The notes under the pieces were generated by a model that saw only the letters and a program-made list of their open reading frames with translations, was not told where the DNA came from and did not search any database. Shown in pieces: positions 1-64,000 of a stretch of 64,000 nucleotides of DNA. Origin of the DNA: Octopus sinensis (lineage: Eukaryota). How positions within the stretch are numbered: the stretch's first letter is position 1; every line of letters starts with the position of its first letter. The translations under genes were made by a program, and so were the position numbers. The stretch lies in contig NC_043000.1 of assembly GCF_006345805.1 (NCBI RefSeq), forward strand, positions 75,950,001-76,014,000. Direction: 5' to 3'.

Positions 1-1259
1 GGTACACACTCTTCACCTGGGAAAGACTTTGCATTTGTGAGCATCTGTCTGTCTCGTTGCCTGGTGAGGAGGTAATCGATCTAGCTTATGTGCCCACCAG
101 ACTGATAAGTGATTTGCAATCCTGAACACCTCACGTCTCTGATCACCAGACTGACAAGTGATTAGGTAACTGGCTGATAAGTGATTTGTAATTCTGAACA
201 CTTCACGCCTCTGCCCACCAGACTGATAAGTGATTAGGTGGCTGACCGATTTGGGGTGACACCACTAAATAAGTCATCTTTCCTCTCTTCGTTGTAGCTG
301 CAGTAGACGAGGCCCTTGGACTTCAAATCCTTGAGCCTAAAGATCGTCGCAGCAACTGTTGACTGCAGAGTCCCAAGGTAGGCTTGTTCCTTCACCTGGA
401 TCTGAAATATAATATAATAATAATATAATATATTATTTATTTATTTATTAGCTTGGCATACTCCTTCATTAAGTCGATAAGCTGATCGTTAAAGTTGTTG
501 ACCTTCAAATGGGTCATGACTTTGTGGAGAACAGGCCACTTAGTCTCCAGGATGGTGTTCAGGACCACCACAGTCATAGGTGGAGTTTCACCTCGTCGTG
601 GGGACAACCAGCCTCCTCCCCACCTCAGCGCAGATGCTGTTTGCTACTACAGTGCTGCGATCTTTCTGGTTCCAGAGGTAAGTGACTTGGCCATGGCAGC
701 CCTATAGAGCCTCTTGAACACTGCATTCTTTTCACCTTTTTCTGGCTTTAAAAGCCTTTGAAAACCTAAAAAAGGGCCCAAACTATAAAATCAGCCTTTT
801 TTAAGGTCTTTTAAAAGTTAAAACTATAAAACCAGCAGTTTTTAACTCTAAGTCAAAACCATAGTTTTGGGGTTCTAAAAAGCCCCCCCCCCCCCCCAAA
901 AAAAAATAATAATAAATAAAAGGGCTGATTTTAGAGTTTTGGCACTTTTTAGGTATTTTTATGTGGTTTAAGAGCAAAAACTAATTTTTTTTCTAGGATA
1001 AAAAATTAAAGAGTTAACTGATTAACGGAAGTTAAATGTAACGAAAGTTCATTAGTCCGATAATGATTTTGAAAGTTAACTTAGAAGTTAAATCATCAAC
1101 GAAGATGCTAACCTCGGATTAACGGTTTGGTGCCCAGGTTCGGCATACACACATACTTATATCAAAATATATTATATATACACACATACACATTATCACA
1201 CACACATAGAAAAATAAACACCATGATATAAGCAAACCTGGTAAGTGCACATACAGATA

Positions 1260-1286
1260 TGTACAAGGTTACACACACACACACAC

Positions 1287-1333
<47 letters not shown>

Positions 1334-1830
1334 CACACACACACACATTTACGTATGTATAAAAATATATATGTGTATATTTACGCTTTATACCGACAAA
1401 AATATACAGTTAAAAGGAGGTAACAGTGACACACGTGTGGGTGGCTGAGCTTTGTAGATGCCTACCTCTGCCACAACATTGTAAATAGGCTACAGGCAGC
1501 TGAAGTACCTTAATAGTTGACTGGCATTAAATATAGCGATACGAAAAATGTCGAAGTTAGTTGTAGCAGGTTTTAAAATAGGAATAGTAAGGGACATAAC
1601 TGAGGCGAGTTAGTTAATTGGCTGTCGGAGCATTAACGGTTACACAATCGTGTGTATGTGTGAGTGCGTGTGCAAGTGTGTGTGTGCAAGTGTGTGCGAA
1701 TGTGTTTGTGTGTACATTTTTACAAGCATATGCATCCGCTTGCATATAAAAATATACTACATTCACACGTAACCATACATACGTACAAACATATATACGT
1801 ACATGCATACATACACTCATACATAAACAG

Positions 1831-1866
<36 letters not shown>

Positions 1867-1867
1867 C

Positions 1868-1942
<75 letters not shown>

Positions 1943-2051
1943 CGTAGATAAGCTGAGATGGATTTTAACAGCTTCTGGCGAATTTTACGTGAGCCCTTCG
2001 CATGGTTATCTAATATTTATCTTAATTTTGTGCAGATGAGATAGATAGAAG

Positions 2052-2133
<82 letters not shown>

Positions 2134-2165
2134 ATGAGAGAGAGATAGAGAGAGAGAGAGAAGTG
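1260..2165. repeat. Microsatellite cluster: (CA)n, (TA)n, (GATA)n, (GA)n
   Basis: Directly visible: (CA)n 1270-1346 and 1833-1864, (TA)n 1870-1939, (GATA)n about 2040-2132. Confidence 0.95.
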
Positions 2166-2455
2166 GATAGTTGTGAAAATGGTTGGAGGTAATGAGTGAC
2201 AGGCAGGGAGAAGGGAGGCAAGTGATGGTTAGAAGTGTAGGGAAGGAAGGGTCTTTTTAGGATCTAGAGAAGGAGATATCGACCGCACAACGATGGTAGG
2301 TGAAGTCGCACAAGGAAACGCCACGCTCCCCAAAATGCCCCATATTGTACAAAACCCTTTTTACACACCTTCCATTAATTCAATCCACGTATTTCAAACG
2401 ATAAAACAATCCATCAAGCAGCTGGTAGAAACATGAAAAGTGGTTACTTTTAGTT

Positions 2456-2517
<62 letters not shown>

Positions 2518-3369
2518 TATATATGTATGTATGTATATATATATATATACACATTCAGTCAATTCAAATAAACAAACAATTAAAACGAATATAAAACACG
2601 AAAAAACGAAACGAACGTGAGGCCGTGCACAAGAAATATATTAGCTTGACGCTCGGTGAAAGGAGAGTGTTTGACGTTTCGAGCATAGCACTTCGTCGGA
2701 AAGGAGAAAGAAGAAAATCTAACGGTGGAGAAGAAATTGCCAACGGCACACGTCTACTCACATTGTTATAAAATATATACTTGTTTGGATGTATATCTTT
2801 TAGGTCGATTGAACAAAATAATAGTGTTAATTGTGTTGCCTTTGCATATAAATGTGTACTCATGGCAACAAAAATCGCTCAACTTACTAAAAATAGCAGC
2901 CAAATATTACTCAAATTACATCCTTCAATCATTAAATTGGAAGGAATAATAAGACAATGAAGTCTTAGATAAATTATGTCTGGAATAAAAGATGGAACGT
3001 TCTGCTGAATGAAGGTAAGATTAAAACTATTTTAGAATACTTGCAGGAAAAGCTGTGTTACCTTAGTTACTGTTGATAGAACTGTACTTCCTTCTTCTGT
3101 AAAGTTAATTTAATTTAATGTAATGTAATATAATGTAACTACTTCGTACTGAAGAAATCCAACAAGATCGAGCTGGTTGCTCTATGTTAAGGACTCTTTT
3201 ATTAAAAGAAAGAAAATTTGATCGGATAAAAGCGTAAAGATATTTTTATTCCTTTAACGATAAAAATAAAGTAAGTTAGTAATATAGATTCTGACAAAAC
3301 AATTCTATCTAGTCCTTACTATCAGTGGCCAGGGAACAAAATTTGCTTAGGGGGTGCAAACTCAGTTCC

Positions 3370-4046
3370 AAAATTTGGCACTACTGGAGAAGTGTGGATC
3401 CGAGTTCTGGGAGTGTGCAGGTCACAAATTTGCGCATGCGAGCGCGTTAATCGTAAGTAGTCGATTTTAGCACACAGGTAAACAACGAGACACGCGCTAC
3501 TTGCTGTAAATGGAGGGTGAATTATCCATCTAATACAAGAAGAAAATTACATATAAATTGAATAAAAACAAGAAAAATAACAAAATGATATTTCATTGAA
3601 AAGTAAATCATTCTGAAAGATAGTTCAGAATGTTTTCAAAACATTCATCTCCAGCTTTTCCCATATTTTATTAAGGGTTAGGGGTTAGGATTTTTTTTTT
3701 TTTTTTTTGTTATGACCGGGTCAAACGCTTAAGTTTGATCGTTTAGGGTTAAGGGAGCTGAATGTTTTTTTCAGTATTCAATGATTATTTTTCACTTTTA
3801 TATTCAATTTATCTGCAATTTTCTTTTTGTATTAGATGGATAACCCCGCTCCATTTACAAGTAGCGCACGTCCGTGCGCCTCGTTGTTTACCTCTGTGTT
3901 AAAATCAACTAGTAACGCACATCCGCGCGTCTCGTCGTTTGCCTTGTGAGCTAAAATCGACTACTTACAACTAACGCGCGCGTACAAATTTGTGACATGC
4001 GCATTCTCCGAACTCAGGTTCACACTTCTGTAGTACCCAAAATTTT
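3370..4046. mobile_element. MITE-like fold-back element with long (about 200-250 bp) imperfect terminal inverted repeats
   Basis: Left arm (aaaatttggcactac...tccatctaatacaagaagaaaat...aattgaata, 3370-3565) is the imperfect reverse complement of the right arm (tattcaatttat...tgtattagatggata...gtagtacccaaaatttt, about 3800-4046). No coding capacity. Confidence 0.75.
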
Positions 4047-4499
4047 TACAAACAAGGCGAAGTTTTCTAATTTGGGTATCAAAACAAACAAATGTTCAAT
4101 AATAATAACTTTTATTATTATAAGGATCGACTGGAAAATGAACACGCTGACCAATATATTCTCACGGAATGTGACCAAATGAAGTTCATTTTTAAATATT
4201 AGAATCTTTTCTGCTTGATTTCATTTTCAGAAATTTTAAAATTAAGCGAAAACTTTCAAATTTGATACATTGGTGTAATTTTTCACGTTGAATCTGATGC
4301 TATTCACTTATTCCAGAAAAAACTTTAGAAAACTGTGACAGAGGTTTAAAGTTTGATCATTTTCCCTCAATCAGAGAACAGGATGTGGAAGCTGGCGTTT
4401 TGTACAAGGTGACAACATTACAATGTTAAAACATTCAACGATAGAAGTTTTAATAAAGTTTTGTGAAATGTTGGATAAACATACTGTTGGTTTAGTTCA

Positions 4500-5070
4500 T
4501 GTGAACAATAAAAATTTTTGAAATTGGAACAAAATTGAGGCAATTGAAAAGTGAAAATCAAACAGAAAAGATCATCTACATACTTCTTTCAGTGATTCAT
4601 AGCTTCGATTGCCTTGTAAAAGAAGCTATCCTGTTAGTTAAACAAGTTTTCAACAGCTGATAAGACATCATCACTATGATATTGGTTCCTAACCGAGTAT
4701 TTTTTTTTATATATATGTAGGGATATAGATAATAAGATAAGGTCAAATCACTAAAGTAGGGAGGGTGACTTAGCAGTTCAAAGCCAATCACACACAGCAG
4801 CCATCGAAACCAATTACTTGTGCACTGAAGTATTTGTTTCAATGAAAGGAAAACATACTCCACAGTTTTCCTTGCATTTGGCCTTGATAGCCTTTCGCAA
4901 CTGCCTTAGAAAGGTGGCACAGTACAGCACTCTCCATTGATGGTGAGAGCGTTTTGAAAGTAGTCAATAAACACGATGCTTTTTGCAATCCAAAATACTG
5001 AGGCCATCACCTTCCCTGCAGATTAAACGATTTTGATGACCTTCTTTAGAGAAGTGTCTCCACGGTTAGA
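4500..5070 (-). mobile_element. Mariner (Tc1/mariner) transposase relic, catalytic and C-terminal part
   Basis: Minus-strand translation gives SAGKVMASVFWIAKSIVFIDYFQ...TINGE...LRQLRKAIKAK and GFELLSHPPYFSDLTLSYYLYP, a degenerate form of the mariner HPPYSPDLAPSDY motif. Broken by frameshifts. Confidence 0.85.
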
Positions 5071-5669
5071 TTATCTTTTATTCTCTAACTCAAAATGATG
5101 AACCCAACACATTTAAGGAAACCGGATTTGCCTCGAGCAATGTCAGATATTCTCGAAATGTCACCAGGGAGAGTGGAGACAAGGAAATAAAGGTAGACAG
5201 GATGTAGTTAACAGTGATAATAAGAGGAAGAAATGAAGATGAGTAAAGAGAGAAAAGAAGCAGATATGTGAAGAGAAAGACAAGTAGAAATAGATAGGGA
5301 ATGTTTTGCAAACAAGAGGGGAAAGAAGCCGAGAGGAGCAGGATAGAAAATTTAGACAATATCGGCCAGATGTTGACCGCTGAGTATGAACACATATTAT
5401 ATGTATATACATACACAGGCATAAAGAGTGAGATAGAGAAAGATTTTGAATTTCTGTTGAATACAACATGGCAGATGATTAAAAAGGGCAGACACAAGAA
5501 AGAAAAAAGAATAAAGTAAAGGACCACGTTTAAGGCCACTGAATTGTAACGAAAGAACTCTGGTCGAACAAAAACCTGAAAAACAAATAGTGAATATCAA
5601 ATAAATAGTGCTTGTGTTTTTACTGGCAAAACCAGCAACATAACCTCCCATCCAATATGTTTCAAAAGA

Positions 5670-5870
5670 CGACAGGCCATACTAGAGCACCGTCTTTTAT
5701 TTGAACAAATCAATGCCAGGAATTATTCTTTGGAAGCTTTGTATTTATTCTATCGCCTCTTTTTCCGAACCGCAAAGTTACAGGGGTATAACCGCATCAA
5801 CTATAGTTATCAAGCGATGGTGGGGTGACATACAGACACACAAATACATACATTCGTATGTATATGCGTA
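5670..5870 (-). mobile_element. SINE family 1, diverged 3' half
   Basis: Reverse complement resembles the 3' half of the SINE at 41747-42160 (gtaactt.gcggttcgg, gatagaataa, ggtgctc.ag.atggcc). Confidence 0.65.
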
Positions 5871-5912
5871 TGTGTGTGTGCTTGCATATGTACCTACCAC
5901 TCTGTGTGTGTG

Positions 5913-6017
<105 letters not shown>

Positions 6018-6163
6018 CGTCACATTTCTGTTACCTCATCAGTGTCTTTCGCTTTCCTCCTTGTGTTGCCTCTTTCTAATTATCCGCCTTGCGATTTGAC
6101 TCCTATGTTTATCAATATCAGCCCCAAGTGGGCAGATTTAGAAATCTATAATATACACACACA

Positions 6164-6216
<53 letters not shown>

Positions 6217-6221
6217 CACTG

Positions 6222-6360
6222 TAAAGTTGTTGGCGTTAGGAAGGGCACCCATCCACGGAAACCTTGTCAAACTAGATGGGAGCTGGTACCCCTTGGCCTC
6301 TGGCCCTGTCGAACCGTACAACCTATGCCAGTATGGAAAGCGGACGTTAAATGATGATGA
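6222..6360 (+). mobile_element. SINE or RTE-type 3' tail fragment
   Basis: ggcgttaggaagggca...gtcgaaccgtacaacctatgccagtatggaaagcggacgttaaatgatgatga; ends in a (TGA)n tail like the RTE fragment at 21590-21820. Confidence 0.55.
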
Positions 6361-6449
6361 ATATATATAATATTTTTAATGTATAATATATATATTAATG
6401 TATATATATATGTGCGTGCTTGTATCACACACACACTCTCTCTCTCTCC

Positions 6450-6535
<86 letters not shown>

Positions 6536-6608
6536 CTATACAGTAAAACTATATAACTCGAGGAGAGCTTACTCTACAGGTAGAGAAGTGGGTAAATATA
6601 AATAGACA

Positions 6609-6787
6609 TCGTAACGATACCAGCTACCAAATGGTTTCACGGCAAATTGGGGCCCCGAGTGACCTTAGTAAAGTCATTGGTGAGAATCCCGAGCCGATTA
6701 TCGGCTGGGATTCTCCCCAATGACTTTAATAAGGTCACCCGGGGCCCAGTTCGCCGTGGAACCATTTGGTAGCTGGTATCGTTACGA
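6609..6787. repeat. 179-bp near-perfect palindrome (hairpin; possible MITE)
   Basis: Arms of about 89 bp: tcgtaacgataccagctaccaaatggtt ... aaccatttggtagctggtatcgttacga; outer 28 bp perfectly complementary; 1-nt loop at agccgat-t-atcggct. Confidence 0.9.
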
Positions 6788-6788
6788 C

Positions 6789-6944
6789 TTTTTATTTTTT
6801 TTATTTCATCTAGTTTCAGCTCACGAGCTGTGGCCATGCCGAGGCACTGCCATGTTAAAAAAAGTTGCCAGCAGATGGTTATGGCATTCGAACCCATACA
6901 ACTGAGATACTGGCTGAGTACTTCACCATTAAGCTAAATGACCC
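6789..6944 (-). mobile_element. Short tRNA-derived SINE: tRNA-like head joined directly to a LINE-type 3' tail
   Basis: Minus strand has A-box-like TAGCTTAATGG, B-box-like GGTTCGAATGCC, then ggcagtgcctcggcatggccacagctcgtgagctgaaactagatgaaataaaa, nearly the same as the LINE tail at 15365-15440. Confidence 0.6.
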
Positions 6945-6956
6945 ACTCTGTCTATT

Positions 6957-7061
<105 letters not shown>

Positions 7062-9094
7062 ATATATCGTATATTTATAAAGAGGGAAAATTTAGCCATA
7101 TCTCCGTAGATTGAAAAAAAAAAGAACAACCTTAATCGAAGTAAAACCTTCGAGTATTGAAGACAAAGAATAAATAAGGAAGATCGCTGTGTTTCTACAC
7201 TTAGAATAAGTAAGACCAAAACAACATTTATAAGAAAGAAAATGATCACCATTTTGGTGGTTAGTTGAAAAAAAGAAAACATCACAAAATCTACCACTTA
7301 CTGAGACATAACTGAATTCAAAAAGTAGAGAAAATTTATTTTATAGAGAGTTGATATATAAAAATACTTTATAGGAGAAAATATATACAAAACGAATATG
7401 TAGATATGTAGGTGTTTTTCGCTAGAATAAAAAGATAACTCAACTTTTATTCATTAAAAATGTAAGCCTTGAGATAAGAAACCCACTTATCATCCAGTTG
7501 TGCTGAAATTGTTTCCAAAGCGCAAGTATTCGATGATGTGAATATTAAAATATTATTGAGTCATTTCGCGAGTGCCTTTTCAATCTTCCTCCTCTCTATT
7601 GATACATCCATATCGTATACGCACAGATATGTATCTTTGTATCGAATAGCTTCCTAGATTTTTAGCCAAGGTTCGAAGCCTAGCTTCTACCAGTTCTTTT
7701 CTATTGTTCTTGAATTTTTCACTAGGAAATTTATGAGAATCAGCTGTCTTGTTTATTTCAGGTTTATTGTTTAAGTAACTATTTCAAGTCATTCTTAGGT
7801 CAAGGCAGATAGGAACGGAAAATCCTTTGCTTAGTCTGACCTAATTTAGTCGGAAAAGTATATAAATACAGAACCCCAAATCGGTTTTACCTCTCTCGCA
7901 GGGCACCAGCTCTCAAAGACACATAACTGTTTTTCTTCATTCACTTGTGGCTTGTCACTCGGGACCATACAACTTTCACCCTCTCTACTTGTCAACCCAG
8001 AGAGGTAGACTCTCTTACTATGTCTCTCTCTCTCTCCTTTTCCACCCGTCTTAAGCAGTTACTCACAGATAAAGTTAACTACCTACAGAATGGATAACAG
8101 AATTGCAGATAATCATTGTACAACAACAACACGAAGACGTTGTCTCTTACATTGTGATGATGAAAATAAAGGGCCATTTCAACTAATATTTTTTTCCTCT
8201 CATTTACAAGTTGCATAAATCGATACATCTTCATAAAACTTTCAAGCATTGGCAGTATTTCTTTTCCTAGGACATGAGGGTCTTTCTCTAAACGAATAAA
8301 TTACATTGACATCAGGACCTTAAAAAAAGTCAATATTTTATATGAGTTTGGTGAAGCAGGTTATGAAGAAATTTGAACCCGAAACAATAGGACATGCAAC
8401 TGTTAGTAGTGTAAAGCATAAACATTTTGTTCTCTATTGTTTCTCTCAGTCACATCTTACTGATATCCTGTGAACAAGATCAATAAGAAGAAGAGCAACA
8501 ACAACAAAAATAATAACAATAACATGGACAACGACGACAACAATAACAAAATTTGCAATGACGACGACAACAACAGCAGCAACAACTGAGTTTGGTATGT
8601 AAGTAAATAAGAAAAATGCAAGGCCTTACAAAATGTTTTCTCACAAATCATACAAACTTTGCCATGAAAAAAATCCTGTTACCATCTGAGTTAATTATGA
8701 TTTGCAATTCAAATTTTGGAATATGTTGAATCATTTTGTTTATTGTTATTTGTAACGTTTTGTTTTAGAGCTTAATTAGAATACTGTGTTCTGTAATCTC
8801 TAAAGTTTCAGGACACAGAACAAACTGGTTTCCCAGAACGTCTTAATCTATTTTCTACTTCATGTGAGTAAATAGTTAAACTTATTTCTTATTCAGGAAA
8901 GAAAATTGCACTACTTGACATAATTAGCTACAATCAAAAATCACGTGTTTTTGCTCATTCTACTGTAACATATTTTTTGCTCATTCTACGTGTAACATAT
9001 TTTCAATCCTTTACTTGGCAACTAATCAGATCTTGATGCGTTTTTAAATATTTGGATATATTGAAAAAGCTTCATGTGTGTGTATGCATATATA

Positions 9095-9125
<31 letters not shown>

Positions 9126-10147
9126 CTGTTGTGTCTGGGGAGAGTAATTCTCTTTTAGTGCCTTATAATTTAACACACTCACCGGTAAAATTTCCACTTA
9201 TTTCCTTCTATATTTTACTAAAATTTTCGTTGCGTCTTGCAACCTTTTCAATAGAATCCCCGTCCTTTGCATCTTCGTCTTAGAGGGCTCAACACAAATT
9301 TAAGTCAGGTCTATCTTTTACCTTAAAAAATCACTTCACCTGTGCATCGAAGAACTTAATCAATGTTCCGAAATGTGGAGGATGTGGTGGAGACTACTAG
9401 GTCAAAGTAGTTTAACTTTGAGGGACAAACGGTGCATAGGCAACAAATTCGGGACCCCACGACTAGGAAAATTCCCGCAACCAAACACCTAGACCAATGC
9501 CCCGTGAACATAAGCCCGAAATACCAAATCTTCCCTCTCTATCAATGCACCGGAAGCACTTCAACCCAATTCCGTTTAAATAAAGAAAGCATACTCATTA
9601 AAAATATAAACCGCAGCTGAATATCTTTTAGAAAGAAGAAAAAGCACTAAAGAGAAAAAGGAAAAAAGACACACAAAAAAAAACTACCTGGAACAACAAA
9701 CAATTTTAGAAACTTTAATGACAGTCTTCCACCCGGGTTTCGAAACCACAACTCCAAATCACCATACAAATACCAGTTGCCGACGTCACCTATCTTTAGA
9801 CCAATGAAATTTTACAAACATCAGTTGCTGATGTCACTGAACTCTAGATTAATCAAAACCGAATTTCAGCAAATGCATCAAAATGACCCTTTAAGAGAAT
9901 CAACCAACCGAAACGACTGATGATCGTTCCCCACAGGGAAGCCAACCAGGCAGAACGACAAACTTGACCACCGGAAAAACAAGACGTCACTAGTACTTTA
10001 ACGAATCAAAAATGAGATCCGCCCGCGGAAAAAATTATAAATACACCGGATTCCAAAACACGCCGCTACAAGTGAAAGTTCCTACACACAACGGAAAGAG
10101 GATCAGAGAAATTGTAAACCAAATCTCTTTTTTTACTATCTTCATTT

Positions 10148-11448
10148 GGATCTTTTCTATTCTGAAGCCAGTTTTTTCAAATTTTTCCTACTGAACCAAA
10201 CAATTTGAAACTTCGTATACTGGTAGAATGTGTCAAAAGTAAACTTAATTGTAAGCCAGAATGAAAACGGAATTGTAACTTCTAAGTTTAACGTTGTTTA
10301 ATAATTAGAATTTTAACCAATGATATTCCGTCATTCGGCTTTATTTTATTTACTCCGTCTCGACCACCAATTTCGTGACGTATTAGACATCTTAAATGTA
10401 AACAAGCTATAGTCAGCCACCTTCTAATAACAAAAGTTTGTCTTTGAAGTTACCGTCTAGGGGAAGCATTGATGTACATGTGTGGTGTGTGGTTTGATGG
10501 GGTGTGGGAGACAGTATGTTGTGTAAGTGAAGTGCTTCTGTTAGTGTGTGTGAAGAGACAGAGAGGAGTAATGTGTGAAAGAGAGAGATAACTGAAATTT
10601 TTTACTGGTGTATGTGTATATGTATGTCTGCATGTATGTGTGTGTGTATGTATGTGTAAGTATGTGTGTGTGTGGTATGTATGTGTGTGTGTGTATGTAT
10701 GTATGGCCGATTCATCGTAATTACGATGAATCGGCCATACATACATAGATACATACACACACACAATACATGCAGACATACATATACACATACACCGAAT
10801 AAAAAATTTCAGTTATCTCTCTCTTTCACACATTACTCTCTCTGTCTCTTCACACACACTACAGAAGCACTTCACTTACAACATACTGTCTCCCACACCC
10901 CATCAAACAACACACACACACACACACATGTACATCAATGCTTCCCCTAGACGGTAACTTCAAAGACAAACTTCCCTCGTCATAAAATCGCTTCCTCTTA
11001 GTCTCTTTCGCTCTCATTACTTATGTAAAAAAATAAAAGTTTTTTACGGAAATCGACGGAAAACTTGTGCTACGACAAGCGAAACTTCGCCGAAATTTAA
11101 TATTAAAAAAGCAAAGAGCTGGCAGAAACGTTAGCACGCCGGGCGAAATGCGTAGCTGTATTTCGTCTGCCGTGTTTGTTTACAGTTTTCCGAACGTTAG
11201 TACGTCACAAAAGCGCTTTCTACGTCACACTAATAGAATGCAGTCAAGTTTTACACATGAAAACAAACAATCTGATTGGTTAAAATTCGCAGTTTTAATC
11301 TACGATTAAAGTCATAAAATAGATTTTTCTCAAATAAACTAGTTCCAACCTGTGTCTTGTTTTACTAGACTCTATCAGCATACGAAGTTTCAGATTATTT
11401 AGTTAAGTAGAAAGATCTGTGGTCCTGGCTTCAGAATAGAAAAGATCC
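10148..11448. mobile_element. Non-autonomous DNA transposon, Merlin-like, copy 1
   Basis: Perfect 24-bp TIR GGATCTTTTCTATTCTGAAGCCAG / CTGGCTTCAGAATAGAAAAGATCC; 8-bp TSD CTTCATTT on both sides; arms match the copy at 28873-29763. Confidence 0.85.
10434..10973. repeat. Internal fold-back inverted duplication of about 540 bp
   Basis: aagtttgtctttgaagttaccgtctagggg ... cccctagacggtaacttcaaagacaaactt; perfect central palindrome gtatggccgattcatcgtaattacgatgaatcggccatac near 10700-10740. Confidence 0.85.
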
Positions 11449-11818
11449 CTTCATTTCTCTTTTTTGTTTTTTCTCTCTTAACTCAGTATGACTGAAACTT
11501 TGATGATATTCATTTCTTGTCGATCACTACTAACACTAATAAGCTTTGTACATTCAAACAAATTGATGCACAGTTTTAATATTTATTGACTGTTATGAAC
11601 ATTTAAACTTGTCAACATCGAAATTCTTGAACACCTTTTTCTAATCCATAATTCTAAATTCGTCTGTTATGAACATTGGGACTTATAAAGATGCTTTTCT
11701 AATTCATAATTCTAAATTGATAAACAAAAAATATTGTTGAAACTAGTTTGGTATATATGTAAATAAATTTATTTTAAACAATTACAAGTTTTTCAAATTT
11801 AGGTGCATTTTCAACAAC

Positions 11819-12303
<485 letters not shown>

Positions 12304-12342
12304 ACAATTCTTAAGTTAGGAAAAATAAGCACTCATATTATA

Positions 12343-15300
12343 CTAGCTGAATCAGCGCCTTCCGGGCGGACGATTCAGCTAGTACATATCTTAACTCCTT
12401 TTCGTAGTTTGAAAGAAAAAAAATGAAAAGTTACTATAATTTACTTAAAGAATTTCCTTATAGACAACGTTGTCAGTGTAGATTCTTTTCATACCCTTGT
12501 ACTCTGAGTCCAATGCCAATATATGCCCATTGTTCCCAGAACCAAACAGGACTTCCGTTATCTCAGTCCACCTTGGGTTGGTTGTCATAGTGATGAAGTA
12601 GTCTGGCTTTCCAGACTCTCTCACCAGAGCCATTCCAGCTTGGAAACTCCCTGTAAAACCGAGGAGAACCAGTATGTGATGGCGGAAGAATGATTTTAGA
12701 CCTTACGTCATTCGTGTCATCATTTGCAATAGCATCCAGAAGTCCCTGGTACTTTTCAGTCTTGAGTTGCTTCTCAAGACTGAAGATTTGCTCTATCTTT
12801 GCATATTGATAGCTTCTGTGGATTTGACTAATGTAATCTAACTTCCCATTGCTCTGTACTGCACAACAACATCCGCAGGTTTAATGTTTGGATTATTGGT
12901 ATCATCTCCCACCATGATCACAGTAACTTCTGATGCAGTCGGTGGATTGTAGGTTCTCTCATGTGACCCAGAAGGAATAAGCCGTTTGTCATGATGTATA
13001 ATAATATCACCGGCGGAACATTTTCCTGGTGCAGAGAATTCCTTAATTATATCCAATATCCTGCTTAAAACGTTTGACATGTGGACTGTGCTTTTGCAGT
13101 GTTCTCTGCAAATCTAGCAGGATGTTCTCATTAAGGTCATTGTCAGCTCCTCTGAATGACAACCTGTTTCTCATCTCATTTTCAGTGACAACGAAATATA
13201 GCTGTGCGTAGACTGGCTTCCTATTTACTACTTGTAGGAAACTTCCTATGCTGTGGTACAACTTTCCTTGAATCTTGAAAGTAGGCATAAAAGTGCTACC
13301 ACCCGGTGATCCAACAGGCGGATTATCCAGTATATTATTGTAGTCACGAATTTTGTTCAGAAACATTTGATCGCATAGTACTTACATCATAGTACTTAGC
13401 TATTAATTCTGGGGGCTTTTTTTTATCTGTGGACACATTGCTAATTTTTCCTTTGTCACAGCAGAGGGTAGTTTTCTCAGCACCCCAAAGGTAAGCTTTG
13501 CAGTCAGGGCATGTTCTGTTAAAAATGTTTCCACAGTAGTGCAACATAAGGCTTGGGTTTCGTTCTTTCTCATGAAAATCTACCAATTCAAATTTCACAG
13601 CCTTTCTCTCGGTGTCAGCTCTTTGCTGATGAAGTCTCGATTGGTATCGTGCTTGGCTGCTTGTTTGTTACTGCTGAATTTGTGGCAGCGACGTGTTTTC
13701 TCCTAGAGTCCTGTTTCCTCAGTTTTCCTCCGTGCTTCTGTTTCTTGTAGTGTTTCCATTGCACAGCGTTTCTGTGTTCTCATCTGATTCGCATTCCTCT
13801 GTGCTTCTGAATCTTCTGCATGGGTTTCCTGTCTCCTCAGCCAATCTACATCTCTCCGTGCCTATGTTTCTTCTTGTCTTTCCACCGTACGGGTTTCTTG
13901 CATTCTCCTTCGCTTTATTTTGAGACACCGAGAAAAGCTAGGTCTTTGTTTCCTTCAATTAGCGTCTGTTGTCTTTGTTCAGCGATCTTTTGTGAACGGG
14001 AATTTTTTCGGGACAGGTTGTTGTCCTTTCTTTTTCTGGGCATAGTGTACTGATGAAAGCGTGAATATTTATGACAATTATTCAATGAAAGTTTTGAGAC
14101 GATTCAGCTAGTGTTTGAGCCAATTTCTCTGAACGGGAAGTTTTCACGGTATTTATTGTAAGTATTTACCTTAGGTATTTATTTACAATTACACCACTCT
14201 CGCTAAACACTATTTTAAAGAGTGCTTTTTCCGTCGCTGAATTGCTCTAAACGAATGTAACAATTAAAATGTCAGAAATTTAGTATTTTTAAGGTAACAG
14301 TCGAACCTATTTTCAAGCAGTCGAATGCGCAAAGTTTCCGAAATTTTCATATTTTCTACGTCTGCTATTTCAGAATTCTACGCATGCGTGAAACATCGGA
14401 TGAAAATACATTCAATAACATATTCATACAGGCAACGACATAAACAGGCATAACAATAGCTCCGACGGCATGAAAATAGGTCCGACAAATTTTATTATTT
14501 TATTATTAAAAAATACTAAATTTCCAGCATTTTTATGGTCAAATTCGTTTACAGCAATTCAATAACATAGAAATCGCACCTTAAGATAGTATTTAGCGAG
14601 TATGGCGTAATTGTAATTTTCACCGAAGTCTAACAGTGTTTCTATGTTTCTTTTCAAAATGACATCGATAGAGACATTTGAAAGAACGCAACCGGTTAAG
14701 AAAGAATGAAGAGAGGTAGTAAATATGTGTGTGTGTGTGTGTGTGAGTTATGAGAGGTAACACTGTTTGAGAGAGTGAGTTCAATACTTAATATATATTT
14801 GTGAGAGAGAAACATCAAGGTAACACCGAAGGAGACATAGGAAAGAGTGCAACTAGTTAAGAGAGAGTGAGTTAAGAGAAGCAGTAAATATGTAGGAGGG
14901 AGAGAGAGAGACTTATGAGTGGTAACATTGAATGCAATTCTGTCAATTACCACTCCTCACACTACAGCTCTCAATAAGAGAAAGAGGTAGTAAGCATGAG
15001 GAATAGTAGGAGAGTCACTGAATGGTGAGAGAGAGGTAATTCGTGTTGTCGGATTTTACCAGACTGGAACCGGACCGGGGTATTTTCGTGAATTCCATAT
15101 AGATGTTGACACTCTCCAGTTACCCACAGTTCCTCGTGCCAAGCAATGTGGCCACAATGTCAGGGATCGGTTCACATAAATTTAGCATTTGAATGCGGTC
15201 TCCTCGGGAATCCCATAGAGATGTTGACACTCTCCCAGTACCCACGGATCCTCATGCCAAGTTTGGTCGAAATCGGTTCTTTGATTGCGAAGGAGATTCG

Positions 15301-15356
15301 TAACAAAATTTTGACAGACACACACACAGACGTAAATAGCGCAATTATAGTATAGA
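12343..15356 (-). mobile_element. Helitron with internal deletion; N-terminal RepHel relic, no helicase
   Basis: Minus-strand 5' end A|TCTATACTATAAT at 15356; 3' GC hairpin cgcc-cggaa-ggcg then CTAG|T at 12343. Fragments: CPDCKAYLWGAE..LCCDKGK (13344-13598), PTFKIQGKLYHSIG...PVYAQLYF (13043-13366), HERTYNPPTASEV (12838-13080), IILPPSHTGSPR and GKPDYFITMTTNPRWTEI (Rep motif, 12445-12633). The link between the distant 5' end and the coding part is inferred. Confidence 0.8.
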
Positions 15357-15364
15357 TTAGTGGA

Positions 15365-18300
15365 TTTATTTTTATTTTATTTTATTTTATTTTATCTAGT
15401 TTCAGCTAACGAGCTGTGGCCATGCTGGGGCACCGCCATTCGGTATTGCTACGTGATTTTACTTCACGAATGCATTTTAGCAATTGACATTTGGTGTATG
15501 AGAGAGTTTGATGCAGCTGCCCTCATCTGCACCTCCTGTCGTGAAGTTGGTTCATCTGGGACACCTGACAGGAAGAGATCCAGTTTTATTTTAAAGACAT
15601 CTGCATCCACCCCATGCAGGTCTCTCAGGTCCTTCGGGAGGATATTGAAGAGCTGTGGACCTCTGAAGCCCAGGCTATCACAGTATCTTGTCCTACATCT
15701 TGATGGCAAATTTGGAGTCCTTGGCACTATGCAGTGACGCCCAGTTCTAGTATTTGTAACTCTCGATGCCTAAGTTTGGGACAAGTCCTTCCAGGATCTT
15801 CCGGATGTATATTATGGCATATCTTTCTCGCCTACGCTCTAAGGGATAGAGTCTTAATCTCTTGAGTCTTTCCCAATAGCTTATATGCTGCACAGAGGCT
15901 ATCTTCTTCGTGTAGCTTCGTTAGATCGCCTCAAGTTCTGTGATTAATTTGACACTGGTTGGTGACCATAGCTGAAAGCAATAGTCAAAGTGGCTTAGGA
16001 CAAGTGTCCTCCAGAGGGCCATCATGGTTTCCTGGTCTCTTGTTCTAAAAGCTCTAAGAATCCATCCGGTCAGCCACCTACATTTCATTGCCAATTTAGC
16101 AACATGCACATGAAAGGTTGCATCATTACTTATGTAAATACCCAGGTCTCGCACTGATTGTGCCTCTGGGATTGCAATCCCTCCAGGTCCAGTGTATTTA
16201 TTGGGTATTGCATTTAGCTTTGCATGCTGATAGCATAAAGCTTGAAACTTTTCAGCATTGAACTGCATGCTATTCTTTTCAGCCCACTTGTACATTTTGT
16301 CCAGGTCACATTGCAGGTGCATAGCGTCTTCTGGGTCCTGTATTACCTGTGAAACTTTTGTATCATCTGCATAACTTGTGATCGTGACTCTCTGCAGTTG
16401 TTTCAGCACCCAGGCATAGTGTTGTAGGAGCTGAGTTAGGCAGCTTCTTCCTGTTCGGAAACCATGTTGGGTGTCAGGCAGAAAGTTATTTTCTTCAAGG
16501 AAGGTGATTAGTTTCCTTCTGACTATTCTGACTGATGTGTGAGGTCAGAGAGATAGGTCTGTAATTCTTGGCCTCCGCTCTGCTACCACCTTTATGAATA
16601 GGGCATATTTTACCCTCCTTCAGTTTTCTTGTAAGTTTGCCAGCTGCAAGGATGCTCTGAAAGAGGAGCTGCAGTGGTCTTGCTAGAACTCTCTTACATA
16701 CTTTTAGAAGGATTGCTTGGAATCCATCGGGGCCAGTAACTGAGTTTGGGTTCATTTCATCTATAGCCCTTATTACATCGTCTTCCTTTATATTGATGTA
16801 ATCAATCATCGTTGACTCTGATTTTATATCTGCAGTGGTGAAGAAGTCAGTTGGATTGCTGACTTGAAAATGCCCTAGGGGTGGAGTGAAAATACTTTTG
16901 AATTGCTCATTTAGTATTTCACTTATCCTCATTGGATTTCCTGTGAGTGTTCCATCTTTTTCAAGGAGTGGCCCAATCCTACAGTGCACCGTGGCTGTTT
17001 CTTTGGCAAACTTGTAGAAAGCTCTGGGGTTAGATTTTATGTTGTCTATAGCCCAGGCTTCTTTGTCTGCTCTTTCTTTTTCATGGGAGAGTTGCAGACA
17101 TTTTTCAATTTCCAGCAGTTTTATTTTCAGGCACTGCTTTCAATTGTTTGTTTAGGCGATTTGAAACTTTTGTACGCCGTCTCATAAGAATTTTCCTCTC
17201 TCTGAGGATTTTGTTCTTGTGTACAGTGGCCTTTCTCTCTGGGACACATTTGTAGCATATGGCTTGCATCACAGACATGAATTGTTGAAGTTTCATGTCG
17301 ATGTCTGGTGAGGAGAGACATTTAGGCCAGTTTTGTTTGAAGATCTCTTTCTCAATTTGTTTCCAGTTTGCCTTATGGAAGTTCAAGCTGGAAAGATTCT
17401 GAGAGTTTCTTGTAGGCTGCATGTCCATGCTTTCCTTTGGCCCATACATGGTCAACTCTACCATGTTGTGATCCGAGAGTAGTGTCAGTGTCACTTTCAC
17501 ATTATGGATGAGATCCATATTACTTGTGAAGCAGAGATCCAGTATGTTACCTGCCCTGGTTAGTTGGAGTATTATTTGCTCCATGTAGAGAGTGTTGATG
17601 AGGTTCAGGAGGGACCTCGCCTGTCCTCGTTCGCATCGTGTCATTCCTGGGAGAGAAAGGCCCTCGGGCCATCTGACATTGGGCAGATTGAAGTCTCCCA
17701 TAAGAAGTACACTTGTGTTGTTCTAATGTGACTAGAACTTCTATTTTTGTAAGGCAGTCTTCAAACTTGCCTATATGACTTAGAGCATCTGGAGGGCGAT
17801 ATGTAGCACATATAACTACACTGAGTTGCCTTATATGTACAATTAGTGTGTCACACACCGAATTTGAGTATGACAAAAGGACCTGGGGTGTGAGGTCCTC
17901 ACGGATGTACATAGCAACTCCACCATGACTCCTTTCTTTTCTGTCGGTCCGTAATACAACATACTGTGGTATGTGCATTTCCGCATCTGCTATATCCGGT
18001 TTCAGGTGTGTTTCCGTAAGTGCTATGCATAAGGCTTGATTACATGCAACAAGGTCTCTCAGTCCTCTGATGTTCAGTAGGAGCATCGAGGTGATGTGGG
18101 TGTTGTTGCCAGTGGTGTCCCCCTTGGGTCTATTTGCTGTGGTGGTCTTGTGTATTGTGGATAGTCCTATCTGTGAGTTTGAGTTTGATGGAGCCAGATT
18201 AGCTGCTGTACAATCTTTTGTGCCATGCACAAAAAAGATTCTTGTTTAGCATCTGCCCTTTCAATAACATGTTGATGGTTTGTAGCAAGAACTACATCTG

Positions 18301-19024
18301 CGTACCTCCGTTTTGGGGCAAGAGGTGCGTAGTCCTTTCCTTTTCCTTTTGGCAGTTGGTTTCCGCCCTGTTTCATGTTTATGTGGCAGGGTCTTTGGTG
18401 TACAAAACGGCAGCCTGCACCTTCCTCTCCATGCCAGCAGACACCTTTCACGTAGAATTTATACATTCGTGTGTGCTGTCTCTTTCTATCTTTTTTGGTA
18501 TATGGATAGTCAGGTTTGCTTCTATCCTTGACTGTTTCATCTTTTGGTTTTGTTTGAGTTTTAGTTTTTCCTTCTTTGGCTGTTTCATCTTTTGTTTTTC
18601 TTTTAGTTTTTCCTTCTTTTACTTCTTTTTTGGCTCTTTCATCTCCGTGGTTTTGCCTTTTGATGCTGGTAGGGGCACTTGCACTTGGGTTTATTTCCTG
18701 GGCAGGTTTCTCTCTTGAATCTTCTTTGTTGTCCTGGGTGTCTACCAAGTGGGTGTGACATCATTCATCTGCATCCGTGCCTCCCTCCTTGTAATCTTTG
18801 CTTTTTTCGTTGTCAAAGATGGCATCAAGAGTCTTGATATGGGATCTAATGAATGCATAGGAGCGTATAAACACCTGCTTCTTTCGCTCTATCTGTGCTA
18901 ACATCCTTGTGTAACCATTGCTCTTCAGCGTAGCTGTAATTATGTTGTTCGGATTATCTCCATCAGCACAGTACCATGCTCTCAAAAACAATTCCAATTC
19001 CATGCTCCTCCAGGTTCTGGACAT
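15365..19024 (-). mobile_element. Near full-length CR1-like (L2/CR1 group) LINE, inactivated: ORF1, APE endonuclease, reverse transcriptase
   Basis: APE: LLLNIRGL, IALTETHL, RSHGGVAMYI, GDFNLP, GNILDLCFT, SDHNMV. RT: GPDG, NYRPISLTSHIS, QHGFRTGRSCLTQLL, SYADDTKV, VRDLGI. C-terminus GPQLFNILPKDLR...AASNSL. Tail of (taaaa)n type. Many frameshifts. Confidence 0.9.
18167..19024 (-). pseudogene. LINE ORF1 with one in-frame TGA: Myb/SANT-like N-terminus, Lys-rich linker, degenerate CCCH-like zinc finger
   Basis: ORFs 18761-19024 and 18167-18748 are in the same frame, separated by a single TGA. Motifs: W..MELELFLRAW...LKSNGYTR..AQIERK and YKFYVKGVCWHGEEGAGCRFVHQRPC. Confidence 0.55.
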
Positions 19025-19099
19025 TTCTTTTTGGATATTTTATTTATGTATTTATCTAATTATATTTAAAATTTAGCAGTATGATAGAGGGTAGAGAAG

Positions 19100-19460
19100 A
19101 AATAGAGAAAGGAAGTGTCTATGTATTTAGAGAGATTGGGCGGCTGAAAGAAGATAAGAAGAGAGTAAGAGAGAGTGAGAGGAGAATGTTCGCGTCTATA
19201 TATTTAGGAAGATTGAGAGGCTGAGAGAGGAAAGATGATGTGACAGAGAGAAGTAGAGAGACAGAGAAAGAGGCGTGATGGAGAGAAGTGAAGATACAGA
19301 GAGAGAGAAAGAAATGAAAGAGAGGAAGTTATGCAAAAGATTGAGCGGTTGAGAGAAGATAAGAAGAAAGTGAGAGAGAGTGAGAGGAGAATGTTCACGT
19401 CTATATATTTAGGAAGATTGAGAGGCTGAGAGAAGAAAGATGGTGTGATAGAGAGAAGTG

Positions 19461-19501
<41 letters not shown>

Positions 19502-19940
19502 AAGAGATGAAGTTATGCGAAAGATTCTACTTGGATAGTAGAATATATAAGTAAAGTAACAAATAAATATATATCTATCTGCGAAAGTTCTCTTCTAAAC
19601 TAATTATAAATATATATCTATCTGTAACTACAAAAGTTTTCTTCTAAACTAATTACGACTATATTTCTAACGTTCGTGTCTATATATTTAGGAAGATTGA
19701 GAGGCTGAGAGGAGAAAGATGGTGTGACAGAGAGAGGCGAAGAGACAGAGAGAGAAAAAGTAATGAGAGAGAAGAACTTATGCAAAAAAAACTACTTGGA
19801 TAGTACAATATATAAAAAAGTAATAAATAAGTAAATATATATATATATATAAATAAAGTAACAAATAAATAAATACCTATCTGTAACTACGAAGCTTCTC
19901 TATTTACGATTATATTTCTAAATAATTTTTACGATTATAT
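19100..19940. repeat. AG-rich degenerate tandem repeat upstream of the LINE ORF1 (possible 5' UTR)
   Basis: gtctatatatttaggaagattgagaggctgaga occurs three times (about 19195, 19400, 19678); ctacttggatagta.aatatataa occurs twice. Confidence 0.7.
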
Positions 19941-20789
19941 TTCTAAATATAATATTTTTTTTAAATATTTTTTTAAATGGAACAATTTTTTAATATTTTT
20001 AAATGAAACAATCTTAAACAAATGAAAAGGATTTTTGAATAATATTAAAGAGATATAGTGAGAAAATGATAAAAGCAAAGTGGGCGCTGCAACAGAAATT
20101 GAAAGAAGATTATTCACAGAATGTAAACAGAGATGAGGTCCTAACTCAGACGTTACATTGAATTACAGGAAATTAAACAAATGAAACGGGTACTTATCCT
20201 CACAAAAGGCAAAAATTCCAAATCCGGTTCCTATACGAAGAAGTTTTCTTTCAACAAAGAAAAGAAAACAATTCTTTTTGCTTCTTACAGTCGGCTGGAA
20301 ATAAACTTACGATTTGCCTCCACGTGCTTTTTCGACGGAGAATCTTGCGTGCGTAACTAACTTTAATGTATTATATTTGGCCTGAAGCGAAATATATTAC
20401 AGTTTTTAACTAATATATCCTAGCAGACCGCTACGTTTTTTATCAGTTTTAGCAGATTATTTCGTCGATTTATGCAAACCTTTTTGTTTTTTTCATAGAG
20501 CGAAAGCAAACATGTCCTTTCTCTACGAAACCGGAAGTATATATATTATTACTATTATTATTATTATTGTTGACAAAATACAATATTATAGTCTCATAAC
20601 TGTCAAATTACCAAATGGTTACATATACGAAGTTGAGACCTAACACCAGCAGACATCAGATATGGCCAAAGGGAATAAAATAAATATACTATTACTTTCA
20701 GCCATTTCTGATGATTGTGCTAAGTTACCAATTAGTTTCTTACCTATTGAGGTAAGAAACCAATTGGTAACTTAGCACTTCGGTGACGT

Positions 20790-20945
20790 TTCCGTAACTT
20801 AGCGCTTCGTCAAAGATCTCGATAGAATAAGGAGCAGACTTTAAAAAAAAACATATGTACTGGGGTCAATTTGTTTGACTATAACCCTTCTAGGCGGAGC
20901 ACAGCATTGCTGTAGTCCAATGACTGAAACAAGTAAAAGATAAAT
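20790..20945 (+). mobile_element. SINE family 1, 3' fragment
   Basis: cgtaacttagcg...gatagaataag...ggggtcaatttg...gactgaaacaagtaaaaga. Confidence 0.7.
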
Positions 20946-21145
20946 CATGTCTGTATAAAGACACACATACATATACATATATATTGTATTTGTATGTATG
21001 TATGTATGTATGTATGTATGTATGTATGTATGTATGTATGTATGTATGTATGTATGTATGTGTATGTATGTATGCATGTTTGTATGTGTGTGTGTGCGTG
21101 CATGCACGTTTGTGCATATGTATGTAGAGATTGAAAGAGAGAGAG

Positions 21146-21196
<51 letters not shown>

Positions 21197-21589
21197 TCAC
21201 CCGACAAATTTAAAACGTTCGTCACTGAAAATATTCATAATTATTCCCTTTCCAGTTTTCCAAAACATAGATGCAATCCTCATCATATCCTGTCATTCAC
21301 CATTTAGCTCTCGCCATCGAGAAATTTAGCGAAAGTAATATTATTGCATCTAACATGCCAACCATACAAATCTGCTAAAGAAGTTGCATGCTCTGTGGGT
21401 CACACCAATCTTTTGTCTCTTGGATCGGTGACTTTCTGTCACCTCAATCTATCGCGGCGTGAATTGCTGGGTTCAGCTCTATCAGCTCTATTGTGTGACA
21501 GGATTCGGTTTTCTCATTCAAACTTTCCCTCCTCTACATCCAACTACGCTGCTTCCTCCTCAGACGGCACCACCTTTCATTCTTTCCCA

Positions 21590-21820
21590 AATTTTCGCAC
21601 CCAAATGAAATCCACATGCAACCTGTCCAGTTTGCTGGTCATTGTTGTAGAGCTGAAAACGAGGCAATTTCTACTCTTCTCCTCTGGAAGCCATCTACTC
21701 GCGATACCAGAGGGCGTACACTTTCCTACCCTGATGTAATCTCCAGGGATACAGGCATCCAGCAAAAGGACCTCCGTAATGCTATGATGGACCATGAAGT
21801 CTCAATGATGATGATGAGAT
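21590..21820 (+). mobile_element. RTE-clade LINE 3' fragment
   Basis: QFAGHCCRAENEAISTLLLWKP...RGRTLSYPDVISRDTG...DLRNAMMD is an RTE RT C-terminal motif, followed by an (ATG)n tail. Confidence 0.75.
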
Positions 21821-23555
21821 ATCTCATGCCAAATCTGCACTGATTCCATGAACAGAGACCTTCAAATTTACCTTGCACGTTTTACTTGTGGAAGTCGACT
21901 TGTAACTGTTCAAGGAGATTGTTAATTGCATCGATTTCGACTGGAAAAGGTTGCAAAAGAGAAAGGGCCAGCCCCTAACCACCTGATCATCTGGTAAAAA
22001 TATCGAAAAGTAACGTTCTGTAACCTTCTCTGGGGTAATTATTTGAGGGGTTTGAGGTGCAGAACCAATGAGTGATCTTGTGCAGCAGTGAGTGATAGAT
22101 CAATTGGTCTGGAGACTTTGCAATAGGGTACGGTCCCTCAATATTCTGGTCGATAGGTTCCATTTTGTAAGCTTGTCAACTACAAGTCAACGAGGCCTCT
22201 TCTACCTAGGCCCTCAACCAACTAGAAATTGTCAGATATCTTCATAAATTAATTACTGATCACCCTAAATATGGACCAAACTTTTTTTTGTGATGTAGTC
22301 TTAGATACCTAAAAAAAACCCAGTTATGTCGTGAATGGAACATCTTTGATTATAGGTCTACTTAATTAAAGCTGACTTGGGGCTAATCAACAACAACAAA
22401 CGTGAAAAACTTTCCTGTATAAATTTTCTCTATAATTTATTCTGCATTCCACATTATTTGCGTAACTTTCCAACTTTGCCACTTCCGCTGTCCTGAACAA
22501 CACGCAACCACCGTGAGAAACATTTTCACTAAATTCTTTTATTTTTTTGTTTCTTATTTTTATTTGATTTCAACTAAATATAGAATATTTACATAGCTAC
22601 TATTTTTAATAAAAATAAAAATGCCAAAACACACACACACACACAAACACACACACTTATCCATATACACACTCACGTACATACACACACGCATTCATAC
22701 AGACATAGACACAAATATACAGAAGTACATATCCATGTACTTTTGCTAATATCAATATTCTCTCTCTCTCTTAATCTCGGGAAAAGAGTTGAGTGGGCGC
22801 AGACGTATTGAAAACAAGGCAATTGAGGCATAATATCCTGGTGTATGTGTGCAATGGGCTCATGGCTGTGGTAGTATGCTAGTGCAGTGATTACAAATAC
22901 AGTGTTGAATATGCCAGTGACTGAGGTATTAAATGCTTTGAAAGCGAAAGTGAGGCATGCGGGCGCGTTGTAAAGGACAAACAGCTTTCTCTATGTACAC
23001 GTGACCAAGGTGTAGTCTTACAGAAGCGTGTTGTGTCTACAAGGGCGTAGAGAGGATGAGAAAAAATCGAGAAAGGCATGGTGTGGTTCATGGATGTGAC
23101 AGTGTTAGTGTGCAGATACATGTATGAAAGTTGTGTGGTGCAGCAAGAAAGGAATGAACAGTGTAAAAATGAGTGAACAAAAGTGATAAACTTAGCTGGA
23201 AAAAGTGTATTTTCTTAAAAGTCAAGTGCTGAAAGTGAAAAAAAGAGGTGCATACAAAGAAAAAGAGTTGTTGAGAGTCGATGTGAGAATCTTAAATTTG
23301 CAGAATAGTTCGTAGCTAATGCAGTGTCTGTAGATCGGGACGGGACGAAAAGTGTGTGCGTGTCGATTCAGGTCCGAATCTACTCTATGCCTTAATGAAG
23401 TCACTACAGATTCCATCAACCAAATTTTACTCATAGTAAGTCAGCCTGAGGCTATAGAAAATGGCATTTATCTAAAATGATACATAGCCGCATCGAACAC
23501 AGGACCTAGATGGTGGGAAACGAACTTAACTATTCTGCTTAAAAAACATGCTATA

Positions 23556-24454
23556 CGAGGGGGTACCCAAAAGAAATATTGCAAAAAAAAATTTTGCAAT
23601 ATTTTATTCACTTAGTTTTACATGTTTACTCTTTCATCACCTTCAAAGTATTTTCCATTTCGCGCAAGGTATCGCTCCAGACGCATTTTCCACAGTTTAA
23701 AGGGGTGCTGGAAGTTTTGCGAAGTGATACCTCTTAACGCTTCTGCCGTTTTTTTTTCTTCACCTCTTCCACATCAGCAAAGTCTGTAGCACCTGCTTTC
23801 ATCACTAGTGATGACCTTCGAAAAAAGGTCCGGATTAACTCCCAACTGTTCTTTCAGTTCACGACACATATTCAGTCTTGACTGCTTTTGATCTTGCGTA
23901 AGCAAGCAAGGCACTAATTTTGCTGCAACTCTATTCATTTGCTATTCCTCGTTCAAAGTTCTTTTGGCAGGAGCTTCAGGAAACACCAGTCATATCAACA
24001 AATTTGTCAATTTGTTCAATGACGGTCCTCCAAGATCAGTTCATGAATTTTCTTGATGTTTTCATACGTTCGGGAGGTCGACGGTCGCTCTGAACGACGT
24101 TGGTCATCAAGCAACAAGTGGCCATTCCTAAAGCGAGAAAATCACTCGTAAACTTGTGTTTTTCTCATGGCAGCATCCTTGTAAGTTGTTTGAAGCACGA
24201 CAACTGTTTCGGCCGCCGTCTTCCCCAGCAGAAAACAGAATCTCACGGAAGCACTCTGTTCGTTCGTTTCAGCCGTCGCAAAACTCGACGAACAGGGGAG
24301 AAGCACTGCAAAACAAAGACTCACCACGTGGCACAGGACGACGCCTGTCGGCAGATTAATGCCTATGGGTTGCATCAAGTGGCTATTAACGGCGGAATCC
24401 TGAACTACAACGGGTTTGTCCTACACAGAACGTTTCCTGTTAGTTACCCCCTCG
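23556..24454 (-). mobile_element. Mariner element with both TIRs, internally deleted
   Basis: TA|CGAGGGGGTA... and ...TACCCCCTCG|TA ends. N-terminal transposase EQSASVRFCFLLGKTAAET...KTQVYEWFSRF...SERPSTS...KVITSDE; C-terminal ...WKMRLERYLARNGKYFEGD. Catalytic core is missing. Confidence 0.88.
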
Positions 24455-24493
24455 TATTGTACTTTTGGTTCAAAGTGCTCTCAGTATGTGTGT

Positions 24494-24538
<45 letters not shown>

Positions 24539-24569
24539 CTGCGAGAGACAGAGAATATATATATATAAA

Positions 24570-24790
24570 ACTTTTATCTTTTGCTTGTTTCAGTCATTTG
24601 ATTGTGGCCATGCTGGGGCACCCCCTTAAAGGGTTTAATCGAACAAATCGATCACAGTACTTTATTTTAAAACCTGGTACTTATTGCATTGGTCTCTTAT
24701 TTCCGGACTGCTATGTTACGAGTTTGTGGATAAACTAACACCAGGTGCCAGGCGCTGATGGAGGGACAAACCTAAATATAAAGACACACA
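24570..24790 (-). mobile_element. SINE family 1, 3' half
   Basis: cttttgcttgtttcagtcatttgattgtggccatgctggggcacc is the reverse complement of the family tail. Confidence 0.75.
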
Positions 24791-24859
24791 CACACGCACG
24801 CACACACGCACACACACATACACACACACACATATTCTTTTTTTTTTTTCAATCAATGG

Positions 24860-26160
24860 TTTCAGTAGTAGAACTCTGGCCATGCTGAAGAACGAGTTAA
24901 TGTATTTTCTTCCAGTTTTGTTGTCGCTTTATGACTGGAATTTGGTCTATGATTGAGTTTGTAGCAGCTAATCTTCCCTGAGTACATCCGTGAATGGTTG
25001 GCTGGTCTGGTATCGTCGTTAGAATGTTTTTGAATGTTTCAATAGAGGTCCCTTTTATATTTCTGATATCTTTAGGCGGACAGTTTGTTAAGACGTGGGT
25101 ATACACGTCTGGTGTAAAATGGTATTATACAAATAAATAGTTGGTTGTGGTTATCTAAAAGTAACCCATCGCAGAAATATATGTTAACACAGAACGCACT
25201 CCGTACTACTCGAACGTATGTACTATACTCCGTATTCACTGTTCAACTATCGACTCTTAAACCAACACAATCGAACTAACACAGTAGACCAACACAGTCG
25301 AACTAACACCGTGAACTACTCTACCCCCTTCCACTGACAGTTCATTCAGTTCTTATTCATTGTAATCGGTTAGTCAGGTGGGGGTGTTCAGGATTCTTCC
25401 ATAAGAGTTGAACGACTGAGGACCTCTAAATATCAGATTTGTACAATAGAGTGTTTTCGAAGGTGGAATATTTGGAAGTTGACAGTATCTACCAGTTTGT
25501 GGATTAATATTTTCTTTAATGCCGAAGTTTGGAATATGCCCCTCCTGGATCTTCCATACGTACATGTTAGTATATCTCTCTTCGGTGTTCAAAAGAGTAG
25601 GGACGAAGAGCTTTCAGACATTCCCGTAATTAAGGCTTTTTACTGGCGAATGCTCATTGTAACCGTTTAATTTCTTCTGGGAGACCGGGTGAGTTTAGAG
25701 ACCAAAGCTGGTAATGTAAAACCCGAAATTTTTATGTAATAAATTTCATTTTGTTTTTTTCTACCCATTGATAAATGAGGTTTAGCTCATTTTGGATTAT
25801 GACGGCATCTTCTAGAGTTTGGATAGCTATTGATACTTTTGTGTAATCGGCGTAACTAGTTAATGCACTTCTGAACTTATATCTTTTAGGGTGATGATAA
25901 ATAATAATGGTCTTAGAACCGTTCCCAGAGGTATACCACTTATTACAGATAAATTTGTAGAGAGAAAAGCGTTTTCAACAACATATTGAAATCAAAGAGC
26001 CATTCTCTGAGTTTTCCTATAATACGAAGATCCCCTATTCTTATGACATGATTTCATGACCACTCTTATCAAATTCTTAAGCAGAACCAAGATACATGCA
26101 GTCAGTGTCCTATCATCTCAAGAAATTATTGTAGATAGTGTTATGGTGCTGCAATAGCTG
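24860..26160 (-). mobile_element. Older CR1-like LINE 3' fragment (RT core to tail) interrupted by an insertion of about 300 bp
   Basis: Degenerate SAKEFDKSGHEI, SGIPLGTVLRPLLFII, TSYADYTKV, YVWKIQEGHIPN, RGPQSFNS, PKDIRNI, AATNSIIDQ. Unrelated sequence at about 25085-25395 splits FNS from PKDIRN. Confidence 0.75.
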
Positions 26161-26174
26161 TGTGAGGTAACTTC

Positions 26175-26211
<37 letters not shown>

Positions 26212-26263
26212 ATATATATATATATATAAAGCAAATAAAAGGGCTAGCAGCAGGCTGCTTCGC

Positions 26264-26373
<110 letters not shown>

Positions 26374-26529
26374 CTTTGTATAGTTTTAGACTTCTTATTG
26401 CAATAATTTCATAACCTTTTTTTCAATCTTAACTAAATTTGATCATGTTATGGGGGACTAAATGGGTAAACAGATATATGACATAAAAATAAGTTGCAGT
26501 CAATATTTGATTACTTTTTTAAAATATAA

Positions 26530-28200
26530 TTGTCGCTGTTCAAAGTAACTCCTGATTTGGGGTTACGTTGAACAGTAATGTCTTTTTATTAACAAATACA
26601 AAAGAAAAGTCAACGAACAGCTTTAAGTGTTATAACACTAAAGAATATGTCACACAGTTATCAGTAAGTCACATTTTATATTTCCCTTTCTTATTTAAGG
26701 TCAAGGAATTGATAGAAACCCCTGTTGTTCAGTGGAATATCTTGTTTTCATTTCTACTACATCTTCCCAGTCGTAGACGAGTTAATCCTCCTTCAGTGGC
26801 CACCTCCTGCCTCTCTTTTTACATTTTGTCAGTTATGACATAAGTGCTCCATCACTTCCAGTTGTGATCACTTGATCGAGAAATGTTTGCCCTTCATACC
26901 TCACAATGACAAAGTTTCCAACAAAACTATTTTGTCTTTCTGTGTTTTCTGTTCTTGCCATGTCTGAAGTATTGGAGTGCCTGTCACATTCATTCATAGA
27001 AACATCACTATGCACAGAGTTTAGCTCTTCATCATGAAAATTCTCTTGCTGCTCTCTTTCTCCATGCTTCTATATAACTGTTGATGAACTGGTGGCCAAC
27101 ATTTCACTACCAGAAGCACTGATGTCCTCAGCACTTATACGTTTGCCAGAAGTAACGTTCAACTTCTTTCGTCTCTTCTTTGGCCTGCTCTCATTGACTT
27201 TAGTATTCCCAACACAACATCCGAAACTCATACATTGATGACTTCATCGTCCTCTTTGCTCACTTCATGGTCTCGTAGCTGAACCAAAATTTGTCTGGAT
27301 GAAAAGGGTGAATTCTACATTTCATGAACTCACTTTCCAGATTCTTGCTGTGAGTGACACAGTCAGGAAAGAGAGCAGCATGCAGCTGTGTGAGCAGAAA
27401 AGCATCTTTAGTTAAGGTCTTTGAGTTCTTCCTGCCATAAGCCTTTTAATCGTCTAAGATTTTTCTCCAACCCATTGAATGCCACGTCAAGTGGTTAAAG
27501 CATATATGTGGAATTGGGTGGTAGCAGCTTGCTTATTGCCGGAAACAGTGATCGGGGTTACTTTGAACGACGTTCAAAGTAACCCCGCTGGATAATCAAA
27601 GGGGGGATATGTCATGTTATACAAGTTTTTACAAAGATACCAAAGTTATAAAAACACTTTAATAGAAAATTATTAACTAGTTATATTAACCTCATATATT
27701 AACACTTTAATAGAATATTATTAACTAGTTATATTAACCTCATATATTAACACTTTAATAGAATATTATTAACTAGTTATATTAACCTCATATTAACACT
27801 TTAATAGAATATTATTAACTAGTTATATTAACCTCATATATTAACACTTTAATAGAAAATTGTTTACTAGTTATATTAACATCATATTTTAACAAAAGCT
27901 TATGTCTTTTATGCAAGAAGTGCTTTAGCTATTTACAAAAGTATTCATATCTTTCAAAAATGTTTGTTCTGCTGGAACTTGAAGAAGTTGACAAATTCTT
28001 TCTTTGAGTGGATAATCAAAGTTATATTGACAAATTTTATTTTATGTTTTGAAATTATACATTCATAGAAATATAATTCTAAAGTTTTTACAACACATTT
28101 AAACAATTCCGTAAGAAATTTTAGTAACAAGCAATAAGCGGAAACAAAATATTATATTTTGTTCAAAGTTGCCCCGGTGTTCAAACCCCATTTCACGGTG
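26530..28200 (-). mobile_element. pogo/Tigger-like (DDE_1, CENP-B type) transposon relic
   Basis: LPPNSTYML*PLDVAF...NLESEFMKCRIHPFHPD and NFVIVRYEGQTF; repeated subterminal ggggt(t/a)actttgaac motifs (26540-26575, 27575-27590, 28160-28180); end ccccatttcacggtg|ta. Confidence 0.65.
27653..27890. repeat. 48-bp minisatellite, 5 copies
   Basis: Unit aacactttaatagaatattattaactagttatattaacctcatatatt starts at 27653, 27701, 27749, 27795 and 27843. Confidence 0.92.
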
Positions 28201-28872
28201 TATATATATATATATATACAAGAGTTAAAGAATGGAGTAGATAATATCCGGGCTACATATGTTTCATAGTGAGCGGAATCTCGGAAGTGGTAAATATCCG
28301 AGCTAGGTGTATACCATAGGCTTCTCTTCAGGCCAGGGTATCGTGATTAAATATGTAAAGAGTACGGTTAGAATGGAAAATATATTGCGAAGAGAAAATT
28401 AGGAGTGTAAAAATGAAAGGAATATAGAAAAGAGAAAAAGAATAAAGACATTAGGGAGTGGGAGAGTGGTAAGGAATTTAAGCAAGGTAATTTCGCAGGT
28501 GGTTTTCAATAGGGCCATTCATAGAGATACGCAAGGGGAGTGGTATTTCAAAGGAAATTGTGGAGGGACGAGTGGAAGGAAGCATTTGTGGTCAAGAGGG
28601 AGAAAATACATGCTTGAAGTGATGGTGTAATAGTAAAAATTGAAAGTCTAAAGGAAATGAGAAAGAATACTACAATCTAAGAATTAAGGAATGTATATCG
28701 TTGTGCATGCGGGTATACTGTATGAAATGGTAGAGGTGAATGTAGGCGTAGGTACTACAAAGGTGGGATGGGGAAGAGTGTGGGGGCTGGCGGAAAAGAG
28801 AAATTAAATGGTATAAATAGTAAGAAAGGATAAAGATAGATATAAGTAAGAAATAAGGGGTTATAGTGAATA

Positions 28873-29763
28873 GGATCTTTTCAATTCTGAAGCCAGGACC
28901 ACAGATCTTTCTACTTAACTAAATAATCTGAAACTTCGTATGCTGATAGAGTCTAGCAAAACAAGACACAGGTTGGAACTAGTTTATTTGAGAAAAATCT
29001 ATTTTATGACTTTAATCGTAGATTAAAACTGCGAATTTTAACCAATCAGATTGTTTGTTTTCATGTGTAAAACTTGACTGCATTCTATTAGTGTGACGTA
29101 GAAAGCGCTTTTGTGACGTACTAACGTTCGTTTGAAAACTGTAAACAAACACAGAACGTAACGGCAGACGAAATACGGCTACGCATTTCGCCCGGCGTGC
29201 TAACGTTTCTGCCAGCTCTTTGCTTTTTTAATATTAAATTTCTTGCCTTTTGCACAAATAAATACAATAAGTGAAATGAAACGCATTAGCTTAGAAACGA
29301 AATCTTGTTAGAAGCCTCGTCACTGAGATGCCACTTCTTAATAGCAAACGAAAGCAAGTACTAACAGAATGGAAACATTTTCAATTTAATACATGTGGCT
29401 TATTAACTAGTTTTAAATATTGCTATTAGAAGGTGGCTGACTATAGGATCCTGGAAACATGAGTACGTTAAATAATTAGAAGGAGATTTCACGGAGACAT
29501 GCGGTCTGTTTACATTTAGGATGTTTAATACGTCACCAAATTGGTGGTCGAGACGGAGTAAATAAAATAAAGCCGAATGACGGAATATCATTGGTTAAAA
29601 TTCTAATTATTAAACAACGTTAAACTTAGAAGTTACAATTCCGTTTTCATTCTGGTTTACAATTAAGTTTACTTTTGACACATTCTACCAGTATACGAAG
29701 TTTCAAATTGTTTGGTTCAGTAGGAAAAATTTGAAAAAACTGGCTTCAGAATTGAAAAGATCC
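28873..29763. mobile_element. Non-autonomous DNA transposon, Merlin-like, copy 2 (opposite orientation to copy 1)
   Basis: Perfect 24-bp TIR GGATCTTTTCAATTCTGAAGCCAG; 9-bp TSD TAGTGAATA; arms match those of 10148-11448. Confidence 0.85.
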
Positions 29764-30821
29764 TAGTGAATATAATGGGAATTGATGGTCTAATATTTAG
29801 TGGTTGTGAGGGTAAATTAGGAGGAATGTCTGTGATGGCGGGGAGAGTGGATTTAGGAAATGATGTGGAGGCGGAGTTCTCTGTATTTTGAGAATAGGTA
29901 GCATAATCGATGTTTGCATGTAAAAATTATACTGTCACGTTCATTAAGACAATCCGTGGATTGCGTAATAGCTAAGACTTCGGCTATGCAGAGATCGTAC
30001 TTGTTATTATAGCCGGAGTTTGGCTTAACGAGGGGGACTGTGGACCACTTAAGAATTCTTGAGTTTATGATGAGTCTGAGATAAAGATGTACTGTCGGAT
30101 TTTGTTTGGGATTTGGAGCTGGAGTAGTGGTTGTCCACTCTAGCTTTGAAGGTGGTGCTGTACGAGCCGATATATATGTAGTTGCGGTTAACAGCTAATA
30201 CTATGCACTTGTAAACGATCTTTTAGTAAGACAACGATCATCTAATGGGCAGGAGCTTGGGCGCCTGCAGCTGCGTAGATTCATGGGTGGTGTTCTGGAT
30301 GAATTTGTTGGGTAATTGTTATTTAGTGAAGGACCAGAGTTAAGTTCATTATTAGTGGTTGCGTTAAATGGCATTTATTAGAGAGTTGAAGGAGGCGTTA
30401 AGGGGTTGTGTATTATGATAGTTTTCATGTCCGCTGTTATTGTTTATATCAAAGGTTCTCAACGGAGGCCATTTGGAGCTTGAGGGGAAGTTTTGGAGCA
30501 AAGGGGCACTAGCAGGGGGACGTTAAGAGACTGGGAGGGAACTATGGGACACTGGAAGACCCTCGTCTTTGGTAAGTTTAATTTGAAATTAACGAGTAGT
30601 AGCCACATTTTCCCATCTCTGCGACAGTCAGTTTAAAAACCATGTCTTATTGTTTCAAATTTAAAAAAAACTTTTTCCACTTTGGACGACACCAAGCAAA
30701 TCCTGGTACCATGTGTAACTGGTATCACTAAAGTGAAACAGCCAAAACAGAAACAAAAACTAAAAACAGATAGTGACACGATTAAAAGAAAGAAAAGTAA
30801 TGAATAAAAGCGAAAAGCTGA

Positions 30822-30864
<43 letters not shown>

Positions 30865-31564
30865 TGTGCAAATATATAAGGAATAGGGGTCAGAATTTTG
30901 GATCACACTGGCTTTTGGGAGTGGCTGATAGGTATGCATTTGTGTATGTGTGCGTATGTATGGGTATGTTTGTATGTATATGATTGCGTGTGTTGCCGTT
31001 TTGAATTCTTTTCTGCGATCGAATTTAAATTGACCCCTCGCTATTAAAGACCCAATCACATACACACACACATTTGTTTTAGGTTCTGAACCCACATGAA
31101 TTGCGGCTATACACCAAATAACGTGGTAAATCTTATGTTCTGAAATTTATATTTTGAATTTGTTTGAATTATAAAATTCACCCCAGCTAAAAATACATCT
31201 TCTGGTTTTGGAAAACAGAACCATTTCTTTCTCTTTCTATATGTTTTTGTTCATTAGAATTTCTCTGTTTTGGTCATGATTTTCCAATTTCCTGTATCAA
31301 GCAATGGACAGAAGCGTTAAAAAAAATTAAATTCATAGAGCCGAACAAAATGAAAAATATAAATTTTAATCGTATTGATGGAGAGGAGTAAACATTTCCC
31401 CTTTCCTTAATACTAATAAGATCATAATATGAGGGGGATTTGGTTGTTATTTCTAGCAAATCGAACAACAACACACAGAGTACCTCATTAGCTCATTTGT
31501 TGATGTGTATAAGTTAACAAAGACTAAAGGAAAAAACAGACTCTAGCAAACACACACACGTATA

Positions 31565-31614
<50 letters not shown>

Positions 31615-32159
31615 ATATATAATATATATATATATATATGAATTAGCAGAATTATGATATTAGCACGTGCTAAAACACCTCATAACTTTTGTATTTTTAC
31701 GAATATTTACAATTTTTTTCGATTCTGTCTTCTACATAATGGAATTTATATGATTGTGCAAAAAGAAAAAAAAAGTAAAAAGAAAAATCTCTTACCCGCC
31801 CAATTTTTTTTAAATTCGTGATTTTAAAATACGTTTCTCTTTATAATTTCCAAATACTTTTATGGAAGAAAGTCAATTGACGGTCTTCACACTTTTTCAC
31901 ATAATCTTGGACTTTATATGTGAAATGCCAGTGACATGCTGCATGTCCATCAGCAATATTAGCAGACAGACAGTCGTGCAGTGGTACGACATATAGTCCA
32001 AGTAGACGAAAGCCTTCTTTTTAAGAGGAAAAATGAAGTTGGAAGAGTGGTGAAGTTTTGGATACTTGTGATTGTCGTAACCGACAGTGTGTCAGTTTGT
32101 TTTATGTGTGTATGGGCATGTACAAATATATAATTAAAACAGTACGTATACACCCACGT

Positions 32160-32194
<35 letters not shown>

Positions 32195-32289
32195 ATAATT
32201 ATTATTTGAGGGAATAAAATCCAAACTTACAAGGAAAAAAATTCAATTTAGAAATACTAAATCAAATTTCACACAATATAATATATATA

Positions 32290-32577
32290 TAAAAAATTAG
32301 AAAAAATCCACCTTTTATCAATTCAAAATGAACAATTAAATTACACCATCTAGAAAATTACATATAATAGAAAAATTAAAATTAAAATAACAATAAAATG
32401 TCAAAGTAATAATAAAAACGTATATAATATACGTTTTTATTATTACTTTTTGCAATTTACTTAATCTTTGACATTTTATTGTTATTTTAATTTTTATTTT
32501 TCTATTATATGTAATTTTCTAGATGGTGTAATTTAATTGTTTATTTTGAATTGATAAAAGATGGATTTTTTTCTAAT

Positions 32578-32580
<3 letters not shown>
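32290..32580. repeat. AT-rich fold-back repeat; related copy at 63333-63632
   Basis: attagaaaaaatccaccttttatcaattcaaaat ... attttgaattgataaaagatggatttttttctaat; same arm sequence and TA flanks as the 63.3-63.6 kb palindrome. Confidence 0.75.
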
Positions 32581-32625
<45 letters not shown>

Positions 32626-32630
<5 letters not shown>

Positions 32631-33205
32631 TGTACATTTATACACTTAAGAGATGGCCATAATAGGACATCTGACTCGCTAGAAAGAATAGTTAAAGTTG
32701 TAATTCTGAAAGGGAATGAAAAATAAAAACATTTACCCTATTTTTCCATAGTTTCAAGCAATCTTTTGTGAATAAAATAAAATAATTTTAATTTACAATT
32801 GGCGTTGCCCTCTTCAGCAGGAAGCCAAGGTTAACATATAGATACGAGGCGATAAAGAACATGCCTCGTGTTTATATGTTATAATTTTTCAAAATCCACC
32901 GCGCACGCGCGGTTTTTTTCGGCAGAAAATACAAGTGCCGATTTTCTTTCAAAACTAGCCCCAAAAAACTTTTATCGTTAATTAATAAATCTTAGGGTAG
33001 CAAAAGAATTTTTAGAAAAATTCCTTGCTACCAGTGGTCTAGCGAGAAGGAAAAATTAGTCAATAGACTATATATTATTCATATAAAAATACAGTGTACA
33101 TTTAAACACATAAGAGATGGCCATAATAGGACATAAGAGTAGTTAAACTACAAATAGTTGTAATTCTGAAAGGGAATGAAAAATAAAAACATTTACCCTA
33201 TTTTT
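32626..33205. repeat. Direct repeat pair of about 115 bp (32626-32745 and 33090-33205) just upstream of a Penelope-like RT
   Basis: tacagtgtacattta.acac.taagagatggccataataggacat ... ttgtaattctgaaagggaatgaaaataaaaacatttaccctattttt occurs twice. Confidence 0.75.
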
Positions 33206-33539
33206 CGACTAAAGGCGGTGCCCCAGCATGACCGCAATCAAACGACTAAACAAGTAAAAGAGTAAATTTATATACTTATTACTTATCTAAAATATTAATT
33301 TATTATAAGGTTTCTATGGAGATTGATCAAATGGATTTAACTGGTATTTGATTAGGGCAACTGAGGTTAAAGAACATGTCAACTATATACTGATTTGATT
33401 AAAGTTGAAACTAATTTTAGGTTGTGGAGATACCAGTATTAACTTATATAAGCTGAGTATGAACTAATAGGAGTACTCAACGCTAAATATAAAATAACAT
33501 CAGAAAAGAATCTATTAGATATCAGTTTGAAAATCAAGG

Positions 33540-34560
33540 AAGTTATGATGGAATACGACTTAGCAGACCGAATAGAACCACTAACACCAAGTAAACCTAG
33601 GATTAACGAAGGACCACAAGAAGAACTTCCAGGATAACCCTACTGTAAGACTAATATGCCCGACTAAGTCGGATATTGGTCGGCTTAGCAAATCTATTCT
33701 TGACAATATTCTACTCCTTATAATTCCCACCCTAACTCTAAAATTATGGATTGATACAAAAGAGGTATCAATGAATATTGGTTCAAATCCATTGATAACT
33801 TAAGTAATTATTCTTTTATCCAATTTGACATAAATAGTTATTATTCAATAAGTCTCTAATTTTTGCTAAAGATCTCTCTCTCTCTCTCTCTCATAACTAG
33901 GGATAAAATTGATATAATTCTGTTAGCTAGAAGAACTATTATTGAATTTTAAGGCAAACTTTGGACTAGGGCTGATACCCCAGAAAACTTTGATATACCT
34001 ATGGGTTTCCAGCGACTCGGCTGAAGTCACAAATCTAGTGGGTGCGTATCTTTTAAAGTGCCTAAATAACGAAATCCCCGAATTACAGGGATATCTATAT
34101 AGGGATGATGCTTTATTCATCATCCCTAGCAACAATAAATTAATCATAGAAAGAATGCGAAAGAGAATTAGAAAATCTTTCAAAATCTTTAACTTAAGTA
34201 TTGCGTATGAATTTGACACTAAAGTAGTTAATTTTTCAGATACTCCTTTAAACATTAACTCTAAATTATACTACCCCTATAGGAAAGAGGGTGAGGTTAC
34301 AAGATATGTGAATAAATTATCAAATCACCCCACAAATATATTAAAATCAGTAGTTAAAAGTATTTCTAGGAGAATTACTAAATTATCATCAAACATTGAT
34401 ATTTTTAATTCCCATTCATACCACTATAATGTTACCTTGTCTAAAGCGGGATATGACCAAGGAATTACTTTTCTCAGTCCTGAAAGTTCAGCACCTTTTA
34501 ATAGAGAGAAAAAATGTTAGTTTAACTAATAGAAAGTCTACTAACTTACTTAGTTGTGAA
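33540..34560 (+). mobile_element. Penelope-like element RT relic, copy 1
   Basis: KDHKKNFQDNPTVRLICPTKSDIGRLSKSILD; IQFDINSYY; SDSAEVTNLVGAYLL; YRDDAL; KVVNFSD; YPYRK...YVNKLSNHP...ISRRI. Confidence 0.85.
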
Positions 34561-35343
34561 AAAATACAAATTGAAAACCTATCCTACAAACCTAACATTT
34601 TAAATAATAAAAACGGAGTAGGCTCCGACAGTAGACAGGATACTAAAACGAGCAAAAACTTAGGTTAAATAAAATAGGTGACGATGAAAAAGAAATGGTT
34701 ACTCCTCCAGAAAAGGAATCTTTGCTGTCAAATTATGAATTAATCCCAACAAAATGCACACTTTTTTCTCCACTAAATATTTTCAGCTTTACATCAGCGT
34801 TTTAGAAACTAAAATCTTTTGCGCCCACACTCGCTTGACTTCCATTTTCGTGAGAGGTGAGAGAAAGAGAGAATAAAAGTTTTCTCTCTACATAGGAGCG
34901 ATTTAAAATTAATATACCTTTGTGTGTGTGAGGGTGGGTGGGTGTTGGGGCTTAGAGAGAGAGAATAAAAGTTGCATATTTACCGCTGAACTTTTTCAAA
35001 ATTAAAATTTTTTTTCCAATGTACGTAGGAAAATACGGAGATTAAGAATATGGAAAAAGAAATTTTTTTCATTTCAAATTTTATATGAAAAACTCCAAAC
35101 TGTCTGAAACTGTAAATGTTGAAATACTAAAAATAACAGCCAAATGCCTGGAGAATTTTTGTGTTTGTGTGTGTGTGCGCCACAATTTCAATGACTTATA
35201 CGAATAAAAGTACACAGAAATATGTTTTACATACCTCTCATATACGTCGATTCTTGTCTTTTCGCATCCATGAAGTTTTTGAGGATGACGGAAAAGCTTT
35301 TCGATACACCCACTAAAATCACGAGATTTTGGGGATGGGGATA

Positions 35344-35476
35344 ATGCAGATTCGCACATCCCCTTCAAAAATGCATTTTTCTGAAAAAGTTTATTGCGAC
35401 ATGTGTAAAATCTAGGAATCCAAATAACCTTTTTCAGAAATAAATGCATTTTTCAAGGGGAGGTGCGAATCTACAT
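35344..35476. repeat. Imperfect palindrome of about 130 bp
   Basis: atgcagattcgcacatccccttcaaaaatgcatttt ... aatgcatttttcaaggggaggtgcgaatctacat. Confidence 0.7.
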
Positions 35477-35559
35477 AGGTCCCTGGAATTGTGCTTATGT
35501 AGTCGAAAGATGCGGCTGGTCTGAGAGGGTACATGTAATTGGGCTGCCTCTCGAAAAAA

Positions 35560-36470
35560 TTTGTGGAGTAAGAGTGGTTTATTTTTCTCCGAGGAGATAA
35601 ATAAATATCTGGCCAGGTATTGATGCAAATATTTCGACCGAATACCTAGCCTTCTTATCCACTCTTTTATGTCCCTCTACAAACGTTCAATGTTTTGGGT
35701 GGGTATGTGTGTATGTTTGATCTATAAAATTTTCAGAATGGTTTACCACGTAATGTTGATAACCCAAACTGCTTAGATCATTGTAGGCAGTCCAAGAATC
35801 ACTATAAATAACTGAGTCGGGTTTGATATATGACTGGATCAAAGGAACCAGTGTCGCTTTGTCACGCTTCTTGTTAACAAGTGGCACAACAAAACGACGC
35901 TTACTGATTCGCTCTGTTCCACCAAACAACCAAACTTGGCTCAGAATTCGACCCCTCCCGTATTTCCGGCGGACAATTAAAGTTTTATCAACTTCAACTT
36001 TAATTGAATCGCCGCCTATAAGTTCCTGTGAGTGAAGCCATTTTTCTGTGACTTCGGAACAAAAAGATCTGCAATCCACAGTAGTTGTTGAATACAATTC
36101 CAGGTTTTCCATCACTGTGATATGGCTTCAAGAACGATGAAGAAATTCGTTAATTAAAGAGAACGATTTTCCACGGAGGAATGTGTGCATGATGAAGAAA
36201 GGACCCATGAAAGTCCGATACAGAATAGCCACACTGGCGTAGATTTTTCGATTTGGTGACAGTGTAACTTTTTCTGCATTGCCAGACACGTTGGTCCTTT
36301 CTATGCACACATTCACTCCGACATCGTAGACATATCACAGTGGTGGGCAGGACACCATAGTTCCGAAAGAATTCAATAGTTTTTCCGTCATCCTCAAAAA
36401 ATTCACGGATGCTAGTACAGTTTGAACAATACAGCTCTGCAAATGCTTTAATATTTTTATGATTCGGATC
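35560..36470 (-). mobile_element. Merlin (IS1595/ISXO2-type DDE) transposase relic
   Basis: IGGDSIKVEVDKTLIVRRKYGRGR...WLFGGTER...RDKATLVPLIQSYIKPDSVIYSDSWTAYNDL..LGYQHYVVNHSENF, then TQNIERL*RDIKEW...YLARYLF. N-terminal zinc ribbon GVLP...CLRC...WQC...C..SVS...GSF. Confidence 0.9.
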
Positions 36471-37856
36471 CTCCCTCTCTCCTCTCTCTCCCCTCTCTCT
36501 CCCCCTCTCTCCTCTCTCTCTCCCATCTCTTTCTTCTCTCTCTTTCCTATCTCTCTCCCCCTCTCTCCCCCTCTCTCTCTCACACACACCATATTTCTTA
36601 AACACAAGGTATAGTCTATTACATGGAAAAAATGCGAGCAAGAGAAATGATATTCTCAAGATTATAGACCTGAAAAAGTACAGGACAAGTTATTACAAAA
36701 TTAGTTGTATATTATAGTAAAATCTACCTAAAAATTTACAGTAAAATTTGGTTGAGTTTACAGTAAAATTTCGTTGAGTTATTGCCTAAGTTATTGCCAA
36801 GTCTTCACATTTTTCGATTTGGTGACAGTGTAACTTTTTCTGCATCGCCAGACACGTTGGTCCTTTCTATGCACACATTCACTCCGACATCGTAGACATA
36901 TCACAGTGGTGGGCAGGACACCATAGTTCCGAAAGAATTCAATAGTTTTTCCGTCATCCTCAAAAAATTCACGGATGCTAGTACAGTTTGAACAATACAG
37001 CTCTGCAAATGCTTTTATATTTTTATGATTCTGATCCTCCTTCTCTCCTCTCTCTCCCTCTCTCTCCCCCTCTCTCCTCTCTCTCTCCCATATCTTTCCT
37101 CTCTCTCTTTCCTATCTCTCTCCCCCTCTCTCCCCTCTCTCCCCTCTCTCCCCCCTCTCCCCCTCTCTCTCTCACACACACCATATTTCTTAAACACAAG
37201 GTATAGTCTATTACATGGAAAAAATGCGAGCAAGAGAAATGATATTCTCAAGATTATAGACCTGAAAAAGTACAGGACAAGTTATTACAAAATTAGTTGT
37301 ATATTATAGTAAAATCTACCTAAAAATTTACAGTAAAATTTGGTTGAGTTTACAGTAAAATTTCGTTGAGTTATTGCCTAAGTTATTGCCAAGTCTTCAC
37401 ATTTTTCGATTTGGTGACAGTGTAACTTTTTCTGCATCGCCAGACACGTTGGTCCTTCTATGCACACATTCACTCCGACATCGTAGACATATCACAGTGG
37501 TGGGCAGGACACCATAGTTCCGAAAGAATTCAATAGTTTTTCCGTCATCCTCAAAAAATTCACGGATGCTAGTACAGTTTGAACAATACAGCTCTGCAAA
37601 TGCTTTTATATTTTTATGATTCTGATCCTCCTTCTCTCCTCTCTCTCCCTCTCTCTCCCCCTCTCTCCTCTCTCTCTCCCATATCTTTCCTCTCTCTCTT
37701 TCCTATCTCTCTCCCCCTCTCTCCCCCTCTCTCCCCCTCTCTCCTCTCTCTCTCACACACACCATATTTCTTAAACACAAGGTATAGTCTATTATATGGA
37801 AAAAATGCGAGCAAGAGAAATAATATTCTCAAGATTATAGACCTGAAAAAGTACAG
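36243..37856. repeat. Tandem triplication (about 570-590 bp unit) of the Merlin transposase 5' region
   Basis: atttttcgatttggtgacagtgtaactttttctgc restarts at 36243, 36809 and 37401; each unit contains a CT microsatellite; third unit is partial. Confidence 0.92.
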
Positions 37857-38662
37857 TGCCTATTTTTTACATAATGAACTTGCCTACTATTCTACTTTGC
37901 ATAAAACTTTAGCTATATTGGTACTTCTGGCTCTCATTTTAAAAGTATTCTAGTGTATCAATATTTTAACAAAATGATGGTACCTTGCATACATGTTACT
38001 TTGTAAATTAAAATCAAATAATTTTTAATATTCAAATTTTATCCTTAGCTGCAATATTTTAACTAAATATTTTCTTGTTCAGTACTTTACAAGATGTAGT
38101 AACTTGTCCTGAACTTTTCCAAGTGTAATAGTTTGTCCTGTACTTTTCCAGGTTTATAATCTTAAGAATATTATTTCTCTTGCTCGCATTTTCCCATGTA
38201 ATCCATGTTTTTTTCCAGACTCTGCTATTATGCTAATTAATAATGTGTCAATAATTTAAGATTTTATTTACTGAAAATTGAATAATAAATTAAAGTGTAT
38301 GTTGTGTGTGTATGTATGTGTGTTGTTGTTGTTGTTCTATGTGTGTTGTTGTTGTTGTTCTATGTGTGCGTGTGTGAGGGAGAGAGGAGAGTGACAGCGT
38401 ATATTTTAAAATTTATTTTTCCTCGCATCTTTTTTGAGTGTGTGAGTGATTGACTGAGAGAGAGAGGTGTTGTCATGTATGTGTAAAATGGCTAGAGTCA
38501 GTCACACATGCACACAAACACATACGCACACCCATTATCTATCGCATACACGTACGTGAATAAATACATATGCATACATGTTTTTCATGTGTGCGTGTGA
38601 GAAAGAGAGAAAAGTCAGTCACTGAGTGAAGGTATGTGTTCTCATGACAATTTTTTTACATG

Positions 38663-38694
<32 letters not shown>

Positions 38695-39926
38695 CAACAC
38701 ACACCTTCTCTCTCTCTCTCAGTTAATCACACATTCACTGAAAAAAGATGCGAGAAAAAATAAATAAAAAATGTACGTCGTCACTCTTTCTCTCTCTCTC
38801 TCTCTCACATACACACACAACACACTTTCTGTCTCGCACCTACCATCAACACATACACACGCCCATGTCCATTTCCTCTCTCTTTCACTTTATGCTTACT
38901 TCAAACAAAATGTACATTTCCACTCACAAAAATAAATTTTAAAAACTTGTTTACGGAATTTACTGAACGCCGTAAAGTAACAGCTGAGCTGCGCGCACAC
39001 ACCTTCAAGTTAAAACGAAAGATTGCCAAAAATGTCTAGGCTATTGCCAAAATTTCTAAATAATATTAAAATTTAAAAAAAATTTTAATGATATAATTGC
39101 ATTAATTAATACAGATGACGTAATTAAACTAATTGCAAATTAGCAGTGTCGTTGATAATTTTTTCCTTACCTCAATGATGCTGGTGACATATATTAAAAA
39201 TCCCTTATAGAACTATATTCATAAAAAGTGTAGAACTATATTATCACCCTCGAATTTGAGAAACAAACACTCATAACCTTTTTCTTTTAAAACTTCATTC
39301 CATGAGACTGATACCATGAAATTCTTCGAATTGAGCTCATCATTTCAGCTTAATTAAAATATAGTTTGTTTTTAAAATAAAAAAGTTAATCATATTTAAA
39401 TCCAATTTTTTGCCTTACTTATATTTTTTCATGATATTTTACCTCAACTTTTTTTATACAAATTTTTGCTGCATGGGATCAAAACTATGAAATTCTTAAT
39501 GCTTTCTTCTATCAGTGAAGCTAAGATAAATATATTTTGCTTTTAAAATGAAAAAGTTATTTAAATCTAATCTTGATTGGAGGCGTTACTTACTCTCCTA
39601 TAACGTTGCTACAAATTTTGATGTAAACTTGACCAAATTTCAATCTTTGACGCCAAAATGTATTTAGGGACTAGTCCTCTTAAAAAATGTTAACAGTTTT
39701 CAATTTGGTTAAGAACTGAATTAGCGACAAAGCTTTGAAGATGCTGCGTGTGGATAAATTGTGGTCGAAAGAATATTATTCAACTAATACTGTAGTTGAA
39801 TGATGAATTAAGGATGTTTTTAAAAGATACTATATTCTATCATCAGAATATATATATTTCCTCACACAAGAATTAAGATATATTTATCTTAAATCACTTT
39901 TTTGGAGAGAGAAAACTATTCTCTCT

Positions 39927-39996
<70 letters not shown>

Positions 39997-40608
39997 CTCT
40001 CACAAAAAATGAAACCCAAGCGTGTTTGGGCGCGAAAGAGTTTTGTGTTTTTTCTAAAATTCTGGTATAAAGCTGAAAATATTTAATGAAGAAAAAAGTG
40101 CGTACTTTGTTGGTATTAATCCATGATTTGACAGCAAAGAAGTAAGTAGTAATTTGTCGGTGAATTTTTACCTGTCTACTTATACATATATATATATATA
40201 TAGTTAATCCAAACATGAAAACACAACAACGCGAGAACGTGGAAAAAATTTAGTATTATTGGACGCTCAGGAAGGAAGGAAAGAAGGAGGGTTTAACATT
40301 TCGAGCGAAGCTCTTCGTAAGAAACATAGGAAAAGGAAAGATCCAGAGAAGGGAAGACAGAGGAAAAAAAATCGCCAACGGTACACACGCGGTCACGAAA
40401 ATGGAGGAACAAATTCATTTTCTTATTTGTATTATGAATTTACGGTAAAATATTTTACCTTCACCCATCCAATACAATAAATGAATTAATTGCATTGCAA
40501 TTATAAGCTTTATGTATTTAGTATTTGGGTGCTTCACCAGCAGTATATTGGATAACTGATATCCTGATATCCCATAGTGGGTTACCCTCATAACCCCTAT
40601 CTTACTTT

Positions 40609-40650
<42 letters not shown>

Positions 40651-40964
40651 AAAAAGTCAAGGTAGAAAATGCTAAAATAATTTTATAAAAAACATTTCAG
40701 TACCGGTTTCGATCATTGAGACTTTTTCAACTGTAAGTATGGAAAACAATTAAAGTTTGGAAAAATTAAATGAAAAGTATTTTAAAAGAATATTTGCATA
40801 ATATTTTCCTTGTCTCTGCCTGTCTCTGTCTCTCTTGTGCATACATTACGACTTCAGAAAAAATATTTTCAACATAAAATACACACAATATGAACGTGAA
40901 CATATTAATCCACATTTTCTATTTATTTAATAACGAACCATGTAATCCGCACTATGGAAAACGT

Positions 40965-41370
40965 TTTTTGGGGAGTGGTGGGGTGAAATTTCCAAGTGTT
41001 CCACTCTCCACCCCGTTTTCCGGACCAAAGAAGGATTTTGTGGCATATTAGGAGGTCACCGTAATTCATTCAACGAAAAAAGTATCCTATGATTCCAGGA
41101 TAGGGGGTCCGGTTTCCCACCCCATCTTTTTTCCGAACAAAAATAAAGGGTTTGCTGCATATTATTAATGAAAATCGCGCGGGTGTACTTCCCAGTGGGA
41201 GTGGAGGAGGTGAAATTTCCGAGGATTCCACTCCGTTTTCTGGACCAAAAAAAAGCATTTTGTGGTATATTAGGAGGTCACCGTAATTCATTCAACGAAA
41301 AAAAAAAAAAATTCCAATGATTCCAGTATAGGAGGGGGTCCGGTTTGCCTTCACCCCTTTTTCCGATTCC
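40965..41370. repeat. Two tandem diverged copies of a unit of about 225 bp
   Basis: atattaggaggtcaccgtaattcattcaacgaaaaaa and gggagtgg.gg.ggtgaaatttcc each occur twice. Confidence 0.75.
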
Positions 41371-41594
41371 ACTTGATTCCACGCAAAAAATCCGAGTTTT
41401 TTTTCTTAGTGAAAATCATGCGGGTCAAAGTATCGAAATTTATTCAAATTTTGAAAGAACGACAATAGGTCATCTAGCAATTCATTGTTGAACATTGGAA
41501 TTAGCGTGATATTTGTCAATTTATTTATTTTACTAAAATTCTCTAAAAATATTGGTTTTAAATTTTGGCAGAAGCCCAACAATTTCGAAGGAGG

Positions 41595-41725
41595 GGGTAA
41601 GTCGATAACATCGGACTCAGTACTCAACTGGTACTTATTTTATCGACCCCGAAAGGATGAAAGGCGAAGTGAACCTCAGTGGAATTTGTACTCAGAACGT
41701 GAAGATGAAATGTCGCCAACTATTT
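41595..41725 (-). mobile_element. SINE family 2 fragment (tRNA head plus Meta-domain-like core)
   Basis: ctggtacttattttatcgaccccgaaaggatgaaaggcgaagt is the reverse complement of the ctttgcctttcatcctttcggggtcgataaa core. Confidence 0.7.
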
Positions 41726-41746
41726 TCCCTGGCGTAAACAAGTCCA

Positions 41747-42160
41747 GGCGCAGGAGTGGCTATGTGGTAAGTAGCTTGCTTACCAACCACATGGTTCCAG
41801 GTTCAGTCCCACTGCGTGGCACCTTGGGCAAGTGTCTTCTACTATAGCCTCGGGCCGACCAAAACCTTGTGAGTGGATTTGGTAGATGGAAACTGAAAGA
41901 AGCCCGTCGTATATATGTATATAGAAATATGTGTGTGTTTGTGTGTCTGTGTTTGTCCCCACAACATCGCTTGTCAGCTGATGCTGGTGTGTTTACGTCA
42001 CTGTAACTTAGCGGTTCGGCAAAAGAGACCGATAGAATAAGTACTAGGCTTACAAAGAATAAGTCCTGGGGATCGATTTCCTCGACTAAAGGCGGTGCTC
42101 CAGCATGGCCGCAGTCAAATGACTGAAACAAGTAAAAGAGTAAAAGAGTAAACGAGTAAG
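41747..42160 (+). mobile_element. SINE family 1, full-length
   Basis: GGCGCAGGAGTGGCT.TGTGG (A box), GGTTCAGTCCCA (B-box-like), core GGCACCTTGGGCAAGTGTCTTC, internal TA/TG microsatellite, tail GGCGGTGCTCCAGCATGGCC...GACTGAAACAAG(TAAAAGAG)n. Confidence 0.9.
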
Positions 42161-42362
42161 TCCATTCTCTAGAACAAGGTAGCAGTCCATGAAAAGTTCT
42201 TAAAATAAATGTTTAAGTGAAGTTAACGTTCTTTGTGTATTTCCGAATGGTTAACTGGTGTCTTCCACGAAGCAACTGCTTTAATTTCAGCACACGATCT
42301 CAGATCAAAACAATTCCTATGCAAGTACATCTCTCCCCACTCCCACACACATGAATAAATAT

Positions 42363-42410
<48 letters not shown>

Positions 42411-42654
42411 GGTATGCAGGTCTGGGTTTGCTCCCGGACATGGAGCGTAAATGTTATGATTATAGTCGAAATGTCTCACAACGAATCATTTACTTTAAAA
42501 TCAAATTTACCTATTTGTCACTCCAGAAAATAGCTTCATACTGAACTAGGAACTAGCATATTTTGATATGTGTACTTTAATACTTTATGAAAATTTCGAA
42601 GGGTATATTAGTTTAACCCCTTCCTTTTTCGATAGTCATATTTAAAGACCTTAA

Positions 42655-42865
42655 GGCAGCGAGCTAGCAGAATCGTTAGCACGCAGGGCAAAATACTTAG
42701 CGACATTTCATCCGTCTTTACGTTCTGAGTTCAAGTTTCGCTGGAGTCGACTTTGCCTTTCATCCTTTCGGCGTCGATAAAATAAATACCAGTTGAACAC
42801 TGAGGTTAGTGTTATCGACTTACCTCTCCCTCGAAGTTGCTAACCTTGTGCCAAAATTTGAAGTC
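42655..42865 (+). mobile_element. SINE family 2
   Basis: ggcagcgagctagcagaatcgttagcacgc...gttctgagttcaag...gtcgactttgcctttcatcctttcggcgtcgataaa. Confidence 0.8.
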
Positions 42866-43172
42866 AATATTTAAACACCTTAACATAGAGATATGATATA
42901 TACGTCTGTATGTATATATGTGCATGCATATCTTTCTTAATTATGTCATTTCTGCTTTCCCTGAAGGATGTAGTTTCTAATAAAGTAAAACGACACTATC
43001 GCTGGAATTTCAATAACAATTTGGATATCGATAGGCGTTACATGATGAACTAAAGGAAAGCCTTGTAAATTTTTGCTATTTAGCTTGTAAAATGTACTTG
43101 CGAACAACCTATTTGTTGATGACTTTATTTGCCTGAAGTACTTGCTCTTTGAGATTGTTAACATTTGCTAAC

Positions 43173-43580
43173 GGTAAGAAGCTTACTTCTCAATCACATG
43201 GTTCCGGGTTCAGTCCCACTGCGTGGCACCTTGGACAAGTGTCTTCTATTATAGCCTTGGGCTGACCAAAACCTTGTGAGTGGATTTGGTAGACAGAAAC
43301 TGAAAGAATCCCGTCATATATATATATATATATATATATAAATAATATTTATGTGTGTGTGTGTCTGTGTCAGCGCCTCCCCCGCTATCGCTTGACAACC
43401 GATGCTGGTGTGTTTATGTCCCCGTAACTTAGCGGTTCGGCAAAAGAGCCCGATAGAATAAGTACTAGGCTTACAAAGAGTAAGTCCTGGGGTCGATTTG
43501 CTCGACTAAAACCCTTTATGGCAATGCTCCAGCATGGCCACAGTCAAATGACTGAAACAAGTAAAAGAATAAAAAAATAA
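43173..43580 (+). mobile_element. SINE family 1, 5'-truncated
   Basis: Colinear match to 41747-42160. Confidence 0.88.
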
Positions 43581-44790
43581 ACGAATACCATAATGCACCA
43601 AGAATTATGGGTATAAATATAAATTTATAATCAGTCTAAAGATGCTACATGTCTTGAAGCAGTTATCTACAAATATTCTCTTTAGAAGAGATGTTCATCA
43701 ATGTCGGGTTGTTTACCAGTATGAATGCAAAAGTAAGTTTTTCTTGTGCAAATAATTGTATCAGATCTTTTACGTTTGCATTTTCGCAGCTGAGTTGAAA
43801 TTTTGCTTACACTGGAAATAGATTAGGGATTTCTGCAATAAAATAAATACTACTAGGAAATAACTCGGCCTAAAAATTGAATGGGTAACTCTGTTGACTA
43901 TCATTCCAATAAAGAAATTTAAATTTATAAATTAAACAACAAAATTGTGATAGATATATGTTTTATTTATTTTTTTAATTATTTTTTCAGTATCACGATT
44001 ATTGAAATTATCAAAATAAATTAACAGTTCTTCATCCGTACTGTCGTTTCTGCAATAAAATAAATTTGCAAGAAATTAATATATTTATCGGATTGGGTAT
44101 ACACAGTGAATTTCAAATTTTAAAAAGTTAGTATATCTAAGTACAATATAAAATTTAAATTTCAAAAAGTGTACATTAGATTAAATGTCACATGATTATA
44201 CAACAAAGTATTAAAAATTCATCAGAGCCTCAGATTTTAAAGCCCAGTTCACACACTCATAAACTATATACAGTGTCACTCATATCCTGAAACGTGACAC
44301 TGTATATAGGATATTTTACAAATATATCTCCAAATGGTCCATATTACTATTTAAACAGTTGAATATATACATAAACATGAATATTTGTAACATTAAGAGC
44401 AATGTCGTGCAAAACATGTATTAGCGATTTGACATAAGTGAAAATTTGGCATAAATGAAAATTGAAAGTTAACTATTTACTTCCATGTATATTATTAAAT
44501 GTATGCATTTATAAGAAAAAAAAACTTAGAAGACAACAATTGCTTTCTTCGAGACATTTCTAAAACATTAAAATGAACAAGTTCGATTGATGATTGAAAA
44601 GTGATCTCTAGTGCCATTTGGTTCATTGCATGAATCCAGTAGTTTGATAACATTCCAGTTTGTATGCTAAATACCATCTAATTGCTGGATGATTATTTTC
44701 TGTTTAATATGAGAAATAAAATAGGGGTTACAAAGGGTAAAGAATGAATTAAATTTGTTACGTTAGGGATAGTGAAACACTAACAAAACA

Positions 44791-46970
44791 TTAATAAAAC
44801 ACTTTACTCCCCAGACTATAACAATCATATTTGGTACACTTGACCTTCCCATTTGAACAGTCACAAAAATTGCATTTATCATGAGTCATGAACATTTCTC
44901 CATCTTCCTAAGATTTTCCATAATACTGGCATGTCGGGGGACAATACTTTTTAGTACAAGCTACTTAACCAAACTGTCCACATCTACAAGTATTGCAGCC
45001 ATCTTTGAATGTTTCACCGACAGAATAAGATTTTCCTTTGTATATGTAGGGCTTACTGCATAAATTTTGTTCACAATCCACTCTTCCATCGGAGGTGCAC
45101 TGACATTTGTTGCAATCATTATACCATACAGAACCAATTTCATAAAGCTTACCGTTGTAATTACAGGAACAATGAATTTTTTGCAGCTAACCTCACCATT
45201 ATATTGACAAGTACAAGTATTGCAGACATCTTTGAATTGAGCTCCGAAATCATAAACTCTATTTTTGTAAGTGCAAGTACATGTATTTGTCGTGCAGTCT
45301 ACGCTACCATCGGCTTTGCAAGTGCATGTATTATAGCCATTTTTAAATGTTGTACCAATTTGGTAGGTGTTTCTATAGATTCTTAGAACACTGTACTATA
45401 CCGCTCGGTAAACATTCACACTGATTACAATCTTCATGAAATTTATTGTTAATGTGATAAATTTGTCCTTTACATGTGCATTTACATGGCTTGCCTGTAC
45501 AATCAACTTCTCCATTGTATAGACATTTACAAGTATTGTAATCATCGTTAAATACTGCTCCGATATAATAAACCATATTTTTGTAAGCACAAGTACACAG
45601 ATTTGTTGTGCAGTCTACAGTACCATTACTGTGCACGTATTACAATCCTTTTTAAATGTAATACCTATTTTGTAGGTGTTTCCATTGTACATACAGTTAC
45701 ATGGGTTACTAGTACAGCTTACTTTACCGTTCTCTTCACGCGTACATGTATTACAACCCTGTTTAAATGATTGACCTACACTATATATCTGGTTGTTATA
45801 AGTACATTTACAAACGTTCGTAGAACGTATCCAATTGATAAACATTGGCATTGGTTGCAATCTTCCGAAAATTTATCAGCAATACGATAAGTTTGTCCTT
45901 TATGTGTACATCCACATGGTTTATTTGTGCACTCAACTTGTCCGTTATGTTCACATTTAAAAGTATTGCAATCATCATTAAATTGTGCTCCGAAATTATA
46001 AACTCTTTTATTGTAAGTGCAGGTACATTGATTTGTGGTACAATCTACAGTACCATCGGCTTTGCATGTGCACGTATTACAGTCCTTTCCAAATGTATTA
46101 CCTATTTCGTAGGTGTTTCCATTGTATATACAGATACATGGTTTATTTGTACAGCTTACTCTACCGTTCACTTCACACGTACATGTATTACAACCCTGTC
46201 TAAATGATTGACCTACGTTATAAAGTTGGTTGTTGTAAGTACATTTGCAAACGTTGGTAGAACATTGAACGTAGCCAGTTGATAAACATTGGCATTGGTT
46301 GCAATCTTCCGAAAATTTATCAGCAATTCGATAAGTTTGTCCTTTATGTGTACATCCACATGGTTTATTTGTGCACTCAGCTTGTCCGTTATGTTCACAT
46401 TTACAAGTGTTTCAATCATCGTTGAATTGTGCTCCAAAATCATAAATCCTTAATTTTTTAAGTACAGGCACATCTATTTGTTGTGCAGCCTACAGTACCA
46501 TAAGCTTTGCATGTGCACGTATTACAATCCTTTCTACATGTAGTACCTATTTGGTAGGTGTTTCCATTGTATGTACATTTACATGGTTTGTTAGAGCACT
46601 GCACAATACCGCTTCTTAAGCATTCACATTGGTTACAGTCATTACTAAATCTTTGTCCAACTCGATAAGTCTGTCCTTGGTAAGTACATTGACAGATTTT
46701 CTTTGTACATTCTAACTGACCGTTGCCTCTACAATAGCAAGTGTTACAATCCCCTTCAAATTTCTGGCCCACATTTAATACTTTTCCTCTGAAGTAACAC
46801 TTACAAATGTTCTTTGTACATTTAACCTGACCGTTACTTAAACATTCGCATGTATTGCAATCATCAGTGAAAGTTTGGCCGTTTTGATATCGTACATTTT
46901 TATAATAACATCCGCATCTATCGCTGTTACACTGTTCCTGTAGTTTGGCAAGTGCAAGTCTTACAGCCAT
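44791..46970 (-). pseudogene. Tandem array of about 20 six-cysteine pacifastin/VWC-like modules (37 aa, 111 bp), disrupted
   Basis: Repeating xCxYxGxxYxxGxxFxxDCNxCxCxxxGxVxCTxxxC across ORFs 46458-46970, 45776-46171, 45615-45860, 45373-45636 and 44961-45143; final frame ends at TAA 44791-44793; multiple stops and frameshifts. Confidence 0.85.
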
Positions 46971-47139
46971 CTGTAACTTTTGTTAGAGACTGTGAACAAT
47001 AGAGTGCAACCCCTCCACTCCTATTATATGAAACCTATAGCTTCAAAATATGTTGTTCACAAGAACTCAGCTTTGTCACACAACATGAAAATTAATATAC
47101 TGATAGCAGACTTAGGATAATGAACAACGTGTCCCCACT

Positions 47140-47870
47140 ATGCGAAACCTATGAAATGAAAAAAACATATACAGAACTGCATGCACCGCATGCAGTTCTC
47201 TGGATATGATAAGAAAGATAGGGTTCCAGTATACAGGGGTGCTAGTAAGAAATTAGATAACATTATACTTAATGATACAAGTGGTACTTGCCCTAGATAT
47301 AGAAACAAAGACTGGAATAGGATACAAAGAACTTGTGACAAAGCAAATTGGGCGAACATGTGGTATAAAACCGAAGAATATCAAAGAGTGATGTTTATAG
47401 AGGCCACAGCCCATAGAACTAGCCCGTAGATTTAGGAAAGCTCTGAAGAAAACCAAAATCAACATTAAGATTGTTGAAAACCAGGGAACTCCATCAGTTC
47501 ACAACTATGTAGGACGTACCCCTTTGAGAATACCATATGCATCAATGATAACTGCATGACATGTAGGATTAGCCCTGGCATTAACTGTAGAACTCGAAAT
47601 GTAGTTTACACCATAAGATGCATAAAAGGTGCTTGTAAAGACATGAACATGACATACATAGGAGGGACATCTAGGAGCATTGCGGAACAACTAAATGAAA
47701 ATTCGAGACAATATGACGACAAAAAGCAGTCCTCCGTACTCTACCAGCATACAAAGGACCAACATGAAGGTAACCTGGGTCAACTTGACATCTGCATCTT
47801 ATCCAAGCACCCAAAGAACACTCAGACAAATACGGGAGTAAGTCCTCATAAATGAAGCTTCCCCTATACT
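47140..47870 (+). mobile_element. Penelope-like element, GIY-YIG endonuclease relic
   Basis: CRTRNVVYTIRC...C.....YIGGTSRSIAEQLNE...SVLYQHTKDQHEG...ILSKHP is a PLE GIY-YIG pattern; upstream VPVYR and VMFIEAT fragments fit the PLE linker. Confidence 0.75.
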
Positions 47871-47954
47871 AAATAGGAAATATACATAGCAGATATCATA
47901 TTCCCATACATACAGTTTACATAGGTAGAGTAGAATAGTTAGTGTGCTATTATG

Positions 47955-48041
47955 TAGATGTATGTATGTATGTATGTATGTATGTATGTATGTATGTATG
48001 TATGTATGTATGTATGTATATGTGTGTGTGTGTGTGGGTGG

Positions 48042-48097
<56 letters not shown>

Positions 48098-48137
48098 GTT
48101 GATAGATGTATGTATGTGTGTTTGGATAGGTGTATGA

Positions 48138-48195
<58 letters not shown>

Positions 48196-48690
48196 ATGTA
48201 TGTCAGCATATGGATATGAATGTAAACAGATCAACATACAGACGGAGAGTTACATAGCTTATATGAACAAACAAGCACACATACGTAAATGAAGACTGAA
48301 ACATTACCATATATACACACACACTTTATTTCACACAAGGACACATATGGAAATACACGTCCACACATATAGAGATACACATCCATACATACAAATAGGG
48401 TACATAGTTGCAAAACACACACACACACACACACTCAGACATGCACACACAAGGAGACAGAGGTACACACAAACATATACAAACACACACACACACATAC
48501 ATAAAAACACACAAACATGGCCTCGCAAACACATGGATATGCAGTATACATACATACAAATGTATACACATAAATAGATACATATGCACACACACACATA
48601 CACGCATACTAACACATGCGTACATACATACATGCATGAATGTATAGGCACACACACACACACACACACTGATCCACTCTCATACGCACA
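47955..48690. repeat. Compound (TATG)n/(TA)n/(CA)n low-complexity tract
   Basis: Directly visible; source of several spurious ORFs. Confidence 0.9.
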
Positions 48691-48922
48691 AACAAACAAA
48701 AAAGAACGCAGTGCGCGTAACGGACAGTAAAAACTATTGAAAAGGTTACAAGACGCAACGAAAATTTTACAAAAATAAAAAAAGAAAGAACTGGAAATTT
48801 TACCGGTGAGTGTGTTAAATTATAAGGCACCCAAGCACAAGAGAATATACTTTATTTATTTATGTGAAAATATGTGAACATGCACATATACGTGTATGTA
48901 TTATGCATGTGCATGTGTATAT

Positions 48923-49001
<79 letters not shown>

Positions 49002-49128
49002 TATTTATTTGTATGTTACATGCTTTTATACATCATATATCATATATCATATTAGCGCTTTCGTCCATCTAGTGGAGTCGTCAAATTTCTTCTAATATAA
49101 AATACCTGTACATCATCTCCAAACCTTC

Positions 49129-49221
<93 letters not shown>

Positions 49222-49234
49222 TTATTTTTATTAT

Positions 49235-49912
49235 CTTATTTTATGAGTCTGAGGCCATGCTGGTGCACTGCCTTTCCTGCATCCGAGGGTTTTTCCAGTA
49301 TTGCTTCTGGTGAAGTAGCGAGTTGGATGTTGCAGCTCTTCTTTGTGCCTCCTGCGGCGGCATGGTGGGTTCATCCGGTATTGCAGATAAAAAACTGTCT
49401 AGACGTTTTTTGAAGACTTCCATATCTACATCTTACAGATCCTTGATGTTCTCAGGTAGGGCATTAAAAATTTGTGATCCCTTGAATCCCAAGCTATTAC
49501 AATGGTTCGTATCCTCGATGAAGATGGGACCTTTGGTACTGTGCAGTACCGTCCAGTTCGGGGATTGTTGTAGATTTCTATTCCGAAAATTGGAGCTAGA
49601 CCCTCCATTATTTTCCATATGGAAAAAGTAGAGTGCGAGTTCCTTCAACCTCTCCCAGTAGCCCATGTGTTTTGCTGAGTCTGTCTTCTTTGTGTAGTGG
49701 CATTGCATCGCCACTAGTTCTCACAATTAATTTTACACTCTGTGGGGACCACAGTTGGGAGCAGTAGACCAGACGACTGATTACAAAGGTTCTCCAAAAC
49801 AGAAGCATTGTCTCTGTTCATGGTCCTGAAGGATATAAAGATCCAATCTGCCACCCACCTGCATAGTGTTGCTATCTGAACAATGTGCACATGGAAAGTT
49901 GCATCGTTGCTC
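49235..49912 (-). mobile_element. CR1-like LINE 3' fragment, same family as 15365-19024
   Basis: SNDATFHVHI, SRLVYCSQLWSP, GSQIFNALPENIKDL, VFKKRLDSFLSAIPDEP...AATSNSLLHQ; tail ggcagtgcaccagcatggcc. Confidence 0.85.
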
Positions 49913-49914
<2 letters not shown>

Positions 49915-49945
<31 letters not shown>

Positions 49946-50360
49946 TGTATGTATGTATGTATGTATGTATGTATGTATGTATGTATGTATGTATGTATAT
50001 AACGGGAAGCTTACGAAAATAAACAAAAGACGAAGGTAGGTGGAGTACAAACAAACAATTGTATTAGTGTGGCGCTCAAGAATAGAAATAAAACAAGTCT
50101 TTTACGTTTCGAGCCTACGCTCTTCAACAGAAAGATACACAGAAAAGAAACACGGAGAGAAACAAATACATACATACATATATATGTATGTATGTAGTAT
50201 ATATATATATATGTGTGTATGTATGTATATATATATATATAATATATATATATATATAATATATAATATATATATATACTTATATATATATACTTATATA
50301 TATGTATATACATATATATATATGTATATATATATATATACTTATATGTATATATGTATG

Positions 50361-50416
<56 letters not shown>

Positions 50417-50714
50417 TACATATATGTTATATATATATACTTATATGTATGTATATATATATATTATACATATGTATGTGTATACATATGTGTGAAAGAT
50501 ACACAGAAAAGAAACACGGAGAGAAACAAATACATACATACATATATATGTATGTATGTAGTATATATATATATGTGTGTTTATGTATGTATATATATAT
50601 TATAATATATATATATTATATATACTTATATATATATATACTTATATATATGTATATACATATGTATATGTATGTATATTATTATATATATATACCTATA
50701 TGTATATATGTATG

Positions 50715-50763
<49 letters not shown>

Positions 50764-50850
50764 TATACTTATATATATATATATATATATATACTTATAT
50801 GTATGTATATATATATATATACATATGTATGTGTATACATATGTGTGATT
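49915..50850. repeat. TA-rich tract with a duplicated spacer of about 90 bp
   Basis: gaaagatacacagaaaagaaacacggagagaaacaaatacatac at about 50130 and 50494. Confidence 0.85.
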
Positions 50851-51990
50851 ATTCATTTTTATACTTTTTGTTATCTAAGTATATGTTTTTAAAAATATTT
50901 TTTAATTTTCATTTATGATTTGGTTTATATCTATTATTGTTTGAATTGCATAATAGTGGTTTTTCTCTTATTTATATATTATATATTATATATTCATATT
51001 GTGAAATTTGATTGAATGCTAAATTGAATTTTCCCTGTAAGTTTGGAGTTATACTCGCTAATATTATTATTATTATTATATATGTGTGTATAAATATATA
51101 TATATATAAGTTCAGCAAAATTTAGATTTAAATGAATATGGTACTTAAGTTAGATGAATATGGTACTTAAGTTAGAATATGGTAATTAAGTAATTACTTC
51201 TCTTCATAAAAATAAATCACCTTCTACTAAACCTATGAAAACCTTTCTTCTTGATTACTCCTCTTCCAGTTTTCCTATCATATATATTTGACCCCTAATA
51301 TATTCACTTGATTAATAAGACTTTTGTCCTCAGTTAATGAGTATTATGCCTACTCATAATAAGTGATAGATTTTTCTCCAAAATGAATAAATATTTATAA
51401 TTTCTCCTTTAATCCAACGTATCAAAATATTCAAAATCTACCAGCTAAGTATAAAGTTGATGTATATAAGTATAAAAGAATCTCTGTACTCTCTATAAGT
51501 GGTCACTGTGACCATTTGACATTGACCTAGTTTTCCTAATACAAAATCTGTTTGCCAAATAGTAGTATACAGCCTCTGTAGCATTACAACCCTCTCTTTA
51601 CCTTAATTTCTTTATATAGAACTTTGACATCTATTTCACCCCTGTTTCTATTAATAGAAAATCTTTCTTGTCTCCTTTCAATTGATCATTCTTCCTAAAC
51701 CTTCTAGTAGTTCAAAACAACTGAATATTCTGAATATTCTTCAGTCAGTTGATAAACTCTACTACCTTAATGTTCTTTAAATTTAAATCGACATCTTTGT
51801 CTATATATCTACCTTCTCTATAATGTTATCAATTGATATGAAAATTATGTATTAATGGAAAACCTCTATTAATGGCTGATGATTGCTCAACATTTTAAAC
51901 CTGCTGTAATACTTACAACATTTAATAAAATGATGTAGCGTGTAATGATCGTACCAAATCACTGAAGTTATTCTTGTTGCTTATTTTGAT

Positions 51991-52045
<55 letters not shown>

Positions 52046-52256
52046 GTGTGTGTGTATGTATGTATATATATATATTTGTGTGTGTGTGTATTATGTATAT
52101 ATATATATATTTGTGTGTGTGTATGTATATATATATATATATGTGTGAGTGTGTGTATACAGTAATCTTTCGACTTCAAAAACCTACCACATAAATATTT
52201 AAAATCTAAAAAAAACATAAATACCTATCGGCTGCAGAAACCTGCGATATACTGAG

Positions 52257-52788
52257 TGTACGATAGGTGAACAGCGTAGAGGAAGACAGGCAGATAGGAT
52301 TAAGGAGCTAAGAAGGAGCTGGGGGAGATTACGGCGTGAAGGCACTGGCTATTTGTAGTAGCTCGTAACGGTATGTTTGTTTATGTTTTGATGTGTTAAA
52401 GAAGGAAAAAGAATTGTTGAAATGTAAAAGATTGATGTGAAAAAAGGAGGAAGAAGTACTGAATTAAAGAAATGAGATTATAAAGAACATTGTGAATTGT
52501 GTTACAGAGTTGTTGAAAAAGGAAAAGACTCTAATGTAGAACATTGAACTCTGAACTATATTGCATCAATTTGAACTGTATCGTTAATGTGAACATTATT
52601 TGTTTTAATTTGATCTGAACTGTTATCTCCGGTCGCCGGTTGCCGAGTTCGCTGCCACCTTCCCTCACCGAATTCTCTCTTTCCGTGGCGAATTCTCCGT
52701 TCGACGGAGCCTGGTCAATCGTCGTCGCTCGACTTGGTAGGGTCCCGAGTTTCCAAAGAGTTTGAGCGACGGCAGGTGATTCGTAACA
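52257..52788 (+). repeat. 5' LTR of a Gypsy-type retrotransposon
   Basis: TGTACGA start and TCGTAACA end (imperfect inverted termini), followed 2 nt later by a PBS. The left boundary is inferred. Confidence 0.65.
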
Positions 52789-52790
52789 AC

Positions 52791-52809
52791 TGGTGTCAGA
52801 AGTGGGATT
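52791..52809 (+). promoter_or_regulatory. Primer binding site complementary to tRNA-Leu 3' end
   Basis: TGGTGTCAGAAGTGGGATT is the reverse complement of the AATCCCACTTCTGACACCA 3' end of eukaryotic tRNA-Leu(CAA), from recall. Confidence 0.75.
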
Positions 52810-52833
52810 GTCCTGATTGCTGCGGTTGGTCGG

Positions 52834-54370
52834 TTGTTCGCTATGGATTCGGTGGAGGCACGAACTGGTAGCCAGACTGGAGGGGAAGAGATCTCGCTTG
52901 CCTTGATTGTAGAGATGTTGAGGGGCCAGATTACGCAGACAAACGCATTCTTGGAAAGGATGGATAAGAGGCGACAGGGCCTGTGGGCAGATCAGCAAGA
53001 GCTTGAGGTTGCGGATGGGTCAGCTTTGGAGGATCGGTGTTGGACCGGGGATAGTGACGGTCCTGTGTGCGGAGATTGCCCGTCAAATGAAGTGGAAAGT
53101 GAAGAGTGTGGGTCGGCGGAACCCTGTGATGTTGGACCTGAAGTGGATGTTGCGGAAACTGAAGCAGATGTTGCTGAGTCTGATGCTGAGAAGCCCGAAG
53201 AGCCTGCTGAGTGTGTGTTGTCTGCTGCTGTTGTTCCGTGTCTGGAGACTTTGGCATCTTGACCCCTGTCTTTCGGGACTCAGGACGAAGAGCTTGTGAA
53301 GTCTGGAGCTAATGTCACTGAGTCCAAGGAGCCGGCTGTGTGTGTGGTGGCCGCTGCGGTTGATGTTCCGTGTCTGAATCCTTTGGTGTCTGGAACCCTG
53401 TCTCTCGAGGTTCAGAGGGACTGTATGGTGCCCACTGTGGAGAGGCCACAGGTGTGGATGGACTGTCGGACGAACGTGCGTTCTGGGAAGCCTTCGGTGC
53501 AGAAGCTGGTAACAAGGAGGACCAAGCCTAGTGGTGAGGCGAGACGGCGGCGAACGGTGGTAGGACCACAGAGGACGGGAAGACTGCTCCAGTGTTGGGT
53601 GAGCTTTGTGGTTGATGGCTGCTTGGGGCTGGCGAAGCCCGACAGGCAGTACATAGCGAAAGCTCAAGTGAGGGTCGGGTGGACCCTGGTAGAGGCAGAA
53701 GCTGACAGAGCGCTGGCTGGGTCAGCCGATCTCTTGGAAGTGGCACAGGTGATTTGTAGAGGACAAATCAAGGAATCGTGCCAGATGGTGAACCAGCGGC
53801 AGGGCCAGTTCTGCCAGTACAGTAATACAGTCGAAGGAGTTGGTGGTCTACCGATGCAGTTGCGGAGGCGGTCCGCAGGGAGTCGCTGGTGCTTGGTGGC
53901 ACTCGGATGTTGCGGAAGAAGCAACCGTTGGTGAAAAACGCAGGACGTTGGTCGCATGGACCCAGTTCGGCTGCGAAAATCGAGGAGGTATCGGCGACAG
54001 GGAACAGTGGAAAGGCGGAACGGTCTCTGGTCGTCGGCCATTATGGCGCAGAACGAAGACGGCACAGCAAGGTGCTACGTGGGCTGTAGAGCGCTGAGGG
54101 AGGTGGTCACTGTGAAAGATTGGCCGGATCCTGCTTGTGTGAGGGAGCTAAGGAACTTCCTCGGACGGTGCGCCTATTGTAGGCGGCTCGTGGGAAGCCT
54201 CGTGGTCTTGGCGGAGCCGTTACCCAAGCCGCAGAGGGAAGATGCTAACTTGTGGCCGGTGGTGAAGTGGTGGCCGTGGGAAGCGAGACCTCCGGAAGAG
54301 AAACCACCCAAAGAGACCTCCAGTTCCTGGAGCATCTGCTGGAGCTCGCCCTCGGAGGTACGGGTTTAGT
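52834..54370 (+). mobile_element. Degenerate internal region of a Gypsy-type LTR element (gag-like start plus RT/RNase H connector relic)
   Basis: GC-rich, long ORFs. Acidic gag-like ORF 52834-53262. VTVKDWPDPACVRELRNFLGRCAYCRRLVGSLVVLAEPL matches the Gypsy WP.P..V.ELRSFLG.C.YYRRF connector. No YxDD core or integrase seen. Confidence 0.7.
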
Positions 54371-54579
54371 GTGCTTCTGTCGGGTCGACAAAGCTTAGGG
54401 AGGGGATTGTCATATGGGGGGGGGTCAATTCGGAAACAGTGCTATGACCTACTTTTGCTGGGTTGTAGTCTTGAAATCTGGGATATAAAGTTATTGTCCT
54501 TTGTTCTGCCATTTTCACGAAAGAGTAATGACTTTCGGAGAGACCTCTGCCCTTTTTCCGGTCAAAGAAGATATATAAG

Positions 54580-55080
54580 CTGGCAGATTCGGTAGCACGG
54601 CGGGCAAAAGGTTTAGTGCTCAAATTCTGCCGAAGTCAACATTGCCTTTCATCCTTTCGAGGTTGATAAAATAAAGTATCAGTGGAATACTGAAGGCAAT
54701 ATGATCGACTAGTCTCCTGCCCCCAAAGTTCAGGCCATGCGCCTATAGCAATAAGAATTATTGTTGTTGTTGTGCAAAAAATTAGGCAGCACACGAGAAA
54801 CCCATGCTACTTTTATGCTAGTAAGCCTTTTCAATAATGCTGTTCATTTTTCCTTGTAAGTCGTCTAAAATTGTTGTTTATGCTTTTCGAAAGTGATAGC
54901 GCACTCGAGGAGACACTCAATCTCATGTTTTAAGTATGCCCGTTCCAAAATTGTGCTTTGTTGCTGAGTTCGGCTCTCACCGAAATCAGCTTTGCTGTTC
55001 ATCTCTCTGGGGTCGATAAAATAAAGTACCAGTCAGCTAATGGGATCCATGGTATCGACTAACTCCTGCCCTTCAGAACT
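54580..55080 (+). mobile_element. Two SINE family 2 fragments (54580-54735 and 54965-55080)
   Basis: agctggcagattcggtagcacg...cattgcctttcatcctttcgaggttgataaaataaagtatcag; ctttgctgttcatctctctggggtcgataaaataaagtaccag. Confidence 0.7.
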
Positions 55081-55647
55081 GTTGGAGAGACGAGTGAGTC
55101 GATTGTGCTTGAGTGGTGGTAGTTCGAGACAGACCAGTTCCCAGGAACAGAGGCCATTAGAATAGCGATTGAAAAGACAGAGGGGAGCCATTGACATTAA
55201 CTAAAATGGAGGTGGATAAAGACTGAGTGAAAGCGCCAGATATTGGAGTGTACTCGATAGTGACTGAATTCTAATCAGTAGTCTTTGTCTCGATGCGTCC
55301 AAGATGTCATCACGCAAAACGGTGTCACTGTTTTACTTGTGGGAGTAGTACTTATTGTGGGTCTCAAGTCAGCCTTGTAGAATGACAGCACCCGCTGGAT
55401 TCTAAAGTGTATTCAGGTTCCTAAATAGAAGGGCTAGACTTTGAAAAGCGATCCTATAGATGCTAAGGATGTACTTTTGTCAGAAACCAGGGGAGATCTT
55501 CGGTAGTAGTGAAGCCAGGCATTTGGAGCGACGGTGAGGGCTCTAACCCAATGTGGCTATATAAATATAGAGAGATAGGTATAGATGTATATGTATACAT
55601 ATACATACATGCATGCATATATGTGTGTGCGCATGCGCGTGTATGTA

Positions 55648-55754
<107 letters not shown>

Positions 55755-57229
55755 TATATGCACGCGCGCACGCACACACATATATAATTTTTTAAAGTTA
55801 TCTCTACAGATTTTCTATAGAAATTAGAACCAACACTGAAAAGTGTCTTAGGTAACACTGATATTTTAAATAACATGCATGTTGAAGTTAGTTGTAATAA
55901 CACTAGTGTTGATAAATTGTATGAAATAACTTTAAAATGAGAAAGAAATGAATTATGAATAGCGATAAAATTTACTTACAGCTGTAGCTGTTCACATAAG
56001 AAATAGCTACTATTACCGGTAGCACTTGGTACAGCATGATGACCAATTGGTTTATCTTTTCTTTCTGCCTCTTAAGGACTGGTGAGTGTTGTTTTTCCGA
56101 AACAAGGACAGGCTTGACAAACGTCTCAAATAAACGCTTGGTTGGGCCATTTTACTTATGATAAAAACAATCGTATCAGAACTGTTAAATAATTACGTGG
56201 TTAAATAATTACGTGGTTAAATAATCACGTGTCAATCAATGGTTAAATAATTACATGGTTAAATAATCACGTGTCAATCAATGTATTTATAAACAACAAT
56301 GCTATTAACAATATAATTTTTTAAGAATAAGTAATATTCATTGATCCTGAAAATGCAAATGACTCCCAACAGGTTTTCATTTAATTGCTGAGAATATATT
56401 CTGGTCATTAAATGTCCGCTCCCAACGATAACAAAAATAATTTACCGCAGGTTCACATGTTTTACCATGCTATTTTTTCTCTTGGCGAAATTCTTTTATC
56501 TTTTTTAATTGTTTTGTACACAGGACACATTTACACCAACATTAATTCTAAGTAATCTGTATTCTGATATTCAAATCAAATATATATTTTCTTACAGACA
56601 ATTCATTCCTATATTGTCTTTACAATTTGTGACATTTATTTTTTTTTCCACTCCCTCCATGCGGCAGCTCAGGAAAATTTCGGCCAGAAAACTATGAAGA
56701 CGGGTACACTTTTATATAAGAATGAAATCTGAGAAATGAGTTTTAAATGTATTTATTATACAAATAAATAAATTCGAATGTCAGTTTTTAATGTAATTCT
56801 AAAGTAGCAATAGATAAAGATAATGGAACACAAAAGCAATTCTTCTGTTTCGGTGTTTTGCCGTAAAACAAAGGAAGATATCTTCGAGTCAGATTTTCGT
56901 AACATCATTTAATCATAGAATTCCGTAGACAGGTCTTGATCATCAGCGGCTTGAGAAAAACTCGTTTACAGCCCACAATTTGCTACAAATTGTTGTAACG
57001 CTTACTGGCAGTGTTATGATATTTGAAACAGTTTGAAGAATTCAACGAAGGGATCTCTGTGGATTAAAAAGTAACCAGTATGATCAATGAATTCAAAATG
57101 CATGACTTCCGCTCAACTTGACGCATTTCAAATTGTTTAAATTCAACTAAAATGTCTTTGAGTTCATGAATGTTGATTTTCGGACTTGAAGAAGGAAAGG
57201 CTCTTCATGATATTAGTTTCTTACTAAAA

Positions 57230-57720
57230 AGTGCTGTTGGAGCTCTAGGTAAATCAGGTTCTAAAACAGGAACTATGGTCTTACGGATACTTTAATCTCG
57301 TGAGACCAAGGATGTTCGCCCGGAACAACTTGCTTCAATCTTGTTGACAAAGCAGCATCTGATACAGTGAGAGATAGTCTTAGCTATAATAATTACATTT
57401 AAAGGGACTGTCTGTCCGAATTGCTCTGGTGCTATATTTCCGTTGGTTTTGCTTTTCTTGCGATGTGGCCTAGACAGTAGATGCGTCGTCGGTTGTAGCA
57501 GTATGAGGAGATTGTGTATCTGAGCACGAGTCAGGACCTCACTTTTAGTGATTCGATTGGTCAGTTTGATGTTCAGAATCTGTCTCAGGCTGCGTAAGTC
57601 GAAGGCAGTTAGACACTAATCTTGTTGGAGTACATTCTTCAGCCTCCATTGCTACAGAGCAGTGTGTTGAGGACACAACCTCCGTAGAATGTAACTTTTT
57701 CTATGCACCGATAGCATACA
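57230..57720 (-). mobile_element. Old RTE-clade LINE RT C-terminal fragment
   Basis: YGGCVLNTLL...TAFDLRSLRQILNIKLTNRITKSEVLTRA...LGHIAR resembles RTE CVLSTLLY...F..RCLRRIL.I.W.D.I.N.EVL.RA...WLGHV.R. Confidence 0.65.
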
Positions 57721-58719
57721 GTTCTTCAACACTTTTGCTGTTAGCTTAGCTAGTAAGTAGTATTGATATTGCTCTTCCAATACGTCACTTGTTCATAGAC
57801 TGTAGAGAGAGAGTTTGTGATGGTAGAGGCAATTAGTGGACAGCCTCTAAAAGGGGGCTGATTTTGTGACTCAAACTAACTAGATCCAAGTACAGTGAAT
57901 ACCATCCTCCACAATTTGCTACTCAAATGAAGTACATATGTATTTCAACAATTTCTATCAAATACACTCTCTTTCTTGAGCATAAAATTCCTCTTCCCGA
58001 ATGACAATAACTTATATGTCAGATTGTTGCACAAGTTCTAGCTGTTTTGATAAGGGAAATCGGAAAGGTTTGAAATTATTTCATCGGCATTTACTTGTAA
58101 CAAAGAGCACTCTTTCGGTAGACAACATGTTGATCTCATAAGTGTTGCGTGGTGGAAATGCAATTACCAAACTTTCAATTCATTATTTCATTTTTTTTTT
58201 TGTTTTTTTTAAATTTGCATTTCAAATTGTACATCTGTACTCCCGACTGGGTACAAGCGCATATCTAAAACGACTCCAAGGGTCAAAAGGGGGTCTTTGG
58301 CCAAAATGGGTTGAGGACCTTTGATCTACCTGATGTCCATAGATACTACGGACTGCACTGTAATCATCCCAGGAATGTAAACTATGATCTTAAGAAACAA
58401 GCAATTTGTGGAAATGCATGTACCGATGCATTAAAATATTTATAATTTCTATCCAAGGATTATTATCATCATTACTATATTTATCTTCCATAATATTGGC
58501 AAAGCTCGATGCGATCCCAAAAAACTGGTATCGTCACTTGGCATCATTAGGCTGTAGCCGGCATAATAGAATAAGAGTTTTATATGCATATTCGAAATGT
58601 TTCCCGTAAACGAACTTAAAAGATATATATATATATATATATAAAATAAAAAGAAGCAACAGGATATGCGACTGTTTCAAGCGGCCCCATTTAAATTGAA
58701 CGACGCAATTATTACATCA

Positions 58720-60161
58720 ATTTAAATGCACGACTTTCCTCAGCTGCATAAAAAGAACTTCCAAGAAAATCCTGTTGTTAGACTAATTTGCCCGACTAAG
58801 TCCGATATAGATCGACTTAGCAAATCTATTCTGGATACTATACTATTCCGAATAATTCCTAATCTTTCTTTCAGACAATGGTTTGATACGGATGAAGTGA
58901 TATATTGATTTAAATCCATTGAAAATACACGTAATTATTTTTTTATTCAATTTGATATTAACAGTTATTATTCTAGTATATCTCCTATTCTTCTCTAGTT
59001 TTTGCAAAAACCTCTCTCATAACTAGGGATAAAATTGACATTGTTCTTTTAGCTAGGAAGACTATTATAGAATTTGATGGTAAGCTATGGACAAGGTCTG
59101 ATACCCCTGATAATTTCGATATATCTATGGGCTCGAGTGATTCGGCTGAAAAGATATGCACCTACTTGGTGCATATCTTTTAAGGTGCCTCAATAGTGAA
59201 ATCCCTGATTTGCAGGGAGGTTTATATAGAGATGATGCTCTATTTATTATCCCTAGCGACAATAAATCAGTCAGAAAGAATGAGAAAAAAATTAGAAATT
59301 TTTTTTTTGAACTTCAACTCAGGTATTATGTTTGAATATGGCACAAAAGTGGAAAATTACTTAGACATGACATTAGACATTACTCAGGATTATACTACCC
59401 CTATAGGAAACCAGGTCAAGTTACGAGGTACGTGAACAAATTATCAAATCACCTCACCTGATGTATTAAAATCAGCGGTTCAAAGTATTTCTAAGAGAAT
59501 TACAAACTTGTCAGCAAACAAAGACATTTTTAATACCCATTTCCACCACTACAACTTCGCTTTGTCTCAGGTAGGATACGATAATGAAATTACTTTTCTT
59601 AGTCCTGAAAGTACAGCACCTAATAATAGTGGAAGTAATGAAATTTTAAATGACAGAGGGATTACAAACTTACTTGGTCGGGAAAACATACCAACTAGAA
59701 AAGCATCTAGCAAACCCATCAATTCAAATTTAAAAAATAGGCAACAACAGAAAATTAGATGTTATAACAAGTAGGCATTTTTGTTTAGATAATAAGGGTA
59801 GTGAAGGGAACGAGCGAGTTGCTCCACCTTAAAAGGATAATAAGAATACTGGTAATAGAGACATACCTCATAATCAAGCCACGATTTTGAGAGGCGTTGA
59901 GAGAGCAGGTAGATTCCGCCCTTACATACGCCGTAAGTCTGATAATAAGGACTTCATCTAGTATAACATTCCTTACAACTGTGCCTTATCCACAAATACA
60001 TATGGGAAATTCATGACAATTTTACAAAAAAATTTCCCTGCTTCCCATAGATAAAACAGAATTTTTTCCCGTAAGACAGTTAGAATCTCATATTCTACTC
60101 TCCCCAATATGGGTACCACCATAGCAAGGTTAAATAGAAAGAATCTTAAATTTGCAAGAGG

Positions 60162-60231
<70 letters not shown>

Positions 60232-61250
60232 GTCAACACTAACTTGAACCCCTACAATGTGAATAATAATATTAATGGTGACGTGGAATGGATGTTAATG
60301 ATACTACAGTTGAAGGATGGAGTGATAATAACAGATACGAAAATAATACATACGATAGTAGTGGTAGGTTAATATTAATAGTGATAATGATAATAATTAT
60401 ATGAATATCTTTATATATAAAAGTAAGGTTGTGTGTCTGTCTCCTACGATTTAGATTCCTAACTACTCCCACATTTTGCGGTGCAGTTTAACCAAAACCG
60501 GGTATCTTATAGTCGTGATTCATATCGAGCCCTTCTGGGTATTAGCGCGCGTCTACGATGAGTCTACGATTTTAAAAAAATTTACCATAATTTTTTCCAT
60601 TTTAATGCATTTATATAAGTATAAGGGAAGTAACTCTCTAAAAATGTCTACGATGAGTCAACGATTTTTTTTTTAAATTACCATCATTTTTTTTTCCATT
60701 TTTAATGCATTTTTTTGCTATTTTTTGGCTATAACTCTCTAAAAATGCTTATATAGTTATTTCCCTTACAAACCCGAGCAACGCCGGGCGATACTGCTAG
60801 TCATTAATATTAATAGTATAATAATGATATGAATATCAATAATATTAATAGTCGTAATTCTCCTAGTTGCAATTGTAGAGTTAAATCCTACTGTCCGTTA
60901 TTAGGCTGATGTCTAATCCAAAACGTAATCTATAAGTGTACAATTACAACTGTGGCTGGTAGCTTTATATACATAGGATGTTCTATAAGTATGAAAAAAC
61001 GTATTAATAACCATTTTTCATCTCAAACATAAGGCCAATTGTTCGTCCTTATCTAGCAAGATTTGGGAACTGAAGGAAAGCTGAACTGAATTTAGCCTTA
61101 AATGGGATATTATAAGGAAAGTGTAACCTTATAGAGATAGTCGATACGGGTGCGAATTGTGCTCTATGGAAACTTATGAGATTTTTAAGTATAGGGACAA
61201 GAGCAACCTGATTAATAATAGATTAGACCTAAGGGTATCATACGTACATA
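58720..61250 (+). mobile_element. Penelope-like element relic, copy 2 (RT plus GIY-YIG)
   Basis: NFQENPVVRLICPTKSDI; IQFDINSYYSSI; MGSSDSAE; YRDDAL; HRxNRIFSRKTVRISYSTLPNM; NVIYKCTI...YIGCS...KKRINNH; SLSSKIWELK...CELCSMETYEI. Interrupted by (AAT)n and a Helitron MITE. Confidence 0.85.
60408..60800 (+). mobile_element. Non-autonomous Helitron
   Basis: Inserted at A|T; 5' TCTTTATATATAAAAG; 3' hairpin cccg-agcaacgc-cggg then CTAG. Confidence 0.85.
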
Positions 61251-61836
61251 GTCACCTGGACATTTAAATATTTTCTAAATTAGCGTTTAAAGGTGTTATA
61301 CTTGAACCTAGATAGGGGAAATTAATTTTTAGTGTCATATCTGATGTGAACTTACCCCCTAGTATTATATATAATAAAATCATGGGATATTGAGTTATAT
61401 GGTGAATTAAAATGCATTGCACATATTATAAGCTATATGGTATAGTATATGGAATGCTACATGTAGTTACTATCCTATGAATAATCCTGCCAAGTTAGTC
61501 TGACTTCATCATGTTTTTGGTGATTAAACTATTTATTCCTTTCTACCCTACTAATCATATTATTTATTTTGTAATGGCTTTTATGTAAGTAAGCCTCCTT
61601 ATTATATACCCCTGTGAAACTTTAAAATCATGTATGTAATAAAGGTAACTTTATAACTTATAAAATACCCCTTCGGTCTGAATACCTCCTACTCCCTCAC
61701 TACTACCATACGTATTGTGAGAATATCTTTATCGCTCCCCTACATCAAATTTTAATACTCTGTCTCTTTAAAATGTAAGTTATATATATTTTCTTACTAT
61801 TCTCTATAATTTCTTATTATTTTGTTTTCTTATATA

Positions 61837-62213
61837 GGCGCAGGAGTGGCTGTGTGATATGTAGCTTGCTTACATGGTTCCGGGTTCAGTCCCACTGCGT
61901 GGCACCTTGCGAAAATGTCTTCTACTATAGCCTCGGGCCGACCAAAACCTTGTGAGTGGATTTGGTAGACAGAAACTGAAAGAAGCCCGTTGTACATATT
62001 TATATATATATATATGTGTGTGTGTATATGTTTGTGCGTCTGTGCTTGTCTGGTGTATTTATGTCCCCGTAACTTAGCGGTTCGGCAAAAAAGTGACCGA
62101 TAGAATAAGTACTAGGCTTACAAAGAATAAGCCCTGGAGTCAATTTGCTCGACTACAGGCAGTGCCCCAGCATGGCCACAATCAAATGACTGAAACAAAT
62201 AAAAGAATAAAGA
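61837..62213 (+). mobile_element. SINE family 1, near full-length
   Basis: Colinear match to 41747-42160 from GGCGCAGGAGTGGC to GACTGAAACAAATAAAAGAA. Confidence 0.9.
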
Positions 62214-63332
62214 ATTATTTTGATACCTTTACCTATTAACCTCTTATCCCTTATAAGTTGTTAATATTCTTAAATAGAGTTATAAACTTTCTAGTTACTT
62301 AAACCTATGAGAATTGATTATAACATACCCATAATAAAGTAGAAATGTTTGTGTATATTTGCAGATGAGCACATAGTTAAATATGTGTATCTGTGCACAA
62401 CTTTTTTTCTGATTCTTAGCTTATAATTAATATATAAATAGCATGATTTATCGCCCCAGTATCCTATAAGTAAATACCAGAACAGTCTTTATAGATACCA
62501 CCTGATAAGTAAATAATTAAATACCTGTATGAATATTAAACTAATTCTATGTAATCTTCCCTTTCTAATGTTTAAAATTGGTATATATACACATTTATCT
62601 ATCCTGGTTATAATATCGTTTTTAATAATCTTAAATTTTATCTTTATACAATATAATAATATTGTTTATATACAATCACCCACAGTACTCCTTGATAATT
62701 TCCTCTGTATTAACATCATAGGTTTTATTAGCGTCTTGCTCCTTTAACTGGTAATTAACATCTTGATTTAGGGTCTTTCCCTATCCAGCCTCCTTTATAG
62801 ACAGTTACTTTATACTAAACCTAAGATCCTGACAATATTTATGACTATACCCAGCCACGTACTGTCAACTCATTCCTGCCCTCCATTCTAAACAGACACA
62901 ATCCACTAGTCTTTTGGTAGTTGATAATAAGACTAATAAATTAAAAATAAACAATAATCCTTTACAAGCTGACCCCTACAAAACTTCATACAGTTCTTAG
63001 AAGTGTAGTATATTTTTAACTACATTAATGATAGCATGGACTCTTTCCCTATTCTAGCTCTATTAGAGCATTTGAGTAAAATTATAGTAATGTGTCCAAC
63101 TGATTAAAAAATTCTATTTATTTATTTATGCAGCTGAGGAAATCCCTGCATTTAAATTGGTGTAAGGATTGCATTGTTCAAGTAAATGGAGCTGTTTGAA
63201 ACGGTCGTACTGCATTACCTCTTGATATCTTGTTGCATATTTTGATTTTATTCACCTTACCTTGAGTTGTACGGATAATACCACACTTACCTGGTGCTTC
63301 AACTTAAGCACCTAATTCAACTGAATATATAT

Positions 63333-63632
63333 ATATAAATTAGAAAAAAACACCTTTAATCAATTCAATAATGAAAAAATTAGATTATACCATTTAGAAA
63401 AAATTACATCTTATAGAAAGATTAAATATAAGATAAAACATATACCAATGATTAAGTAATGTACAAAATAATAAATAAAATGTATATGTTTATCATTTTG
63501 CACATTACATAATCATTGGTATATGTTTTATCTTATATTTAATCTTTCTATAAGATGTAATTTTTCTAAATGGTATGATTTAATTTTTTCATTATTGAAT
63601 TGATTAAAGGAGGTTTTTTTCTAATTTATATA
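63333..63632. repeat. AT-rich fold-back repeat; related copy at 32290-32580
   Basis: aattagaaaaaaacacctttaatcaattcaataatgaaaaaat ... attttttcattattgaattgattaaaggaggttttttctaatt. Confidence 0.8.
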
Positions 63633-63636
63633 TATA

Positions 63637-63677
<41 letters not shown>

Positions 63678-63740
63678 GAAATTTGATTTAGTATTTCTAA
63701 ATTGAATTATTTCCCTGTAAGTTTGGAATAATATTCCCTC

Positions 63741-63778
<38 letters not shown>

Positions 63779-64000
63779 GCAAAAATTTAGATTCAGATGA
63801 ATATGGTACTACCCGTACTACAAATATTTTAGAAATTAGCACTTTATTGATCTTGTGATTTAAAACCTATAATATACCCCTTAGTTTAAAATCAGTGCAT
63901 AGGTAGCATGCCTTACAGCATTAATTTTCCTTTAGTTAATACTGGGTATCAGTTATTATAGATACAAGCTAATTAAGTTAATAAACAATTTTTAATTTTA

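Follow-up and report, generated by a model that had tools for sequence, protein, structure and literature searches.

A decayed, probably tandem, duplicate of a pacifastin-like module array gene in Octopus sinensis

The window (the whole 64,000-nucleotide stretch of Octopus sinensis DNA analysed here) holds on its minus strand a long run of cysteine-rich modules broken by stop codons and shifts of frame. This raises the question of whether the run belongs to a working gene, to which class its modules belong, and what an array of this kind might do.

The module array and its decay

Between 44791 and 46971 (minus strand) lie 20 contiguous six-cysteine module cores of 37 aa each, free of introns, which form the remnant of a large terminal exon of pacifastin-like, or half-VWC, cores, as judged by reading frames, core positions, Pfam and alignment to an intact paralog (L002, hereafter the twin). 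Three-frame translation of the minus strand placed the 20 CNxCxC-type cores between 46965 and 44874, with an undisturbed spacing of 111 nt (37 aa) and the cysteines arranged as C-x16-C-N-x-C-x-C-x3-G-x3-C-[TS]-x3-C. The initial annotation had proposed about 20 consecutive intron-free modules, and this count agrees with it, as does exon 2 of the twin, which runs stop-free over 2.2 kb without introns between modules; the first Cys-Cys spacing, given there as 15 residues, measured 16. The original stop codon is 44793-44791. In the alignment, homology to the twin begins at nt 421 of the twin's coding sequence, corresponding to window position 46971; the first module is therefore partial, and the 'M' at 46970 is an out-of-frame reading and not a start. 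Tandem Repeats Finder (TRF) detected a period of 444 bp (2.6 copies, 84% match, score 1562) at 45456-46589 (minus strand), in which module typing recognised four successive kinds of 37-aa module, A-B-C-D, as earlier described with about three copies. The types follow one another as A-B-C-D, A-B-C-D, A-B-C (with D removed by a 128-nt deletion) and A-B, and the same higher-order repeat occurs in paralogs with other copy numbers (19, 29 and 16 modules).

The array had been called decayed, and its lesions on the minus strand can now be counted: six or more indels that break the frame, five or more nonsense codons and five lost cysteines, in a module whose six cysteines are invariant across 95 unique paralog modules. 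Alignment to the twin gave indels of -5 at 46935/46934 and -7 at 45827/45826 (both seen in the assembly only, no exact DNA contig being listed there) and of +1 at 46453 and -1 at 45182/45181 (both in agreement with exact contigs from a DNA run); together with the core positions it also placed a second frame-breaking -7 between the cores at 45755 and 45540 and the 128-nt deletion between those at 45429 and 45335. Three-frame reading showed nonsense codons at 46460-46458, 46414-46412, 45375-45373, 44967-44965 and 44910-44908. Cysteines have been replaced in the cores at 45970 (C>F), 45755 (C>R), 45540 and 45335 (both C>Y), and the module near 44997 has lost its first cysteine (C>Y).

It is very improbable that this copy still works as a gene, its lesions being errors of a long-read assembly. 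In some paralogs single homopolymer frameshifts could be such errors (e.g., in L014 near the exon start), and among the exact DNA contigs listed none covers 46507-46971 or 45815-46016. Against this, window-specific stretches at 44300-44655, 44700-45124, 45146-45720 and 46229-46506 are matched by exact DNA-run contigs of short-read type, which reproduce the +1 shift, the -1 shift and several of the stops; moreover, five nonsense substitutions, five cysteine losses, a 128-nt deletion and a repeat standing in place of 420 nt and a splice acceptor are not homopolymer errors. We regard the assembly-error explanation as largely refuted.

The 420 nt in question are the first of the exon; they and the splice acceptor are absent from the window copy, and the end of a high-copy dispersed repeat (46975..47900, no strand assigned) stands there instead. 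A sensitive blastn search for the missing 420 nt across the whole window did not find them. A DNA search of the species' own genome gave 2,114 first-look candidates for the repeat; the 40 scored copies were 87-90% identical, and nearly all began at query base 4, i.e. at 46975. DNA-run depth reached 5,000-36,000 over the repeat, compared with about 24-250 both in the single-copy flank and at the array's 3' end. Three open reading frames near the truncation point (47556-47852, 49433-49711 and 52834-53259) matched no Pfam family; the first may be GIY-YIG-like. With such a repeat adjoining it, the array might be suspected to be part or cargo of a transposable element, which is next to impossible: copies of the repeat begin at 46975 and leave the array out, and the idea is refuted by the distribution of array copies, which are confined to a few gene clusters, have a signal-peptide exon and keep their splice sites conserved. 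The array itself is not a transposon.

Upstream, the gene extends well beyond the limits of 44791-46970 first assigned to it. A relic of exon 1, comprising an ATG, 19 signal-peptide codons and one further nucleotide (phase 1), lies 9 kb upstream of the array at 55980..56037 (minus strand, read from 56037 to 55980) with a GTAAGT donor immediately after it (55979-55974). It was located by a fuzzy match once the RefSeq fragment P0127 had supplied the signal peptide; blastn of the upstream regions of the twin and of a C10 paralog and a crude signal-peptide scan had between them returned nothing but repeat-derived blocks and false candidates. The relic is 85% identical to exon 1 of the twin (C4:76066259-76066202) over about 200 nt including the 5'UTR. 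Exon 1 of either copy combines an ATG with a hydrophobic core and a GT donor, in keeping with the earlier proposal of a multi-domain secreted family. By blastn and alignment, paralog-homologous 5'UTR and upstream sequence continues over 56038..56536 (minus strand; paralog 76066178-76066349 corresponds to window 55956-56139 at 75.5%, and 76066590-76066853 to 56266-56536 at 71%). Downstream of the stop, a 3' flank or UTR common to both copies occupies 44346..44790 (minus strand; paralog 76056905-76058734 corresponds to window 44346-46142), with post-stop blocks of 86-94% identity.

An exon 1 relic, a 9-kb intron remnant, a truncated exon 2 and numerous lesions, with RNA-like contigs that match the twin and not the window copy, make it highly probable that this copy is dead: an unprocessed (duplicated) pseudogene from an Octopus sinensis gene family and a tandem duplicate of the twin with the same two-exon layout. 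It probably arose by tandem duplication with the gene that now lies 51-62 kb away; the acceptor and the first ~3.8 modules would then have been lost at the end of the dispersed repeat, followed by frameshifts, stops and cysteine losses, and the copy would make no protein.

The intact twin and the gene family

The twin lies 51-62 kb (~60 kb) from the window copy on the same strand of C4 and is 95% identical to it. It has a signal-peptide exon, a 6.7-kb phase-1 intron and a single giant exon with 19 modules and a 731-aa open frame; its acceptor (tttacag) and its C-terminus are conserved. Intact paralogs had been expected; this is the nearest, and further homologues exist in other molluscs. In 14 of its 18 module junctions the linker is a single residue, and dibasic pairs are rare (5 per 724 aa) and as a rule absent between modules. 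Tyrosine makes up 6.6% of the product, in which no N-glycosylation sequons were found, a count for which shuffling is a poor null in a repeat protein. The product should be a secreted, rod-like bead chain of ~81 kDa.

The twin is transcribed. In three runs classed as RNA-like (the run type 'RNA' being the tool's guess) contigs carry the twin's bases at 45960, 46007, 46127, 46134, 46170-46178, 46540, 46548, 46588 and 46882 as well as the twin's CACTG, and they continue beyond 46971 into twin sequence at C4:76059124. Gene depth in these runs is far above repeat depth; in the DNA run the reverse holds.

One window-specific contig (44690-44930, depth 2.2) was present in the RNA-like run X7; it hints at trace transcription of the window copy or at DNA carry-over.

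About 20 loci of the family are clustered on C4, C10 and C1, with array copies at C4 75.99-76.06 and 78.6-79.1 Mb, C10 60.2-60.3 Mb and C1 165.6 Mb and fragments on C28 and C11. Members would consist of two exons, a short first one for the signal peptide and a terminal one of 16 to 29 or more abutting modules, whose number probably shifts by unequal crossing-over between 444-bp units; paralogs probably also swap sequence by gene conversion. RefSeq P0127 ('serine protease inhibitor I/II-like [Octopus sinensis]', 135 aa) is a C10-cluster paralog that shares the signal peptide and first three modules with the twin (77% identity to the twin's N-terminus); unlike the genomic arrays, this public model ends after three modules, at a frame shift in the genome sequence of that copy, and for the window copy no usable model exists. 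The best outside matches show 34-37% identity. For the expressed 19-module twin no protein above 37% identity was found in the protein collections searched, and when a 259-aa piece was used in a word-based search of proteins, six weak relatives came up, none of them a named salivary-gland pacifastin.

Module class

The open pieces of the broken array were searched separately, and exons 1 and 2 were likewise handled apart. Pfam confirmed the suspected pacifastin/VWC identity of the modules. On the two longest open pieces Pacifastin_I (PF05375) ranked first (69.7 and 84.9 bits; cut-off 27.9; 293.5 bits on the intact twin, these scores being sums over several modules), followed by VWC (PF00093; 45.9 and 60.8 bits; cut-off 27.6) and FnI_RECK (42.9 bits on the first piece; cut-off 30), all past threshold. 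Set against the Pacifastin_I cysteine pattern, C-x(9-12)-C-N-x-C-x-C-x(2-3)-G-x(3-6)-C-T-x3-C, the octopus core agrees from the second cysteine on (N in 79 of 95 modules, G in 88, T or S in 72), and the first spacing of 16 lies beyond 9-12. The VWC profile matches span only positions 1-37/42 of 57.

AlphaFold models (pLDDT 88-89) show five strands per module, those at residues 2-4 and 7-9 preceding a three-strand core in both models. As the structure prediction suggested in the initial annotation has now shown, a module superposes both on pacifastins and on VWC subdomain 1. In Foldseek, a single module matched pacifastin inhibitors over residues 11-37 (28-32 columns, rmsd 0.9-2.0 Å, 41-52% identity, TM 0.55-0.76 on the target) with probability 1.00 and E-values of only 0.01-0.1, the domain being tiny. 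VWF/MUC2 E modules and the VWC domains of CCN3 and collagen IIA were matched over 33-37 columns, mostly 36, at TM 0.72-0.82. A profile search of the PDB likewise aligned NEL/NELL2, mucins and VWF over positions 1-37 (E-values of 1e-6 to 1e-4 for VWC and E modules) and pacifastins over 11-37 only. The four-module model found its best matches in pairs of FnI domains (TM 0.43-0.52 on the target, 26% identity).

These modules belong to the 'ancestral' pacifastin-like class, in which the inhibitor core follows a beta-hairpin, that is, VWC subdomain 1 without subdomain 2; the octopus arrays have the N-terminal beta-hairpin and are tandem, unprocessed and multidomain, with a signal peptide. The class was described in 2026 in Sci Rep (PMC13388995), with Mollusca as a main reservoir and with domains that in molluscs stand in tandem in multidomain secreted proteins, joined by linkers not suited to proteolytic processing. 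The initial annotation had called the family lineage-specific, which does not hold for the module class (Mollusca n=109, plus bacteria and fungi; PMC13388995). It may hold for the linker-free, single-exon subfamily, which looks octopus-restricted in the collections compared. This subfamily differs from the class as described in its 16 to 29 or more modules, one-residue linkers, single exon and four-module (elsewhere two-module) higher-order repeat, and in the window copy being a pseudogene.

Arthropod pacifastins (locust SGPI-1/2 and PMP-C/D2; crayfish pacifastin light chain) share the CNxCxC...G...CT...C core, and the disulfides of the Pacifastin_I family are C1-C4, C2-C6 and C3-C5; the octopus modules differ from them in a first loop of 16 residues instead of 9-12, owing to the extra hairpin, in a P1-equivalent residue that is mostly Thr or Asn, and, compared with insect precursors, in arrays without dibasic processing linkers. 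Over its full length of 37 aa the module can be overlaid both on VWC subdomain 1 and on E modules, as found in VWF and gel-forming mucins (36 columns, TM 0.78-0.82), but a full VWC domain has ten cysteines (CxxCxC in subdomain 1, CCxxC in subdomain 2), and subdomain 2 (Cys 7-10) is missing here. Pairs of FnI domains resemble the array as tandem, five-strand, disulfide-stapled rods; an FnI domain, however, has two disulfides (four cysteines) in ~45 residues, whereas the octopus module has six invariant cysteines of pacifastin type, predicted to form three disulfides, in 37.

Earlier descriptions cover both this kind of module and the gene family, and the window copy is a real but ordinary find, of little weight alone as one further decayed member of a birth-and-death family. 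The protein collections searched cover the linker-free single-exon subfamily only thinly, and its gene structure (signal-peptide exon, phase-1 intron, giant exon) is now given. Repeat-unit turnover and mosaic similarity among paralogs also offer material for asking how cephalopods diversify secreted cysteine-knot arrays, some of which are reported from venom (posterior salivary) glands.

Possible functions and exchange between copies

The family may act as an extracellular multivalent binder. We tentatively favour, at somewhat short of an even chance, a many-headed array in which a subset of modules inhibits serine proteases in the canonical way, a reading from sequence comparison; that the family forms structural, matrix or adhesive bead-chain rods and does not inhibit proteases is a serious possibility that we rate somewhat lower. 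In Pacifastin_I, canonical inhibition of serine proteases works through a P1 residue situated between Cys5 and Cys6. Among the 95 paralog modules the P1-equivalent residues were T27, N26, K10, Q10, R6 and S6, so that Lys or Arg occurs in 16, and variability in the reactive loop does not exceed that at other surface positions. One-residue linkers and the lack of dibasic sites rule out locust-style processing. The P1 composition, the loop, the linkers and the FnI likeness of the modelled rods are at least as compatible with a matrix or binding role as with inhibition; repeat numbers that vary through the higher-order repeat and the tyrosine content also speak for it, whereas the lack of sequons, with shuffling as a poor null, is not counted as evidence. 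The hairpin-bearing class has been placed in multidomain matrix-associated proteins (PMC13388995), and the most abundant proteins of the Argonaut octopus eggcase matrix are Kielin/chordin-like multi-VWC proteins. Inhibition, on the other hand, is favoured by the top Pfam model and the closest solved core structures, which are those of true inhibitors, and by the retention of C-T at P3-P2 in most modules. Two further points count against the structural reading: the crayfish pacifastin light chain is likewise an unprocessed array, and 'pacifastin' groups appear in proteomes of octopus salivary glands, with locust SGP1 and the O. bimaculoides kielin/chordin-like protein as their best matches. The initial annotation had mentioned pacifastin from coleoid salivary glands, and it is indeed reported from there (PMC7693380).

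A dead copy might still matter, through low-level transcription or as a gene-conversion partner that gives module variants to the twin or receives them. We consider this rather unlikely, and similarly doubtful is the more specific idea that 444-bp units continue to pass between pseudogene and live gene, by gene conversion or unequal exchange. If true, decayed copies would stock module variants on which a fast-evolving secreted (possibly salivary-gland) inhibitor array could draw. Window copy and twin differ by 3.8% over cds 421-1569, a low-divergence tract of 1.15 kb (window 45830-46971), and by 16.1% over cds 1803-2196, synonymous differences being about threefold rarer in the first tract; in its 3' part the window copy resembles a C10 paralog more closely than it does the twin. 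This mosaic and the single window-specific contig in an RNA-like run favour a lasting role for the dead copy; against it, the mosaic could stem from a third copy converting the 3' end of the twin, and the contig, given its depth, from DNA carry-over. Beyond the array, the two copies are ~15-25% diverged around exon 1, and their introns are at least 15% diverged or unalignable.

Modules of the window array and their class

Translation of the minus strand, with the three frames combined, gave 20 C-N-x-C-x-C cores across 44791-46971, spaced 111 nt apart where the array is undisturbed, which agrees with the roughly 20 consecutive six-Cys modules of 37 aa read in the initial annotation. Each module follows the pattern C-x16-C-N-x-C-x-C-x3-G-x3-C-[TS]-x3-C plus one linker residue, so that the first Cys-Cys spacing is 16 residues and not 15 as had been stated. 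The proposed four-module A-B-C-D cycle corresponds to a tandem repeat that TRF places at 45456-46589 (period 444 bp, 2.6 copies, 84% match), and the two longest open pieces of the array scored above the Pfam cut-offs for the two expected models, Pacifastin_I (69.7 and 84.9 bits; cut-off 27.9) and VWC (45.9 and 60.8 bits; cut-off 27.6), the first piece also for FnI_RECK (42.9 bits; cut-off 30). AlphaFold models of four modules (pLDDT 88.2) and one module (89.1) are confident and show in each module a hairpin of two strands followed by a sheet of three, five in all; the best likeness of the four-module model is to fibronectin FnI pairs. In Foldseek, the single module aligned over 28-32 columns with pacifastin inhibitors of known structure (41-52% identity, rmsd 0.9-2.0 A) and over 33-37 columns, mostly 36, with VWF/MUC2 E modules, CCN3 and the collagen IIA VWC (TM 0.72-0.82). 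A profile built from 86 modules aligned over positions 1-37 with NEL/NELL2, mucins and VWF, but with pacifastins over 11-37 only. By these profile and fold matches, the module consists of a pacifastin core and, N-terminal to it, the hairpin of VWC subdomain 1; subdomain 2 is absent. Core plus hairpin is exactly the composition of the "ancestral" pacifastin-like class defined in 2026, which is glycine-rich, occurs in multidomain matrix-associated proteins with linkers not built for processing, and is abundant in Mollusca (n=109; PMC13388995). The module class, its richness in molluscs and the automatic RefSeq name were already known, and the window copy adds a pseudogene among the members of this class.

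Family loci and the intact twin

A 174-aa open piece, searched in six frames against the 2.72-Gb, 13,516-contig assembly, matched more than 160 times, at about 20 loci: the window copy (contig C4, 75.995 Mb), a neighbour at C4 76.057 Mb, further loci at C4 78.62-79.06 Mb, C10 60.21-60.33 Mb and C1 165.61 Mb, and fragments on C28 and C11. About half of the loci have open frames of 600 to >1,100 aa, and several are broken. The nearest copy (L002, the twin), on the same strand at C4:76,057,348-76,059,543, shares 95% identity with the query and encodes 19 modules in 731 stop-free residues, so that an intact paralog, as the initial annotation had sought, exists in the same genome. In all intact copies a polypyrimidine-tttacag acceptor directly precedes the first module and the C-terminal tail is conserved, which indicates that a single large terminal exon encodes the array. 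With the signal peptide of P0127, a 135-aa RefSeq "serine protease inhibitor I/II-like" protein, as query, a fuzzy search located exon 1 of the twin (ATG, hydrophobic core, GT donor, phase 1) at C4:76,066,259-76,066,202, 6.7 kb upstream of its big exon, and, unexpectedly, a homologue at window 56037-55980 with GTAAGT directly after it. P0127, the sole public protein to turn up for the single-exon subfamily, has three modules and a terminal out-of-frame stretch that begins exactly where the underlying genome copy (L003, C10:60326252-60329725) shifts frame; L003 is either another pseudogene or carries an assembly indel at this point.

Among the other members, L014 (C10:60275544-60278921) encodes 29 modules, or about six units of the higher-order repeat, in an open frame of 1,126 aa; the frame shifts in an A-run just past its exon start, perhaps through a homopolymer error of the long reads and not a true lesion. 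A much longer relative (L015, C4:78615001-78625000), with open frames of 917 and at least 642 aa in adjacent frames, is built of many nearly identical copies of a two-module (74-aa) higher-order repeat. The secreted products of L002, L005, L008, L010 and L014 contain 9-11% Asn and 14-17% Ser+Thr, with 0-2 N-x-S/T sequons vs 7-15 in their shuffles; as shuffles are a poor null model for repeat proteins, avoidance of N-glycosylation is only one possible reading of this scarcity. The copy at C4:78.62 Mb is an exception, with QNCTC in every repeat.

The family may inhibit serine proteases, slightly the likeliest of the roles considered, since true inhibitors underlie the best-scoring Pfam model and the nearest experimental structures of the core, the C-T ahead of the reactive bond is mostly retained, and proteomics of O. 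vulgaris salivary glands found three "pacifastin" groups with signal peptides, with locust SGP1 and the O. bimaculoides "kielin/chordin-like" protein among their best hits (PMC7693380). However, the P1-equivalent residue is mostly T or N (T27, N26, K10, Q10, R6, S6 among 95 paralog modules) and varies no more than the surface residues elsewhere, and the one-residue linkers lack dibasic sites. A putative matrix or structural role is nearly as likely; the FnI-like rods of the four-module model and the kielin/chordin-like multi-VWC proteins, which rank first in the Argonaut eggcase matrix, argue for a matrix or binding role, and other binding roles appear somewhat less likely.

Decay and expression of the window copy

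DNA alignment placed the start of homology at nt 421 of the twin's exon (window 46971), so that the window copy lacks the first 420 nt (~3.8 modules) and the acceptor; the missing 420 nt were not found anywhere in the window. Its first module is therefore partial, and the ATG at 46970 is a chance triplet, out of frame, where homology starts. The frame is broken by indels of -5 (46935/34), +1 (46453), -7 (45827/26), a second -7 (between the cores at 45755 and 45540) and -1 (45182/81), a 128-nt deletion between the cores at 45429 and 45335 has removed a D module, and minus-strand nonsense codons lie at 46460-46458, 46414-46412, 45375-45373, 44967-44965 and 44910-44908. Five scaffold Cys are missing, whereas the six Cys are invariant in 95 of 95 unique modules from intact paralogs. 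Most lesions are not assembly errors, because exact contigs of a DNA run reproduce the window-specific sequence at 44300-44655, 44700-45124, 45146-45720 and 46229-46506; the -5 and -7 indels lie in stretches without an exact contig among those listed. The window copy is dead, in agreement with its suspected decay.

Contigs of three runs, whose RNA kind is the tool's guess, cover 45823-46971. Their depth is tens to thousands over the gene vs 0-40 over the adjacent repeat, and the ratio is opposite in the DNA run, which supports their being transcriptomes. They carry the twin's base at all listed differences (45960, 46007, 46127, 46134, 46170, 46171, 46175, 46178, 46540, 46548, 46588 and 46882), contain, like the twin, a CACTG absent from the window copy, and extend beyond 46971 into twin-identical sequence at C4:76,059,124. 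The twin is expressed; the window copy, with a single specific contig (44690-44930, depth 2.2), is trace-transcribed at best. One contig of run X1 (46503-46971) has 20 differences from the window at which it does not match the twin either, and run X11 likewise has bases of neither at 46774/46783, so that a further close paralog or allele, partly expressed, exists outside the loci compared.

Divergence among paralogs and the surrounding DNA

Paralogs contain 16, 19, 29 or more modules in higher-order repeats of four or two, the pattern expected from unequal crossing-over. The window copy and the twin diverge in a mosaic fashion, by 3.8% in cds 421-1569 (22 non-synonymous and 20 synonymous changes, 2 stops), 8.4% in cds 1577-1754, 16.1% in cds 1803-2196 and ~15-25% around exon 1, with no alignment obtainable between the introns of window and twin. 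The 3' part of the window copy is closer to a C10 copy than to the twin, and sequence exchange among paralogs appears likely. The single-exon subfamily might conceivably have arisen as a retrocopy.

Three bases beyond the end of homology, at 46975, begins a dispersed repeat that spans 46975-47900 and probably more (2,114 first-look candidates genome-wide; DNA-run depth 5,000-36,000); the 40 copies scored are 87-90% identical, and nearly all share the start base at this sharp terminus. An ORF near the truncation (47556-47855, plus strand) is loosely reminiscent of a GIY-YIG nuclease motif but gave no Pfam match. The former intron of the window copy holds long TA/TG/CA microsatellite and low-complexity tracts at 47940-48700 and 50000-50920, and GC falls to 22% at 50-52 kb. 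Further away, at 15921-18748 on the minus strand, a run of ORFs resembles, by eye, a retrotransposon endonuclease and reverse transcriptase.
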